Positions 1 to 64,000 of a stretch of DNA of 64,000 bases are shown here, in pieces. How positions within the stretch are numbered: the stretch's first letter is position 1; the number at the start of each line of letters is the position of its first letter. Both the position numbers and the translations under genes were made by a program. The notes under the pieces were generated by a model, which saw nothing but the letters and a program-made list of their open reading frames with translations, was not told where the DNA came from and did not search any database. This DNA is from Candidatus Methanoperedenaceae archaeon (GTDB lineage: Archaea > Halobacteriota > Methanosarcinia > Methanosarcinales > Methanoperedenaceae), in assembly GCA_963753595.1 (NCBI GenBank), contig CAVWCX010000036.1, positions 32,001-96,000 on the forward strand. The letters run 5' to 3'.

Positions 1-428
1 ACATTTTGAAGCTCTTCTTTTGATATTACAGCTTCTGAAAGTACACTTTCCCTTATATGTACAGGGGCGCCGCATCGAAGAGCTATCGCTATACAGTCGC
101 TTGGTCTTGCATCCAGTTCAAAATGCTTTCCATCCATGGAAAATGATATCCTTGCATAATAAACTCCTTCATTTAATTCATCTATCAGGATATCGTCAAC
201 CTTTGAATCAAGGCGCGTTAGTAAAGAGACAAAAAGGTCATGGGTCATGGGCCTTGGTGGTATTTCATGATTAAGAGCGGAATTTATGGAAATCGCCTCA
301 GATATTCCGATATATATTGGCATCAGGCGTTTTGCATCGTCTTCCAGCAATACGATCGGAACCGGGCCTGGAGCTTTCTCAATAAGAAATACACCTTTTA
401 TGGTTACTTGTAAAGTAGTTCCGTTTAT
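1..428 (-). CDS. Bifunctional nuclease family protein (DUF151); runs off the window edge, start codon uncertain
   Basis: Manual translation, absent from the ORF track: NGTTLQVTIKGVFL..PIVLLEDDAKRLMPIYIGISEAISI..PPRPMTHDL..GVYYARI..DARPSDCIAIALR. Confidence 0.85.
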   Translation of the reverse strand, partial: MNGTTLQVTIKGVFLIEKAPGPVPIVLLEDDAKRLMPIYIGISEAISINSALNHEIPPRPMTHDLFVSLLTRLDSKVDDILIDELNEGVYYARISFSMDGKHFELDARPSDCIAIALRCGAPVHIRESVLSEAVISKEELQN

Positions 429-492
429 TAAGATAATATTAATAAGCGGGGTAATAAGTTTTCCGATGGGAAAAACCGCTCATTAGTTTTAT

Positions 493-1407
493 CTAAAAAT
501 ATCCTCCAAATATCTTTGAGCCAGCGATCAGGCTTCCCACTACATATCCCAGGATAACTCCTCCGTTCAGGAAAGGAAGGCCTGCCTGGGGTTTGCCTTT
601 CATAACTAATACCATAAGTACCAAAAATCCCAGGAATGTTCCAAGGATGGCGCCAATTGCCGGTATATTTACAGCGCCAATGAGCGGGATTGAATAGAAA
701 GAAGTCTCTGTTATAAAAACGTTTGCTGAAACAACAAGCAAAGTCGGCATAACAGCATCCCCCAGGCCCATGAAGAAGGCTTCGCGGTCTTCTTTATCGA
801 ATTTCTCAGACATAAATGAATAATTCCAGTGCTTCGGGATCACAAGGAGTATGGGAAGTCTTAAGTCCATAACGCCTTCTGCGAGAGCCACCATGTGTTT
901 TGTCTGGTAAACCGCAATATAATCATAAACAAGCAGCACAATAAGTAAGAGGATCACAGGCACGATATTAAGGGATATCCCGAAAATCGAAGCAGAACCG
1001 GCTCCAAGTATCACGCCCACTATGTCAATTACATACCATTCAGGGAATTTATACAAAATAACAGTAAGGGCAGCGGAGATTATAATGGTCAAGATAAGAT
1101 TCGTATCTGGTGCAATTGGGAACATTGAAAAAATCGCATAGAACACATACGCTAAAGTCCATCCTACCGTTATCAGTATAAAAGCCTGGATAATCCATTT
1201 TTTATTCAATTTTATTACAAGAAAAATGAATGCAGTGAAAATAAGAATTATTGCGACCCAGACGAAAACGTTTCCTGTATCGTTTGGATTTTCAAATGCC
1301 TTGAAGTTATTAGCCTCAAGGGGTTTGCTCAAAGCGATGGCGATAAGCTGCACAAGGAGCAGCATGAATGCCATGCCAATTATCGGGATATATTTATCAA
1401 GCTTCAA
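493..1407 (-). CDS. Presenilin-family intramembrane aspartyl protease (PSH)
   Basis: Multi-TM protein with YD, GLGD and AGLP motifs. Confidence 0.92.
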   Translation of the reverse strand: MKLDKYIPIIGMAFMLLLVQLIAIALSKPLEANNFKAFENPNDTGNVFVWVAIILIFTAFIFLVIKLNKKWIIQAFILITVGWTLAYVFYAIFSMFPIAPDTNLILTIIISAALTVILYKFPEWYVIDIVGVILGAGSASIFGISLNIVPVILLLIVLLVYDYIAVYQTKHMVALAEGVMDLRLPILLVIPKHWNYSFMSEKFDKEDREAFFMGLGDAVMPTLLVVSANVFITETSFYSIPLIGAVNIPAIGAILGTFLGFLVLMVLVMKGKPQAGLPFLNGGVILGYVVGSLIAGSKIFGGYF

Positions 1408-1539
1408 ATTAATCTCCGCTTATAATAAGATGGATTGTTTTTAAAAGTTTGCTAAAAGTTATTGGCATGGGGTAAAAAGCAACTTTTTTATTTAATTACA
1501 CCTTATTTATCTTGGTTCATCCCAAAAGGAAAAAGCTTA

Positions 1540-2837
1540 GGGATTGCCGAAAAATAACTTATCTAAATTAATTCCCTTCCTCTTTTGGGGAAAGAGAATA
1601 ATTCCATTTTGGGTGTAAAGAATGGTATTCTATCTTCAATCTTGCCATATCTTCATCAGAGAATTTAACTCCTTTATTATATTCCTTTTCATCTAATAGC
1701 GATGCCACAGTAAGACCTTTGTTTGTCTTTGTGCCACTGATCAGTTCAATAATTGTTTCAAAACTAACGAGCGGTTTCCCCTTCCAATTCATTGTAATGA
1801 ATGAGAACATGCGATGTTCTATCTTGTTCCATTTGCTTGTCCCAGGAGGGTAATGGCATACGGTAATAGGTATTTTTATTTGGTTCACCAATTCTTGTAA
1901 ATGAAATTTCCAGCCTTTATTGCGACTTCCATTGCTCCCCCCACCATCTGCACATATCATCAGACCTTTTGCATCTGGATAATTATTTCTTCCAAACATA
2001 AGCCACCATTGCCTTATGCTTTCAACGGCAAATTCGGACGTATCATAACTCATTCCCACATTTACCATTCCTTCATTTCTCTTAAGATCATAAATCCCAT
2101 ATGGTGTCGCCCTTCCAATCCCAAGTGAAGGAAAATCATACACATTTACTTCTTTTGCCTTGCCTTTTTTCTCCCATGTTCTTCCAGGATTTTTGAATTC
2201 TCCTACATTTTCTTTCTTTTTTGCATCAACTGATATTACGGGATACTCCTGATTTATAAATTCTTTAGCTTTTTCGTTTATATACCTGAACTGGGCATCT
2301 CTTTCGGGAACTGAAGAACCTTCGATGTTTTTCTTATTGGCCTGAAGCGAGTAATCGTTTTCCTTCAATAAACGTCCTACTGTATCTGGATCGATTTTAT
2401 GTTTTAGCTTTTTCAATTCATCAGCGATCTTGTAGGTTGATTTGTTTGTCCATTTCAGCAGGCTCATTGGGTCGCCTGAGGTGTTTTCATCCATTATTTT
2501 TTCAAGATCTCCAATTATTTCGGGATCTTTTATTTCTACCTTTTTTCTTCCTCCTCCAAGTGCTCGAAGTCTTTCTGGAGGTTTAAGTTTCTCTGACGTT
2601 TTGAGTTCCTCTATCCCTTTATGGATAGTCGAATGGGACATGCCTGTTAATTCTTCAACTTTTGAGACTCCACCCCACCCAATTTCAAGTGCTATGGCTC
2701 CTGCAAAACGTCTTGCTTGAACTTCATCCGCTCCTGATAGGGCTTTTAGCCACCATGTGTACTCCTTGTTAGTATCCATGCCACTATATATGATGGCTTA
2801 GATTATATAATTTACTAATTTATTTTTAGGTATTGCC
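1540..2837 (-). mobile_element. ISAzo13-family insertion sequence
   Basis: Imperfect 22-bp TIRs GGGATTGCCGAAAAATAACTTA / GGCAATACCTAAAAATAAATTA; 3-bp TTA duplication at 1537-1539 and 2838-2840. Confidence 0.85.
1568..2779 (-). CDS. ISAzo13-family DDE transposase
   Basis: Motifs ISVDAKKKE, ADGGGSNG, HYPPGTSKWNKIEHRMFS. Confidence 0.95.
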   Translation of the reverse strand: MDTNKEYTWWLKALSGADEVQARRFAGAIALEIGWGGVSKVEELTGMSHSTIHKGIEELKTSEKLKPPERLRALGGGRKKVEIKDPEIIGDLEKIMDENTSGDPMSLLKWTNKSTYKIADELKKLKHKIDPDTVGRLLKENDYSLQANKKNIEGSSVPERDAQFRYINEKAKEFINQEYPVISVDAKKKENVGEFKNPGRTWEKKGKAKEVNVYDFPSLGIGRATPYGIYDLKRNEGMVNVGMSYDTSEFAVESIRQWWLMFGRNNYPDAKGLMICADGGGSNGSRNKGWKFHLQELVNQIKIPITVCHYPPGTSKWNKIEHRMFSFITMNWKGKPLVSFETIIELISGTKTNKGLTVASLLDEKEYNKGVKFSDEDMARLKIEYHSLHPKWNYSLSPKEEGN

Positions 2838-4297
2838 TTAGGGACTTTGTTTATGTACTCTATATAATCAGGTCCAATTTTTTCTCTTAAGTCTTCTTCT
2901 TCATATTCGGCTATTCGAGACAGGATTAAAGCGAGAATTATTGAATATATCAATCCAATTAATGCGTTCGCAGATAATGCAAGTCCAACGGCCACAATAA
3001 TCCAACCGAGATACAGGGGATGACGAACGAATTTATAGGGACCCTTTACCCTTATTTTGTTCTTGTGGAAAAAAACTTCTTTTATTAGGTAATATATACT
3101 CCAGAGTATAATGAATACTCCAAGGGTGAATATTAGTATTCCAAAAACTTTCAATAGTATTAAAGAAATCGTATTGAAAGATATCAACCAAAAATTATAG
3201 GATATTAACATTAAATAAAAAAATATAATAATTATTATAATAAAAGTTTGAAGCCCAATGATGGCTTTTTTTGAAAAATCACCGAAACGTGAAAAATGTC
3301 TTTTGTATTTAAAGGCTATATACAACATTGCTAATAATCCAGCCATTGAAAATACTATTCCAGCTACAGGTGGTCCACTGGTTCCATCATTGATGTTCTC
3401 TTTATTATCAATGAAATTATTCTGGTCGATAATGCTCTCAGACGAAAACAAATAAATTCCATAATTATTGATGGATAAGGAGTTGTTTTGTAATCTGTTA
3501 TTTATCGATTTGTCGAGATAGATACCATAGTTACTATTCGATATAGCATTGTTTTGAAGCATATTATTTTGCGATGTAAGAAGATAGATTCCATAGTTTT
3601 TATTTGAGTCCGCGTTGTTACCTGAAAGAGTATTTTCACTCGAATCCCACAAATAGACACCCCGGTCATTGCCTGATGCGGTGTTGTTTACGATCATGTT
3701 GTTGTTCGAACCCCAAAGTTCGATGCCGCTCACATGGTTCAATTTAACAATATTATTTATTATCGTATTATTATCACTTATGGAAACAACGTAAATGCCA
3801 ATGTTTCCGTTTGAGTTTGCAGTGTTGTTTGCGATGATATTATTGCTCGAATTCCATAGCCATATACCATCACCGTTAAAAGATACGTTGTTATCAGAAA
3901 TATTACTGTAATCCGTCCCTAATTCAAGAAATATTCCAGCAGCATAATTAGGTAATTCATGACCTGTTGCTCCGGTGACCGTAAGTCCAATTATGTTCAC
4001 ATAATCAGCTGTTACGTAAAATACATAATTTTTAGGGTTTGCTGCAATTACTGTTGTAAAAGCAGATCCATTTTCGGATCGAATCGTCAATCTCTTGTTC
4101 ACATTAATGTTCTCGTAATACGTTCCATCCCTGACGATAATCATATCCCCCTCATTTGAGGAATTAACCGCTTTCTGAATCGTCACGTAATCATCTGGCA
4201 CATGAATCGTTAATGCACTAACTACCATTGCAGAAGCTAAAAAAAACACTAGCGTTAAAATTGTGACCGATGCTATCAAATCAATTTTCGTTTTCAT
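2798..4297 (-). CDS. Secreted parallel beta-helix (NosD/CASH-like) domain fused to an ICMT/PEMT-family membrane methyltransferase; frame is open upstream to 4477
   Basis: Signal peptide, IHVPDDYVTIQKAV, Asn-ladder repeats, TM segments, then GPYKFVRHPLYLG..EEEDL..Y..Y..KVP. Confidence 0.75.
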   Translation of the reverse strand: MKTKIDLIASVTILTLVFFLASAMVVSALTIHVPDDYVTIQKAVNSSNEGDMIIVRDGTYYENINVNKRLTIRSENGSAFTTVIAANPKNYVFYVTADYVNIIGLTVTGATGHELPNYAAGIFLELGTDYSNISDNNVSFNGDGIWLWNSSNNIIANNTANSNGNIGIYVVSISDNNTIINNIVKLNHVSGIELWGSNNNMIVNNTASGNDRGVYLWDSSENTLSGNNADSNKNYGIYLLTSQNNMLQNNAISNSNYGIYLDKSINNRLQNNSLSINNYGIYLFSSESIIDQNNFIDNKENINDGTSGPPVAGIVFSMAGLLAMLYIAFKYKRHFSRFGDFSKKAIIGLQTFIIIIIIFFYLMLISYNFWLISFNTISLILLKVFGILIFTLGVFIILWSIYYLIKEVFFHKNKIRVKGPYKFVRHPLYLGWIIVAVGLALSANALIGLIYSIILALILSRIAEYEEEDLREKIGPDYIEYINKVPKAIPKNKLVNYII

Positions 4298-4769
4298 TTT
4301 TTTTTTATTTTTTTCTGTGTCCATTGTTATAAGCCATACAGCAAGTCCTGCGAATGTTCCTATCAAGAGCCAGGATTCACCAGCATCCCTTGCACGGAGA
4401 GCTGCGAATATAAATAATCCTCCCAACCCTTTAATGATTATATTTTTCAGACTATTTTTCACAACACCAATCTCCAAAGTCCAACTAGATTTGTTATTGA
4501 TTTTGTTGATAAGTCAAACCCCTTCCAGATTTTGAAACATAGCCACACAATTTTATTCGAAACCATTTTTACCACCTGTCCGTTAATGAAATAATGCATT
4601 TTTGAGGACTTTTAACAGCCCAAACATTTTATGACGTTTGTGTAAGTAAACCAAGTATAAATAATCTGTGAAACTTTCATTTCCCTTTCATCAACCCCAA
4701 GGTTGACGTTGGATCTATCTATATACAAAGCAACAAACTATTTCTTTTGCGCATCAATATAAGGAGCAG

Positions 4770-5576
4770 ATGATAATAGGAATTCTAGGACCTAAGGGCA
4801 CTTACTCGGAAAAAGCTGCGAAGCAATGGGATGATAAAGCTGATTTAAGATTTTATGATGATATATTTGATACTGTTGATGCTCTTTTGCGAAAAGAAGT
4901 TGATTGCAGCATAGTGCCTATTGAAAATTCCCTTGAAGGCTCGATCACACTCACTCTTGACCTCCTGATGGAACACCAGCTAAAGATCACAGGTGAAGTA
5001 GTAGTCCAGATAAAAAACTGCCTCCTTTCAAAAGGAGATCTTGAGGACATAAAAATAATTATGTCACATCCTCAGCCCTTATCCCAGTGCAGGAAATATA
5101 TTAAGAATAATTTCAAAGGAATCGAAATAAGGTCAGACCTGAGTACATCCCATGCGGCAAAACTTGCATCGGAATCTAAGGAAATCGCTGCAATAGCATC
5201 CGAGGAATCGGCCAGGATGTATGGTTTGAAAATACTGGATGAAAATATACAGGATGAGAAGGAGAATTTCACCCGGTTCATTGTTATAGGGAAAACATCG
5301 CCAGTTCCCACAGGTAATGATAAGACATCTATTATTGTGTATCTTGAGAAAAACAGGTCTGGGGCCCTTTATGAGATACTTGGTGAATTTGCCGGCAGAA
5401 ATATTGATTTAACAAAGATAGAATCGCGCCCAACCAAGAAAGTCCTTGGGGATTACGTTTTCTATATCGATATCAAAGGACACATTGAAGATAAAACCAT
5501 AAAAGAAACGCTCTCAAAAATAAAGAGCAAGGTGGGAATGCTCAAAATACTGGGCTCATATCCGGCTGCAAAATAA
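4770..5576 (+). CDS. pheA: Prephenate dehydratase
   Basis: LGPKGTYSE, PIENSLEG, NFTRF, ACT domain with IESRP and LGSYP. Confidence 0.96.
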   Translation: MIIGILGPKGTYSEKAAKQWDDKADLRFYDDIFDTVDALLRKEVDCSIVPIENSLEGSITLTLDLLMEHQLKITGEVVVQIKNCLLSKGDLEDIKIIMSHPQPLSQCRKYIKNNFKGIEIRSDLSTSHAAKLASESKEIAAIASEESARMYGLKILDENIQDEKENFTRFIVIGKTSPVPTGNDKTSIIVYLEKNRSGALYEILGEFAGRNIDLTKIESRPTKKVLGDYVFYIDIKGHIEDKTIKETLSKIKSKVGMLKILGSYPAAK

Positions 5577-5587
5577 TCAAGGAAAAG

Positions 5588-5634
5588 TTTTATACCCCTG
5601 CAAATCCATATTTGAGTAGCACCTCAAAAATGAG
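5588..5634 (+). promoter_or_regulatory. TATA box plus two tandem CTCA-N4-TGAG-like inverted repeats; candidate RbkR autoregulatory operator
   Basis: TTTTATAC at 5588; TCCAtattTGAG 5605-5616; CTCAaaaaTGAG 5623-5634. Confidence 0.45.
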
Positions 5635-5642
5635 AGGACTCT

Positions 5643-6290
5643 ATGGATATACAATCTTTGAAAAAACTTGCGCTTCTTGGCGCGCACCAGAAACCCCTGG
5701 AATTATCCTCAATACAATTCGCAGGACACCTCGATTCAAGCCAGCAGACAGCAGCACGAAAGCTCAAGGCTCTTGAAGAGGAAAAGCTCATCTCACGGCA
5801 GTTTTTGCCTGACGGGCAGTTGATCTTGATAACAAAAAACGGGATCGATGCCCTTCAGAGGGAATTGTGTGATTACAACGAGATATTTTCAGGGAATGGA
5901 AACATTAAGATCTTAAGTGGAAAGCTAATTACAGGGCTGGGAGAAGGACAATATTACATTTCACTTGAGGGCTACAGGACACAGTTCCTGGAAAAGCTTG
6001 GTTTTGACCCGTATCCGGGTACGTTGAACATCAAACTTGATGCTAAAAGCATTGATCTTCGTAAGAAAATAACGGAAAACATAAGGATCGCTGGTTTTAC
6101 GGACCAGAACAGGACTTTCGGAAAAGGTTCGTGTTTCAGGATCAGGATTTGCGATATTGAAGGCGCTGTAATAACTCCTGAGCGAACGCATTATCCTGAA
6201 GATATTATTGAAATAATTGCGCCTGTAAACCTGCGAGATCACCTTGACCTGAAAGATGGACATAATGTTAATGTGGAAGTGATAAAATGA
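5643..6290 (+). CDS. ribK: CTP-dependent riboflavin kinase with N-terminal wHTH (RbkR type)
   Basis: SQQTAARKL HTH; GLGEGQYY, PYPGTLN, PERTHY, EIIAP. Confidence 0.93.
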   Translation: MDIQSLKKLALLGAHQKPLELSSIQFAGHLDSSQQTAARKLKALEEEKLISRQFLPDGQLILITKNGIDALQRELCDYNEIFSGNGNIKILSGKLITGLGEGQYYISLEGYRTQFLEKLGFDPYPGTLNIKLDAKSIDLRKKITENIRIAGFTDQNRTFGKGSCFRIRICDIEGAVITPERTHYPEDIIEIIAPVNLRDHLDLKDGHNVNVEVIK

Positions 6291-6967
6291 GTCTTGATAG
6301 CGCAATAGATGCATTAAGAAATGGTAAAATGATACTTCTTTTTGATGCTGAGGACAGGGAAGGAGAAACAGATCTTGTGATCCCGGCGATATGTATAACA
6401 CCGGCTGACGTTGCTCTCATGCGCCGTGATGGCGGAGGGCTGATATGTGTTGCAATATATGGAAAAGCCGCAGACAGCCTGGGATTGCCTTTCATGTCAG
6501 ATATTCTAAGAAGCGTCTCTAAAAATGGCCATAAGTCCCTCATCAGTCTTGTGGAAAAGAAAGGGGATATCCCTTATGACTCCCGTTCATCATTTTCACT
6601 CTGGGTGAACCACAGGGAAACTTTTACAGGCATTACCGATAACGACAGGGCACTTACCATCAGGAAAGTCGGTGAAGTCGTAGATAAGGTCATGAAAGGA
6701 GAAAAAATTGATTTCGGAGACGAATTCAGGTCGCCCGGTCATGTCGCGCTGCTTCGCGCCGCCACAGGTCTCCTGAAAGAAAGGCGCGGGCAGACCGAAC
6801 TTTCCATAGAACTTGCATTAAAAGCAGGTATTTCTCCCTCGATGGTAGTATGCGAGATGCTTGATGAGAAAACAGGAAAAGCGCTCACGAAAAAAGATGC
6901 CATCAGGTATTCAAAAGAGAACAATATGCCTTTTATTGAAGGGAAAGATCTTCAGGGATTTATTTAA
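6287..6967 (+). CDS. ribB: 3,4-dihydroxy-2-butanone-4-phosphate synthase
   Basis: DAEDREGETD, TGITDNDRA, FRSPGHV, RRGQTE, CEM. Confidence 0.95.
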   Translation: MSLDSAIDALRNGKMILLFDAEDREGETDLVIPAICITPADVALMRRDGGGLICVAIYGKAADSLGLPFMSDILRSVSKNGHKSLISLVEKKGDIPYDSRSSFSLWVNHRETFTGITDNDRALTIRKVGEVVDKVMKGEKIDFGDEFRSPGHVALLRAATGLLKERRGQTELSIELALKAGISPSMVVCEMLDEKTGKALTKKDAIRYSKENNMPFIEGKDLQGFI

Positions 6968-7117
6968 GCAAATGACCTGAGCAGTCGATAAAGAAGAATT
7001 GTCAATTGCCTCAGGCTATCGTTCCACGCCCGAAGCGCCACGCAATACGCAGCGCCATAAAGACAAAAATCACTGAAGGCGTAAAGCAGAGCTTGATATG
7101 TGAATCGGTTATAACTG

Positions 7118-8083
7118 TCACTTTTGTCCGAAGTGCGAAAACCCAAGCCCCTTAAGCTCTTCAATCCCATTCGATCTTTCAATGAAAATACCATTTTTTA
7201 TGACCTCACCTATTACGGTAAATGAGCAGGCATTCCTGGCTTCATTGATCTTATCAGGCGGCACTGTGAACAATAACTCAAAATCCCCGCCAGTAAAAAC
7301 AACGGCTTGAAGTAATTCATCCCCTTCTAATAGGTTTTTGACATCCGGAAGAACCGGAAGCATATCTTCAGATATTTTGAACCCTACGCCACTTGCTTTT
7401 GCAAGATCGTGAAGTGATAACGAAAGCCCGTCGCTTATATCCATCATCGAAGTTACTGCGCGTGTTTTTGCAAGTGCCATGCCTTCATTTATTCTCGGTA
7501 TGGGTTCAAACAGGCCTTTTAGTATCTGCTGGCCTGCATTAATATTTTTTTGCATCAGAATCAGCGCAGCCCCTGCCGTACCAAGATTTCCTGTTACGCA
7601 CACAAGATCTCCCGGATTTGCCCCGCTTCTTTTTATAAGCAAGTCCTTATTTACAAGTCCAAGCGCCGTCCCTGTCATCGTTAGTTCCTCATGTGAATCC
7701 ATATCACCTCCGATGACCTGTGTCCCGAAACTTCTTGCGCAAGTATCCATTCCTTTTATGATCTCATCAAGAAGATCAAGCTCTGTATCGGGGGGAATAC
7801 CTATTGCCATCAGGATTCCAAGAGGTTTTGCCCCCTTAGAAGCAAGGTCGCTCAGGTTTACAGCCACCGACATCCATCCTATCTGCCAGCCTGACATCTG
7901 CTCTGGAAAATCCGTCTTTCGATGAAGCATATCGGTTGTCGCGAGAAGATAATCATCCCCCCCAATATCAAGAACTGCGCAATCATCATCACCTGCGCCA
8001 ACGATTGTATTTTGTCCGGGTTTTGTGAGTAATCCTGCAATATGTTCAATTAATACGCGCTCGTTAATTTCACGGATTTTCAT
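7118..8083 (-). CDS. thiL: Thiamine-monophosphate kinase
   Basis: DDCAV, NLSDLASKG, IGGD, MDISDGL, GGDFEL. Confidence 0.95.
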   Translation of the reverse strand: MKIREINERVLIEHIAGLLTKPGQNTIVGAGDDDCAVLDIGGDDYLLATTDMLHRKTDFPEQMSGWQIGWMSVAVNLSDLASKGAKPLGILMAIGIPPDTELDLLDEIIKGMDTCARSFGTQVIGGDMDSHEELTMTGTALGLVNKDLLIKRSGANPGDLVCVTGNLGTAGAALILMQKNINAGQQILKGLFEPIPRINEGMALAKTRAVTSMMDISDGLSLSLHDLAKASGVGFKISEDMLPVLPDVKNLLEGDELLQAVVFTGGDFELLFTVPPDKINEARNACSFTVIGEVIKNGIFIERSNGIEELKGLGFSHFGQK

Positions 8084-8175
8084 TATGTGATAATTTGGTT
8101 TATATACGTTATAAGTTTTCTATCATTGAATTTGTTTCCTCAACTTTATTAAGAATAAAGAATCAATACACCATA

Positions 8176-8883
8176 ATGAATTCTGTACCTGGCGACCAGG
8201 AATTGCCCCTTGAAGAACATATGAAGGAACTGCGTTCAAGGATGATGGTAGTAGCTATCCCGATCATTTTGATCACTTCTATTGTTTTCATTTATTCCGG
8301 GGAACTCTTAAAAATCATATGGAACAACGCGATTCCTGTGCCTATGACCATTTACTCCCCGATGGAACTGATCCTTACACGATTTAAACTCTCTTTAGTT
8401 ACAGCGCTTTTTATAGGGATACCGCTCCTTGTTTATGAGGGATTCATGTTTATTGCAAAAGGACTTTATAAAAATGAAAGAATGTTTTTCATCAAGATCG
8501 TACCATTTTCATTTATACTGTTCGTCCTGGGGGCATTTCTTGCGTATTTTTTGGTATTGCCCATCCTGTTCAAATATACGATCTTTTATTCAAATGATGT
8601 CGCAGACCCGCAGGTTTCAGTAATAAAAACGATTGATACGATAATTACCCTGATATTTGGATTTGGACTTGTATTCCAGTTTCCTTTACTCCTGGTATCC
8701 GCGATCAAGATGGGTCTTTTGAAACGTGGGTTCTTTAAAGGAAAACGTAAATTCATTTATGGGGCACTTCTTGCATTTGCATTTTTTATAACTCCTGACC
8801 CCACAGCTATTTCAGAATTGATAGTGGCATTAGTTCTTGTAATATTGTTTGAATTCAGTTTGATATTGGCCAGATATTTCTAA
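8176..8883 (+). CDS. tatC: Twin-arginine translocase subunit TatC
   Basis: LEEHMKELRSR, GLYKNE, FGLVFQFP, ITPDP; start moved to ATG 8176. Confidence 0.92.
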   Translation: MNSVPGDQELPLEEHMKELRSRMMVVAIPIILITSIVFIYSGELLKIIWNNAIPVPMTIYSPMELILTRFKLSLVTALFIGIPLLVYEGFMFIAKGLYKNERMFFIKIVPFSFILFVLGAFLAYFLVLPILFKYTIFYSNDVADPQVSVIKTIDTIITLIFGFGLVFQFPLLLVSAIKMGLLKRGFFKGKRKFIYGALLAFAFFITPDPTAISELIVALVLVILFEFSLILARYF

Positions 8884-8983
8884 TTCACAATAACATTACC
8901 TGCGGGCATGAAGAAAGACTCTCGCCCAATAATGTTATCTATTAGTCAAAGTTTATGTATATACAGATATATCTAAATAATGT

Positions 8984-9298
8984 ATGACAACAAATGCAGT
9001 ACAAATAAGAATGCCATCTGTTTTACTAAAAAGCATAGATGAGTTGGTAAAACAGGGATTTTATAAAAACAAAAGTGAGGCAATTATCGATGCTGTACGT
9101 CATTTTGTGGGTTTTGGGAAGGCAAAAAGCGATATAGCGATATTCATCCGGGAAGAGATGCATGGAAGAAAAACAAGGCGTGGTCATTCAAAGAAAGAAT
9201 TCGATGCTTTATGGGAAAAAATAAGGTCTGGAAAGGACTGGAAAGAGCGTTTTGGAACGAATGCAGATAGTGTAATGGAAGAACTCAGGAGAACGTGA
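8984..9298 (+). CDS. Ribbon-helix-helix antitoxin
   Basis: VQIRMP..IDELVKQGFYKNKSEAI; overlaps the downstream PIN gene. Confidence 0.8.
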   Translation: MTTNAVQIRMPSVLLKSIDELVKQGFYKNKSEAIIDAVRHFVGFGKAKSDIAIFIREEMHGRKTRRGHSKKEFDALWEKIRSGKDWKERFGTNADSVMEELRRT

Positions 9299-9738
9299 TG
9301 ATATTCATCGACACGGATATCTTTGTGATTGAAAGGCTTTTTCCGAACGATGAAAGATATATGGCCACAAATAAGTTTCTACACAGCGATTTAACGAACA
9401 AATGCACTTCGATTTTCAACTTGTTTGAGCTTCTTGGCATTGCATCTTTTAATCTAAATACAACCGAATTGAAAAAATTGCTCAAAGGATTTTCTGAAGT
9501 TTATGATATAAAAATACTATTTCCTGAAACATCATACGAATCTCCAGATGCTTTTCTAGAGCAGTTATTCGATAATCTATTTGAAAAAATAACCCTGAAA
9601 ATGAATTTTTCTGATGCTCTGATACTGAATGTAGCAGAAGAGAATAATTGCTCTAATTTTGTGACGTGGAATATAAAACACTTTTTGGATCGGACTGATA
9701 TTCCTGTAAAGACACCAAAAGAGATGTTAGCTAAATAG
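9295..9738 (+). CDS. PIN-domain (VapC-like) toxin
   Basis: IFIDTDIF, E, DALI, FVTWNIKHF. Confidence 0.85.
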   Translation: MMIFIDTDIFVIERLFPNDERYMATNKFLHSDLTNKCTSIFNLFELLGIASFNLNTTELKKLLKGFSEVYDIKILFPETSYESPDAFLEQLFDNLFEKITLKMNFSDALILNVAEENNCSNFVTWNIKHFLDRTDIPVKTPKEMLAK

Positions 9739-9890
9739 ATGCATACAAAGAATATCGCTGGTAAGTGATCTTCGCATCATTTGTCTGAAGTCTAAAAATA
9801 ACAAGCTGGAAAGGATCGCAAGAGTCCCGGATCAAACGAAGACCACTTCACACAAACATTTATCTTTCCGCGCCCTGAAATCAGAATATA

Positions 9891-11150
9891 ATGTTATTAA
9901 ATTCCATTTCTAAACTCACAAATATTGAAATTGAAAGACTTCTAAAGCGCCAGGGTGAGTTACAGGAGGTAATGCCCTCTGTAACATCCATTCTCAATGA
10001 TATAAAAGAGCATGGCGACCCTGCTCTATTAAAATACACGGCGCAATTCGATAAAGCATCCTTAGGTGATATCGAAGTTTCCCATAAAGAAATACATGAA
10101 GCTGTGTTCTCGCTTGATAAAAAGCTCCTTATACATCTAAAAAAAGCAGCGTCAAACATCCGTGCTTTCCATGAGGCTCAGGTCACAAAGGACTGGATAA
10201 AAGAATTTTCTCCAGGTATCAGGCTTGGACAGCGCATTTTGCCCCTTGGGTCGGTTGGTGCTTATGTCCCGGGCGGAAGGGCAACATATCCAAGCACTGC
10301 TCTTATGACTATCATTCCTGCAAAAGTCGCAGGTGTAAGGCAGGTTATCATGTGCACGCCCCCGAACCCTGACGGGACAGTAAACCCGCTGACCCTGGCA
10401 GCTGCACATATCGCAGGCGCAGACCGTGTTTTTCGCGTGGGCGGCGTTCAGGCAATAGCTGCAATGGCTTACGGGACAAAGACAGTTCCAAAAGTTGATA
10501 AAATAGTCGGGCCTGGCAATTTATATGTCACAGCAGCCAAAATGGCATGCGGGACAGCTATTGATTTCCCTGCGGGCCCAAGTGAAATCCTTATAATTTC
10601 GGATGAATCGGCAAGAGCTGATTTTATTGCATCTGATATGATCGCCCAGGCAGAGCATGACCCGAACGCTGTTTCTGTTCTTGTAACCCCATCAGAAACC
10701 CTTGCAAAACAGGTAATGCAAGAGATAGAGTTACAGATAAAAGAAGTGGCGCGGAAAGAGATCATAAATAGATCGCTTGAGAATGCAGCCATACTCACTG
10801 GAACACTTGAAGAATGTATTGATTTTTCAAATAAGTTTGCGCCTGAACATCTTGAAATAATGACAAAGGATGATATTCTTGGGAGGATAAAACATGCAGG
10901 TTCGATATTTGTTGGTTCTTACGCGCCTGTATCTGCGGGGGATTATGCTTCAGGAACGAACCATGTCCTTCCAACAGCAGGATATGCAAGAATGTTCTCA
11001 GGTTTGAACATTGACCATTTCGTGACAAAATCAAGCGTGCAGATAATTGAAAAGAAGGGCCTTGATGGAATGAGCGATACAATTATTGAGCTTGCGGAAG
11101 CTGAAGGGCTTTTCGCTCACGCAAATGCGGTAAGGATACGCAAGCGTTAA
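9891..11150 (+). CDS. hisD: Histidinol dehydrogenase
   Basis: [37 protein letters not shown]. Confidence 0.97.
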
Positions 11151-11215
11151 GATGAGGGCTGTTTTTTTCCATTCCTTAAATAGGATAGTGGCAGCTTTTT
11201 TTTCAGTTAGTCCTG

Positions 11216-11698
11216 TTACGCGACAATATATGTGGGTTTTTTTTGTGTTTTTTTTACTGCTTCTGCGAGTTTTTCCCCCATCCCGATAGCATTTAATTTA
11301 TCAGCTTCTCCCGGCATACCTTTAACTGCAATACCTGGTTTGATCAACTCGGGATTGAATACACTTACTAATTTTTCCATTGATGCAAGCGCAGCAACCT
11401 GCCTGCCCTCTCCGGTTGTAAAAAGTAATATGGGTTTACCACTCAATTTCTCTTTTAAAGGATATAAGCCCTCAATGAGATTTTTAATTTCTCCTTCCAT
11501 ATACTCAGGCGCAGAATGTGAGCCAAACGCATAACCACTAGCTGGAACTACATCATCTTGTTTGACGTCCCTTGCCCTCTTCACGTCAAATGATACATCA
11601 TCCACTTTTTTAATACCCTGCGCAATTACCTGTGCAAGTTTTTCAGTACTCCCTGTTGCAGATGCATAAGTTATCAGGATCTTTTTTTTATTAGCCAC
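11216..11698 (-). CDS. Flavodoxin-like protein
   Basis: YASATGSTEKLA FMN phosphate loop. Confidence 0.8.
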   Translation of the reverse strand: MANKKKILITYASATGSTEKLAQVIAQGIKKVDDVSFDVKRARDVKQDDVVPASGYAFGSHSAPEYMEGEIKNLIEGLYPLKEKLSGKPILLFTTGEGRQVAALASMEKLVSVFNPELIKPGIAVKGMPGEADKLNAIGMGEKLAEAVKKTQKKPTYIVA

Positions 11699-11759
11699 AC
11701 TATCATCTCTTTTTATGATTTTACCCTGAGTTATATTGCAGGAACTATAAACGCTTTTC

Positions 11760-14204
11760 TTATCCTTCCATCTTCTCTCTTAATTCCCCCGCCATCCGGG
11801 AAATCTCCTTCTTCTCGAAAATCCCTGCTATCAATTCCACAGCCTCAAGGTTCCTTGCAGCCTGGTCAAGATAATTGAGGACATCGCCTGTATATGCATA
11901 AACCCCATACTGCTTTTCAAGCTCCTTTATCACCCCGTCAGGAGCATGACCTTCAGCACATAATTCTATGACCTGGCTTGAGAATTTTCGCTCGGCACAG
12001 CCGCAGTATGGTGAATCCTTACATGTGCATGACAGGAATTCCCGGGCAAAATCAAGCATGATGCGGCGAAGGTTCTCTTTGAGCTTTGAAAAACCATCCG
12101 CCGAAAAAACAATATCAAGACCGGCGCCGAAAACTCTTGTGGGGATGTCAGTACCAAGGGCCTCGGATAACTGCGATGCATACCTGAAATAGACAGAATC
12201 AAGGGTCTTGAGGCCTGTAACAATATCCATTGGTTTAATTCCCTTGAAAATTGCATTTTTTATCAAGAATGTCTGTTCTACGCTCAGGAAATGCGATGCG
12301 ACAATAAATCCAAGTTTTGTGGGGCGGTATTCGCCTTCTTTTTTCTCGATAAAACCATATTCCCTTAATTTATCAAGCAGGAACTCAAGGTTTCCTTTGC
12401 CAAGCAGCATTTCATTTATTTTGCTGATATCAGGAAGAGAATGCGCGACAACGATATTGGAAAGAGTTTCCTCAAGCTGTTCATCATCCCCGTAATCCAC
12501 GCCAAAATGTTCAAGTACACCACGAAGCAGCCGAAAAGCCACTTCATCCTCCGAATCTCCTTTTCCGAACCTTCTTTCAGGGTCAGCCAGAAGCACAACG
12601 ATGCCAAGGTCATGGTAATCCGGTCTTCCGGCGCGCCCCAGCATCTGCTGGAATTCACGCACGGTAAGCCATTCGATGCCCATGGCAAGCGACTCAAATA
12701 TGACCTGCGACGCGGGAAAATCCACGCCTGCCGCGAGTGCTGCTGTTGTCACGACCACAGGAAGCTCTCCCCGCCCGAATTGCTCTTCAACTTTCTTTCG
12801 TTCAGGATAAGATAATCCGGCATGGTACGGAAGCGCTTTTATCGAAAGCCCTTCTGCCAGCATATGGCAGTTGCGCCGCGAATTGGTAAATACGATGGTC
12901 TGGCCGCGGAAACCCTTAGAGGATCTCTTATCATATTCCTGTCTTGCAAGCCGTTCTATCATTCGCTTTTTTTCATATTCCGGCGCGAATATCAGATGCC
13001 TCTCTATCGGGACAGGCCGTTCTTCGAACTCAATTAATCCTGCGTTCAGTTTTTCCGAAAGCCAGCCAGGATTTCCAACTGTTGCCGAGAGGTAAACGTA
13101 TTGCGCATCGGGTGCAATGAATTTCAGGCGGGCAATAAGACCATCGAGCCTGTGCCCCCTTTCTTTATCTTCAAGTGTATGCACTTCGTCAATAACAACC
13201 GTTCCGATATTGCCAAGCATATGTGCATTTCCCGCCCTCATGATAAAATCAATCCCTTCATAAGTGCCAACGATGATGTCAGAGGAAAGGGTTGTGCGGA
13301 TACCTTTGATTCCTTTGGTTATGCGGCTTGTTCCCACGCGCAGGGATGTGGTTGCGATTGAGGAATACCGGCGGGTGAATTGTTCATATTTCTGGTTGGC
13401 AAGCGCGACAAGAGGGACAAGGAAAAGCATTTTGCCTTTATTGTTCAAAATGTTGGAAAGGCCGGCAAGCTCACCTACAAGTGTTTTTCCGGTTGCGGTA
13501 GCTGAAATGATGAGCTGGTTCTTTCTTTCAAGAAGACCTGCTTCAATTGAAAGCGCCTGGACTGGCATAAGTTCTTCCATCTGTTTCAGGAGGAGCTTTT
13601 TAAGGTCATCATGGAGCGGCAGGTCTTTCACTTTTATTGTTTTATCAACTTTGCAGGCCGCCATGGTGTCAAATCGTGTCAGTCCCGAATCCAGTTTCCC
13701 GGGGCTTAGCATTGCAAGCACCCTGTCAAGGTTCTTTGTTTTCAGCAGGATCTGGATGAGACGTTCCTGCCCGAGAGTTCCCAGCTTGATTGATTTTGCC
13801 TCCTTTACCAGTTCTTTTTTTGCACAATCCTCACATACAGATTCATTGTGGAACCGTATCGGACTATTCGTTGTAAATTTACCTGCAAGAAGACAAAGGC
13901 GGCATGTTGCCGTATATCCGTAATCAAGCTGGTATGCTGTGAGAAGTTCCTTAAAACCAGCCTCAGAAGCCTCATCCCCTTCTGCGATAAGTATCTTATC
14001 AGCAAGGCGCAAAAGTTCAATTAGTTCCTCAGGCGCCCTGAAGTCTTCCTTTTCACCCTGTTTTATCCTGAATTTGCCCACGCGCGCGCCTTTCGGGGTA
14101 TGTTTCAGTATCAGGGTGCCGTAAAAGTTGGGCTCTTTTGAGTTGTCTTTTATGGGGAGGACGATGAGCTTTGACTTCTGGGGGTGGATGATGACGTGGA
14201 GCAT
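11760..14204 (-). CDS. Archaea-specific Ski2-like SF2 helicase (ASH-Ski2/DUF5814 type)
   Basis: ATATGKT, DEVH, SAT, QMLGRAGRP; Cys clusters near both termini. Confidence 0.9.
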   Translation of the reverse strand: MLHVIIHPQKSKLIVLPIKDNSKEPNFYGTLILKHTPKGARVGKFRIKQGEKEDFRAPEELIELLRLADKILIAEGDEASEAGFKELLTAYQLDYGYTATCRLCLLAGKFTTNSPIRFHNESVCEDCAKKELVKEAKSIKLGTLGQERLIQILLKTKNLDRVLAMLSPGKLDSGLTRFDTMAACKVDKTIKVKDLPLHDDLKKLLLKQMEELMPVQALSIEAGLLERKNQLIISATATGKTLVGELAGLSNILNNKGKMLFLVPLVALANQKYEQFTRRYSSIATTSLRVGTSRITKGIKGIRTTLSSDIIVGTYEGIDFIMRAGNAHMLGNIGTVVIDEVHTLEDKERGHRLDGLIARLKFIAPDAQYVYLSATVGNPGWLSEKLNAGLIEFEERPVPIERHLIFAPEYEKKRMIERLARQEYDKRSSKGFRGQTIVFTNSRRNCHMLAEGLSIKALPYHAGLSYPERKKVEEQFGRGELPVVVTTAALAAGVDFPASQVIFESLAMGIEWLTVREFQQMLGRAGRPDYHDLGIVVLLADPERRFGKGDSEDEVAFRLLRGVLEHFGVDYGDDEQLEETLSNIVVAHSLPDISKINEMLLGKGNLEFLLDKLREYGFIEKKEGEYRPTKLGFIVASHFLSVEQTFLIKNAIFKGIKPMDIVTGLKTLDSVYFRYASQLSEALGTDIPTRVFGAGLDIVFSADGFSKLKENLRRIMLDFAREFLSCTCKDSPYCGCAERKFSSQVIELCAEGHAPDGVIKELEKQYGVYAYTGDVLNYLDQAARNLEAVELIAGIFEKKEISRMAGELREKMEG

Positions 14205-14327
14205 TTGGAAGTACTGAATAGGGGGTGAGGGATATTAAAGATTGGATACTTCTCCTAGGAATAATACAAATAAAAAGGAAAGGATAGTTCAATCATCTCC
14301 TGTAGGATAGTATTTCATCGTCCCAGC

Positions 14328-14392
14328 TTCCATCCCCGCTGGCAGACCCGGCGCGTGCGGCATGCGCGGAGCCCGGACAGGTGCGGAGAATA
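14328..14392 (+). repeat. GC-rich dispersed repeat, copy A
   Basis: cagacccggcgcgtgcggcatgcgcggagcccggacaggtgcggag aligns with 15540-15615. Confidence 0.75.
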
Positions 14393-14429
14393 TTAGTTGG
14401 TTTTCGCTCTGCATTTTGATAATATATTA

Positions 14430-14858
14430 TTATCCTGCCAGCCTTCTGATTGCCTCCAGAAATTCTTTTGCAGAGATTATAGCGGCATTTGCATCTTTTT
14501 CTTGTATGTCCATCATCTCCAGTCCATATAGGGTTTCATGGCGTTCGATACGGTAAGTATCAAGCCAGTGAATGTGGCTCTGGTCAAGTTTACCAATCTT
14601 GACATAGTGGCGTTTCAGGTATTCTACAACACAGTAATGGCTTTTTTCAACAAATCCATCTTTGAATAAAAGCGCTCTAGCACCTTGGAACATGGCAGTG
14701 TAGGAATAAAGTATGACTTGCTCATAAAATCCATGCTTAAAGAGTTTTTCTGCCTCCATGATCGCCCTTTGCGCCATTTCTATTGCTTTTTCGCTCTTCA
14801 ATCTGTCAGGTAGTGCATTTCTTAACAATCTTTTTTCAAAACATTCCTCAAGGTTCAT
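14430..14858 (-). CDS. HEPN-domain protein
   Basis: YTAMFQGARALL, KSH, R-H-x3-Y motif. Confidence 0.85.
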   Translation of the reverse strand: MNLEECFEKRLLRNALPDRLKSEKAIEMAQRAIMEAEKLFKHGFYEQVILYSYTAMFQGARALLFKDGFVEKSHYCVVEYLKRHYVKIGKLDQSHIHWLDTYRIERHETLYGLEMMDIQEKDANAAIISAKEFLEAIRRLAG

Positions 14859-15412
14859 CCAACCACCGGTCTTGTTCCGAATAGAACTATTCCCTCAGTT
14901 ATGATATCCATATAAAAAGCTTTGTTTTTTTTTGCCTGTTCTCTCCATTCTGCAGGTTTAAGAACGGTGAGAGAAGTTTCTCTTTCTAATATATCCATAA
15001 GTCCGATATCTCTTTTCTTAGTAGACGAAGAAATCGCAAGAATATCTATATCGCTATTTTCATCATTCTCTCCCTTTGCAAAGCTTCCGTAAAGAACCAG
15101 GGAGCTCAATCCAGCAAGATTTTCTTTCAGGTGATCCACGATGTTTTTTTCCTCAAGCCATGCAAGATTATAAGTGACTTTTAAATGTTTAAAGACGGAG
15201 CTTTCCATGTTTCCTTTGTAAAGTATCTGGTTCTTGAATTCTTCCCTGATAATCAACCTTTCTTTGACAAGCATATCAAGTGCTCTTTTAACGGTCATGG
15301 GGCTTATTTCCAGTATCCTTGAGGCTTCCCTGAGATAGTACCTCTCGTAAGGATTTTTAATGAACAGCTCAAGAATTGTCAATTGTGTAATTTTTTGATA
15401 CAATTGTATCAT
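14855..15412 (-). CDS. Minimal nucleotidyltransferase (MntA-like) with N-terminal wHTH
   Basis: YLREASRIL HTH; LYGSFAKGE..SDIDI. Confidence 0.88.
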   Translation of the reverse strand: MIQLYQKITQLTILELFIKNPYERYYLREASRILEISPMTVKRALDMLVKERLIIREEFKNQILYKGNMESSVFKHLKVTYNLAWLEEKNIVDHLKENLAGLSSLVLYGSFAKGENDENSDIDILAISSSTKKRDIGLMDILERETSLTVLKPAEWREQAKKNKAFYMDIITEGIVLFGTRPVVG

Positions 15413-15431
15413 ATTATAGACAATTGTATCA
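15396..15431. promoter_or_regulatory. Palindromic operator pair over the MNT start codon
   Basis: Perfect TGATACAATTGTATCA at 15396-15411 and ACAATTGTATCA at 15420-15431. Confidence 0.55.
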
Positions 15432-15539
15432 GAAAGTTAATAAACCTTTGGCATTCTTTTTCTTAATGCCTGAATATGCCTTCAGATTTTTCCATAAAAC
15501 AAGTATTCTATGCCAGGATGTGCGCCGCTTCCCATTTCG

Positions 15540-15615
15540 TTCCATACCCCTGCGCTCTCCGACAGAACCCGGCGCCTGCGGGATGACGCGGAGCCCGGAT
15601 AGGCGCAGAGGACAT
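15540..15615 (+). repeat. GC-rich dispersed repeat, copy B
   Basis: cagaacccggcgcctgcgggatgacgcggagcccggataggcgcagag. Confidence 0.75.
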
Positions 15616-15645
15616 ATCGCAAGCTGTTTGCGCTATAATTTAAAT

Positions 15646-15661
15646 ATATGTTTAAACATAT
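15646..15661. promoter_or_regulatory. Palindrome upstream of vapB; likely autoregulatory operator
   Basis: Perfect 16-bp ATATGTTTAAACATAT beside a TTTAAATA box. Confidence 0.5.
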
Positions 15662-15669
15662 GTTTACTT

Positions 15670-15885
15670 ATGACAGCCAAGACCATAACAATACGCGAAG
15701 ATATTTACAAAATGCTTCTCTCGATAAAGGGTTCAAACGAGAGCTTCAGCAATTTTTTTGAACGGCTCGTGAAATCGCGAAAAAACATTGAAAAACTTAA
15801 AGAATTGAGAGGCTCTGTTGAATTCAGGAATAAAGAAGCTCTTTTGAAAGAGTTATATGATAAAAGAAAGGAGATAAGATATTGA
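15670..15885 (+). CDS. VapB-family antitoxin
   Basis: MTAKTITIREDIYKML..ESFS; start reassigned from 15424. Confidence 0.85.
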   Translation: MTAKTITIREDIYKMLLSIKGSNESFSNFFERLVKSRKNIEKLKELRGSVEFRNKEALLKELYDKRKEIRY

Positions 15886-16259
15886 TCCTTGCTGATACTG
15901 ATGTTCTTATTGAAATTTTCGATAAGAACTCAAAAAAAGGGGCAGCCGCTTTGCAGAGGATCGAGGACGCCGGGGAAGACATATCCCTGACATCATTGAA
16001 TCTCCATGAAATCCTGTATGGTATGTATAAATATGCTGATAAGCAAAAACCCGAGAGAATAATGGTGCTTGAGATTGTGGATTTCACGAAAGAAGATGCA
16101 GCTCTTTCTGCCAGACTTGAAGTGAAAGCCGAGAAAAAAGGGAATAAAGTTCCCAGTTTTGATGCAATGATCGCAGCAGTTGCAATAAATCGGGGTTTTA
16201 AATTATTCACTTTCAATAAAGACCACTTTGATGGTTTCGAAGAACTGGAACTGTTTTAG
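15882..16259 (+). CDS. VapC PIN toxin
   Basis: LADTDVLI, HEI, FDAMIAA, TFNKDHF. Confidence 0.9.
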   Translation: MILADTDVLIEIFDKNSKKGAAALQRIEDAGEDISLTSLNLHEILYGMYKYADKQKPERIMVLEIVDFTKEDAALSARLEVKAEKKGNKVPSFDAMIAAVAINRGFKLFTFNKDHFDGFEELELF

Positions 16260-16328
16260 CACATCGTAGAATTTATGTGCTTGCCTGACATAGAACCGCA
16301 GGTTTTGAGGTAACAGGAATCTGCGATC

Positions 16329-17282
16329 ATGGACAAATTGGCGATTATCACAAGGAACACGGAAGAGATAGTAACAAAAGAAGAGCTTGAAGCACTGGTC
16401 AATTCGGAAAAACAGCCATCAGCCTATGTGGGCTACGAACCCAGCGGGAAAATACACATGGGCCATGTGCTGACCGTTAACAAACTCCTTGACCTCCAGC
16501 AGGCAGGTTTCAAAATTACGGTGCTTCTTGCTGATGTACATGCTTATCTTAATGAGAAAGGGACTATGGATGAAGTCAGAAAGATCGCCGATTACAATAA
16601 AAGATGTTTCATAGCACTTGGTCTTGATGAAAAGAACACGAACTTTGTCCTGGGCTCCTCATACCAGCTGAGTTCAGAATACATGCTTGACGTCCTTAAA
16701 CTTGCCCGCAGCACCACGCTTAATCGTGCGCGGCGAAGTATGGATGAAGTGAGCCGGAATTCCGAAGACCCCAAGGTATCACAGATGATCTATCCCATTA
16801 TGCAGGCTCTTGATATCGCCCATCTTGGTGTTGATGTAGCTGTTGGCGGCATCGACCAGCGTAAGATCCACATGCTGGCGCGGGAAGGTTTGCCAGAACT
16901 CGGCTATAAGGCGCCTGTATGTATCCATACACCTATTCTTCTTGGTCTTGACGGCAAGAAAATGTCATCCAGCAAGGGGAATTACATTTCAGTGGATGAT
17001 ATGCCCGAAGATATGAAGAAGAAAATGAAAGGCGCGTTCTGCGTGGAGGGCGAGGTAAAAGATAACCCCGTACTTGCTCTTTTTAAGTACCACATCACGC
17101 CGCGTTATCCCGATATCGTGATAAAGCGCCCCGAGAAATTCGGCGGCAACCTGAATTATAACAGTTATGAGGCGCTTGAGGCTGATTTTGCTGCAAAGGC
17201 GCTGCATCCCATGGATTTGAAGACCGCAGCGGCTGAGTATATGAACGAGATACTTGATCCTGTAAGGAAGCTGATGGTTTAA
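16329..17282 (+). CDS. tyrS: Tyrosine--tRNA ligase
   Basis: YVGYEPSGKIHMGH, YPIMQALD, GGIDQRKIH, KMSSS. Confidence 0.97.
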   Translation: MDKLAIITRNTEEIVTKEELEALVNSEKQPSAYVGYEPSGKIHMGHVLTVNKLLDLQQAGFKITVLLADVHAYLNEKGTMDEVRKIADYNKRCFIALGLDEKNTNFVLGSSYQLSSEYMLDVLKLARSTTLNRARRSMDEVSRNSEDPKVSQMIYPIMQALDIAHLGVDVAVGGIDQRKIHMLAREGLPELGYKAPVCIHTPILLGLDGKKMSSSKGNYISVDDMPEDMKKKMKGAFCVEGEVKDNPVLALFKYHITPRYPDIVIKRPEKFGGNLNYNSYEALEADFAAKALHPMDLKTAAAEYMNEILDPVRKLMV

Positions 17283-17303
17283 AATAATTCAAAAGGAGTT
17301 ATT

Positions 17304-17594
17304 ATGATCACGCACGTTGTTCTTTTTAAATTGAAAGACAGAAGCCCCCAGAGCATCGAAAAAGCAAAGGATGTTCTGCTTGGCCTGAAAGGTAAGATCC
17401 CTTTCTTGCGCTACCTGGAAGTCGGGACAGACGTTCTCCACTCCGAGCGGTCTTATGACATCGCACTTATTACGAAGTTTGATTCAATGGAAGACTTGCA
17501 GGCATACCAGGTCCATCCAGTCCATCTGGAAGTGGCAAAATACATAACGGCGGTAAGGGAATCTGCGATTGCTGTGGATTTCGAATCGAAATAG
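17304..17594 (+). CDS. Dabb-family stress-responsive A/B barrel protein
   Basis: HVVLFKLK..YQVHPVH..VDF. Confidence 0.9.
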   Translation: MITHVVLFKLKDRSPQSIEKAKDVLLGLKGKIPFLRYLEVGTDVLHSERSYDIALITKFDSMEDLQAYQVHPVHLEVAKYITAVRESAIAVDFESK

Positions 17595-17678
17595 GCACCA
17601 ATTTACTCAAAACCCTGGAAATAAAAGATAATCATCATATAGTTTATTGGTTATAATAACTTAAAGAAAGCTGGAGAT

Positions 17679-18113
17679 ATGATGGATATCGAACGTATTA
17701 GAAGATACAAAGATAAAATGAACTTCATTTCTGAAAGAAGACAGGATATTGAAGAATGGATTTCAGGCTTTGATCCTTCTGATTTTATTTCTGATAAAAA
17801 GACCCGACTTGCGGTTTATAAAGCATTCCAGGAACTGGTGGAAGCATCTTTTGATATTGCTGCAATGGCATGTAAAGATTTAAAATTAATTCCGAAGGAT
17901 GACTATACAAATATCGACCTGCTATTTGAAAAAAAGATCATTAATATCGGCTTAAAAAATGCTCTTTCTGAGTCGAATGGTTTGAGGAATAGACTTGTTC
18001 ACCGTTATAATGGATTAGACGATTCCCTGGCGTTTGATTCAATCGTGGCGCATCTAACAACGATTTCGGATTTTTCAGAGGTAATCGGGATATGGTTGAG
18101 ATCAAAATTATAA
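17679..18113 (+). CDS. HepT-like ribonuclease (DUF86)
   Basis: GLRNRLVHRY (Rx4H). Confidence 0.9.
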   Translation: MMDIERIRRYKDKMNFISERRQDIEEWISGFDPSDFISDKKTRLAVYKAFQELVEASFDIAAMACKDLKLIPKDDYTNIDLLFEKKIINIGLKNALSESNGLRNRLVHRYNGLDDSLAFDSIVAHLTTISDFSEVIGIWLRSKL

Positions 18114-18487
18114 AGAAAGACTTTCTTTTCCTGTCTTTGCGGGATGATATTCTTGCTATCCTGCTTTACGGATCAGTGGCAAAAGGCGAGGAGACGCAGC
18201 GAAGCGATATAGATATCTGTATAATTTCACCTTCATGCAAAGATAAGTTAGGTTTACTGAATGAAATATACAGGAAACTGGATATATTTTCAAAAAAATA
18301 TGACGTCAGGTTTTTTGAAGAATTACCTCTTTATATTCAGATCAATGCAATAGAAAATAACCAAATAATTTATACAAAAGATGTTTATGAATTGTACGAA
18401 TATTTCTATTATTTCAGGAAGCTCTGGGAAGACCAGGCGATGAGGCAAAAAGTAACCCCTGCGGAAATGGCTGAAATTCTGGGATGA
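18092..18487 (+). CDS. MntA-like nucleotidyltransferase antitoxin
   Basis: LYGSVAKGE..SDIDIC. Confidence 0.9.
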   Translation: MVEIKIIKKDFLFLSLRDDILAILLYGSVAKGEETQRSDIDICIISPSCKDKLGLLNEIYRKLDIFSKKYDVRFFEELPLYIQINAIENNQIIYTKDVYELYEYFYYFRKLWEDQAMRQKVTPAEMAEILG

Positions 18488-18523
18488 GAGTATTGAAGAT
18501 TTGATTTCCCAAAAGCAGCGATC

Positions 18524-19087
18524 TTATTCTTGTATATCATCAACTAAATAATCACTCTGGATCTTCACAACCTCAGTGCTGTCCTTAGCTTGCGAATATC
18601 TCTCAAGAGGTTCGAGGTTCAATTCAATGAATACGGGGCCCCATTTGAATTTATTAAGAATGAGCGCTGCCTGTTCCTTTTCACCGAGAATGTAAAGCGC
18701 CGCAGCAAAAGCCTCAACTGAACTTAACTTGAATGGCTTCCCGAAATTTACTGCATTTGCCGCAAGCAGGTAGGGAAGGGCGCGGTGCTTCATCATCAGT
18801 TTTTGAAGCGTCGGAAATACACGTTCCACCTCCTCCCACGAACAATCAAGCACAACAATGCCTTTCCTGGCATCATCCGCTGGTGAGAGTGCTTGTTGGG
18901 CGAACGGGTCAAGGAATATCGCCTCCCTTGGAAGTGTCCTGGGATTTTTGTGGAGATTTGCCAGATTGAACCTGGCAAGCTTTTTCCCGGTGCACTTTTT
19001 GGGGTCGCACTGGTCGGCGTGATAGAAATGAAGGGGAATTCCATTATGCGAAAGATGTGGTATATCTTTTTTAAAAGGAGGTCTCAT
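18524..19087 (-). CDS. tsr3: rRNA aminocarboxypropyltransferase Tsr3
   Basis: [31 protein letters not shown]. Confidence 0.93.
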
Positions 19088-19248
19088 TTTATAAGTACAA
19101 TTAGTCGTTTTTGCTATATATATGGGTGCATAGTATTTGTTTTCACAGCAAAGTCAGCTATGAAAGGCGTTCCTAGCTGACTTTACGGTGATTATATGTT
19201 ATAAACTCCCTTAAAGTCTTAAATACAATTACCCACATATTTCCCCCA

Positions 19249-19689
19249 ATGAAAAATTCCGAGATACTCACATGTTTCCAGTGCGGCACTTGTACAGGAA
19301 GCTGCCCCTCTGGCAAGTACACGAGCCTCAATGTGAGAAGGATCATCAAAGATTCAATAAAAAAAGACATCTCAGACCAGCCCGACCTCTGGATGTGCAC
19401 GACATGCTATAATTGTCAGGAAAGATGCCCGCGCGGAATAAAAGTAACAGATGCCATCCTGTCCCTTCGTGCCGAAGCTGTGAAAAAAGACAGGATACTG
19501 CCAGAGCACAGGGCTGTTTGTAAATTCCTTATTGAGTTGGGACATGCCGTTCCAATTGATGATATTCACAAAACCATCAGGGAAAAAATCGGGCTTTCGC
19601 AGCCTGAGACCGTAAGTAAGTATCCGAAAGCGCTAAAGGATGTAAAAACACTTCTTGAATCATGCGGTTTTAATGAGCTGGTAAAATAA
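19249..19689 (+). CDS. hdrC: Heterodisulfide reductase subunit C
   Basis: CFQCGTCTGSCP and CTTCYNCQERCPR. Confidence 0.95.
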   Translation: MKNSEILTCFQCGTCTGSCPSGKYTSLNVRRIIKDSIKKDISDQPDLWMCTTCYNCQERCPRGIKVTDAILSLRAEAVKKDRILPEHRAVCKFLIELGHAVPIDDIHKTIREKIGLSQPETVSKYPKALKDVKTLLESCGFNELVK

Positions 19690-20597
19690 TGAAGGACTTA
19701 TCTCTTTTCCTGGGATGCGTGATCCCTAACCGTTATCCTGGCATCGAAAAAGCTACAAGGCTGATACTTGACAGGCTCGGGATAAAATGGAGTGAACTGA
19801 AGGAAGCTTCATGCTGCCCCGCGCCCGGGATATTCCGTTCGTTTGATAAAGTAACATGGCTCACGATCGCTTCAAGGAACATAGTGCTGGCAGAAGAAAA
19901 TAACACTGACATCCTGACGATCTGCAATGGCTGCTTCAGTTCCCTGATGGATGCCAACAATATTTTAAAGAACGACACAGCTCTTCGAAATGAAGTGAAT
20001 TTACATCTTAAAAAGATCAATAAGGAGTATAAAGGCACTATAGAGATCAGGCATATAATTGAATTCCTGGATAAAGAGATCGGTGCAAAAAACCTGAATA
20101 AATTAATTGAGAAACCACTTGAACTAAGAGTCGCAGTGCATTACGGATGTCATCTCCTGAAACCAACAAAAGACAGGTTACTTGGAGGTGCAGAATGCCC
20201 GGTGTTTTTTGACCGGCTTGTGGAAGCAACAGGCGCTGTAAGTGTTCCGTATGAAGGAAAAACAAGTTGCTGCGGTGCTGGAGGGGGTGTGCGTTCGGCA
20301 ATGCTTGAAACTTCTTTTAAGATGACAGAATATAAACTGGACCGGATCAAAAAAGCTGGTGTTGACTGCATTGTAGAAGCATGTCCATTTTGTCATCTTC
20401 AATACGATGGCGCTCAGGTAGAACTTGCAAAAGCCGGAAAAACCTACAATATCCCGGTCGTACATTACAGCCAGCTGCTTGGGCTGGCATTCGGCTATAC
20501 GCCTGAAGAAGTCGGGCTGAACCTCAATGCTGTGAGGAGCCCTGAATTTGAAGCTAAGATCGCCCTGATCCAGAAAAAAGATACATCTGTCAAATGA
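19689..20597 (+). CDS. hdrB: Heterodisulfide reductase subunit B
   Basis: Two CCG domains: SCCPAPG/CNGC and HYGCH, CCGAGGG/CPFC. Confidence 0.95.
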   Translation: MKDLSLFLGCVIPNRYPGIEKATRLILDRLGIKWSELKEASCCPAPGIFRSFDKVTWLTIASRNIVLAEENNTDILTICNGCFSSLMDANNILKNDTALRNEVNLHLKKINKEYKGTIEIRHIIEFLDKEIGAKNLNKLIEKPLELRVAVHYGCHLLKPTKDRLLGGAECPVFFDRLVEATGAVSVPYEGKTSCCGAGGGVRSAMLETSFKMTEYKLDRIKKAGVDCIVEACPFCHLQYDGAQVELAKAGKTYNIPVVHYSQLLGLAFGYTPEEVGLNLNAVRSPEFEAKIALIQKKDTSVK

Positions 20598-20754
20598 TCT
20601 TTAAAAAACATGCTGATAAATCAGGAGGGTGTATGAAGATTTATACAGTTTATTGTATTCCCTCATCATGTTGCTTAATAAATCTTCAGTAAGATTTATA
20701 TATAAAAAGTTATTATATTTACATAGACTTTTTAAGGTCAGGAGGCAAAAACTT

Positions 20755-20799
20755 ATGGCAAAGAAAGTAACTAAAGGAAAGCCAAAACCCAAAAAGTAA
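20755..20799 (+). CDS. Candidate 14-aa basic micropeptide MAKKVTKGKPKPKK
   Basis: TTTATATA box at 20694, AGGAGG at 20740-20745, double TAA stop, hairpin plus T-run terminator. Confidence 0.6.
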   Translation: MAKKVTKGKPKPKK

Positions 20800-20826
20800 T
20801 AAATCTGATTACTTTTCTTTTTTTTT
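20792..20826 (+). terminator. Hairpin plus long T tract after the micro-ORF
   Basis: AAAAGTAAT-N7-ATTACTTTT followed by CTTTTTTTTT. Confidence 0.6.
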
Positions 20827-21223
20827 GTAAAAACGAATTCTAAATCCCAGTCAGTGTTAACTCAGGCCGGAAAAAAAGGGAATAAAGGCGCAAAATTGTA
20901 GACTTTTTTTTTATAGTTTTTATCTTTCCCAGATTCAAATTACACTGCGAAATAGTGATATATCTTTAGTCTGACAGATTCAGAAAATTCAGAAGGTTCA
21001 TATTTATGAAAATCACATCGCTTCAACTGATTATTGTTAGCAGAATGTATAACACCACACGTATTTATAAAGTTATATAATCTATAATTTATTTGAGAAA
21101 CAGCTATGGTTGATACATTTCATCATTATAAAATTTATGCTTCTGTCAAATTAAGGATATACGTTTATACTTTCCAACGCGTAAAAAAAATCGCCCTTTA
21201 TGAAGGACGATTATGCTAAATTC

Positions 21224-22096
21224 CTACTCAAGCCCGAAATGCTTTACATTCCAGTCAGCTATCGCCTGTATCTTCTTGATACTTTCATTTTTTCCTTCCA
21301 TTGTGAAAAGATGTTTGAAGCGCCCCTGGACTTTCAGGTATTCTTCCACAGGTTTCCGGTTCTTGATCTTCCTGACGTTTGTGATCTCGCCATTTTCCAT
21401 CTCATATAGAGGCCACAAAGCAGTCTCAACTGCCAGCCTGCCAACCTCTATTGTCTTTGAGCTGTCAAATTTCCAGCCCGTGCAGCAAGGCGCATGAACA
21501 TGAACATAAGTGGGACCTTTTACCTGGGCTGCCTTTTTCACTTTTTTTATCATATCGGGCGCATATCCGATCGAAGCTGTTGCCACATAAGGAGACCCGT
21601 GGGCTGCGATTATCGCAGGCATATTTTTTTTATTCAGGGGATTCCCGATCGAGGCTTTGCCGTGTGGGCTCGTAGTTGTGCTTGCATATAATGGTGTAGC
21701 GCCGCTTCGCTGGATACCTGTATTCATATAAGCCTCATTATCAACACAGATATAGGTAAAATCGGTCCCGCGCTCAAATGCGCCCGATATTGCCTGTAAA
21801 CCTATATCAAAGGTGGCGCCGTCTCCGCCAATAGCCACGATCTTTGTGTTATTTTTCTTACCAAGTGCTATCAGCGCTGCATCAACGCCTGAAGCAACAG
21901 CTGCTGCATTCTCAAAAAGAGAATGTATCCATGGAACGCCCCATGCAGACTCAGGATATGGGGTGGTAAACACTTCAAGACATCCTGTCGGGCTGACAAC
22001 TATAACATCCTCGCCAAGAGCATCAAGCATGAATTTTCCTGCAAAAGCATCTCCGCAACCTGCACATCCACGATGACCGGGTTTTAACAGGCTCAT
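21224..22096 (-). CDS. porB: Pyruvate:ferredoxin oxidoreductase beta subunit
   Basis: [32 protein letters not shown]. Confidence 0.95.
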
Positions 22097-23280
22097 GCCA
22101 GGTCCTCCCTCAGGTCTGCGTATTCGCTTTCTATGAATATACCTTTTTCAACTAATTTTGCCTTGTTGATAATTTTCTTGATAATATGTATGGGAATATC
22201 GCGTCCACCGTGACCAAGCATGAAACCGATAACTGGCACCCTATTGTCTGTGTTATGGAGACAGGCCTTGACTTCAGTACAAAGTGCCCCCTCATTCTTT
22301 CCGACAGAAATATTCTTATCAAGAGTTATGACGACCTTTGCATTCTTCAGTGATTTCCTTATAGCCTCTGTCGGGAAAGGCCTGAAAGACCGAACTTTAA
22401 GAAGTCCGACACTTTCTCCTTCGGATCGAAGTTCATCGATCGTATCTTTTATAGTTCCAATGATAGAACCCATTGCCATAATGACAATTTCCGCGTCATC
22501 AAGTACATAACCATCAATAAGGCCGCCGTAATATCTTCCATAGATATCTTTGAATTCGTTTGCGATCTCTTCTATCTTCTCTAAGGCCACACCCATTGCT
22601 TTTTCCTGTTTGTACCGAAACTCCGTATATGTACTTGGATCAGCAAAAGCGCCAAATGACATCGGGTTTTTCGGATCAAGAACGAATTCGGGATCATATG
22701 CAGGAAGGAATTCATCAGTGAGGCTCTGTTCAAGTAATATCACTGGTTCATATACATGGGAAAGGATAAATCCGTCCATACATGACATTGCGGGAAGCAA
22801 AACATCTTCATCCTCAGCAAGCTTGTATATCTGGGGGGTCATATCTGCTGATTCCTGGACATCCTCAGCATAAAGCTGTATCCAGCCCGTATCTCTCTGT
22901 GAGATGGAGTCCTGCTGGTCATTCCATATATTTATTGGGGCCGAAAGTGCACGGTTCACAACTGTCATGACAATGGGTAATCTCATCCCCGAGGCATTGA
23001 ATAATACTTCATGCATGAGCGCAAGGCCTTGCGAAGTTGTTGAGGAATATGTCCTTGCTCCTGCTGCGCTTGCTCCTATTAAAGCCGAAATGGCTGAGAA
23101 TTCCGATTCCACATTCATATATTGGCAATCTATATCACCATCAGCAACAAATTGCGCCAGGTCCTCAACAATATGCGTCTGGGGGGTGATAGGATATGCT
23201 GATATTACATTTGGCCTGCATACCTTCACGGCATGAGCCACCGCGTACGATCCTTCTACAACTACCATGTTTTTTCTCAT
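22093..23280 (-). CDS. porA: Pyruvate:ferredoxin oxidoreductase alpha subunit
   Basis: [21 protein letters not shown]. Confidence 0.95.
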
Positions 23281-23537
23281 TTTCCCTCCAGCACCATTAC
23301 GATGGCTTTCTTTGGACATTCGTTAGCACAAATGCCGCATCCTTTGCAGTATTCATAATCCGGCTCAAAATAACCATTTTCCAACTTATAGACAACTCCT
23401 TCAGGGCAATAAATCCCGCAAATCCCGCATTTACTGCATAGTTTATGATCAAAAACCGGCCTGAATGAACGCCATGCTCCTGTTTTATTTGCGCGGGTGC
23501 TCCCTGGTTTTGTCACTGTCTTGATTACAAGTTTCAT
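23277..23537 (-). CDS. porD: Pyruvate:ferredoxin oxidoreductase delta subunit
   Basis: KTGAWR and two 4Fe-4S motifs. Confidence 0.93.
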
Positions 23538-24079
23538 CGCTGGGCCTCCATAAGATCATATGCAGCTTGTATTGCCTGGCAATTTTTCTCACCGACTTTT
23601 CCAGGGAACCGTTCCATAACGGCATTTTTAATGGATTCCGGATTGATAAGACCGGAGACACCGGCAAAAGCGCCGGCAAGAACAGTATTAACAATGGGTT
23701 TTCCAATGATGTCCATTGCAAGTTTTGTGGCATCCAGGGTTTTGACGATAGCTTTTGTGTTAAAATTGAAAGTATCCGGGCTTTTTTCCGTGTTTATTAA
23801 AATAAATCCATCGGGCTTGGTCCCTGCGGCCACATTAACTACATCAATGAGCGTCGCATCCTGTACTACCACATAGTCAGGTTCATATATCTGGCTCCGC
23901 AGACGTATGGGTTTTTCATCAATACGCACAAATGCAGTTACCGGGGCGCCTCTTCTTTCAACGCCAAACGCAGGAAAAGCCTGGCTGTATTTCCCGTCCT
24001 CAAATGCTGCAACGGCCAGTAGTTCTGCTGCAGTCACAGAACCCTGTCCACCGCGACCATGTATTCGAATTTCCTTCAT
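23534..24079 (-). CDS. porC: Pyruvate:ferredoxin oxidoreductase gamma subunit
   Basis: [21 protein letters not shown]. Confidence 0.95.
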
Positions 24080-24270
24080 TTCCTTTCTCCAAGAATAATA
24101 GATAATGTATATATTTATTAATTATTTAACAATCAATCGTGATGAATGCTCAAACAATTGCATTATGGTATTTATTCTTTACGGGGTGAGAATATTGTAT
24201 TCCTGAAAAACACTATTGAAAATTTGAGTAAACTATATCTCATTTCGAGACGTAATAATGAAGTTTAAAT

Positions 24271-25542
24271 ATGACAGATGAGAAATTTTTGATAACGGAA
24301 TTGGTATTGACAGCACATCTGTATAATCAGTCAGATAAGCTTACCGTAGATGACCTTCCACAGAAAATAAGGAAACATTACTGGGATGATAAAGAAAAAA
24401 CCGTAAAGCGTCCCATTTATGTAACTGAAGGGGATATAAAAACCATTTATGGAATTGAAAATGTAAAAAACAGTACAAAATTACTTCCTTTCCTTGAATT
24501 CGAAGATTTTGGCTCCCAGATCAAACTCAACATCTTTGATCTTGCGATAAAGTGGGTATCAAAACATCCTGAAGCGGTTGAGAATATAAATAAGAATCCT
24601 GTTCTGGCTTCATTTTTTGAGAGTTATGATTCACTACCAGTAAGCTATAAGAAAGCAAAAGCTTCGATCATGCCAAAAGAAAGCGGCAGGGAATGGATCA
24701 ACTCCCTGATCAAGAGCATTGAATCTGAAAAAGGATCCGAAGATATGCTAAAACTTGCACACATTGTAGCGCCGGAGGATATTAAACAGAATATTTCTGA
24801 CCTTATCCTTACAAAAGCCCAGGAAGATGAGATCGAAAAAATGACTAAAGCGATACAATATCGCGATTACCTGAAGCGCATCGGTCTTCGGGAAATCGGG
24901 AAATTATTGTTCGTCGGGCCGCCAGGAACAGGAAAGACCTCGGTTGCCAGGGCTATTTCAGGTCAGCTTAAGATCCCGATAGTTGAAGTAAAACTCTCAC
25001 AAATTGCTGACCAGTATCTTGGCGAGACAGCCAAGAACATCGACAGGGTCTTTGAACTCGCAAAGCGCCTCAGTCCTTGCATCCTCTTTATCGATGAATT
25101 CGATTTCGTGGCAAAAGCAAGGGCAACGGATGAGCATGCAGCATTGAAAAGGGCGGTAAACACACTTCTTAAAGCCATTGACGAGGTCAGCCTTGTTGAA
25201 CATGGTGTACTGGTCATCGGAGCCACAAACCATCCTAACATACTTGACCATGCGGCATGGAGGAGGTTTGATGAGATCGTTGAGTTTGCATTGCCTGAAA
25301 AGGACATGAGGAAAAAGATACTTGATCTTATTTTAAGGGGCATCGAAGGTACCTTCGATACTGAAGAAATTGCTAATATTTCAGAAGGATATTCAGGATC
25401 GGATCTTCGCCTCATAGTAAGGGAGGCTGTTCTTAACGGGCTTATTACGGAAAGAACCGTCCTGACGCAGCAGGATCTGCTTCGTGGGGTTACCGAGTTC
25501 AATAAACGGACACATCTAAAGAAGCTTGATGAAAGTGTATGA
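24271..25542 (+). CDS. AAA+ ATPase (classic AAA clade) with uncharacterised N-terminal domain
   Basis: GPPGTGKT, FIDEFD, ATNH..LDHAAWRRFD. Confidence 0.9.
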   Translation: MTDEKFLITELVLTAHLYNQSDKLTVDDLPQKIRKHYWDDKEKTVKRPIYVTEGDIKTIYGIENVKNSTKLLPFLEFEDFGSQIKLNIFDLAIKWVSKHPEAVENINKNPVLASFFESYDSLPVSYKKAKASIMPKESGREWINSLIKSIESEKGSEDMLKLAHIVAPEDIKQNISDLILTKAQEDEIEKMTKAIQYRDYLKRIGLREIGKLLFVGPPGTGKTSVARAISGQLKIPIVEVKLSQIADQYLGETAKNIDRVFELAKRLSPCILFIDEFDFVAKARATDEHAALKRAVNTLLKAIDEVSLVEHGVLVIGATNHPNILDHAAWRRFDEIVEFALPEKDMRKKILDLILRGIEGTFDTEEIANISEGYSGSDLRLIVREAVLNGLITERTVLTQQDLLRGVTEFNKRTHLKKLDESV

Positions 25543-26279
25543 AAATAACACTTCTGGGAACTGGCGATGCTGTAGGAACACCTAAAATAGGATGTTCCTG
25601 CCCGACATGTCTTGATGCATTAGGGGGTGGCAAAAGCAGAAGACTTCGGTTTTCAGTTCTCGTTGAATCGGAATGCGGCAAAGTACTTATTGATACAAGC
25701 CCGGATTTGCGGTGGCAGCTTTTAAGAAAAGGTATAAGCCACGTTGATGGGGTGATCTGGACGCATGCCCATTATGACCATTATGCTGGTTTTGGGGATT
25801 TTCACCGTATCCAGAATGGGGTTAATGTTTATGGCCTGAAGATTACGCTGGATTACATATTGAATTATCTTTATTTCATGAATCCTGTGAGGCATGATGT
25901 ATTTCTTTATGAGCCTTTTTCACTTATAGGACTTGATTTTACGCTCCTTGAAGTAACACATCCGCCGCTTGAAGAGTCGGCAGCCGTAATAATATCAGAC
26001 GGCAGTAAAAAAGTCGTTATCACAGGCGATACTTCAAAAAATATTCCGGAAAAAACCCTTACGGCAATGTTTGAACCTGACCTATTGATAGCAGATGCCA
26101 TTATCCCACCGCGGGCGACTATTGCCAAACACATGAATTCAAAAGAAGCGATGGAACTCGGAAGGGAATTGAATGCAAAAAATGTGGTACTGACACATCT
26201 TAGCCATAAATTCCCCCCGCATGATGACTCAATTAAAGAGTGGCCTCTTGGCTATGATGGCCTGGAATTTGAATTTTAA
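25539..26279 (+). CDS. MBL-fold metallohydrolase (PhnP-like)
   Basis: LGTG..P.IGCxCxxC, THAHYDH, THLSH. Confidence 0.9.
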   Translation: MKITLLGTGDAVGTPKIGCSCPTCLDALGGGKSRRLRFSVLVESECGKVLIDTSPDLRWQLLRKGISHVDGVIWTHAHYDHYAGFGDFHRIQNGVNVYGLKITLDYILNYLYFMNPVRHDVFLYEPFSLIGLDFTLLEVTHPPLEESAAVIISDGSKKVVITGDTSKNIPEKTLTAMFEPDLLIADAIIPPRATIAKHMNSKEAMELGRELNAKNVVLTHLSHKFPPHDDSIKEWPLGYDGLEFEF

Positions 26280-26416
26280 TGTTTTGGGAAAATGGATGTT
26301 TCTGATGGCTGCTGTCCTTCAATATGCTCGTTAGGCGGGCCATAAGACTGGTCAGCCTTCTGCAGTAAACGCATCCATATTTCATATCCTAGATCAATAA
26401 ATTCGTTTTTGATCAT
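26276..26416 (-). CDS. Small hypothetical protein (46 aa)
   Basis: AGGTG RBS then MIKNEFIDLGYEIWMRLLQKADQSYGPP..; below the ORF-track cutoff. Confidence 0.4.
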   Translation of the reverse strand: MIKNEFIDLGYEIWMRLLQKADQSYGPPNEHIEGQQPSETSIFPKH

Positions 26417-26519
26417 AACACACCTAACCTATCCATTTTTTAACAGGTCTTGCAAGTATATTAAATGACTGGTTGTATTTTGAGTTTGCCCCCGCCGAAA
26501 TTTTTGGCTCATTCAGAAT

Positions 26520-28565
26520 TCAGCCGCCGCTTCCTACATATATCAATGCGATCACAAGCGTGATAAGGATATACAGCAGGTAAGTCTGGATATATCCGGT
26601 CTGTATTATCCTCATAAATCTTGATAATGTTACTACCACCCAGGTCACGGGATCATAAAGGTACTTTTCGAATATTGGCTCAATTTCAGATTCGAATATC
26701 ACTTTCTCTTTAAAGAAAGGTGAATCCGAATACATTGTCTGTATTTCCCTGTGAGATCTGAAGATCCCCCCGAACCACATGCGTATCGGCTTTGAAAATG
26801 CTGTTGCAGTATATTCATTTCTTCCAGTTGAAACGGGCTGCCCGCAACCCCATGTTTCATATATTGGTGCTGGTGTCTGGCGGAAATAAAGATACATTAC
26901 GACAGGAAGCGGCAAAACCACAAATACAAGGATCGCGATCCATAGAGTCGATATGGTCGCTGGTGTTGAAGAAAAGGATGTGGAAACCGTAGCTATTGAA
27001 TAGTCAAAATTGATCCTGGAAAGTATACTTACGCCTACAAGTGATGCGGATATTGAATCAATGATTTTGATGAAATAAAATGGCAAAACACCAAGGACAA
27101 TGCACATCATAGAAAGAAGGAACATCCCGATCAGCATGGAAACCGGTACTTCTTTTGAATGTTCTGCATGACTGCTTCGGGGAAGCGCAAGGAAACTGAT
27201 GCCGAAAGCTTTTACAAAACAGGCCGCGGCAAGAGCGCTTGTAAGAGCAAGAGCTGCACCGCTGAAAAGCACCAGGATCTTAGTAATATTATCTGAAAGA
27301 GTAATACTTAGCAATTGAGCCTGGAATGTCAGCCATTCACTCACAAAACCATTAAATGGAGGAAGTGCCGAGATAGATATTGCACCTATTAAGAAAAAGA
27401 GCGCTGTCCATGGCATTTTCTTTATCAGTCCCCCGTATTCCTCAATGTTCCTTGTGTGGGTTGAATATACTATTGAACCTGCTCCCATGAACAGCAATGA
27501 TTTAAAAACTGCGTGGTTTATCGTATGATAAAGGCCTGCTATTAATCCAAATGCTGCAAGGTCAGGATGCCCCGAAGCCATAAAGATCATTGCAACTCCA
27601 ACACCTATCAGGATAATTCCTATGTTTTCAACACTGTGATACGCAAGCAAGCGTTTCATATCATGTTCCATGAGGGCGTACATTACACCAAGAAGTGCGG
27701 AAATTGTGGCTATTATCAGCACAATAATACCCCACCAGGCAACGCCTGCGCCAAGGAAATCAAAAAAGACACGGATCAGCATGAAAATTGCAGTTTTTAT
27801 CATTACTCCAGACATGAGTGCGGATACGTTACTCGGTGCGGCAGGATGTGCATATGGCAGCCATATATGGAGAGGAACGATTCCTGCTTTTGTGCCAAAA
27901 CCGATAAGAGCAAAAAGGAAAACCATGTCCTTAAGGTAGGGGGCCATACTGCCGCCTATCCCGCGGAATGTTTCAAAATTAAAACTGCCTGTTGAACCTG
28001 CAAGGATAAGGAACGATAAAATTATGAAGCCTGTGCCAATATGGGTCATCACGATATAAATAAAACCGGCTTTTCTTGTTTCTTTTTTTTCGTGTTCATA
28101 CATAACAAGCAAATAGGAAATTATTGACATCAATTCCCAGACTATTAGGAACATGACCGCATTGTTTGCAGAAACAACGAGGACCATTGAAATGATGAAC
28201 ATATTATACAGGAATCCCAGGTAACCGATGTTCTTTTTTCCGAAATATTCGGTAACATATCCTGTTGAATAGATCGAAACTGCAAATGCTGTTATTGATA
28301 TGATAAGAATAAAGAATGCTGATAATTTATCAACATAAAAGCCATAACTCAGCAGCGTTCCGCCTTGCGACATGTAATTGAAGGTATTACCAAACAGCAC
28401 GGAAAATGAAAAAATAATTCCTAAAATCGATGCGATGGCTGCACTGAAAAATGAAGCATATGTACACAAGCGATTTTTTTTATTGAATATCAGGGCAGAT
28501 ACAGCCCCGATCAAGTATATTGCAATACTTCCTAAAAACAAATAGGAGTTCATATTGTCCGCCAT
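26520..28565 (-). CDS. hyfB: Hydrogenase-4 component B-like antiporter-type membrane subunit
   Basis: WELMS, KAGIVPLHIWLPYAHPAAPS, KRLLAYHSVENIG, PPFNGFVSEW, TWGCG. Confidence 0.9.
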   Translation of the reverse strand: MADNMNSYLFLGSIAIYLIGAVSALIFNKKNRLCTYASFFSAAIASILGIIFSFSVLFGNTFNYMSQGGTLLSYGFYVDKLSAFFILIISITAFAVSIYSTGYVTEYFGKKNIGYLGFLYNMFIISMVLVVSANNAVMFLIVWELMSIISYLLVMYEHEKKETRKAGFIYIVMTHIGTGFIILSFLILAGSTGSFNFETFRGIGGSMAPYLKDMVFLFALIGFGTKAGIVPLHIWLPYAHPAAPSNVSALMSGVMIKTAIFMLIRVFFDFLGAGVAWWGIIVLIIATISALLGVMYALMEHDMKRLLAYHSVENIGIILIGVGVAMIFMASGHPDLAAFGLIAGLYHTINHAVFKSLLFMGAGSIVYSTHTRNIEEYGGLIKKMPWTALFFLIGAISISALPPFNGFVSEWLTFQAQLLSITLSDNITKILVLFSGAALALTSALAAACFVKAFGISFLALPRSSHAEHSKEVPVSMLIGMFLLSMMCIVLGVLPFYFIKIIDSISASLVGVSILSRINFDYSIATVSTSFSSTPATISTLWIAILVFVVLPLPVVMYLYFRQTPAPIYETWGCGQPVSTGRNEYTATAFSKPIRMWFGGIFRSHREIQTMYSDSPFFKEKVIFESEIEPIFEKYLYDPVTWVVVTLSRFMRIIQTGYIQTYLLYILITLVIALIYVGSGG

Positions 28566-28627
28566 GAGATATATTTGCTAACGGTAAACTCATATTTAAT
28601 ATTTAAAGATTGTCAATTCATTTAATT

Positions 28628-29350
28628 CTAATTTTCATCGAATTCCAGCGCTTCACCAAGGGTGAAATTCCCTACATACAGGGCAGCTCCGATAACAATA
28701 CCTTTTGCTCCTGTCCCCTTAATTATTTCAATATCTGATAATGTGGTTATTCCACCCGATGCTATGACCGGGATTTCCAGCGCATCCACAAGTTCTTTTG
28801 TAGGTGCCGGGTTTACTCCCTGTAATAACCCTTCTGTATTAATATCTGTAAAAAGTATGCTTCCTGCCCCCAGTTTTTCAAATTTCCTGCCAAGCTCAAC
28901 GGCTGAAAAAGCAGATTGTTCAGCCCAGCCATGTGTAGTAACCCTGCCATTTTTTGAATCAAGGGCAACCATTATCCTGTCGCTTCCGAATTCATCTGCG
29001 AGTTCTTTGACCAGGGAAGGTTGCTTTATTGCGGCGGTACCCAGGATTATCCTGTCCAGGCCCAGTGAAAGAAGTTCCTGCGCATCTTTTTTTGACCTTA
29101 TTCCACCGCCTGCCTGCGTTTCAATCCTGGAAAATTTTATTATGGATTCAATTATTGGACTGTTTAAACGGTTTCCTTCGATGGCGCCGTCAAGATCAAT
29201 GAGATGAATTATCCTTGCGCCACCCTTTATCCAGCGCAGGGCGACATCTAAAGGATTGTCAATTGATACTCTCTCCGTACCTGGAATACCCTGGATAAGT
29301 GAAACGCATTTCCTGTTTTTTATATCGATCGCCGGGATTACTCTGAACAT
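28628..29350 (-). CDS. hisA: ProFAR isomerase
   Basis: IPAIDI, HLIDLDGA, GGGIR, ASGG. Confidence 0.95.
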   Translation of the reverse strand: MFRVIPAIDIKNRKCVSLIQGIPGTERVSIDNPLDVALRWIKGGARIIHLIDLDGAIEGNRLNSPIIESIIKFSRIETQAGGGIRSKKDAQELLSLGLDRIILGTAAIKQPSLVKELADEFGSDRIMVALDSKNGRVTTHGWAEQSAFSAVELGRKFEKLGAGSILFTDINTEGLLQGVNPAPTKELVDALEIPVIASGGITTLSDIEIIKGTGAKGIVIGAALYVGNFTLGEALEFDEN

Positions 29351-29556
29351 TTGACCACAATTTTTTTATGACAAAAGGGTGCAGTCTGAAATAACAGTTT
29401 CCATTCCATTAAAAGAAATTTCACACAGTTATGATTTGCAGAGTTTATTTTGAATGTTTGATACATAAGATATAAATGCTATGCAAAAGTATTAGGGCTG
29501 CCCAAATGTGAGGGCTGCGCCGGAAAATTCCGGGGCTAAAGCCACAGGAGGAAAAT

Positions 29557-30276
29557 ATGGCTAAAAAAGAAGAAACAAAAGAAGTAAAAGAAACCAAGAA
29601 AGAAGCTCCTAAGAAAGAGGCTCCCAAGCAGGAAGCTGTTCCCCAGGAAGCGAAGAAAGAGAAGAAACAGGATAAGAAACACGAGGGAAAAGGGGAAGGG
29701 AAAGAGCACGAAAAGAAAGATCGTAAAGGTGCCCCAAAAGAAGGAAAGAAAGAAGCTCCTAAAGGCAAAGAAGCAGGCCCTGAGATCAAACATTTTGTCC
29801 GTATCGCAAATACTGACCTTGATGGCAAAAAAAGCGTCCAGTATGGACTTATAGGAATAAAAGGTATAGGCAGACGCGCGGCAAAAATCTTAACCGTTAA
29901 TTCGGCTGTTGACCCGAAAGCAATATTGGGTTATGTTTCCGATGCGGAAACAGAGAGATTACAATCATCAGTAGAAAATATATCGACCATTCTCCCGACA
30001 TGGATGGTAAATAAACAAAACGATATTATGTCCGGTGAAGACAAGCACCTTATCGGGACAGATGTATTATTGGGTCTTAATGAAGATTTGAACACAATGA
30101 AAAAAATGCGTTCGTATAAAGGATTAAGACATGAACGAGGTCTAAGAGTACGGGGCCAGCGCTCAAGATCCACTGGCAGAAGAGGAAGAACAGTAGGTGT
30201 ATCGCGTACAGCTCTTCAGGCCGCAAAACCCAAGGAAGCTGAAGCGAAAGAAGAGAAAAAAGGAGCTGGTAAATAA
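29557..30276 (+). CDS. rps13: 30S ribosomal protein S13 with Lys/Glu-rich extensions
   Basis: [29 protein letters not shown]. Confidence 0.96.
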
Positions 30277-30878
30277 TGGGCTACCCGGGAAAAAACAGGA
30301 AATCATATAACACGCCAAAGCATCCGTGGCAGGCATCCAGGATCGAACCTGAAGTCGAACTTGTAAAAAGATATGGCCTCAGGAACAAGAGAGAAGTCTG
30401 GAAAGCTCATAGCGAACTTAAGAAATATAGGGAACTTGCCAGGAAACTGCTTGCTGAAAGCATAAAAGGAGAACTTAAGGGGCATGTGAAAACAGACGGG
30501 GAAAATATTCTCGCCCGCTTGAAAAGGTATGGTCTATTGAAGACTGATGCAGTGCTTGATGACATCCTTTCACTTGATGTAAATAATTTCCTTGAGAGAA
30601 GACTTCAGACGCAGGTGCACAAGCAGGGACTTGCCAATACACATAAACAGGCCAGGCAGTTCATTGTCCATGGCCACATTAGCGTTGCAGGACGAAAGAT
30701 CACCATACCTGGTTATATTGTACCAGCTAATGAGGAATTGTCAATCGGTTATTATATCGGTTCTGAATTATCGAAAGAATCTCATCCGTCAAGACCTGGA
30801 CAGGTAGTCAGGAACGTTGTGCAGGAAACAACAGTATCAGATGAAACAAAAAATGTACCCATGAGGGAGGCAAAATAA
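30276..30878 (+). CDS. rps4: 30S ribosomal protein S4
   Basis: [25 protein letters not shown]. Confidence 0.97.
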
Positions 30879-31259
30879 ATGGCAACTGAGAAATGGGCTG
30901 TAGCTCATATATATTCCTCGTTCAACAATACCCTGATAACGATCACTGATCTAACCGGGGCTGAAACGATAGCAAAAACAAGCGGCGGTATGGTTACAAA
31001 GGCTGCCAGGGAAGAGAGCTCCCCTTACACCGCCATGCAGATGGCTAACCAGATTGCTGATAAGATAAGAGACAAAGGAATAATGGGTATTCATATAAAA
31101 GTAAGAGCGCCTGGCGGCAACATGCAGAGGAGTCCCGGAGGCGGAGCGCAGGCTGCCATCAGGGCATTTGCACGTGCTGGAATAAAAATTGGCAGGATCG
31201 AGGATGTTACCCCGATACCTCATGACGGCACAAAACCTAAGAAGGGCAGGCGTGTGTAA
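30879..31259 (+). CDS. rps11: 30S ribosomal protein S11
   Basis: [21 protein letters not shown]. Confidence 0.97.
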
Positions 31260-32045
31260 ATGGATATTGACATAATCGAATTATCCGAACGCAAGGCAAG
31301 GTTTGTTCTATCTGATGTTTCTGCATCATTTGCAAATGCTTTAAGAAGAAGTATCCTTGCGGAAGTTCCGGTAATGGCTATTGATGATGTTAATATCTAT
31401 GAAAATACTTCTGTATTGTTTGATGAACAGTTTGCCTTGAGATTAGGATTGATCCCGTTAAAAACAGATAATAAATCCTATGTGCTTCCCGAAGAATGTA
31501 ACTGCAAAGGCGCAGGCTGCACTTTATGCAAAGTATCATTGACCCTTAGCGCAGAAGGCCCGAAAGTCGTATATTCAGGCGACCTTGTTTCTTCTGATCC
31601 GGGGTTGGAACCGGCTGATAAAACCGTACCAATTGTGGAACTCAAGGATAAGCACAAAGTCGTAGTAGAAGCAATAGCGAGACTTGGAACAGGCAGGAAA
31701 CACAGTAAATGGCAGGCTGGTGTTGCGGCAGGATTTAAGAATATGCCTATTGTGACCATCGGAGAATGCGATTATTGCGGAAAATGCGTGGAAATCTGCC
31801 CGCGGAATATTCTGAAAATGGAAGGCGATAAGGTTAAGGTCGTTAACGTAATTGAGTGCTCCATGTGCCGGTTATGTGAAGAAACATGTGACATGAATTC
31901 AATTAAAGTGACCAGTAAACCGGATTCCTTTGTTTTGACGTTCGAAACAACAGGGGCTATGACCGCTACGGAAATCGCTCTTGAGGCGGCAGGTAGTATT
32001 AAGAAGAGAGCGGAACAATTAAGTGAAATAGTTGATGCCCTCTGA
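31260..32045 (+). CDS. rpoD: RNA polymerase subunit D with ferredoxin-like insert
   Basis: ANALRR, LRLGLIP, HSKWQ, two CxxCxxCxxxC motifs. Confidence 0.96.
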   Translation: MDIDIIELSERKARFVLSDVSASFANALRRSILAEVPVMAIDDVNIYENTSVLFDEQFALRLGLIPLKTDNKSYVLPEECNCKGAGCTLCKVSLTLSAEGPKVVYSGDLVSSDPGLEPADKTVPIVELKDKHKVVVEAIARLGTGRKHSKWQAGVAAGFKNMPIVTIGECDYCGKCVEICPRNILKMEGDKVKVVNVIECSMCRLCEETCDMNSIKVTSKPDSFVLTFETTGAMTATEIALEAAGSIKKRAEQLSEIVDAL

Positions 32046-32123
32046 TAAAAGAGAATACCATCTCTTTTATCTTATAAATATTTCATAATGAAATATTTAA
32101 TAATGCTTTAAAAGCATACATTT

Positions 32124-32208
32124 GCGGAGGTTGCCCAGACAGGTCAAAGGCGCCAGCTTGAGGGGCTGGTTTCGAAGGAATTCGTGGGTTCAAATCCCAT
32201 CCTCCGCA
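32124..32208 (+). tRNA. tRNA-Leu(GAG)
   Basis: Acceptor GCGGAGG/CCTCCGC-A; anticodon arm CCAGC-TTGAGGG-GCTGG; long variable arm; GGTTCAAATCC T-arm. Confidence 0.95.
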
Positions 32209-32228
32209 TTAAAATCTTTTTAACGCAT

Positions 32229-32405
32229 TTATCTTTTGTGTAATTTCATTTCATAATCTATGAAGCACGAGATCATTGTCCTGTATATCTTCTCCACAAT
32301 ATCAGGGTCAAGATCATGTTCAACGGCAATGCCTCTTACTTTTGATATTACTTCCTCCACGCGCGATGGAGCTTTGACATCCTGCGTAGTTTTCTTGAAT
32401 TTGAC
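32229..32405 (-). pseudogene. 3' part of a chorismate mutase type II / PchB-like gene
   Basis: Manual translation VKFKKTTQDVKAPSRVEEVISKVRGIAVEHDLDPDIVEKIYRTMISCFIDYEMKLHKR-stop, with no start of its own. Confidence 0.8.
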
Positions 32406-32406
32406 A

Positions 32407-33105
32407 CTACTTCGGCTTCATGATGAAAATTCCAGTAAGGATGCTCTCGATCTGGGCTTTGTTTTTTAGCATGTGCTCATGGTCGGTAGTTACAAAGCAG
32501 ACGTTATCTTTGATATATTTATTTTTCACAAAATACGAATCCAGTACCACAAACACATCGTTTTCATAGTTAATTACTTTAAGAAGTCGGGTGCTTTCAT
32601 CAACATAGCAGCTTCGATAATCAGGCGGGCAGTCGTCATATCTACATACTGCTGCTTTAGGATCTGAATTACAGTCCCTGTCTATGGAATTTATCGCTAC
32701 CATGAAAGCATCTATTATTGCCTTTCTGAAATCACCGAACTCTCTTTCCCCACCCAGAGCCGTATTTCTGATCTCCATGAAATTTATTTCAACGAATGAG
32801 TTCAGTATTTTGCTTTCTTTCTCTCCAAGAGTGCCACTGAATCTCCTGGTAAAGGTTCTTATTATTTGGTCAAGACGCATCGGGTCCGGGGATTTGTTGA
32901 ATTCTTCGTAGAACCTCTTCAAGTACTTCAAGATAAGACCCCTGCTTCTTTCAAATACTCCCCGGCTCTCATAATAGACCCGTTTGCTGGTATGTCTTCG
33001 AATGCCTTCAAGTGACATATAGCGAGTTGTGCTGTTGTACTGCCTATCCCAGCTTATACGAGAACCGACCAGGATATTGGCATCTAAAAAATGGTCTTTG
33101 AACAT
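32407..33105 (-). CDS. Divergent PIN-fold protein, putative toxin
   Basis: FLDANILVG, E, ND..VV.D, FVTTD..H acidic pattern. Confidence 0.65.
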   Translation of the reverse strand: MFKDHFLDANILVGSRISWDRQYNSTTRYMSLEGIRRHTSKRVYYESRGVFERSRGLILKYLKRFYEEFNKSPDPMRLDQIIRTFTRRFSGTLGEKESKILNSFVEINFMEIRNTALGGEREFGDFRKAIIDAFMVAINSIDRDCNSDPKAAVCRYDDCPPDYRSCYVDESTRLLKVINYENDVFVVLDSYFVKNKYIKDNVCFVTTDHEHMLKNKAQIESILTGIFIMKPK

Positions 33106-33120
33106 CTATGGATGATGCTC

Positions 33121-34065
33121 CTATGCCAGATAGCCATCAATAACAGAGGACAGGATATTTTTGGACTGATCTCCAGGAGATCCGGTAAACAATCTGGCTG
33201 GCTCTATCTCGGTCAAAACTCCTGAACTGAAATTATCGATATGAGTATAAAAGGTGGTCAGTGATTTGTTATAAAGAGGTTCCCATTTATCCATTCGGTC
33301 ATTATAATATTTATCGTGGCCCACATCCAGGATCCTGATCCCTTTCGTAAAGGTAAGCCAGGTTACTTCGGCTGTGTGAAGGACCTCCTCATCCAGGTAC
33401 AGCAGATTATCACCATTATTCCTGATGTGATCAAATACCCTGGACGCTCCTGTTACAAATGAGGAAAATGAGGCATTGAATGATCTGAAAAGGGGTGCAG
33501 AGGGAAGTTCAGCCTCGCAATCATAGAGGATCTCCTCAAGTTTATCAACATCAGGATAAATACCTGAGAACTTATCAAGAGTCTGCTGCCCGGAAGATAC
33601 TATTTCCACGTAACCCTCCATGACATTCAGAAAATCCATCTTGAACAGAGGCATAAAAGCGCACGGTGCGTGCTTTCTATAAAGTTCATCCACAAATGAA
33701 TTAAAATGAAAGAAGTCCACATGGTTAACTATTGAACTCAGTTTCTTCCTGGCTTCCTCAAAGTCATCTACCTCAGGCATTGGTATCTTTTTCTCAAGTC
33801 CCAGTATTGTTTTTTCTTCTGAGGTCGTGTATTCTTTTAATATGCCTTCCTGCTTCAGCGCGCCTATGTTGGCTTCAATAACATCTGAAAAAGGGCCGTA
33901 ATTATACCAGTAGAATGGAAGGTGTTCTCTTATGGTGCTATCTTCAGGGAGTTCAACTTTGAGCTTGAATAAAACTTTGTGGATAGCGTATTTAGCTAAT
34001 TTCATGTCCTTTTTCTTAGAAAAGATCTGGCTGATAAGACCGGTTATCACTTCATCTTGAAGCAT
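33121..34065 (-). CDS. Panacea/SocA(DUF4065)-like antitoxin with long C-terminal extension
   Basis: IHKVLF..FYWYNYGPFS wHTH-type motif. Confidence 0.6.
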   Translation of the reverse strand: MLQDEVITGLISQIFSKKKDMKLAKYAIHKVLFKLKVELPEDSTIREHLPFYWYNYGPFSDVIEANIGALKQEGILKEYTTSEEKTILGLEKKIPMPEVDDFEEARKKLSSIVNHVDFFHFNSFVDELYRKHAPCAFMPLFKMDFLNVMEGYVEIVSSGQQTLDKFSGIYPDVDKLEEILYDCEAELPSAPLFRSFNASFSSFVTGASRVFDHIRNNGDNLLYLDEEVLHTAEVTWLTFTKGIRILDVGHDKYYNDRMDKWEPLYNKSLTTFYTHIDNFSSGVLTEIEPARLFTGSPGDQSKNILSSVIDGYLA

Positions 34066-34137
34066 TATAAGTTAATTTTCCTTATTAGTACATATAATTA
34101 TGCGAACTTCGGCACATGGTGCGTTGCTTTTGTATCT

Positions 34138-34203
34138 GTGAGCGATCCTGGCGGTGATGGTCGTGGTCTTGCCTGTGCCAGCAAAGATCAGGGGAGGTGA
34201 GTC
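34138..34203 (-). pseudogene. Remnant of a UvrD/Rep helicase N-terminus
   Basis: DSPPLIFAGTGKTTTITARIAH Walker A, lacking an in-frame start or continuation. Confidence 0.6.
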
Positions 34204-34218
34204 TAAACTTCTTTCATA

Positions 34219-35664
34219 TTATTCGTCCAAATCTGCATCTTTTTTCAATATACCTGAGAATTGGAAAATGAAATTATGAAATTCTTTCTTTTCAAGCAAT
34301 TTCAATTGATCGAATGCTTTTCTTAACAAAGTCGTATATCTTTTCAATAATTCGGAGTGAAAATCGTCTGATGGTAAATCTTTAAGCATCATATTAAACT
34401 GGCTGTTATAGGTTATAATGTCCATATCTGCAATATCCAATTGGACCTTTGAAATCTCTTGTTTCACTTCAGATAATGTGGATAACTCACCTATACGTTT
34501 GAAAGACAGTAATTCCCCATACAATCCATCGGAAAATGAAACAGTGTTATGGTCATCGATGTCAAAATGTTGTATTGGTTTATTTCTCTTTCTAACAACA
34601 AGGTCATTTACTTTAGTTTCCTTTTCCTGTTGAAAGTTAAAAAGATCGAAAATCTTTTCTGGTACGTCTATATATGAAATTACTTTACATTTCATCTGAG
34701 AATGGAAATTAACCGGATTTGCGCTTGGTGCTGTATTCATAGGAATGATTATTGGAGGCACTGTTGGATCATAATATATCATCCCATTTATATTAGTTTC
34801 AATAGAGCGATTTACTTGTTGAATATCATTAATACTTTCAGTACTAGCATATACAACTATAGCATTTCTAAATGACATATTCAATAAATCCGATAAAGAT
34901 TTAAAGAGCATCAAAATCAAGTAACGTTTTGTCTTTTGATGGAATTTAATTACTTCTTCTGGAAGGTGTTTTGGAAGGTCTGCAAAAAGGACATCTCCTT
35001 TTTTTGGTTTATAATCCGTCGGACTTAAACATAGAACGAGTAAGCAAGAGTCTATATTCTCAACATCTTTTTCTAAAGGATCTGCCGATAAATTGGACAA
35101 AAAGTTCAAGCTATCTTTTAGAGATGGATCATAAGGCACTGTAGATTTGAGATTTTTTAAATTGTCCATGTATCTTGTTATACCGGTTCTTTCAGAGCTA
35201 TCTATATTCTTTAGAATAATTCCTGCTTCAGCATTGAAATCTTCAATGGCAAAATGAGTGATATTAGCCGAACCAATATAGAATAAGTTATCATCCAATG
35301 AAGGATTAAGAGCAATAATCTTTGAATGTATCATTGGCAGAAATCTGTTTATCGCAGTATGAGATTTATTCAATCTTCCCAATCCAAGATTTATGAATAA
35401 CTTATTTTTATATTCCGGCATCAAATAGAGTTCGTCAAATATTTCAGCACATTCAACCGTTAAACGACCGACAACGATGTATTCAATCTTTTTTCCGTTG
35501 TCTTTAATATTTTTTTCATCAGGACCGAATATCTTTTCAAATCCTTCCCTTGTTAGAAAACCGCTGATTATTTTTATATTATTGATTGAAGGTAACACGG
35601 TCTTTATCTCATCGGAAAGTTTCTTCGATCTTCGCCCCTGGCTTAAGAAATGGGTGATTGTCAT
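34219..35664 (-). CDS. PLD-superfamily nuclease-like protein (restriction endonuclease PLD type)
   Basis: ISGFLT..G, IHSKII..YIGSANIT..NAEAG; AT-rich. Confidence 0.7.
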   Translation of the reverse strand: MTITHFLSQGRRSKKLSDEIKTVLPSINNIKIISGFLTREGFEKIFGPDEKNIKDNGKKIEYIVVGRLTVECAEIFDELYLMPEYKNKLFINLGLGRLNKSHTAINRFLPMIHSKIIALNPSLDDNLFYIGSANITHFAIEDFNAEAGIILKNIDSSERTGITRYMDNLKNLKSTVPYDPSLKDSLNFLSNLSADPLEKDVENIDSCLLVLCLSPTDYKPKKGDVLFADLPKHLPEEVIKFHQKTKRYLILMLFKSLSDLLNMSFRNAIVVYASTESINDIQQVNRSIETNINGMIYYDPTVPPIIIPMNTAPSANPVNFHSQMKCKVISYIDVPEKIFDLFNFQQEKETKVNDLVVRKRNKPIQHFDIDDHNTVSFSDGLYGELLSFKRIGELSTLSEVKQEISKVQLDIADMDIITYNSQFNMMLKDLPSDDFHSELLKRYTTLLRKAFDQLKLLEKKEFHNFIFQFSGILKKDADLDE

Positions 35665-35665
35665 A

Positions 35666-36325
35666 TCAAATCAATCCTTGCTCTTTCATACTTGTATGGC
35701 CCTTTTTTGAAACTATAATATGATCATGTATTTTTATTCCAAGTAATTCTCCCGCCATGATCAGTCTTTTTGTCAATTCAATATCATCCTTACTCGGTTC
35801 ATTGTTTCCGCTTGGGTGATTGTGTACAAGAATAACAGAAGCAGCATGATCCTTCAATACGTCAGAAAAGATCTCTCTTGGGTGAACATAGTTAAAATTC
35901 ATTAGACCTACCGTTATTATTCGCTTTTCGATTATTTCATTAGCTCCATTTAATGAGATACAAATAAAATGTTCTTGTTTTTTATCGCAAATGTCCCTTA
36001 CGAAAGGGAGTACATCTTCAGGAAAGGTTATCTTAACATCTTTTTTTCCAAAATATCGCCTTGCAAGTTCGAAGCTGGAAAGTATTTGGCAAGCTTTTAC
36101 TTCTCCGATTCCCTTGATATTTCTTAACTCGTTGTATTCAATTTTATCAAGTTTATCTCCATACCGAGTATTAATATCTAAAGCGACCTGAAGCACATCT
36201 TTCTTCGAATATCCTTTACCGATGAGCACAGCGAGTAATTCAACATCAGAAAGCGATGAAGCCCCGTTACGTATAAGCTTCTCGCGAGGCTTATCCATCT
36301 CTGGAAGGTCGGATATTTTTTTCAT
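35666..36325 (-). CDS. radC: RadC/UPF0758 JAB-domain protein
   Basis: KPREKL, ELLA, HPREIF, HNHPSG..PS..D, DHII. Confidence 0.93.
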   Translation of the reverse strand: MKKISDLPEMDKPREKLIRNGASSLSDVELLAVLIGKGYSKKDVLQVALDINTRYGDKLDKIEYNELRNIKGIGEVKACQILSSFELARRYFGKKDVKITFPEDVLPFVRDICDKKQEHFICISLNGANEIIEKRIITVGLMNFNYVHPREIFSDVLKDHAASVILVHNHPSGNNEPSKDDIELTKRLIMAGELLGIKIHDHIIVSKKGHTSMKEQGLI

Positions 36326-36933
36326 ATCCTCTTCTTTTTCCTAATCTTCCCACCCTCCAACTTTGCCTTTTGTTCCAGAATCCGCTTCAACAGCTCTTCT
36401 GCTGGTTCATCGTTCGCGTCTGGCTCCACCAGTTCCCCTCGAAAAGCCTTGGCAAGAACCGATTGCTCGATTTTTTCAACTCGTTCCATGGCTTTCTCAT
36501 ATTTGGCTTTTAGGGAATCAGCGAGAGAAAAGAGTTTTTCAACGCGAGAAACAATTTCATGCTGTTCTTCAGAAGGAGGTAATACAAATGGTAATTCCCT
36601 TACTCGATCACAGTTCAATGCTTGTGGCCCAGTGCCACTTCCGACATTCCTGTTATTATTATAATTCGAAATGAACCATAGTTGGAGAAATTCTGGGACA
36701 ATTAGTTCATTATCAGTTATAATCCCTGCAATGTTCTGGTTGATTGTAGCATCAATATCAAGAATTGAACTCTGTCCTCGAGTTTTTCCTTCACCGATCA
36801 TTGCAATCAAGACTGTACCTTTGGGTAGAAGTTTAACGGAAGAGTTATCAAAACCCTTCTTTGTAATATATTCATCGACCCCGTTAATGTTCTCGCGTAC
36901 TTCTTCTATGCTTTTACATACTGACAAATTCAT
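36322..36933 (-). pseudogene. hsdS: Chimeric ORF: chorismate mutase N-terminus (about 16-20 aa) fused to the C-terminal half of a type I R-M specificity subunit
   Basis: MNLSVCKSIEEVRENI followed by one partial TRD and LPPSEEQHEIV..QSVLAKAFRGELV..DEPAEELLKRI. Confidence 0.8.
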
Positions 36934-36956
36934 TTCTCCTTAGTGCATAAATAAAT

Positions 36957-37645
36957 CTATTTTCTTATTACCATCATCTCATTTGCGTTTTTCATAAATT
37001 CATAACCAACTCTGTTAATGATATCTTCAGATTCCTGAAATCCTCATCGTGTATAAGAAGTTCAATATATCCTGATCTGATTCCTTTAAAATTCACTATT
37101 GGAAAAATGCGAATTTCCCTGGAACTAATTCTTAAAAGTTCCAGTATTGTTTTCTTGTGAAAATCATAATCCAGTTTGTCTTCATAAAGAAATAATAAAT
37201 GGGATACGAGAGACATAGTAAATTGTCCATCCCTGAAATCCGTTGCGGGATATTCGACAGGTCTATATCTTTTTAGCCCATATTTTTTGAAATCTTCCAG
37301 GAATGATCGATATGCTTTTTCCCTCTGTGCTTTCAGTGATTGGATATCCTTAAAAAAATCCCATAGATAAATATCAGCGATAGCTGGCATCTGTTCTATA
37401 ACCGAGTCAAGGTCCTGTGCACATTTAGTCTCAATTTCATCAGCATGAAGGAAATATATTTTGTCAGAAGCGGTGACATTGAATCCTTTTGAATTTGCTT
37501 CTGCACAGAAAGAACTCACACCCGATGCTGCATCAAGCAAGGTTTCATTTTTCAGCAATTCATTATCGAGGTCGAACATCTTATAATATTCTTCAAATGT
37601 TCTTCCCATAAGGACGACAGTTTTCAAATCCAGGTGCTTATTCAT
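36957..37645 (-). CDS. SAM-dependent methyltransferase-like protein with apparent frameshift near 37020
   Basis: GRTFEEYYKMF, LDAASGVSSF, SHLLFLY, EIRIFP; family-like tail INRVGYEFMKNANEMMVIRK lies in another frame. Confidence 0.75.
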
Positions 37646-38522
37646 CTAAGAATTCTCCCCTTGCGACCATCTGCACCTTTCCGCCAACCAGTACCTCGAT
37701 TTCCCCCACCTTTTCTTCCCCTCTTAAATAGATCAATGATGGTCTTCCTATTTCATACCCCTGCTCAACCCGTATATCGATTTTCTTGCTTTTTAAATAA
37801 TTGTATTTCACAAGATATCCTGCAAGGCAGCCGTTCCCGCTTCCTGTGGCAGGGTCTTCGGGTACACCATAATATTGCGCAAAAACCCTGACGTTTAAGT
37901 CATTTTCCGACTTTATCGTTTCAGGGCAGAAAACCAGAAGCGCTTTTGCGTCCGAATCTCTTATTAATCCAAAGTATTTTTCACTGTTGATCCTGCTCTT
38001 TTTCAAAGCCTCCAGGGTCTTAAGGGGAACTATGATGAATGGCAATCCTGTTGAAACTTCCTGTACCGGGTACATGTGATCAATGTCTGAGACCTCGACA
38101 TTCAAAACGTTTGAGATTTCATCAGAATTCAAAATCCTTCCGAATATCGGTGGCATCTGTTTCATCCACAAAACTCCCCTGGTATCATTGAGATTCAGGG
38201 GGATCTGCCCGATCTTCAAATTAAGGATTATCGTTTCGACAGGCTTTTTAATTATCTCATGTTGTATTACATAAGCAGTCCCCAGCGTTGGGTGTCCCGC
38301 AAAGGGAACCTCTTCTTTCGGGGTAAATATTCTAACATCATAACCGCCATTTCTCATTTCATTTGACAGAATAAAGGTTGTTTCAGAAAAGTTGATCTCC
38401 CTGGCAATCTGTTGCATCCTGGTATCTGAAAGTCCATCAGCATCTTTCACAACAGCAAGCTGATTGCCAGTTAATTTCTCTTCTGCAAATACATCCACTA
38501 TGTAAAAGATAAGATTTCCCAT
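37638..38522 (-). CDS. PhzF-family isomerase
   Basis: VDVF..GNQLAV, NFSETTF, EVPFAGHPTLG, EDPATGS. Confidence 0.93.
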   Translation of the reverse strand: MGNLIFYIVDVFAEEKLTGNQLAVVKDADGLSDTRMQQIAREINFSETTFILSNEMRNGGYDVRIFTPKEEVPFAGHPTLGTAYVIQHEIIKKPVETIILNLKIGQIPLNLNDTRGVLWMKQMPPIFGRILNSDEISNVLNVEVSDIDHMYPVQEVSTGLPFIIVPLKTLEALKKSRINSEKYFGLIRDSDAKALLVFCPETIKSENDLNVRVFAQYYGVPEDPATGSGNGCLAGYLVKYNYLKSKKIDIRVEQGYEIGRPSLIYLRGEEKVGEIEVLVGGKVQMVARGEFLDE

Positions 38523-38538
38523 TTTCTTTTGATTTTGC

Positions 38539-40203
38539 TTATTGTATCACAGCGCCTTTATCCGCTGACCCTACCATTTTCTGGTAGCGTGCCAGATAAC
38601 CTTTTGTGACTTTTGGCGCCGGGGGTTTCCATGATCCTTGCCTTTTCTCAAACTCTTCTTTTGAGATCCCAAGGTTCAATATACGCCCTGGTATATCGAT
38701 TTCGATCGTATCTCCTTCCCTGACAAGAGCTATTGGGCCTCCTACTGCCGCTTCAGGTGATACATGACCTATGCAGGGCCCGCGTGTTCCGCCCGAGAAC
38801 CTGCCATCCGTGATGAGCGCAACCGAATCAATAAGTCCCATACCGGCTATTGCTGCTGTAGGAGAAAGCATCTCTCGCATTCCCGGACCGCCTTTTGGTC
38901 CCTCATACCTGATCACAAGGCAATCGCCCTGTTTGATCTTCTTAGCCATTATGGCTGCCATTGCCTGTTCTTCACTGTCAAAAACCCGGGCGGGTCCGGA
39001 ATGTTTTAGCATTTTCTGGCTGACTGCGGTCTGTTTTACCACAGATCCATCAGGAGCAAGGCTTCCCCGCAATACGGCGATCCCGCCTTCTGCATGAACG
39101 GGGGAATCAAGGGTTGCGATGATCTCCTTATTTGAGCGCGGATTTATGATTATGTATTCCTTCAGGTTTTCATCGAGATTTTTTCCTGTTACTGTCAATG
39201 TATCCAGGTAAAGTTTTGATCGCAGGCGTTCCTGTATCGCTGGCACACCACCTGCACGTTCAAAGTCAATAAGGAATCTATTCCCGCCGGGCCGCAGATT
39301 GATCAGGTGCGGTGTCTCCCTGCTGATATCATCAAACTTTGAAAGCGGGAGAGTAAGGCCGTATTCCAGCGCAATTGCCGGCAGGTGCAGTGCAGTATTT
39401 GAGCTTCCTCCGATTGCCATATCAATGCGAATCGCATTGTCAAGTGACTCCTGTGTGACAATGTTTCGTGCTGTTATTCCCTTTTCAACAAGTTCAAGTA
39501 TCTTCATGCCTGAATGCTTTGCTATCCGTACTTTTTTTGCATCCACAGCATGAGCAGTTCCACATCCTGGAAGGCTCAAGCCAAGCGCTTCGGTAACGCA
39601 CGCCATCGTATTTGCAGTGAAAAGGCCGGCGCATGACCCGGCTCCGCAGCAGGAGCAATCTTCAAGGTTCTTTAGCTCTTGGTCTGATATCTTATTATTC
39701 TGGCGCGCTCCAACGGCCTCGAACAGTGATATTACATCGCGGGGCTCATCACCCACAATTCCAGGCATCATAGGCCCGCCAGTTACAACTATCGCAGGTA
39801 TATCAAGACGCCCGGCAGCCATTATATGTCCCGGGACTATCTTATCGCATGTTGGGATCATGACCATTCCGTCGAACTGGTGTGCTTCCACCATCATTTC
39901 GATGCTGTCTGCTATTATTTCCCTGCTCGGGAGGGAGTTCTTCATACCAGTATGCCCCATTGCTATTCCATCGCATACTCCGATCGTGTTAAATTCAAAT
40001 GGCACGCCGCCAGCCATTCGAATTCCTGCTTTTACCCCCTCAGCAAGCTTATCAAGATGAATGTGGCCGGGTATAACCTCATTCCATGAATTCACTACCC
40101 CAATAAAAGGCAAAGACATTTCTTCATCTGTCAACCCGACTGCTTTTAATAAAGACCTGTGTGGGGCGCGCTCAAGTCCTTTTTTGATATTGTCGCTTCT
40201 CAT
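38539..40203 (-). CDS. ilvD: Dihydroxy-acid dehydratase
   Basis: [40 protein letters not shown]. Confidence 0.97.
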
Positions 40204-40262
40204 GATACCCCTGTGTAGATGACCTCAAATATTTTAAATATACCGCTGGCATATCGCCAGCC

Positions 40263-40296
40263 AAAAAAAGAAAATCCGGCAAAAATATTGCCGGAT
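40263..40296 (-). terminator. Hairpin plus U tract ending the cdrS-ftsZ unit
   Basis: 9-bp stem ATCCGGCAA/TTGCCGGAT followed by TTTCTTTTTTT on the minus strand. Confidence 0.65.
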
Positions 40297-40419
40297 CTAT
40301 GCCTTCGTTACCCTTTTGTCGAAATTGCAGGATACACCGTGCTCGCACGCACGTATCTCTGCACAAGCGGTCGTGATAATGCGCACAACACAATTTTCAT
40401 TTGAGTGCTTGCATTTCAT
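40297..40419 (-). CDS. Candidate 40-aa Cys-rich microprotein downstream of ftsZ
   Basis: ATG 4 nt after the ftsZ stop; MKCKHSNENCVVRIITTACAEIRACEHGVSCNFDKRVTKA; stop abuts the terminator. Confidence 0.55.
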   Translation of the reverse strand: MKCKHSNENCVVRIITTACAEIRACEHGVSCNFDKRVTKA

Positions 40420-40423
40420 GTAA

Positions 40424-41584
40424 TCACAGGATCTGGTCTATTATTGAGCCCCTGTTCCTGCTATTGTTCCTGGTAGCCGCTACAGCCACTTTGATCTTCT
40501 CTTCAACCGAAGAAGCGCTGTTTCTCATTGGCATGCTGTCTCCCTTTGGCCCCATGATCTGGGCTGAGTGGATACCTGTCATGATCGCCATGCAGCGTAC
40601 CTTGCCCTCGTATTCCTTCTTTACTCTTGCTCCCCAGATAACGTTTGCATGGGAGTCAAGTTCATAAGTCAGGGATGAAGCGATCTGTTCGGCCTCATGG
40701 AGTGACATATCAGTTCCGCCGGTTATGTGGAGCAGGCAGCCTGTTGCGCCCTTTGTATCCACATCAAGCAGCGGGTGATTCAAGGCAGCTCTTACTACTT
40801 CCTTTGCCTTATCCTGTCCCTTTGCCTCACCGACAAGCATTACTGCAAGTCCTCCGCCCTTCATTATAGCCCTGACATCTGCGTAGTCAAGGTTTATCAA
40901 TGATGGCTGGGTGATAGTTTCGGTAATACCTTTTACGGTCTCAGATATCAACTGGTCCATTACTGAAAATGCCTGGTCAATCGGGAGATTCGGGACATAA
41001 TCAAGCAGCCTGTTGTTATCAAGGACTATTACGGTATCTGCTGCTTTTCTCAGTTCGTCCAAACCTTCCTCAGCCTTGAACATTCTTGAGCGCTCTACCT
41101 TGAATGGGCTTGTGACCATTCCGATAACTATTGCGCCCTGGTCTTTTGCTACCTGTGCAACTACTGGTGCAACGCCTGTTCCTGTTCCGCCACCCATTCC
41201 TGCTGTGACAAATACTAAGTTTGCATCCTTAAGTACATCTTCAAGTGTTCCCCTTGCAAGTTCCGCGGCTCTTCTACCAACTTCCGGGAACCCGCCTGCG
41301 CCCAATCCCCTTGTTATTGATTTGCCGATCAAGATCTTCTTATCTGCCTGGATGATATCCAGGTGGATCTTATCTGTGTTTATTGCGATAGTATCTGCGC
41401 CTGCAACGCCGATGTTATAAAGACGGTTCACTGTATTATTGCCGCCTCCGCCGCATCCGACTACTACGATCTTTGGTGTTCCAAATTCATCAATCTCTTC
41501 AGACGAGCCGCATGCTGCCTGCTTGAAACTGGTTTCCTTTTCCTTAAATTTTAATGCGTCCTGTACAAATGATTCCATATTCAT
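40424..41584 (-). CDS. ftsZ: Cell division protein FtsZ (FtsZ2 by context)
   Basis: [23 protein letters not shown]. Confidence 0.97.
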
Positions 41585-41588
41585 CCCC

Positions 41589-41837
41589 TCAGATGATTTT
41601 TTTATATTCCTTCTCTTGTTCCTCTTTTAAGCGTAAGAATGACTCTGCATTCTTTGACTGCTCTTTTGCTTTATCGAACAATTGCATCCTGCCAACCAAT
41701 TTTTCACTTCGTTGATCGATTAGGTCTCTTATAGCCGTCCTGATTGCTTCGCTAGCGGACGGAAATTCGCCAAACTCAACTAACATGTCGATCATTTTTA
41801 ATTGCTGTTCCGGGAGCCTTAGTGTTACTCTTTGCAT
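41589..41837 (-). CDS. cdrS: RHH cell-division regulator, CdrS-like
   Basis: [24 protein letters not shown] directly upstream of ftsZ. Confidence 0.85.
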
Positions 41838-41942
41838 ATTTTGGTAACTCCCTGTGGGAGGTTTGATGAACCCTGAGATTTTTCGTAATTTTAGACGGGT
41901 TCATCAAAGTTGCTTACAAGTGTACGCCTTTTGTGCGCCAGA

Positions 41943-41989
41943 TGTATGACGTTTGTCTGACACAATGTCTGACGCAAAGATATATAAAA
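41943..41989 (-). promoter_or_regulatory. cdrS-ftsZ promoter with three phased TGTMTGAC repeats
   Basis: TTTTATATA on the minus strand at 41981-41989; repeats at 41943, 41954 and 41966. Confidence 0.55.
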
Positions 41990-42016
41990 GTATCGATTAA
42001 ATAAAGTCATCATAGA

Positions 42017-43425
42017 GGTGGTTACCAAGACACCCTTGAAACCATTGGTAGATTTTTTTTCACCTCCTATGTGAGATATGCAACCGAAGAGAGATTTTCT
42101 TTTATACCATGCTGCAATCGTGCAAATGCTACTGCCAGCATGGCAATACAGCATTCTGTCACGTGAAGATCAATATTCTTCATACCTTTACCATTCAAAT
42201 GTACCTCAACTTCAAGGTGATCTTTCAGATAGCTATTGATTCCTTCGTTGCTGTTTCTTCTATGGTAGAGATCAAGAACATTATCGGGACACTCATCATA
42301 TTTATTCATATAGTCATTTCTAAAATACATGGCAACAGGGTCATGAAATCCCTTTTTGACCAGAAATTGCATCTTATATTCTAGAGAAGCATCTTTCTTA
42401 TATTTTGAATCTTGCCAATTTTTTCTATAGAGATAATTAATCTCCTGTTCAGGGGAGTAGATATAGGTTTTTCCATTAAACCTATGCTCGTATTTTACAT
42501 TTTCTCTCCAATCCTTGTCAATATGATAATGTGACATCAAACCCATTTCAACATGAGCAAATGCAATGTTTTTGTTGCTGTTATAACCGCCATCGAACCA
42601 AGTCTCTTCCATGTTCATCCCGGCAGATACTGCTGTCTTTCGGAGCATATCTTCAAGATATTTATCATCATCTTCAGTTCCACCGCATACCTTTTTGGCC
42701 AGAGGAATATTGTGCTCATAATCCATGGTTATTTGTGCTTTGACCATCTTTTTCTTATAATGGCCATTGTATTTTCCATCAGGATCGTTATGTGTCTTGA
42801 TTGGAGTACTATCTGTTCCAGTGCATTTTCCAATTTTTAAATCCAATCGGTTACCAGCTTCTACAACCTTTATACAAAAAAGTTGCATTATAGAATCCAT
42901 CCCCTTATTACCCAGTCTCACTTTTTCGAAATGCCTCAAAGTTTCATGATCTGGAACTATGATATTTTCATCCGGATCAATATTGAAACCCAATTCTAGT
43001 GCCTCATCAGGATGTGTTCTTAAGTTTCTTTCCTCTTTCGTATAATATTTTATTGTCTTTATGTTTCTCCAGATAAATGCCTTTACCATTGCCCTTCTTG
43101 GATAGGTTTCCACTCCTTCTTTAACGGTATAATGCTTGTTGATTTCAGGCATTATCGGATCCAGGTTTAATCCTTCCAGAAATTTTGATGCCCGAACGCT
43201 GTTCTCGGAGGTTGCATCTGCAAACTCTTCATTATTTGCATCGGTTTGACCGATGAATTTGTTCCAATAGCTTTTTATTTGCTTATCAACATTAAACTCC
43301 ATTGTTCATCCCCTCTTTGGAATTTTGTGATTAAAATAATAATGGGGGGATGAATAATATAAATCTTACTGCAAGTATAAAAAATAGTTAAATTTATAAG
43401 GCAAACCTATGAATTGGTAACCACC
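42017..43425 (-). mobile_element. IS4/IS5-like insertion sequence
   Basis: Perfect 12-bp TIR GGTGGTTACCAA/TTGGTAACCACC; 5-bp ATAGA duplication at 42012-42016 and 43426-43430. Confidence 0.9.
42067..43302 (-). CDS. DDE transposase
   Basis: TDSTPI, FDGGY, Y.RR..NEG.N..LK (YREK-like). Confidence 0.88.
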   Translation of the reverse strand: MEFNVDKQIKSYWNKFIGQTDANNEEFADATSENSVRASKFLEGLNLDPIMPEINKHYTVKEGVETYPRRAMVKAFIWRNIKTIKYYTKEERNLRTHPDEALELGFNIDPDENIIVPDHETLRHFEKVRLGNKGMDSIMQLFCIKVVEAGNRLDLKIGKCTGTDSTPIKTHNDPDGKYNGHYKKKMVKAQITMDYEHNIPLAKKVCGGTEDDDKYLEDMLRKTAVSAGMNMEETWFDGGYNSNKNIAFAHVEMGLMSHYHIDKDWRENVKYEHRFNGKTYIYSPEQEINYLYRKNWQDSKYKKDASLEYKMQFLVKKGFHDPVAMYFRNDYMNKYDECPDNVLDLYHRRNSNEGINSYLKDHLEVEVHLNGKGMKNIDLHVTECCIAMLAVAFARLQHGIKENLSSVAYLT

Positions 43426-43503
43426 ATAGAAAATTGATTTTATTTTGAGTTCAATTGTATATACGCAAACCTTATCAGTATTTAAAAAGTATTAGGTTAA
43501 AAC

Positions 43504-44724
43504 GTGATAGAAAAAACCATTGCAGGATTGAAAGTAGGGGACGATCAACCTGTAAGGATAATGGGAGTAATTAATCTCAGCAAAGAGTCTTTTTATAAGA
43601 ATTCTGTGGTTTCACCTGAACATGTACTTGATGCTGCCCTCAAAATGATAGATGAAGGCGCAGATATTATCGATGTTGGGGCGCGTTCGACATGGCCTCT
43701 TGCAGCCAGAATATCAAAAAATGAAGAACGTTCCCGCCTGATACCTGCCGTTCGCGCCCTTGCGGATATTCCCGTGCCGGTTTCAGCGGATACGATGTTT
43801 TCAGACCTTGCAGAAGAAGCGCTTGTTGCCGGTGCGAAGATAATAAACGATGTTAGCGGCTTCACGGCTGATGAAAAAATGATGGACGTGGCTGGAAAAT
43901 ACGCCTGCCCTGTAATATTAATGGCTAGCAATAATATTCCGGGTGATCCGGTGGGAATGGATGCGATAATGGAGTCACTGGGAAGAATAATTGAACGGGC
44001 CGAGAATTGCGGAATTTCACCGGATTCAATTATCATCGACCCGGCTATTGGAAAATGGACTTCACAAAAGCTTCCTGTTTTTGATTATGAGACAATTGAC
44101 AGCATCAATAGACTCAGGATTTTTAATAAACCCATATTAGCAGCAATATCACGAAAATCTTTCATTGGTGAGACATTGAACAAACCCGCAGCTGAAAGGC
44201 TTTATGGAAGCCTTGCAGCAACTGCGATTGCAGTAAGGAACGGGGCGCATATAATACGTACCCATGATGTAGCGCCAACTGTAGATGCAGTCAGGGTCGC
44301 CCAGGCAGCACGGGCAAAGATCCCCAAAGCCAGGTCAGGAACTATTGTTGCACAATTGCTTGATATTAAAAATATTGAGGATTGCCGGGAAGCGATGCTA
44401 TCGATAGGTGTGACCTCAACCGGAAGTCAGATTATGAAGAAAAAAACATTGATTTACAACATTTTGATCAATAATATAAGCACAACCGAAGCATTAATAA
44501 TAAAGCAGGAGATGCTGGCCAGAGGCGGAGATGCAGCCCTTCCGCGCGAAGCTGTTTCTCATGAAATCGAAAAGGTGAGCCTCATTATTTCAGGAACACA
44601 TCTCCAGGTTGAACGTCTTATAAATAAAATCCGCCGCCAGGTAAGAGAGCTTCCCGCAATTGCAGATATGCTGACCGAATTGATGAATAAGAACAATGAT
44701 ACAGTTTTCAGGTATTCAAGATAA
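43504..44724 (+). CDS. folP: Dihydropteroate synthase with extra C-terminal domain resembling dihydropteroate reductase (Prd)
   Basis: MGVINLS.ESF, DVGA.ST, NDVSG, SRKSFIG, IRTHDV; tail LIIKQEMLARGGDAALPR. Confidence 0.9.
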   Translation: MIEKTIAGLKVGDDQPVRIMGVINLSKESFYKNSVVSPEHVLDAALKMIDEGADIIDVGARSTWPLAARISKNEERSRLIPAVRALADIPVPVSADTMFSDLAEEALVAGAKIINDVSGFTADEKMMDVAGKYACPVILMASNNIPGDPVGMDAIMESLGRIIERAENCGISPDSIIIDPAIGKWTSQKLPVFDYETIDSINRLRIFNKPILAAISRKSFIGETLNKPAAERLYGSLAATAIAVRNGAHIIRTHDVAPTVDAVRVAQAARAKIPKARSGTIVAQLLDIKNIEDCREAMLSIGVTSTGSQIMKKKTLIYNILINNISTTEALIIKQEMLARGGDAALPREAVSHEIEKVSLIISGTHLQVERLINKIRRQVRELPAIADMLTELMNKNNDTVFRYSR

Positions 44725-44726
44725 AA

Positions 44727-45353
44727 ATGATAATTTCAAGGCAAAAAGAATTCAATGATATCCTGCAACTGGTCAGTGAGAAAAATATTTTCATAATCGG
44801 CTGCGGAAAATGTGCGAAAAAACAGCGAGTTGGCGGGGAACCTGAAGTCCTTGACATGAAAAAAAAACTTGAAGCTTCAGGAAAAAATATTACCGGATGG
44901 ACGGTTTTAAGTTCTGCCTGCAGCATCAGTTCCTGGGAGGAGGTCCTGTCACAGAATCCCGGTATTAAAAAGGCTGGCGCACTTCTGGTAATGTCATGCG
45001 GGGGAGGCGTTTCTGTGATATCAGGATTTGCGGGGCTGCAGGTATATCCTGCTCTTGATACGGAATCCCTCGGAGGAGTTTGCTGTAATGAAGTGGTAAC
45101 AGAACAATGCGGCATGTGCGGGGATTGCACGATATGGTTATACGGCGGAATTTGTCCAGTCATCCGGTGCCCAAAAAGTCTTTTAAATGGGCCATGCGGC
45201 GGCGCAGTTGAGGGAAAATGCGAAGTGGATGAACGCTTATGCGCATGGGATAAGATATTTGAAAGGTTAAAAGAGCTGGGGAAACTTGAAAATATTGAAA
45301 ATATACATGAGCCAAAAGACCACAGGAAAAAAGGCAGGGTGAAAAAAACTTGA
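44727..45353 (+). CDS. metV: Methylenetetrahydrofolate reductase small subunit
   Basis: GCGKCA, CGMCGDC, GICPVIRCPKSLLNGPCGG, CAW. Confidence 0.9.
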   Translation: MIISRQKEFNDILQLVSEKNIFIIGCGKCAKKQRVGGEPEVLDMKKKLEASGKNITGWTVLSSACSISSWEEVLSQNPGIKKAGALLVMSCGGGVSVISGFAGLQVYPALDTESLGGVCCNEVVTEQCGMCGDCTIWLYGGICPVIRCPKSLLNGPCGGAVEGKCEVDERLCAWDKIFERLKELGKLENIENIHEPKDHRKKGRVKKT

Positions 45354-46228
45354 GCTTCATTTCAAAATTACGATCGGGAAAATTCATGATCACAGCAGAG
45401 ATCAGCCCCCCAAAAGGGACTGATACATCGCGAATGTTACGAGATGCTACCCTGTTAAAAGATATAGCTGATGCAGTAAATGTGACTGATAACCAGAGGG
45501 CTGTGATGAGAATGAGTCCTCTTGCAGCATGCAGTATCCTCCGGGGGAATGGATTGGAAACCATTATGCATATCACTTGCAGGGACAGGAACAGGCTTGC
45601 TCTCCAGTCTGAACTTATCGGGGCCTGGGCTCTTGGAATAAGAAATATACTCGTTATGTCAGGAGACCATCCTTCAAAAGGCGACCATGAGGGAGCAAAA
45701 CCTGTTTATGATCTTGACTCTGTGCAGCTTCTCGCAATGTTACGGAAATTGAACCAGGGAGTAGATCATTCAGGAAATAAACTGGATGGGATGACGGATT
45801 TCTGCGTGGGTGCTGTAACAAATACCGGATTAAATGAAGCAGCACTTATTAAGCTTAAGAAAAAAATAAAGGCGGGAGCAGTTTTTCTTCAAACACAGGC
45901 TGTATTTGATGTAAAACGTTTTTCTGAATTTATTGAAAAAACCGAGGAAATCAGATCAAAACAATCAAAAAAAATAAAGATTATTGCCGGTATAATACCT
46001 TTAAGATCAGAAAGGAGTGCGCTTTTTCTTAACAAGGTTCCCGGCATAAGAGTTCCTGATGATATGATCAAACAAATAAAAGATGCAAATAATCCTGAAA
46101 TCGAAGGCATGAGAATTACCGCAAATATAATAAAAGAATTACGGACAATGTGCGACGGCGTCCATATTATGCCGGTCGGGAACCACGAAAATACAAAAAA
46201 GTTGCTCGAAATGGCAGGTTTAATATGA
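45350..46228 (+). CDS. metF: Methylenetetrahydrofolate reductase
   Basis: TAEISPPKG, NVTDN, TCRDRNR..LQS, GDH, QTQ, GVHIM. Confidence 0.93.
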   Translation: MSFISKLRSGKFMITAEISPPKGTDTSRMLRDATLLKDIADAVNVTDNQRAVMRMSPLAACSILRGNGLETIMHITCRDRNRLALQSELIGAWALGIRNILVMSGDHPSKGDHEGAKPVYDLDSVQLLAMLRKLNQGVDHSGNKLDGMTDFCVGAVTNTGLNEAALIKLKKKIKAGAVFLQTQAVFDVKRFSEFIEKTEEIRSKQSKKIKIIAGIIPLRSERSALFLNKVPGIRVPDDMIKQIKDANNPEIEGMRITANIIKELRTMCDGVHIMPVGNHENTKKLLEMAGLI

Positions 46229-47517
46229 AGAATATGCAGACTCAGATTGAACATGCAAGGGATGGAATAGCAACACAACAAATGGAAGAGGTCGCAAGGA
46301 CTGAAAATATCAATATCGATACCCTCATTTCGCGTATTTCAAATGGAAGTATCGTAATAATGAACCGGGGAAATATTGGAGATAATAATAGGGGTAGTGT
46401 ATCTGGTAATGTATCTGTCGGCATCGGTAAAGGTCTGTCAACAAAAGTCAATGTGAATTTAGGCACATCTACCTTAAAGATCGATCCTGATGAAGAGGTA
46501 AAAAAAGCCCGTATCGCCCAGATGTATGGCGCTGACACGATAACTGATCTTTCCATGGGCGGGAATATTTCCTATATCCGAAAGATGATAATGGAGAATA
46601 CAACTCTTCCTTTGACCACTGTCCCGATTTACCAGGCTGCGGCCGAAAAAGGTCTTGGGAATATCGATTGCGATGATATCATCAAGAACTTAAAACAGCA
46701 GGCTGATGAAGGTATCAGTTCTTTTGTGCTTCATTGCATCGATAAAAAGACACTCGATATAATGAAAAAAGGAAAACGAATAATGGGTGTTGTATCAAAA
46801 GGAGGATCAATAACAAGCGCCTATATGATGCTTAATAAATGTGAAAATCCTTTTATTTCGAATTTTGAGGAAGTCCTGGAGATCCTTAGAATGCATGATA
46901 TTGTGCTCTCACTTGGCAATACCATGCGAAGCGGATGCATTCACGATAAACGGGATAAAGCACAAATTGCAGAGATAAAGCAGAATGTAAAACTTGCAAA
47001 AATCGCAAATGACGCAGGTATCCAGGTAATAATAGAAGGAATGGGCGGGCATGTCGGCGCTGACAGGATAGCTGAGTATGTCAGGTTCCATAAAAAACAA
47101 TCCGGTCATCCTCTCTTTGTTGCCGGGCCGCTTCCTACTGATGTTGCAGTCGGGTATGATCATATTGCAGGAAGCGTCGGAGCAAGCCTGGCAAGCGGGG
47201 CTGGTGCTGATTACCTGTGTTATATCACTCCATCAGAGCACCTTGGTCTTCCAGGCCCCGAACAGGTGCGGGAAGGACTCATCGCTTTTAAGATAGCGGC
47301 ACATATTGGCGATTCCATCAAATACGGCCCTCATGAAAGAGACAGGGATCTTGCTAAAAAAAGGGCAAATCTTGACTGGGAAGGGCAGATGGAATATGCT
47401 ATTGATAGTGACAGGGCAAGGGAATTATCGCCAAAAGAAGGGCCGTGTACCATGTGCGGGGATTTCTGCGCAATTAAAATAATGAAGGAGTTTGGAACAT
47501 GCAATTATTCGGGATAA
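46225..47517 (+). CDS. ThiC/Bza-family radical SAM enzyme with divergent active-site motifs
   Basis: TKVNVNLGTS, DLS.GG, VPIYQ, GYDHI, CYITPSEHLGLP, CTMCGDFC; start at the ATGA overlap. Confidence 0.85.
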   Translation: MKNMQTQIEHARDGIATQQMEEVARTENINIDTLISRISNGSIVIMNRGNIGDNNRGSVSGNVSVGIGKGLSTKVNVNLGTSTLKIDPDEEVKKARIAQMYGADTITDLSMGGNISYIRKMIMENTTLPLTTVPIYQAAAEKGLGNIDCDDIIKNLKQQADEGISSFVLHCIDKKTLDIMKKGKRIMGVVSKGGSITSAYMMLNKCENPFISNFEEVLEILRMHDIVLSLGNTMRSGCIHDKRDKAQIAEIKQNVKLAKIANDAGIQVIIEGMGGHVGADRIAEYVRFHKKQSGHPLFVAGPLPTDVAVGYDHIAGSVGASLASGAGADYLCYITPSEHLGLPGPEQVREGLIAFKIAAHIGDSIKYGPHERDRDLAKKRANLDWEGQMEYAIDSDRARELSPKEGPCTMCGDFCAIKIMKEFGTCNYSG

Positions 47518-48266
47518 AAACACAGCTGATAAAACCGGGAGACGATTTTGCGCAAATACTTATCGAGTCCCTTACTTTGGCGGGAATAAAGCCGCAGGAC
47601 AATGATATTTTCGTCCTCGCAGAATCAGCGGTTGCCACCGCAGAAGGCGGGATCGTGAAATTAGACACAGTAAAACCTTCTAAAAAAGCGATCGAACTTT
47701 CAAAAATATATCAAAATGACCCGCGGAAAATGGAGCTGATAATGAGGGAATCTGATGAGATCCTTGGAGGGATACCAGGTGTGGTCGTGACCATTACAAA
47801 AGGTGTGCTCTCGCCAAGCGCAGGGATCGATAATTCAAATGCTCCTGAGGGGTATGTGGTTCTGCTTCCGCATGATCCGACAAAGAGTGCAATTGATATA
47901 AGGAAGAAACTAATGGAAGAATACAATTGCAATATTGCTGTTATAGTTGGCGATAGCAGGACACAGCCCTTGCGCCTTGGATGCGTTGGGATCGCACTTG
48001 GATGCGCGGGTATTGAACCTGTGGAGGATATCCGGGGGCGCAAAGACCTTTTCGGAAAACCGCTTTTAATTACAAGGCGGGCTACCGCTGATAATCTTGT
48101 ATCGGCAGCGCAGATTATCATGGGTGAAGCCGACGAAAGCACTCCGGCAGTGCTTATCAGGGATGCGCCTGCTGTATTCATAGATGGCAGCGTGGATATC
48201 CCGCAGATACCCAGAGTTGAATGCCTTTATTTTGCTTGTTTTGATAAAACCGGAAATAACCGTTAA
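47499..48266 (+). CDS. CofE/FolC2-family gamma-glutamyl ligase
   Basis: IKPGDD, PSAGIDNSN, LLP.DP..SA, DSRTQPLRLG, DLFG, MGEADESTP. Confidence 0.88.
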   Translation: MQLFGIKTQLIKPGDDFAQILIESLTLAGIKPQDNDIFVLAESAVATAEGGIVKLDTVKPSKKAIELSKIYQNDPRKMELIMRESDEILGGIPGVVVTITKGVLSPSAGIDNSNAPEGYVVLLPHDPTKSAIDIRKKLMEEYNCNIAVIVGDSRTQPLRLGCVGIALGCAGIEPVEDIRGRKDLFGKPLLITRRATADNLVSAAQIIMGEADESTPAVLIRDAPAVFIDGSVDIPQIPRVECLYFACFDKTGNNR

Positions 48267-48365
48267 AAACGTTATATTTTTAATATACAGAAACATTAAA
48301 TGAAGAATAAGATAAATTAAATGAAGATAAGATAAAATATCTGAGAAAAGAATATTGAGGGAATT

Positions 48366-49550
48366 ATGGCATTCGTTCAAACATTAATGAATTCTAAGAA
48401 ACATATTGATGAAGCTGATCTTGAAATCGACATTGGGAAAAATATAGCTTTGCGGCCAAGACTTGAGAATATGCAGTTTTTGGAAAGTGGAGTTGAAGCA
48501 AACCTTTACCGCATGCTTTATTCCCAGGGTCCCGGAAATGGTACAGCCCTTTTCATGCCTTTTGACCAGAAAAGTTCCGAACACGGCCCTGGTCATGAAT
48601 TCCTGTGGGAAAACGATGGGGCAGGCGCAAATGAAATAAATCTCCGGGGAAAAGGCTCGGCAGACATGCGATCCATTGCAGAATTGGTGAATCGTGGCAA
48701 TTTTTCAGGATATGTCCTGCACCCTGGCAATGTAAGGCAGTTCAAGCACTTATTCAGGCCTGATATTCCTTTGATATACAAGATAGATGGACACATTTCG
48801 CAGCCACAGAGCGCCGGATTTATGTCAACTGTGGGCACAATTGAAGAAGCGCTTAAATACGGTGCTTCCGCTATCGGTTTGACAATCTACCCTGGCGGTG
48901 AGCATGTCAAATCTGACTTTGAACGAGCAGCAGAAATTATCAGGAAAGCTCATGATGCGGGTCTTGTTGCTGTGGTCTGGGCTTATGCGAGAGGGCTTGG
49001 GTTAGATGATAAAACTAAATTTAAAGACAAAGAGGGTGAATTCCAGGGCGTGACCCAGGCCGACAGCCTGTACTGGACACATTATGCTGTTTCGATAGCC
49101 TCAGGATTACTGGGCGCAGATATTGTCAAAACCAAATATCCGGCAAAGGTAAAGCCTGACAACCGAAGAGCATACGATTCTCATATAGAAGGTCTTGCAA
49201 AAAAGAACTCAAGCATGATCGCTTACAAATACCTCGAACCAAAAAATGCAGAAACCACATTGACAGCCGGGCAGGAAATATTCAGGGCAAGCATTGTTGT
49301 GCAGGCTGCTCCTCATTCTATTGTTATTTTCTCAGGCGGGCCTAAACTGCCGGGTAATCCCACACAGAGCCTGGTGAAACAAACGGAAATCGTGATGAAA
49401 GCAGGTGCTGAAGGCGGTATTTATGGACGAAACATATGGGGATTGCCAGTCAAAGAGGGATTAGAAGCAGCCCGTGCGGTGAATGAGGTTATCAGTAAAC
49501 CGGAATTTCACAGGAAGCTGATACAGGCGAGGTTTGCAGGATACCAATAA
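48366..49550 (+). CDS. DhnA/FbaB-type class I aldolase
   Basis: PFDQ..EHGP, WAYARG, GADIVKTKYP, SGG, GRNIW. Confidence 0.85.
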   Translation: MAFVQTLMNSKKHIDEADLEIDIGKNIALRPRLENMQFLESGVEANLYRMLYSQGPGNGTALFMPFDQKSSEHGPGHEFLWENDGAGANEINLRGKGSADMRSIAELVNRGNFSGYVLHPGNVRQFKHLFRPDIPLIYKIDGHISQPQSAGFMSTVGTIEEALKYGASAIGLTIYPGGEHVKSDFERAAEIIRKAHDAGLVAVVWAYARGLGLDDKTKFKDKEGEFQGVTQADSLYWTHYAVSIASGLLGADIVKTKYPAKVKPDNRRAYDSHIEGLAKKNSSMIAYKYLEPKNAETTLTAGQEIFRASIVVQAAPHSIVIFSGGPKLPGNPTQSLVKQTEIVMKAGAEGGIYGRNIWGLPVKEGLEAARAVNEVISKPEFHRKLIQARFAGYQ

Positions 49551-49570
49551 TTATAGTTAAGAACCTAATT

Positions 49571-49670
49571 TAAATGAACATGAAAAAAACAACGAACTAA
49601 TACGAACTGAAACGAACTCCAGATAGCGTGAGTTCGTTTCAGTTCGTACGTGTTAGTTGTTAATTTTTTT
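49571..49670. repeat. ~100-bp palindromic REP/MITE-like element, copy 1
   Basis: Perfect 19-bp arms TACGAACTGAAACGAACTC (49601-49619) and its reverse complement (49630-49648). Confidence 0.85.
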
Positions 49671-49711
49671 AATAGAATAACAAAAAACAAAAAATGGTTT
49701 AAATTTAAAGT

Positions 49712-49858
49712 TCAAAAACCATTTTTAGAATAAAACCGCATTCCAAAATGTTCACACTGGCCGGCTTCGCAATCCTCCTCTTGCCGCCTGTCACAATGTG
49801 AAATCGTTAGAAGTCTTATGGCCATATCATGTTTTTGGCAGTATGGTGAAACTATCAT
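49712..49858 (-). CDS. 48-aa Cys/His-rich small protein
   Basis: AAGGAGG RBS; MIVSPYCQKHDMAIRLLTISHCDRRQEEDCEAGQCEHFGMRFYSKNGF. Confidence 0.65.
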   Translation of the reverse strand: MIVSPYCQKHDMAIRLLTISHCDRRQEEDCEAGQCEHFGMRFYSKNGF

Positions 49859-50003
49859 TTTATTCCTCCTTTTATGTCGGCGATTTTTATTAATCGTCAA
49901 CAATAAGTAAATAATTCCTATGGTATATATTATTAACCCATAATTATATAATTGTAATTATCATCATCATCATACGATAACAATAGAATTAAATGGATAA
50001 GCG

Positions 50004-50555
50004 TTACCAGCTTTTTCCGAATTTTTCCCTGAATATAAGTTGACCAAGTTCCTTCCTTTCCGGAATCCTTTTCGTATCAACAGGATGCCCCAGGGCAACT
50101 ACAGCCATTAATTCAAATGAATCCGGAGCTCCAAGGACTTTATTGACATTTTCCTTATTATCCAGTATCTCGCCGAGCCAGACTGCCCCAAGTCCAATGG
50201 AATGAGTGGCAAGGAGCATATTCTGGATACATGCGCCTATTGATTGCACATCTTTTACATAATGGTACATGTGGTCTTTGTCCAGGAAAACAACTATCAA
50301 AAGTGGTGCTTTCTTAATAGTAGGGCCATATTTGGTAAGATTTGATAGTGCGACCTTTGTTCCGGACTCACGGACTATAATAAATCGCCATGCCTGGTTG
50401 TTCAAACCCGAGGGTGCCCATCTTCCCGCCTCAAGGATCTGTAATACTTTCTCATCACTCACATTTTCATCAGTAAATCCACGAACACTGCGTCTTGATT
50501 TTATTGCTTCTATCGTATCCATATTATCACCCATACTATCCATATTATTATCCAT
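50004..50555 (-). CDS. Nitroreductase family protein
   Basis: RRSVRGF, WAPSGLNNQAW, QNMLLA..GLG.VW. Confidence 0.92.
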   Translation of the reverse strand: MDNNMDSMGDNMDTIEAIKSRRSVRGFTDENVSDEKVLQILEAGRWAPSGLNNQAWRFIIVRESGTKVALSNLTKYGPTIKKAPLLIVVFLDKDHMYHYVKDVQSIGACIQNMLLATHSIGLGAVWLGEILDNKENVNKVLGAPDSFELMAVVALGHPVDTKRIPERKELGQLIFREKFGKSW

Positions 50556-50883
50556 ACATTAGAGGATCAGGAGGCGCCATTTGCATCATCGGAATAAGGT
50601 TTTCAAGTGATATCGGGAAAACTGCCATAATTTTTTCGCCGCATACCGGACATTTCCTTGACAAATTCAGTGGAGTTACTCTGATCGTTTCATCATATAT
50701 AGATTCGGAAATATATGTGCTGACTGTCTGGATGGTCTGTCCGATATCAAATTCCCCGCCTGAAAGAAAATCATAATAAGTAATTTTTTCGGAAAACCCG
50801 CATTTGCATTTCAGCTCGATCTTATTTTTCAGGAACCTGTTGTTCCTGTTTTTTTGGATCAATGAAATAATCGTATCCTTCAT
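50548..50883 (-). CDS. Hypothetical protein with Zn-ribbon-like CxC and CxxC motifs
   Basis: CKCG and CPVCG; overlaps the nitroreductase start. Confidence 0.7.
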   Translation of the reverse strand: MKDTIISLIQKNRNNRFLKNKIELKCKCGFSEKITYYDFLSGGEFDIGQTIQTVSTYISESIYDETIRVTPLNLSRKCPVCGEKIMAVFPISLENLIPMMQMAPPDPLMYG

Positions 50884-50943
50884 CTATTGTTAGATTCATT
50901 TACATGTACTAAATTATTTCGTAAGCTGTGGGTGCAAAATCTG

Positions 50944-51181
50944 TTGGTGTTAAATCTTGCATAGAGTAACTTTGCGCTCTTTGCGTACTTTGCGGTGCAC
51001 GATTTTTCACTGCAAAGTCGGCCATTAACTGTGGTTCATAAATGAACATGAAAAAAACAGCAAATTAAACGAACTGTTACGAACTCCGGTAGCGTGAGTT
51101 CGTTTCAGTTCGTAAGAGTTAGTTGTTTATTTTTTTCATACCAGGGCGCAAAGTACGCAAAGGGTTTGCTCTCAACACCAA
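50944..51181. repeat. Nested inverted-repeat region containing copy 2 (51039-51139) of the palindromic element
   Basis: CTTTGCGTACTTTGCG 50979-50994 pairs with 51147-51162; TTGGTGTT 50944 pairs with AACACCAA 51174. Confidence 0.75.
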
Positions 51182-51225
51182 ACTTTTTGACAGCCCCGTA
51201 GTGCTTCTAATGCATTTCAGGGAAA

Positions 51226-51954
51226 TTAAAATGTCTTGAATCCAAAAGCGATTAAAAACATTATAAGCAGAGGCTGGTGAATTAAATAAACAGTTAACGA
51301 ATGTTTACCCAAAAACTTGAATATACCTGAAAAACTGCTATTGAACTTGATTTTTTCAGTTTTTGAAACGATATATTTCCCGTAATAGATGCCAAGTAAA
51401 ATGACGCTCAGCCACGGTATGATCGGAAAATAATCGAATGTGGAAAATTTTTCAGGAACAAAACCAAGCCAGAGGAGGGATGAAAAGTGAAAAGTTTGCT
51501 GCTGCAGAAAAACACCAGTTAGAATAAGCGATAAGCCAACAATAAGGTTCAGCTTATTATACTTTATGAAAACCGGTATGAAAAAAGAGGCAACAGCGAA
51601 GAAATGCAGTATGCCGAAAAATATTGTATTCGGGCGTACAAAAACATAAGTGAATAATGTTATTAATATTGCATAAAAAAGAAGCTTCATTCCCCGTATT
51701 ATATACTTCCTTGTTACTTTTTCCTTTTGTTTTTGATAGCTTACATAAGCTGTAACACCTGATATGAAAATAAAAATAGAAGCGATAGAAACAGGAAGTA
51801 TGTAGCGGTATAAATAATTTGAGGGTATGCTAATCAAATTGAAATAATCCAGGGTGATAGAATAATTAAATAAAACCATAAATATGATATCAATACCCTT
51901 TACAAGATCAATTGCCTGTATTCTATCCTGTTCGAGGGGAGGGTTTTTTGGCAT
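51226..51954 (-). CDS. DUF1624 / heparan-alpha-glucosaminide N-acetyltransferase-like membrane protein
   Basis: RIQAID..KG, FGILH, DYFPIIPW, LGKHSL..YLIHQP. Confidence 0.85.
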   Translation of the reverse strand: MPKNPPLEQDRIQAIDLVKGIDIIFMVLFNYSITLDYFNLISIPSNYLYRYILPVSIASIFIFISGVTAYVSYQKQKEKVTRKYIIRGMKLLFYAILITLFTYVFVRPNTIFFGILHFFAVASFFIPVFIKYNKLNLIVGLSLILTGVFLQQQTFHFSSLLWLGFVPEKFSTFDYFPIIPWLSVILLGIYYGKYIVSKTEKIKFNSSFSGIFKFLGKHSLTVYLIHQPLLIMFLIAFGFKTF

Positions 51955-52090
51955 TCATTATACTCTTAGGGATTAATCGTTAATAAGATAGCGGTATTTC
52001 AGAGATCAAACCGAAAAGTTACTATATATGAGGTCAATAATATAGAATAAGGGAAAGAACCAGAATAAATTAGCTGACGGGGAGGATGCT

Positions 52091-52807
52091 ATGCCTTTAC
52101 TTGAGATCAAAGAAATTACATATGGGGTGAAAGAAAAAGAGATTTTTTCAGGACTCTCACTTGTAGTTGATCCGGGGGAAGTCCACGCAATTATTGGAAA
52201 AAATGGTACCGGGAAAAGCACTCTTGCATATCTGATCATGGGATGCGAAGGTTACATTCCCGCAACAGGAGAGATAATGTTTGACGGAAAAGTCATAAAT
52301 CACCTGTTGCTGCATGAAAGAGCAAAGCTTGGAATTACTATGGCATGGCAGGAGCCTGTGAGGTTTGAAGGCATTTCCGTAAAGGATTACCTGACCCTGG
52401 GAAATAAAGAAATTGACCCATCGAGGTATCTTGAATTGGCAGGACTGAATCCGGGGCTTTACCTTGAAAGGACAATGGACAGGACCCTTAGCGGCGGTGA
52501 AAGAAAAAGGATCGAACTGGCATCTGTTGTTACACTTAATCCAAGACTTGTTATCCTTGATGAACCCGACTCAGGCATAGACATGCTTTCGATCCAGGAC
52601 ATTTTGAATGTCATCACTGAATTCAAGGAACACGGAGCATCAGTGCTTTTAATTACACACAGGGAGGAGATCGCAAATATCGCTGACAGGGCCTCTGAGA
52701 TATGTAATGGAAGAATAATCTGTTCTGGCACACCTTTGAAAGTCACCAGTTATTATAAATCCAGAAAATGTGAAGTTTGCATCGAGGAGGAATGTGTATA
52801 TGTCTGA
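52091..52807 (+). CDS. sufC: SufC/SmsC-type ABC ATPase for Fe-S assembly
   Basis: GKNGTGKST, LSGGERKRIE, LDEPDSG, C-terminal CxxC. Confidence 0.85.
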   Translation: MPLLEIKEITYGVKEKEIFSGLSLVVDPGEVHAIIGKNGTGKSTLAYLIMGCEGYIPATGEIMFDGKVINHLLLHERAKLGITMAWQEPVRFEGISVKDYLTLGNKEIDPSRYLELAGLNPGLYLERTMDRTLSGGERKRIELASVVTLNPRLVILDEPDSGIDMLSIQDILNVITEFKEHGASVLLITHREEIANIADRASEICNGRIICSGTPLKVTSYYKSRKCEVCIEEECVYV

Positions 52808-53735
52808 GCTTGATGAATTGATGAAGACATTCGGAGAAGCTGGCGGCGATAAAAGCATCCTGGCAAAAGAAGATATTTCACATATTGTAGCAAGCGGTCA
52901 TAAGATATTGAGTATGAGGGCAGTAAAAGGTATTGAGGTCGAGGCCGCCGGGACCGAATCCGGGATTTCAGTTAAGGTAAAGGTGCTTGAAGGTACCAGG
53001 CTTTTGAATCCTGTACATATCTGCTTCGGGGTTCTCCATAAGAGCGGTATCCAAAGAATAAATATGGATGTAAAATTTGAAAAAGATTCAGGAGCAAGCT
53101 TCATCGCTCATTGCATTTTCCCGAAAGCCGAAAAAGTAAAGCATATCATGGACGCGGTGATCGACATCGGTGAAAATGCAACAATGAGATATTCCGAGGT
53201 ACATTATCACGGGATATATGGGGGGATAGAGGTATATCCAAAAGCTGTTGTAAAAATCGGAAAAAATGGGAAGTATTTCACGGATTTTTTATTAGTCAGT
53301 GGACGTGTGGGGAAGCTTGAGATCGATTATTCGGTTAAAGTTGGTGAAAATGCAGTAACTGAAATAACTGCGCGGGTGTTCGGGCATGGGAATGATAATA
53401 TTTCAATAATGGATAAGGTTGCACTTGATGGTGCGAATTCAAAGGGGCTGATAAAAACAAGGGTGGCGATCGAAGATAACGCACAGGCGCAAGTAACAGG
53501 TATTACGCAAGGCAATGCTCCGGGTGCAAGAGGGCATGTTGACTGCATGGAGATCGTCAAGGACAAAGCTGTGGCAAAAGCAATACCTATTGTGATGGTA
53601 AGTAACTCGCTTGCGAAAGTAACACATGAGGCTGCTATCGGAAGTGTTGATAAGAAACAGCTTGAGACCCTGATGGCACACGGCCTCTGTCCTGAGGAAG
53701 CGGTTGATGTGATCGTGAGGGGAATTTTGAAATGA
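52800..53735 (+). CDS. sufB: SufB/D-family (SmsB) Fe-S scaffold
   Basis: PVHICFG, ARGHVDC.EI, THEAAIGSV..QLETLMA.GL. Confidence 0.88.
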   Translation: MSELDELMKTFGEAGGDKSILAKEDISHIVASGHKILSMRAVKGIEVEAAGTESGISVKVKVLEGTRLLNPVHICFGVLHKSGIQRINMDVKFEKDSGASFIAHCIFPKAEKVKHIMDAVIDIGENATMRYSEVHYHGIYGGIEVYPKAVVKIGKNGKYFTDFLLVSGRVGKLEIDYSVKVGENAVTEITARVFGHGNDNISIMDKVALDGANSKGLIKTRVAIEDNAQAQVTGITQGNAPGARGHVDCMEIVKDKAVAKAIPIVMVSNSLAKVTHEAAIGSVDKKQLETLMAHGLCPEEAVDVIVRGILK

Positions 53736-53787
53736 AAAAATATTTAACAGTTCATCAAATTTGGTGAAGCTAAATGAGGTGATATAA

Positions 53788-54054
53788 ATGGGAAGGATAA
53801 ATAGCCAGACAAATGATAACAGGATAACCCTGGTACGTATAGGGGATACTCAGATCGGTCTTGCATCTGTGGGTGAAATATTTGAAAGAATATACCAGGG
53901 AAAGAAGAAACCGGAAGAGATCGAAAGAATTGAACTTGTCAGGGAACTTTCAGACTATAATTATGTGCCAGACGGATCATGGAATGAATATGCAGATGTT
54001 CTGGTCAGTGAATATGAAAAATATTATAATAAAAAGCTCATGAAATCAAAATAA
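53788..54054 (+). CDS. Small hypothetical protein
   Basis: GAGGTG RBS, 88 aa, NYVP..EY..L..EY pattern. Confidence 0.7.
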   Translation: MGRINSQTNDNRITLVRIGDTQIGLASVGEIFERIYQGKKKPEEIERIELVRELSDYNYVPDGSWNEYADVLVSEYEKYYNKKLMKSK

Positions 54055-54158
54055 GATAATGCAGATACGCTATCACAAATCCGCGTTTATCGGCGTCCCG
54101 ATTACCCGTCGGGAGCGAAGAAGGTATATCTTCATAGAACTCAATTTTAAATCATATT

Positions 54159-54371
54159 ATGAATGAAGGTAATAATCGAGGAAATATTAAAGTCGGATCA
54201 AATGTCGGGGTAGTTTTAAAACAAGATCAAAGGAGTGGAAAAATAACTCAAGGCATAGTAAAGAGAATTTTGACTAATTCTTCCAATCACCCGCATGGAA
54301 TAAAGGTAGAATTGGAAAATGGGCAGGTTGGAAGAGTGAAGGAAATTCATTTAAGTACAGGGAAAAAATAA
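54159..54371 (+). CDS. YwbE/DUF2196 family protein
   Basis: LKQDQRSG..G.V..ILT.S..HPHGIKV.L..GQVGRV. Confidence 0.9.
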   Translation: MNEGNNRGNIKVGSNVGVVLKQDQRSGKITQGIVKRILTNSSNHPHGIKVELENGQVGRVKEIHLSTGKK

Positions 54372-54437
54372 TCGTAAAGACCCCTCAGTGAAGCTCCCAT
54401 CCAAAGCAGAGCTGTGGGGTATTCCGATAAAATAAAT

Positions 54438-54629
54438 TTACAACTTCTGGTTCTGAATATATTTGTCAGGGCATGATATGCATATTTTACAATTGCACCA
54501 ATTCATTCCTACGAGTTCTATATTATTGTCCAGAATATATAAATGTTCAATCTCTTTAACAGTGAATCCAGCTTTTAGCAGCTTTATGCGGTATAGGCTT
54601 TCACATAAAAGTGGTTTTGTACTATTCAT
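54438..54629 (-). CDS. Small protein with C-terminal CxCxxCxxC
   Basis: GGGGTGA RBS before ATG at 54629; 63 aa. Confidence 0.55.
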   Translation of the reverse strand: MNSTKPLLCESLYRIKLLKAGFTVKEIEHLYILDNNIELVGMNWCNCKICISCPDKYIQNQKL

Positions 54630-54691
54630 CGTCTCACCCCGGTCATGGACGTTCCACATTTATGATCCTGCCTGCCGGTTGACAATATGAT

Positions 54692-54723
54692 AAAAAAAAG
54701 ATAGGTGAAATTTCACCTATCTT
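54692..54723 (-). terminator. Palindromic hairpin plus U tract
   Basis: Perfect AAGATAGGTGAAATTTCACCTATCTT next to an A-run. Confidence 0.65.
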
Positions 54724-54740
54724 ACAGCCTTTTTTCCGGT

Positions 54741-55985
54741 TCAGTCCTCTTTTTTAGAACCATTTTTTCTCGTCTCACGTTCTCCTTTCTTCTCAACAAT
54801 GTTAGAGCTTTCTGATTTTTTTGACTTTTCTATATCTCCTGAATTCTCAATCTCTTTACCATTCTCAACTTTTTTATTTTCCAGGACTTTGAGTTCTAAT
54901 CCTTTAAGTATTTCATCAGGATTGAGTTCTGAAAGTTTCTTATTGATCCCATCAACGATTCCGGACTTTGTTGTTTCATTAAGATGGAATTTATATTCTA
55001 CTTTGACATCGGTAAAGTTCCCTTCAACTTTTGCTTTGACATCAAGTTTTACCCTATAATCCTTCGAATCTTTTTCGTTCTCTGATGCGGTCAATGTTGT
55101 TGTAGGAGCTCCTGTAACATCTGTGTCGTCATCTTGTTCAAGCTTTAAATTTTCACTTAGATTTATTCTGAGGTTATTAAGTTCATCAAGTGTCTCTTCA
55201 ACAATATCTGTTTCATTGGTACTGTTTGTCTGGAATCTCAGATAGATATTGACAGTCGAACCATTATCCGTTACCTCTGCTTTTATCTGGGTTCGCTCCT
55301 TTGCATCCGCAGATTCATCATGCTCTTCTACTCTTCCATCTTCTTCCATTTCAACCCGGCCAAATTTTCGTGCCGTCCTGGATCTAAACTTTTCCTCAAG
55401 GTCCTTGCTGTTGTTGTAAGCTCTCTCCAGTCCTGTATTATTAGGGTGTGAGATACTTAGATTTTCAAGAATACGCTGATGCTTTGATATCATCTGCTGT
55501 GCATGGATGAGTCCAGTATCATTGTCGGAAAGTTTAGACATTGAACCGTTTACTTCATTGATTTTCGCTTCATACTCAGCAATTGCTTTGTTTGCTGCTC
55601 CAGTATCATTTCTTTTAAGAGCGGCTCTTGCTTCAGCTATCCTCTTTCTTGCATGAGATACCTGTTTTCCCAGTTTTTCACTTGCATTGAAAGTGAAGAC
55701 CTCACCTATATTTTCAAATGCTATGCTTAATCCATATAATGCATTTCCGGGACCGATCAGACTATCATCTTCAGTCTCATCATCATCCGCTACAGTATCA
55801 TTTAAACCGACAGTTAATGTTTCAGTTGAGTTTCCCGTTACAGTTAGTGTTTCGGTTGAATTTCCCGTTACATTTACTGAGGGTGTTTCATTACCCGTAC
55901 TATTCTCTATAGCCCCAGCCATGCCTATAGTAAAGGCCAGGACTATCAGGATCACGCCTGTCAGGGTTATATTTCTCAATCTCAT
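54741..55985 (-). CDS. Secreted acidic glycoprotein-like protein (DUF5667-like domain)
   Basis: Signal peptide, many N-x-S/T sequons, 30-nt tandem repeat at 55810-55869, IGPGNALYGL..AFE motif. Confidence 0.7.
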   Translation of the reverse strand: MRLRNITLTGVILIVLAFTIGMAGAIENSTGNETPSVNVTGNSTETLTVTGNSTETLTVGLNDTVADDDETEDDSLIGPGNALYGLSIAFENIGEVFTFNASEKLGKQVSHARKRIAEARAALKRNDTGAANKAIAEYEAKINEVNGSMSKLSDNDTGLIHAQQMISKHQRILENLSISHPNNTGLERAYNNSKDLEEKFRSRTARKFGRVEMEEDGRVEEHDESADAKERTQIKAEVTDNGSTVNIYLRFQTNSTNETDIVEETLDELNNLRINLSENLKLEQDDDTDVTGAPTTTLTASENEKDSKDYRVKLDVKAKVEGNFTDVKVEYKFHLNETTKSGIVDGINKKLSELNPDEILKGLELKVLENKKVENGKEIENSGDIEKSKKSESSNIVEKKGERETRKNGSKKED

Positions 55986-56369
55986 AATTTCACCTCTTTT
56001 TTTAGTCGGCATTTTGCCGGTAAGAACTATTACGCTTATCATGAATTTAAGCAAACTTACTGTCTAATAATATTTTAAAGTGCATTCTTACCCGGAAAAG
56101 TGTTAAATAATTTATAATCGTCCTATTTCCTTTATATAACCTTTATAACAGATAAAACAGGGAAAAGAACTATTAAAAACAAAGAATTGTTGGTGATCCT
56201 GCCTGAGGCACAACTCCGCTGAAAATATAATATTACTTAGACGTGGGGTCAAGGGGTAGAGAACCCTGCGCCCTTCGAGGGCGCAGATGAATCGTACCCC
56301 TGCTTATAGATTAGTTTCACACCACTCTATCATAAGGGCTATATGTATTCAGAACTATGTCTATGCTGC

Positions 56370-57530
56370 ATGAAAATAACGTATCAGTTCAGGATATACC
56401 CTAACAAAAATCCAGAGGTTATCATGAATAGAACTCTATCTACATGCAGAAAACTCTATAATGAAAAACTTGCAGAACGAAAGAAGCAAGCAGAGCTTAA
56501 TCGGTTGAGAAAATCATTTGATGTTTTTCCGTGGGGAAAACCGGAATGGATAGACTATTATGAGCAGAAACTTGGTTTAACAGCTACCAAAACACTATTT
56601 CAAAAAGAAGTCCATTCTCAGGTACTCCAAGATGTGATCAAAAGGGTTGATCGAAGTTTCAAGAATTTCTATAAGGGTTTCGGCTATCCACGGTTTCAAG
56701 GAAGAAATAGATACAATAGTTTTACGTATCCCCAATCGGGTTTTGAACTGAAAGATGGAAAACTCATTCTCTCTAAGATCGGGGCTATCAAGATCGTCCA
56801 GCACCGGGAAATCGAAGGTAAAATCAAGACCTGTACCATCAAGAAGGATATTGACCAATGGTATGTTTCCTTTTCATGTGAAATCGAAGAGCATATCCCG
56901 GTTGAAGTCAAAACCAAAACAGGAATAGACGTTGGATTAATCGACCTGATAACCCTGAGTAACGGGGAACAGGTCAAACCGCCGAAGTTCCTGCGGGAAT
57001 CAGAGGATAAGCTGACACAGGAACAGAAGCGGTTAAGCCGGAAAAGGAAAGGGTCAGGGAAAAGGAATAAGCAGCGGGTGATAGTATCAAAAGTACATAG
57101 AAAAATCAGGAATCAAAGAAAAGATTTTGCTCATAAGACCAGCAAGGTTCTTGTGGATTCCTATGACCGTATCGTGTTTGAAGATTTGCAAATAAAGAAC
57201 ATGGTGCAGAACCATCATCTTGCCAAATCCATATCCGATGCAGGCTGGCATCAATTAATGCAATTCACGAAATCCAAGGCAGAATGTGCCGGGAAAACAG
57301 TTGAATTCGTTAATCCGGCTGGAACATCCCAAACCTGTATCTGCGGATATCCTGTACCGAAAGACCTTTCAGTGAGGATACATCGGTGTCCTTCCTGTGG
57401 TCTTGTCATGGGAAGAGATCAGGTATCTGCAATATTAATCGAAAATAGATGTACGGTAGGAACTACCGGAATTAACGCCCGTCAAGGATATCTCGTAGTA
57501 TCAATGCAGCGGGACGCTCCGTGGCTTTAG
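56370..57530 (+). CDS. tnpB: TnpB RNA-guided nuclease
   Basis: YQFRIYPN HTH, RuvC GIDVG / FEDL / RD, Zn finger TSQTC.CG..CPSCG. Confidence 0.95.
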   Translation: MKITYQFRIYPNKNPEVIMNRTLSTCRKLYNEKLAERKKQAELNRLRKSFDVFPWGKPEWIDYYEQKLGLTATKTLFQKEVHSQVLQDVIKRVDRSFKNFYKGFGYPRFQGRNRYNSFTYPQSGFELKDGKLILSKIGAIKIVQHREIEGKIKTCTIKKDIDQWYVSFSCEIEEHIPVEVKTKTGIDVGLIDLITLSNGEQVKPPKFLRESEDKLTQEQKRLSRKRKGSGKRNKQRVIVSKVHRKIRNQRKDFAHKTSKVLVDSYDRIVFEDLQIKNMVQNHHLAKSISDAGWHQLMQFTKSKAECAGKTVEFVNPAGTSQTCICGYPVPKDLSVRIHRCPSCGLVMGRDQVSAILIENRCTVGTTGINARQGYLVVSMQRDAPWL

Positions 57531-59259
57531 AGGTTGACCGACATTTGATATCAAATACAGTTTATTCAAGCAATGTTTCAGCAATAATTGCCTAATTTTT
57601 CAGACAAACAAAAAAAAACGATACTTCTTCTCCAATTTAACATCTTACTTCAATAAATCCATTCAAAAAGTTCCACATTCTTCTCAGGTTTGAAGCAATG
57701 CAGGTAAGATTGAACTCAATTTTCGCCCCATTAATCCCTCTCAACAGAAATTCCCTGAACCCAAGATTCCTCTTGATATGACCAAAGATGCACTCCACGA
57801 CCTTTTTCCTCGTCTGATATGTCAATGCTCCCTCTTTTGACATCAATTTAGAAGCCATCTTCCTTCTTTCCTCTTCCATCCCCTCATAATTCTTGATCAC
57901 TTTTCCATCCCGAGAGTTCTTTGAACATTTTTTACGATCAGGACATTGCTTACACTGAGTGCCTTTATAAATCCGCACATTTCTGTTTTTGGCAATATCC
58001 ACATACTCAAAACGGAACGTCAGTTTCTGATTATTGGGGCAAATGAAACAATCTTCTATCGGGTCATAATCGAAATTCTCTTTACCGAATGGGTTTTCTG
58101 GTTTTCCTTCATTTTTGTTCAGGTTTGATGCCGTTTTTTCATCCGGGATATAGCCATCCAGCTTTTTTTTCTTCATGAATTTGAGATTCTTGCTGCTTGA
58201 ATATCCATTATCAGCACTCACCTTCGTACCTTCCGGAAGGGTTCCAACATTCTCTTCTGCCTGTATTATCTGAGGCTGAAGCTGATTTGCATCCCTTACC
58301 TCTGACGTGACATCGTTGGAAATGATTATCCCAAAAGAAGAATCCGCTGTTATCTGAGGATTATAGGAATATTCAGTGACCTTCTTGTTATTTGGCATGA
58401 ACCTGCTTTCAGGATCAGTAGCACTGATGGCACTCTCTGATTTTTCGATTTCTTTTTCGATCTTATCAACCTGTTTCTTGATTTTTTCTTTTTGTTCTTT
58501 GCTCCCTGACTGATATTTCTCTTTCAATTTTTCCGCTATCGTTTTGTCAAAGATGTTATCTGGCAGCTCATCGATATTCTTATCACCATGGATCCTGTCC
58601 TCTTCCTCGTCTATTCTGATGCCTTCTTCCAGTTCTCTTTCAACGAGTTCCTTCAATTTTAAAAAATCATCTTTTGTTACTGCACTGTGATTTGATGCAT
58701 TGGCTTTTATTTTTGTTCCATCAATGCATATGTGACCAAGAGATACCATGCCAAGATCTTTTGCGAATTTTACAACTTCATGAAATGATGATTTGACCAT
58801 TTCAAGATTGTTTTTCCGAAAGTCGCTTATCGTCCTGAAATCAGGTTGGAGAAGACCTGCAAGGTAAATGTATACCACGTTCTCTCTAGCATTTTTTGCT
58901 ATTATCCTTGATGAACGTACTCCATCTATTTGACCCAATATCAGAAGCTTGAGGATGAGTTTTGGATGATATGCGGGGTGTCCTGCTCCTTCGTATTCCT
59001 TTTCGATATCAGATAGATCCATATTCTGGATTATTTTATCAACCAGATGGCAGATGTGATTTTTTGGTATCATATCACGAATGTTTGGAGGTAAGAGCAG
59101 TTCCTGGTCTTTGAGGTCTTTATAGAAAGTCATATTTATTTAAAAACTGTATTTGTATGATATAAATGTTTTGAAATTATTTCGCAAGCAATGGGCTTGA
59201 TTATAATTTGGAATTATGGAAAAATCGGAGAGTTTTTCAGTTAATTATCGGACAGCCTC
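57530..59259 (-). mobile_element. IS1182-family insertion sequence
   Basis: Imperfect TIRs GAGGTTGACCGACATTTGA / GAGGCTGTCCGATAATTAA; CTTTA duplicated at 57525-57529 and 59260-59264. Confidence 0.9.
57637..59133 (-). CDS. IS1182 transposase
   Basis: G.PAYHP, PDFRTISDFR, IDGTKIKANAS, TDPESR, ADNGY, R...VE..FG.IK. Confidence 0.95.
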   Translation of the reverse strand: MTFYKDLKDQELLLPPNIRDMIPKNHICHLVDKIIQNMDLSDIEKEYEGAGHPAYHPKLILKLLILGQIDGVRSSRIIAKNARENVVYIYLAGLLQPDFRTISDFRKNNLEMVKSSFHEVVKFAKDLGMVSLGHICIDGTKIKANASNHSAVTKDDFLKLKELVERELEEGIRIDEEEDRIHGDKNIDELPDNIFDKTIAEKLKEKYQSGSKEQKEKIKKQVDKIEKEIEKSESAISATDPESRFMPNNKKVTEYSYNPQITADSSFGIIISNDVTSEVRDANQLQPQIIQAEENVGTLPEGTKVSADNGYSSSKNLKFMKKKKLDGYIPDEKTASNLNKNEGKPENPFGKENFDYDPIEDCFICPNNQKLTFRFEYVDIAKNRNVRIYKGTQCKQCPDRKKCSKNSRDGKVIKNYEGMEEERRKMASKLMSKEGALTYQTRKKVVECIFGHIKRNLGFREFLLRGINGAKIEFNLTCIASNLRRMWNFLNGFIEVRC

Positions 59260-59807
59260 CTTTAGCCCGGAGCAGTTCACAACCTTAAAATTTATCATTA
59301 ATAAGATATCTTGGTTTTGCCGAAAAGGTAAGGCCGAACTTCGAATATTTCCTATCGTGCGGCATTCCTGCGGGGACGCGCCGCCGATGGCGGGGTTTCA
59401 TATATGGTCAATGGTTGCAAAATCAATAGTCTAAGATAACATGTCTAACCTGCTCATATCCGGGGATTTTTTAAACCATTTTATCTCTAATCCAGATCCT
59501 CCCTCAACTGGGCAGCGCTTGTAAAAAAGCTGTCCGTGGAATAATGAAGCACCAGGCTGATAGTATCTGTGTTTTAACTTTTGAATGGGTTACCTTGCGT
59601 AAGACAGACTTTGATACATTCTTTGGGAAAAGATACTTTGGATAAAGGCAATAAATGTTTTATAGCATAACAGCGTAATTAATAATGAGGAGTAAATCAA
59701 TACAGTGGGGAAAACCATAATTGCAAATTAACAATATATTTTTATAATTAAGTTCTAATTATAAAAATATATCAGTACAATGAAGTAAATCCGGAGGAGT
59801 ATAGAAT

Positions 59808-60938
59808 ATGGTCAGGAAAAGTAATATTAAGAACGAAGAGATAGAAGAAAACAAAGATATTTTCAAGATATGGGCTGGCGGTTATACAGCAGTTTCTAAA
59901 ATGTGGGAAGATTCTTACAAAAAGGTATACCGGCCCTGGCTTGAATCCACTGGAGAGATGTTTGACAAAACAGCTCTTCTCTCAAAAGAAGCCGCGCCAC
60001 AGAAATACACGGAATTTTATGATGAATGGATCAAAACATACCAGAATACTTTTGGTAAACTTTACCCGATCCCAACACCACAATCCAATAAAGAAATAAT
60101 TGAGAAATTCTTATCAAGGACCGATGAATCAAACAAACTGATCAAGTCGTGGATTGACGAGTTAGAAGAAAATTTCAGGAAAACAAAAGATATACTCGGG
60201 GATGAACCGGATCCTGCAAAATATAAGGAATGCAATGATCTCTGGATGAAGTCTTATGAAAAAATATTCGAAAATCTCCTGAAACTACCTTCTGAAAAAA
60301 ATACAAAAGAGTTGTTTGGGGAATACGCTGGAATATCTGATTTCTACCAGGATGGCTTTTTGCAGTTGTCAAAATTATGGAAGAGATCATATACGCAGAT
60401 TTGCGAGCCAATGAATGAATCCATGCTGAAACTTTCTGAGAAAATGTCAGATATCTCACAGGGGGATGCAAGTCCTGAAAGCTATAAGGAATTTTATAGC
60501 TTGTGGGTAGATGCCCAGAAAGAAATATTTGAAAAGTATGGAAAGTCCAACGAACTTTCCAGGGAAATGTTTGAGAATTTTATAGGGGCCACTGATATTT
60601 ATCTGGGCATGTACAAGTCATGGATAGCAGCGCTGGAAGAAATATCGGGTAAAGCCCAGGAGTTGTCAAAACAAAGCACTGGAACGGAAACATATAATAA
60701 ATTTTATAATCTCTGGATGAAGACCTATGAAAAGGCTTTTGAGGGATTTTTTGAGGAAATTCCGGCGGCAGGACCTATGAAGGAGATTGTGGGGCCCATA
60801 AAGACCATGACCAGAATGTATACGGATACATTTTCAAGGATGTCAAACATGTGGATGAGCTCAGGAGCAAGCCCGGGAGTTAGTGCAGCATCAGCATATC
60901 CTGGAAAGAATAAACACAGAGGGATTCACCCGTCTTAA
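59808..60938 (+). CDS. PhaE-like helical protein (PHA synthase subunit E type), internally repeated
   Basis: Repeated Y.EFY..W...Y...F motif; no catalytic motifs. Confidence 0.6.
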   Translation: MVRKSNIKNEEIEENKDIFKIWAGGYTAVSKMWEDSYKKVYRPWLESTGEMFDKTALLSKEAAPQKYTEFYDEWIKTYQNTFGKLYPIPTPQSNKEIIEKFLSRTDESNKLIKSWIDELEENFRKTKDILGDEPDPAKYKECNDLWMKSYEKIFENLLKLPSEKNTKELFGEYAGISDFYQDGFLQLSKLWKRSYTQICEPMNESMLKLSEKMSDISQGDASPESYKEFYSLWVDAQKEIFEKYGKSNELSREMFENFIGATDIYLGMYKSWIAALEEISGKAQELSKQSTGTETYNKFYNLWMKTYEKAFEGFFEEIPAAGPMKEIVGPIKTMTRMYTDTFSRMSNMWMSSGASPGVSAASAYPGKNKHRGIHPS

Positions 60939-60968
60939 GGCGGGAAAAATCCATTTTTTTTTACAATA

Positions 60969-61733
60969 TTATATCAAAAGCAGCCCCTTTTGCCAGTCAT
61001 TGGTTATTTTCATAGCCGCCCTATCTTCATCCACTTCACCCTTCTTCTTCAGGAAGTTGCACTCTTTTCCGATCAGCAGAAGTACATCATAAGAATCCTG
61101 TCCTTCTATTGTCACATGGTATAAGGATTCCAGGGCAGTTTTATTCTCAGCGCATAACTTCTCTATTATCTTCATGGCTACTCCTACCTTATCCCGCAGG
61201 TGTGTTGCATCCTTAACACCAAGAAGTCCCTGGATATACTCATCGTTCTCACCAAATGGTATCACACCCGGCGTATCCATAAACATGATGCGTGAACCTG
61301 CATCCACAAGTTGAACTCCTCTTGTGAAACCTGATATCGGGGACGTCCTGGCCGAATGCCTGCCTGATACGCCATTTATCACAGATGATTTACCCGTATT
61401 GGGATAACCAATGGAACCCACCAGTATGTCACGCCCTTTTATGCCTGCGATCTCAAGGATCTTGTGTCTTAACAAAGTTGTCCCGAACTTTTCCTGGGTA
61501 GACACAAAGACCGTGGGTGCGATCTTTGACAATCGGGATTTGGTTTTTTCAAGTGTTTCCTTTGACACAAGATCGCATTTGTTGATGACTATTATGAAAG
61601 GTTTATTTGCCCGCGATATATCTCGTTCAACCTCGCTGTTCCGTGTTTCGTCCGGAAACCTGGCATCTATTACTTCAAGAAGAATATCCGCTTTTTTTAT
61701 AACATCTTTTACCATCAACTTGTAGCTTGCCAT
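60969..61733 (-). CDS. Circularly permuted YlqF/RbgA-family GTPase
   Basis: DAR.P, NKCD, GYPNTGKSS, DTPG in G4-G1-G3 order. Confidence 0.92.
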   Translation of the reverse strand: MASYKLMVKDVIKKADILLEVIDARFPDETRNSEVERDISRANKPFIIVINKCDLVSKETLEKTKSRLSKIAPTVFVSTQEKFGTTLLRHKILEIAGIKGRDILVGSIGYPNTGKSSVINGVSGRHSARTSPISGFTRGVQLVDAGSRIMFMDTPGVIPFGENDEYIQGLLGVKDATHLRDKVGVAMKIIEKLCAENKTALESLYHVTIEGQDSYDVLLLIGKECNFLKKKGEVDEDRAAMKITNDWQKGLLLI

Positions 61734-61848
61734 GCTCGTGATATTATGCAGGATGATATAAGGATGTATTGTGAGATTAGAAATATTGTGAGATGAGAAA
61801 TAAAAAATAAAAAGTATCAGAAAAAAACATGCGATTAATTTATAAAGG

Positions 61849-61879
61849 TTGTCTACCTGAAGAGAAAAAAAGTTGACAA
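61849..61879 (+). promoter_or_regulatory. BirA-type operator upstream of bioY
   Basis: TTGTCTAC-N15-GTTGACAA just downstream of TTTATAAA. Confidence 0.7.
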
Positions 61880-61891
61880 TGGTGATAAAAT

Positions 61892-62530
61892 ATGTCTGAA
61901 ATCACGAATAGTTTTAAAGATATTTTTACAAAATATGAATCCGCCAAATACGATTTCTTTAAATGGCGCTTTGAATCAAAATTAGAAAATAAACTTGCTC
62001 TTGCATTTGTTTTTGCATGCCTGACAGGAATATTTGCCCAACTAAGGTTCTACCTGCCTTATACACCAGTGCCGGTTACAGGCCAGGTCTTTGCGGTCCT
62101 TCTTTCAGGAGTCATCCTTGGAAAATGGTATGGCGGCATAAGCCAGGGATTATATGCAGTATTAGGCGTTGCCGGAGTTCCATGGTTCACAGGGGGAAAA
62201 GCAGGTTTAGAGATCCTCACAGGAGTCACCGGTGGTTATATAATCGGATTCATTTTTGCTTCATTGATCATCGGCTGGTTCACTGACAGATATATAAAAT
62301 CCAGGAGTTTTGCAGGTCTTTTCAGCCTCATGGTTCTTGGTATTGCGATAATCTACATCTTTGGTGTTGTCCAGCTGTTACTGGTACTTGGAGTTAATGT
62401 ACAAAAAGCCATTGAACTGGGGGCACTGCCATTCATTGGCGTCGATATATACAAGGCATTGATAGTTTCGGCAATAGCTGCTGCGATAGTACCAGGAAAA
62501 GCATACGGGAATGAACTTGATGCGAAATAA
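61892..62530 (+). CDS. bioY: Biotin transporter BioY
   Basis: TPVPVTGQ.F.V.L.G, G.PWF.GG, TGGYIIGF. Confidence 0.93.
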   Translation: MSEITNSFKDIFTKYESAKYDFFKWRFESKLENKLALAFVFACLTGIFAQLRFYLPYTPVPVTGQVFAVLLSGVILGKWYGGISQGLYAVLGVAGVPWFTGGKAGLEILTGVTGGYIIGFIFASLIIGWFTDRYIKSRSFAGLFSLMVLGIAIIYIFGVVQLLLVLGVNVQKAIELGALPFIGVDIYKALIVSAIAAAIVPGKAYGNELDAK

Positions 62531-62548
62531 TACCCGAAAAAAGACCTG

Positions 62549-63433
62549 ATGCCAGTAATAAAAGATATGATTCAGAAAAAAGATATTTCAGCTATTGTAA
62601 AAGAAGTCTCCCTGACTGGCATCAAATCCAATATCCAGCACCTGGCTGGCTATTCCACTCGCTTTACATTCTCAGATAAGGCGGCTCTTGCCAGGGAGTG
62701 GATATATGATCAATTCAGTACACTGGGATATTCTGATGTGACATATCAGGATTTTGTCCTTTGTGACTCATTACAGAAAAATATAGTCTGTACAAAGCAA
62801 GGGAATAGAGAATCGGATAAGATCATTGTTCTTTGCGCACATTATGATTCAACAGGGAAATCGACAACAGGGTGGGACTGGCAAACATGTCCTTCCCCTG
62901 GCGCAAATGATAATGCAAGCGGTGTGGCGGCCATGATTGAGATCGCACGTATCCTCAGTAATATAGATATGAATTATACCATCCGTTTCATTGCCTTTAC
63001 AGGCGAGGAACAGAACCTGTGGGGTTCCAGGGCATACGCAGATCACGCCCTTTCGAATAATATGAATATCGTTTTGGTCATAAATCTTGATGAAATAGGA
63101 TATCCGGATGTAAAGCCTGGATGGAAAGTTATTATTGGGAAGGATCAGGGTAATGGCTCACCTGGAAATACTGCTTCCCAAAAATTTGTGGAAGTGATCC
63201 GACAGGCTGCTTCTTTATATACTGATCTTACCATTAAATTGTCAGATCTCTGGAAAAGCGATCATATGCCTTTTAACTCAGCTGGTTTTACAGTCATTGG
63301 AGTGTGCCAGGCTGGCAGGTACCCCCACAATCATGAGGTAACCGATACTTATGACAATATAGACATTGACTACGTAGTAGAAGTGACCAGAATGACAGCG
63401 GCGACTATAATGCAAGTGGCAGGGATATCGTAA
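62549..63433 (+). CDS. M28-family metallopeptidase
   Basis: AHYDS, GANDNASG, GEEQ, NLDEIG, SDH..F, H..TD. Confidence 0.9.
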   Translation: MPVIKDMIQKKDISAIVKEVSLTGIKSNIQHLAGYSTRFTFSDKAALAREWIYDQFSTLGYSDVTYQDFVLCDSLQKNIVCTKQGNRESDKIIVLCAHYDSTGKSTTGWDWQTCPSPGANDNASGVAAMIEIARILSNIDMNYTIRFIAFTGEEQNLWGSRAYADHALSNNMNIVLVINLDEIGYPDVKPGWKVIIGKDQGNGSPGNTASQKFVEVIRQAASLYTDLTIKLSDLWKSDHMPFNSAGFTVIGVCQAGRYPHNHEVTDTYDNIDIDYVVEVTRMTAATIMQVAGIS

Positions 63434-63897
63434 TGATATACATCGCTGATTCCTCCCTTTTCATTATCGGGAAAAGGATCGAAGGAAATATAATCACAGT
63501 TCCATCAGTTGTTGATGAAATAAGGGATGATAGATCCCGTACTATCCTGGAATTGATGAATGTCAGGATCGAGCCTGTGCTTCAAAGTTTTATCCGGGAA
63601 GTAACAACGAAAGCAAGGGCAAACAGGGATAGTGAAGAACTCTCAAAAACCGATATAGACCTGCTGGCAAAGGCTCTTGAATATACCCGGAATGAAGAGA
63701 CCACGCTCATCAGCGATGATTATGCCGTCCAGAATACTGCGATCCAGCTGGGAATAAAGGTCATGCCGGCAGGGCAGAAAAAGATCAGGGATGTTCTTCA
63801 ATGGGAAAAATTCTGTATCGGATGCAAACGGCGGTTCCCGCAGGGAGATGACTGCCCTGTGTGCGGTACGCCCCTTAAGAAAATGAGAAAGAAATGA
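63433..63897 (+). CDS. nob1: Nob1-family PIN/Zn-ribbon rRNA processing endonuclease
   Basis: IADSS, LSKTD, DDYAVQN, CIGC..CPVCG. Confidence 0.92.
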   Translation: MIYIADSSLFIIGKRIEGNIITVPSVVDEIRDDRSRTILELMNVRIEPVLQSFIREVTTKARANRDSEELSKTDIDLLAKALEYTRNEETTLISDDYAVQNTAIQLGIKVMPAGQKKIRDVLQWEKFCIGCKRRFPQGDDCPVCGTPLKKMRKK

Positions 63898-64000
63898 ATT
63901 TTATAGTCCCGGGCGGACTCAGTATTCTATATGTGGAATCCCCCATAAATTAGAAATAAACCAAAATAAGTCACTTTGCAAAGTTGCAAAGCTTCAAGCT

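Follow-up and report, generated by a model that had tools for sequence, protein, structure and literature searches.

A distinct clade of ThiC-family radical-SAM enzymes in archaeal folate operons and its candidate role in aminobenzoate supply

The folate-type operon and its gene products

The window analyzed here, a 64-kb stretch of DNA from a Candidatus Methanoperedenaceae archaeon, contains one tightly packed operon at positions 43504–48266, which consists of folP, metV, metF, a ThiC-family gene (thiC3), and a CofE-like gene (Table 1). The folP stop codon is separated from the metV ATG by a 2-nt gap (AA), and the remaining junctions are overlaps of 4 nt between metV and metF (TTGA), 4 nt between metF and thiC3 (ATGA), and 19 nt between thiC3 and the cofE-like gene. 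This five-gene arrangement, described in the initial annotation, was borne out by a check of the open reading frames and junctions. A longer thiC3 reading frame with a GTG start at 46150 is dispensable, because position 1 of the Pfam model matches residue 6 of the ATG form.

Table 1. Features of the operon, with positions in the window.
Feature	Coordinates	Strand	Description
folP	43504..44724	+	dihydropteroate synthase, long form, 406 aa; stop TAA
FolP C-terminal extension	44314..44721	+	residues 271–406, about 136 aa; unknown family
metV	44727..45353	+	small Cys-rich partner subunit of MetF; PF12225 (MetV-type domain) 5.8e-30
metF	45350..46228	+	methylene-tetrahydrofolate reductase; TTG start; PF02219 MTHFR 4.8e-44
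thiC3	46225..47517	+	ThiC-family radical-SAM enzyme, 430 aa; ATG start; PF01964 ThiC_Rad_SAM
cofE-like	47499..48266	+	gamma-glutamyl ligase, FolC2-type; ATG start; PF01996 F420_ligase, 263 bits

The dihydropteroate synthase (DHPS) domain of FolP comprises residues about 18–270, matches PF00809 at 1.2e-56 and TIGR01496 with 216.4 bits (cut-off 162.6), and is the sole DHPS match in the genome. Its C-terminal extension had no Pfam match at E ≤ 0.01, and a weak language-model lead (0.85) pointed to clusters of proteins of ~121 aa with the automatic name ‘dihydropteroate synthase’; FolP of Methanosarcinales and of families f21 and f12 (about 400–430 aa) has the extension, and FolP of Methanomicrobiales (about 270 aa) lacks it. 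At every Methanoperedens-type locus metV adjoins metF, and passages of PMC9012536 state that every ANME MetF gene neighbors MetV. The same passages describe a tetrahydrofolate cluster of Methanosarcinaceae and ANME-2a/b/d/3 that comprises MetF, MetV, FolP, FolD, and GlyA, as well as PurN, and ascribe to it an anabolic, H4F-dependent C1 metabolism. The FolP–MetV–MetF part of this cluster is found in the window, whereas none of folD, glyA, and purN adjoins the operon there. ThiC is mentioned nowhere in that paper, and the supplementary data of that work may list ThiC, FolC2, and CofE genes.

The genome encodes a second CofE (contig C11), 37% identical to the operon ligase, and the CofE tree separates the folate-cluster copies from the true CofE copies, each in a clade with an SH-aLRT support of 100. 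The cofE-like gene adjoins folP in Methanomicrobiales, f21, and f12, and its product is a candidate dihydrofolate/folylpolyglutamate synthase of the FolC2 type; folC (TIGR01499) was found in none of five genomes. The folate cluster of Chlamydia likewise has no FolC and contains a CofE-family ligase clustered with folP, and there too no pabA/B/C is present, the candidate pABA source being a non-canonical gene of the cluster. Chlamydial FolC2 (the CofE homologue CT611) complements an E. coli folC mutant, according to excerpts of PMC1971073. The chlamydial pABA candidate, as described in excerpts, is a PqqC-like protein, whereas a radical-SAM enzyme occupies this place here. Furthermore, the operon ligase scores 126 against TIGR04132 (‘putative folate metabolism gamma-glutamate ligase’), under the cut-off of 350, and therefore forms a branch of its own within the CofE family.

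Phylogeny and active site of ThiC3

ThiC3 shares the fold of ThiC (structures 3EPM/3EPN and 4S25–4S29) over its full length, matching PF01964 with 499.9 bits over model positions 1–420 of 420, and its best PDB matches are Caulobacter ThiC (1.9e-71) and Arabidopsis ThiC (7.4e-70). It scores 493 against the NCBIfam ThiC equivalog NF009895, above the cut-off of 410, and 444.5 against TIGR00190, under the cut-off of 460, and the clade is labeled ‘phosphomethylpyrimidine synthase’ in all database sources. Among representatives at 50% identity, the neighborhood of ThiC3 comprises just two full-length clusters (60% and 57% identity), and the next is at 45%. A careful maximum-likelihood tree with 79 rows places the 30 rows of ThiC3 in a single clade (support 100/100), apart from ThiC and BzaF, and the 16 BzaF rows, which include bacterial genes verified by their context inside cobU-cobT-cobS-cobC-cbiA...cbiMNQO clusters, form a separate clade (100/99) that also contains an archaeal orthologue from this very genome. 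On these sequence grounds, ThiC3 almost certainly represents a third, distinct clade of ThiC-family radical-SAM enzymes that was previously unseparated; it differs from both the thiamin pyrimidine synthase (ThiC) and the 5-hydroxybenzimidazole synthase (BzaF) and groups with neither in the tree, an outcome in favor of the initial annotation.

Three ThiC-family paralogues are encoded in this genome (G000), as in 5 of 5 Methanomicrobiales genomes checked, and the two companions of ThiC3, which are 42% and 41% identical to it, comprise the separate canonical thiC that had been sought and the BzaF orthologue. A canonical ThiC with the GDGMRPG motif accompanies ThiC3 in all four genomes checked from families f19, f21, and f12, and in every genome checked for paralogues, most of which have BzaF too. 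ThiC3 is no replacement for canonical ThiC.

The motifs HCI (170), SKGG (191), GNTMRSG (231), EGMGGH (271), and CTMCGDFC (408), all of those quoted initially, were found in the 430-aa protein. The corresponding substrate-site motifs of the two paralogues are IHTG/SRGG/GNGMRAG/EGPGH and IHAG/SRGG/GDGMRPG/EGPGH, and the contrasts drawn in the initial annotation are therefore real. ThiC3 keeps N78, E271, R235, H276, H339, and C332 (N219, E413, R377, H417, H481, and C474 in Caulobacter ThiC, respectively) together with the C-terminal CX2CX4C, retaining the Fe–S motif, the two His metal ligands, and the ribose–phosphate contacts; passages of PMC11117688 describe the roles of Caulobacter N219 and E413, which contact the ribose, and of C474. 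For the residue hydrogen-bonded to N3 of AIR, passages of PMC12661338 give Asp in the case of ThiC and Asn in that of BzaF. ThiC3 has Asn at this position, as in BzaF, and the Lys of its SKGG motif is also shared with bacterial BzaF.

ThiC3-only residues, defined as at least 90% conserved in 30 ThiC3 sequences and compared with 16 BzaF and 19 ThiC sequences, are M46, R48, T131, S165, S166, V168, T197, T233, S236, G274, F298, A300, G316, Y330, and L352. A one-residue insertion at G274 makes the loop read EGxGGH in ThiC3, whereas it reads EGPGH in both ThiC and BzaF, and GNTMRSG replaces the GNG[LIM]RAG of BzaF. About 14 clade-specific substitutions lie around the base pocket, where ThiC and BzaF are both invariant, among them, in Caulobacter numbering, G272T, G375T, P415G with the insertion, Y440F, and L442A.

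Association of ThiC3 with folate genes

The context of thiC3 is folate genes, unlike the thiamin genes of ThiC. In 30 of 30 genus-level loci thiC3 lies directly downstream of metF, and the cofE-like gene comes next in 19 of 29. The order folP-metV-(0–7 kb)-metF-thiC3-cofE-like occurs in 12 of the 19 ThiC3 loci sampled across Methanosarcinales, and linkage to metF in 32 of 69 named ThiC3 loci. Another arrangement is found in two unrelated small-genome families: thiC3-purH-folP-cofE-like in f12 and, in f21, a gene for an HMPTM-type radical SAM protein (with an N-terminal PF23545 domain), glyA, folD, thiC3, purH (AICARFT), folP, and the cofE-like gene. This gene order is independent of that of Methanosarcinales, and PurN as well as PurH is encoded within ThiC3 folate clusters. 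Bacterial BzaF, in contrast, sits in cob/cbi clusters, and no cobamide gene stands beside thiC3 in the loci whose neighbors were read. The folate linkage is thus conserved in two gene orders but does not extend to Methanomicrobiales: none of 31 Methanomicrobiales and Hydrothermarchaeota loci examined has a folate gene within 6 kb of thiC3, and thiC3 is also unlinked to folate genes in genus g15, in Methanomethylovorans-type loci, and in the two f7 loci and the one f19 locus examined.

In a phylum sample of 401 genomes, ThiC3 was found in 82 and folP in 234. All 82 ThiC3 genomes have folP, a count that overstates the evidence because related genomes are non-independent, and ThiC3 occurs in none of the 167 genomes without folP. 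Within Methanosarcinales, ThiC3 is present in 129 of 200 genomes (6/28 in g15, 4/8 in g23, and 0/6 in g22) and in none of the 28 genomes of two folP-less families sampled; three ThiC3-positive genomes of the order sample (G060, G084, and G086), fragmented assemblies of 140–390 contigs, gave no folP match. Among the 151 Methanomicrobiales genomes, 52 have ThiC3 and all 52 have folP, but co-occurrence is uninformative there because almost every genome has folP (148 of 151). The co-occurrence check found the ThiC3 clade together with both folP and the CofE-like ligase. The patchy distribution of ThiC3 is typical of a salvageable precursor. In 2004, Buchenau and Thauer reportedly found the growth of Methanosarcina barkeri to depend on folic acid or pABA, and the best 120 clusters for a Methanosarcina-type ThiC3 query include no protein of M. 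barkeri, M. mazei, or M. thermophila. In methanogenic and methanotrophic Halobacteriota, ThiC3 probably functions in connection with the folate module.

Candidate role and alternative explanations

The initial annotation regarded the aminobenzoate supply as one open step of the pathway. The step itself does appear open, as pabB (TIGR00553) scored above the cut-off in none of 201 Methanosarcinales genomes, none of which has more than one chorismate-binding gene. It is not the sole missing step, because a FolA-type DHFR was also found in none of five genomes. Judged from context and residues, ThiC3 is a candidate chorismate-independent and oxygen-independent supplier of pABA or its immediate precursor, a tentative assignment whose chance falls a little short of even. 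In this pathway, 6-hydroxymethyl-dihydropterin diphosphate would be common to methanopterin synthesis, ThiC3 would supply the aminobenzoate, and FolP would join both halves into dihydropteroate; the CofE-like ligase, standing in for the absent FolC, would then attach glutamate, and the cofactor would be used by MetVF, FolD, GlyA, PurN, and PurH. As substrate, the enzyme would take a 5-phosphoribosyl compound, presumably of the same kind as that of BzaF, for example AIR or something closely analogous, and the product would be pABA. AIR is a purine-pathway intermediate and the known substrate of the ThiC family, and since PurN and PurH are encoded in the clusters, the association of thiC3 could possibly reflect AIR supply instead of folate synthesis. 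We know of no ThiC-family enzyme whose product is a para-substituted aminobenzoate, and balancing the atoms between AIR and pABA, as far as reasoning goes, is awkward, a BzaF-type closure yielding an ortho-diamine pattern.

ThiC3 may instead act in the folate module and yet form another aromatic or heterocyclic product from AIR, for example, to modify the archaeal ‘folate’ in a lineage-specific way or to give it an alternative aryl moiety, or as a regulator or by-product of the PurN/PurH flux. The same folate linkage and co-occurrence would be expected, a substrate resembling AIR is suggested by the ribose/phosphate contacts together with the BzaF-like Asn and Lys, and the pathway of the neighboring PurH and PurN brackets AIR; to our knowledge, no report has given the chemical structure of the folate of these archaea. 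However, the conserved DHPS motifs of FolP are identical between ThiC3-positive and ThiC3-negative genomes, so that FolP looks isofunctional in both and the ordinary substrate pABA is favored over an analogue. Ordinary pABA or folic acid also reportedly suffices for M. barkeri, which makes an exotic aryl moiety unnecessary, and radical chemistry is not obviously needed by any other unfilled folate step. Such a product is plausible but rather unlikely.

It is improbable that ThiC3 is a second HMP-P synthase, a thiamin isozyme co-expressed with folate and purine genes for AIR only, even though its NF009895 score, the name of its clade, and the kept catalytic E271, C332, and cluster motif agree with this, and excerpts of PMC11117688 report that HMP-P activity is partly kept in the D383N mutant of AtThiC. 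A canonical ThiC is already present in every ThiC3 genome examined, the TIGR00190 score, the separate clade, and the substitutions at otherwise invariant positions argue against it, and the 167 folP-less genomes of the phylum sample have no ThiC3, though thiamin is needed there too. Synthesis of a benzimidazole (5-hydroxybenzimidazole or a variant) as a cobamide lower ligand used with methyl-tetrahydrofolate, the alternative raised in the initial annotation, is very improbable. The BzaF-type Asn and Lys and the position right after metF in Methanosarcinales are consistent with it, as is the lack of a BzaF-type paralogue in f19, f21, and f12, where ThiC3 is therefore the only Asn-bearing ThiC homologue. 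However, this reading is weakened because an orthologue of context-verified BzaF is already present in G000 and in 5 of 5 Methanomicrobiales genomes, and because ThiC3 persists where neither BzaF nor archaeal CobT was found: CobT (TIGR00303) was detected in G000 and in none of the four BzaF-less f19, f21, and f12 genomes, which keep thiC3 without a sign of benzimidazole base activation, and CobS is present in all five. The loci read place no cobamide gene beside thiC3, and 22 of the 28 genomes of the Methanosarcina-like genus g15 have no ThiC3; Methanosarcina is a classical producer of the 5-hydroxybenzimidazolyl cobamide.

The initial interpretation as a whole is partly supported, in its favor being the clade, the context, the co-occurrence, and the absence of pabB, except that pABA is not the only gap. 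A supply of pABA or its precursor for folate is thus the favored, if tentative, role, and ThiC3 is the best candidate for the missing aminobenzoate step of folate in these archaea.

The folate operon and its divergent ThiC homologue

The observation made in the initial annotation, a folate-type operon containing a divergent ThiC-family radical-SAM gene (here thiC3; its product and clade, ThiC3), is real. The packing of the operon was re-read in the window as reported, with a 2-nt gap followed by overlaps of 4, 4, and 19 nt; every quoted motif lies where it had been placed in the 430-aa ThiC homologue, and the families of all five genes are upheld by Pfam and NCBIfam. The best protein matches are records from Candidatus Methanoperedens and "Methanosarcinales archaeon" at 75–91% identity, which marks the host as an ANME-2d-like archaeon.

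Features of the folate operon, its flanks, and two genes at related loci
Feature	Position	Strand	Remark
DDE transposase gene	42067-43302	-	PF01609; 200 nt upstream of folP
folP	43504-44724	+	first of five head-to-tail genes
FolP C-terminal extension	44314-44721		residues 271-406, ~136 aa
metV	44727-45353	+	2-nt gap after folP
metF	45350-46228	+	TTGA overlap with metV
thiC3 (ThiC-family gene, 430 aa)	46225-47517	+	ATGA overlap with metF
cofE-like (CofE-family gene)	47499-48266	+	19-nt overlap with thiC3
DhnA-type class I aldolase gene, divergent	48366-49550	+	394 aa, PF01791; 99 nt downstream of the operon
DUF1638 gene (genome G186)	L053:6121-6933	-	PF07796, 9e-38
Radical-SAM gene with "HMPTM N-terminal zinc ribbon" domain (genome G380)	L178:11327-12856	-	PF23545

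The transposase gene, which has weak IS1182/IS4-like matches, stands between ftsZ and the folate operon. On the other flank, the aldolase was weighed as an operon member because GriI-type aldolases reportedly yield aminohydroxybenzoates. NCBIfam gives it at most 110 against a cut-off of 277, and blastp finds no paralogue of it in the window's own genome (G000). Only two loci, those of the closest relatives (L008 and L009), have it after the operon; it is missing from 20 of 20 order-wide loci, and it is probably not part of the folate operon. In an Rfam scan of positions 42000-50000, nothing reached a gathering score, and hence no riboswitch was detected there.

G000 (92% complete, 37 contigs) encodes three PF01964 proteins. 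The paralogue with the motifs GDGMRPG/SRGG/EGPGH scores about 600–618 bits on both ThiC equivalog models and is the product of the separate canonical thiC whose presence the initial annotation had proposed to check; taken together with the second paralogue, with GNGMRAG/SRGG/EGPGH, the scores on the two models span 598–618 bits. ThiC3, with GNTMRSG/SKGG/EGMGGH, is 42% and 41% identical to these two. It covers the whole of the PF01964 model (499.9 bits, positions 1-420 of 420) and carries the C-terminal cluster motif CTMCGDFC (CX2CX4C) at residue 408, and it scores above the cut-off of one ThiC equivalog model (NF009895, 493 against 410), below that of the other (TIGR00190, 444.5 against 460), and below that of the BzaB model (TIGR04386, 369.5 against 700). 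Among 1.84 billion representative proteins, only two full-length 50%-identity clusters are close to it (60% and 57% identity), the next standing at 45%. The window protein has 430 aa, compared with 406–416 aa in most orthologues whose start is called cleanly; in the alignment of the three paralogues, about nine extra residues fall at residues 47-62 or so, beside the clade-specific M46 and R48.

The ThiC3 clade was already set apart in a quick tree of 110 rows, comprising the three paralogues, 14 locus orthologues, and 93 of 150 representatives (those of 380–680 aa). In a careful maximum-likelihood tree of 79 rows, built from 29 hand-picked members of the 150 representatives together with locus-derived sequences, ThiC3 forms a clade of 30 rows with support of 100/100, and the canonical ThiC copies of the same genomes lie elsewhere. 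A BzaF clade of 16 rows (100/99), which does not contain ThiC3, unites bacterial genes, three of which were seen in cob clusters, with the GNGMRAG paralogue of G000 and its counterpart in each of five Methanomicrobiales genomes. The NCBIfam BzaB model failed as a label for ThiC-like clades, as none of 10 representatives reached its cut-off of 700, and BzaF was therefore labelled by cobamide-cluster context: several of the bacterial homologues, with the motifs GNG[LI]RAG/SKGG/EGPGH, sit within cobU-cobT-cobS-cobC-cbiA...cbiMNQO-cbiC-cbiD clusters. One bacterial GDGLRPG copy adjoins thiD. The initial annotation had made its proposal depend on ThiC3 grouping with neither bona fide ThiC nor BzaF, and this is what the tree shows, since ThiC3 and BzaF form separate clades. 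The ThiC3 clade is new as a functional unit. Further deep ThiC-like clades also lack the canonical GDG/SRGG/EGPGH motifs (library representatives P0162, P0199, P0139, P0153, P0171, P0178, P0193, and P0197; one example reads GSALRSG/SKGG), and among those scanned, namely all but P0139 and P0153, only P0178 passes an NCBIfam ThiC or BzaB cut-off (433 against 410). The ThiC family appears to hold more functions than those of ThiC, BzaA/B/F, and ThiC3.

When ThiC3 is aligned by hand with Caulobacter ThiC, it is found to retain N219, E413, R377, H417, H481, and C474 (Caulobacter numbering) as well as the cluster cysteines. N219 and E413 contact the ribose 3'- and 2'-hydroxyls in ThiC, and a role of C474 is likewise described, in the available text of PMC11117688. 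The Asp of the ThiC GDG motif (D383 in AtThiC, D374 in CcThiC) hydrogen-bonds N3 of AIR and is replaced by Asn in BzaF, according to the accessible portions of PMC11117688 and PMC12661338 for the former and of PMC12661338 for the latter. ThiC3 has Asn232 (within GNTMRSG) at this position, unlike ThiC and like BzaF, and the Lys of SKGG is common to ThiC3 and bacterial BzaF. A comparison of 30 ThiC3, 16 BzaF, and 19 ThiC sequences identifies residues found in ThiC3 only (Caulobacter equivalents in brackets): M46, R48, T131 (G272), S165, S166, V168, T197, T233 (G375), S236 (P378), G274 with a one-residue insertion (P415), F298 (Y440), A300 (L442), G316, Y330, and L352. With the location of the pocket taken from the motifs, the radical, metal, and ribose-phosphate apparatus of ThiC3 is conserved and its base pocket seems to be rebuilt, as would be expected if the product, or the aromatic portion of the substrate, had changed.

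Distribution of ThiC3 and its linkage to folate genes

In a sample of 200 Methanosarcinales genomes plus G000, ThiC3 was scored manually as present where the best E was <=1e-130 or where a fragment at a contig end had at least 56% identity; 129 of the 200 have it, distributed over the families as 48/52 (f1), 18/20 (f2), 0/27 (f3), 58/94 (f4), 0/1 (f5), and 5/6 (f6). Family f4 is patchy by genus, with ThiC3 in 6/28 genomes of g15, 0/6 of g22, 4/8 of g23, and 23/25 of g20. The same 200 genomes include 168 with folP, which is absent from f3 and f5 altogether. The co-occurrence with folP that the initial annotation had singled out as a test was borne out: of 401 genomes sampled across the phylum, 82 (13 families) have ThiC3 and 234 have folP, and folP accompanies ThiC3 in 82/82 cases while ThiC3 is found in 0/167 folP-less genomes, counts that, the relatives not being independent, mean "never without folP in about a dozen families" and are not a statistic. 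In the Methanosarcinales sample, three fragmented assemblies with ThiC3 (G060, G084, and G086, with 390, 140, and 220 contigs) gave no folP match; in G086, thiC3 is itself a contig-end fragment. Families with a long fused FolP (about 800–1000 aa), which we take to be of the haloarchaeal type, are without ThiC3. Among 151 Methanomicrobiales genomes, ThiC3 is present in 52 and folP in 148, including 52/52 of those with ThiC3, and Hydrothermarchaeota and Altarchaeum MAGs with ThiC3-like genes have folP too. The readable Methanomicrobiales loci (L164-L177) show a glyA-folD-folP-cofE-like cluster, and tetrahydrofolate genes appear to be general in this order. Genes resembling cofC, cofG, and purC/S/Q, as judged by their N-termini, often lie close to the folP cluster at these loci.

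The tie of ThiC3 to the folate module is well supported. Within the window's genus, metV, metF, and thiC3 are contiguous in 30/30 loci, and the cofE-like gene follows within the 1.5-kb flank in 19/29. Of 19 ThiC3 loci sampled across the order, 12 have the arrangement folP-metV-[0 to about 7 kb of inserted genes]-metF-thiC3-cofE-like; another is without the cofE-like gene, one has thiC3-cofE-like only, and five are unlinked. Linkage to metF is seen in 32/69 ThiC3 loci of named genomes, the 32 belonging to Methanococcoides, Methanolobus, Methanohalophilus, Methanosarcinaceae MAGs, and Methanoperedens. One large g15 genome, G186, has purN-glyA-folD...folP-metV-metF-DUF1638-cofE-like, the DUF1638 gene filling the usual thiC3 slot between metF and the cofE-like gene, and thiC3 stands elsewhere, beside IS200/IS605-type genes.

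A second gene order is found in two families with genomes of about 1 Mb. Family f21 combines an HMPTM-type radical-SAM gene (N-terminal domain PF23545), glyA, folD, thiC3, purH (AICARFT), folP, and the cofE-like gene, with a glyA-purN-thiC3-purH-folP variant, and family f12 has thiC3-purH-folP-cofE-like; no metVF is present at the thiC3 clusters of either. Given two distinct gene orders, the association of thiC3 with folate genes has survived, or arisen, in both. The gene that heads the f21 cluster is presumably the methanopterin pterin-methylase, which would place a methanopterin gene and folate genes in one cluster. The linkage to folate genes, on whose conservation the initial annotation had staked its proposal, holds in these two gene orders and fails in Methanomicrobiales and Hydrothermarchaeota, where no folate gene lies within 6 kb of thiC3 at 31/31 loci. 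The recurrent neighbours there are housekeeping genes common only to close relatives, and the neighbourhoods of unlinked thiC3, screened for a possible partner (an aldehyde dehydrogenase, for example), showed only lineage-specific housekeeping synteny.

FolP, the CofE-like ligase, and missing steps

FolP scores 216.4 bits on TIGR01496, above the equivalog cut-off of 162.6, and its DHPS motifs are conserved across 32 aligned sequences. Its C-terminal extension has no Pfam match; the one lead is a language-model similarity, weak at 0.85, to free-standing proteins of ~121 aa that carry the automatic name "dihydropteroate synthase". Long FolP proteins (about 400–430 aa) occur in Methanosarcinales, f21, and f12, and the FolP of Methanomicrobiales has 270 aa.

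The pabB gene, whose presence in the genome had likewise been put forward as a check, is above the TIGR00553 cut-off in 0/201 Methanosarcinales genomes; these never contain more than one chorismate-binding gene, which is taken to be TrpE. Neither FolC (TIGR01499) nor a FolA-type DHFR was found in any of five genomes. The cofE-like protein scores 263 bits on PF01996 and 126 on TIGR04132 (cut-off 350), and the cofE-like and true CofE clades (17 and 6 rows) are separated with an SH-aLRT of 100 each. G000 and five Methanomicrobiales genomes each encode one of either kind, and the cofE-like gene adjoins folP in three lineages. The ligase beside folP is routinely annotated as an F420 ligase. CT611, a Chlamydia CofE homologue, complements an E. 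coli folC mutant according to the available text of PMC1971073; complementation was shown for CT611, whereas glutamylation of dihydropteroate or folate by the window's ligase is putative. The cofE-like gene would be the obvious candidate for a FolC substitute, leaving aminobenzoate supply and dihydrofolate reduction as the steps without a gene. A radical-SAM rearrangement enzyme plausibly fits only the former.

Candidate functions of ThiC3

The best available hypothesis, reached by elimination and from context, is that ThiC3 is a pABA synthase. That it is instead a redundant ThiC is unlikely, as a canonical copy is always present in the genomes checked, and the distribution of ThiC3 follows that of folP, whereas thiamin is needed universally. 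Benzimidazole synthesis, the alternative raised in the initial annotation, is unlikely as well, since BzaF orthologues already exist in G000 and in 5/5 Methanomicrobiales genomes, and thiC3 is kept in f19, f21, and f12 genomes that are without BzaF and archaeal CobT (0/4, with G000 positive; CobS in 5/5), lying within the folate cluster in f21 and f12. In the four genomes concerned (G380, G423, G360, and G370; 1.0–1.5 Mb), CobS was found and neither a BzaF-type paralogue nor archaeal CobT (TIGR00303) was, which suggests that they salvage a ready-made lower ligand or whole corrinoids. No cob or cbi gene was seen beside thiC3 at the loci whose neighbours were read, and the linked loci have folate genes.

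It is less likely that ThiC3 serves an unusual aryl moiety of folate. FolP motifs do not differ between ThiC3-positive and ThiC3-negative genomes (18+5 against 6+3 sequences), which argues for one common aryl substrate, and M. barkeri is satisfied by ordinary compounds: judging by the title of Buchenau & Thauer 2004, it reportedly grows on pABA or folic acid. When a Methanosarcina-type ThiC3 is searched, named matches with at least 80% identity belong to M. horonobensis and Methanosarcina sp. MAGs, and the 120 clusters listed include no protein of M. barkeri, M. mazei, or M. thermophila. This is consistent with pABA auxotrophy going together with a lack of ThiC3, and is no proof of it. Pooled in thiC3 clusters are also the purine enzymes PurN and PurH, and AIR is a purine intermediate. 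We know of no chemical precedent for pABA formation by a ThiC-family enzyme; a ring built from AIR in the manner of BzaF would not be para-aminobenzoate.

A speculative and rather improbable form of the pABA synthase hypothesis is that ThiC3 clips the ribose by radical-SAM chemistry from the methanopterin intermediate beta-RFA-P, not from AIR. This compound, 4-(beta-D-ribofuranosyl)aminobenzene 5'-phosphate, is an aminophenyl C-ribotide resembling AIR in shape; its existence and its origin from 4-hydroxybenzoate are reportedly known from the work of R. H. White. Modelled on the early ThiC steps described in the available text of PMC11117688, the reaction would begin with abstraction of the C5' hydrogen, proceed through scission of the C4'-O bond, and end with beta-scission of the C1'-C2' bond, so that C1' would stay on the ring as 4-aminobenzaldehyde or 4-aminobenzoate. 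If true, this would constitute a third, oxygen- and chorismate-independent pABA route, in which folate synthesis branches off the methanopterin pathway, and would account both for the pABA need of ThiC3-less Methanosarcina despite abundant methanopterin and for the kept ribose and phosphate contacts alongside a rebuilt base pocket.

In the methanogens and anaerobic methane oxidisers that contain folate, tetrahydrofolate serves purine, thymidylate, and methyl-group anabolism. Auxotrophy for pABA is established in some of these species, and M. barkeri, M. thermophila TM-1, and Methanomicrobium mobile are among the archaea that require it. The pABA source of the folate-containing archaea is a gap for which ThiC3 is a concrete and widespread candidate gene, and the cultivable Methanosarcina that are open to genetics probably include hosts for gain- as well as loss-of-function work. 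No paper tying a ThiC paralogue to folate or pABA was listed in full-text searches of the literature outside subscription journals and supplementary files. PMC9012536 describes the H4F cluster, and ThiC has no occurrence in its available text, although its supplementary tables, like those of other papers, might list the gene. Whatever the function of ThiC3, the name "phosphomethylpyrimidine synthase ThiC" is probably wrong for several hundred database entries (570 clusters at E<=1e-150), and prototrophy for thiamin or cobamides, where it is predicted from numbers of ThiC-family matches, will therefore be misjudged. If ThiC3 does supply pABA, the ThiC radical-rearrangement family would gain a third product class beside the thiamin pyrimidine and the B12 benzimidazole, pABA would have a third biological route, and the gene would be a marker from which the vitamin dependence of methanogen and ANME communities could be predicted.
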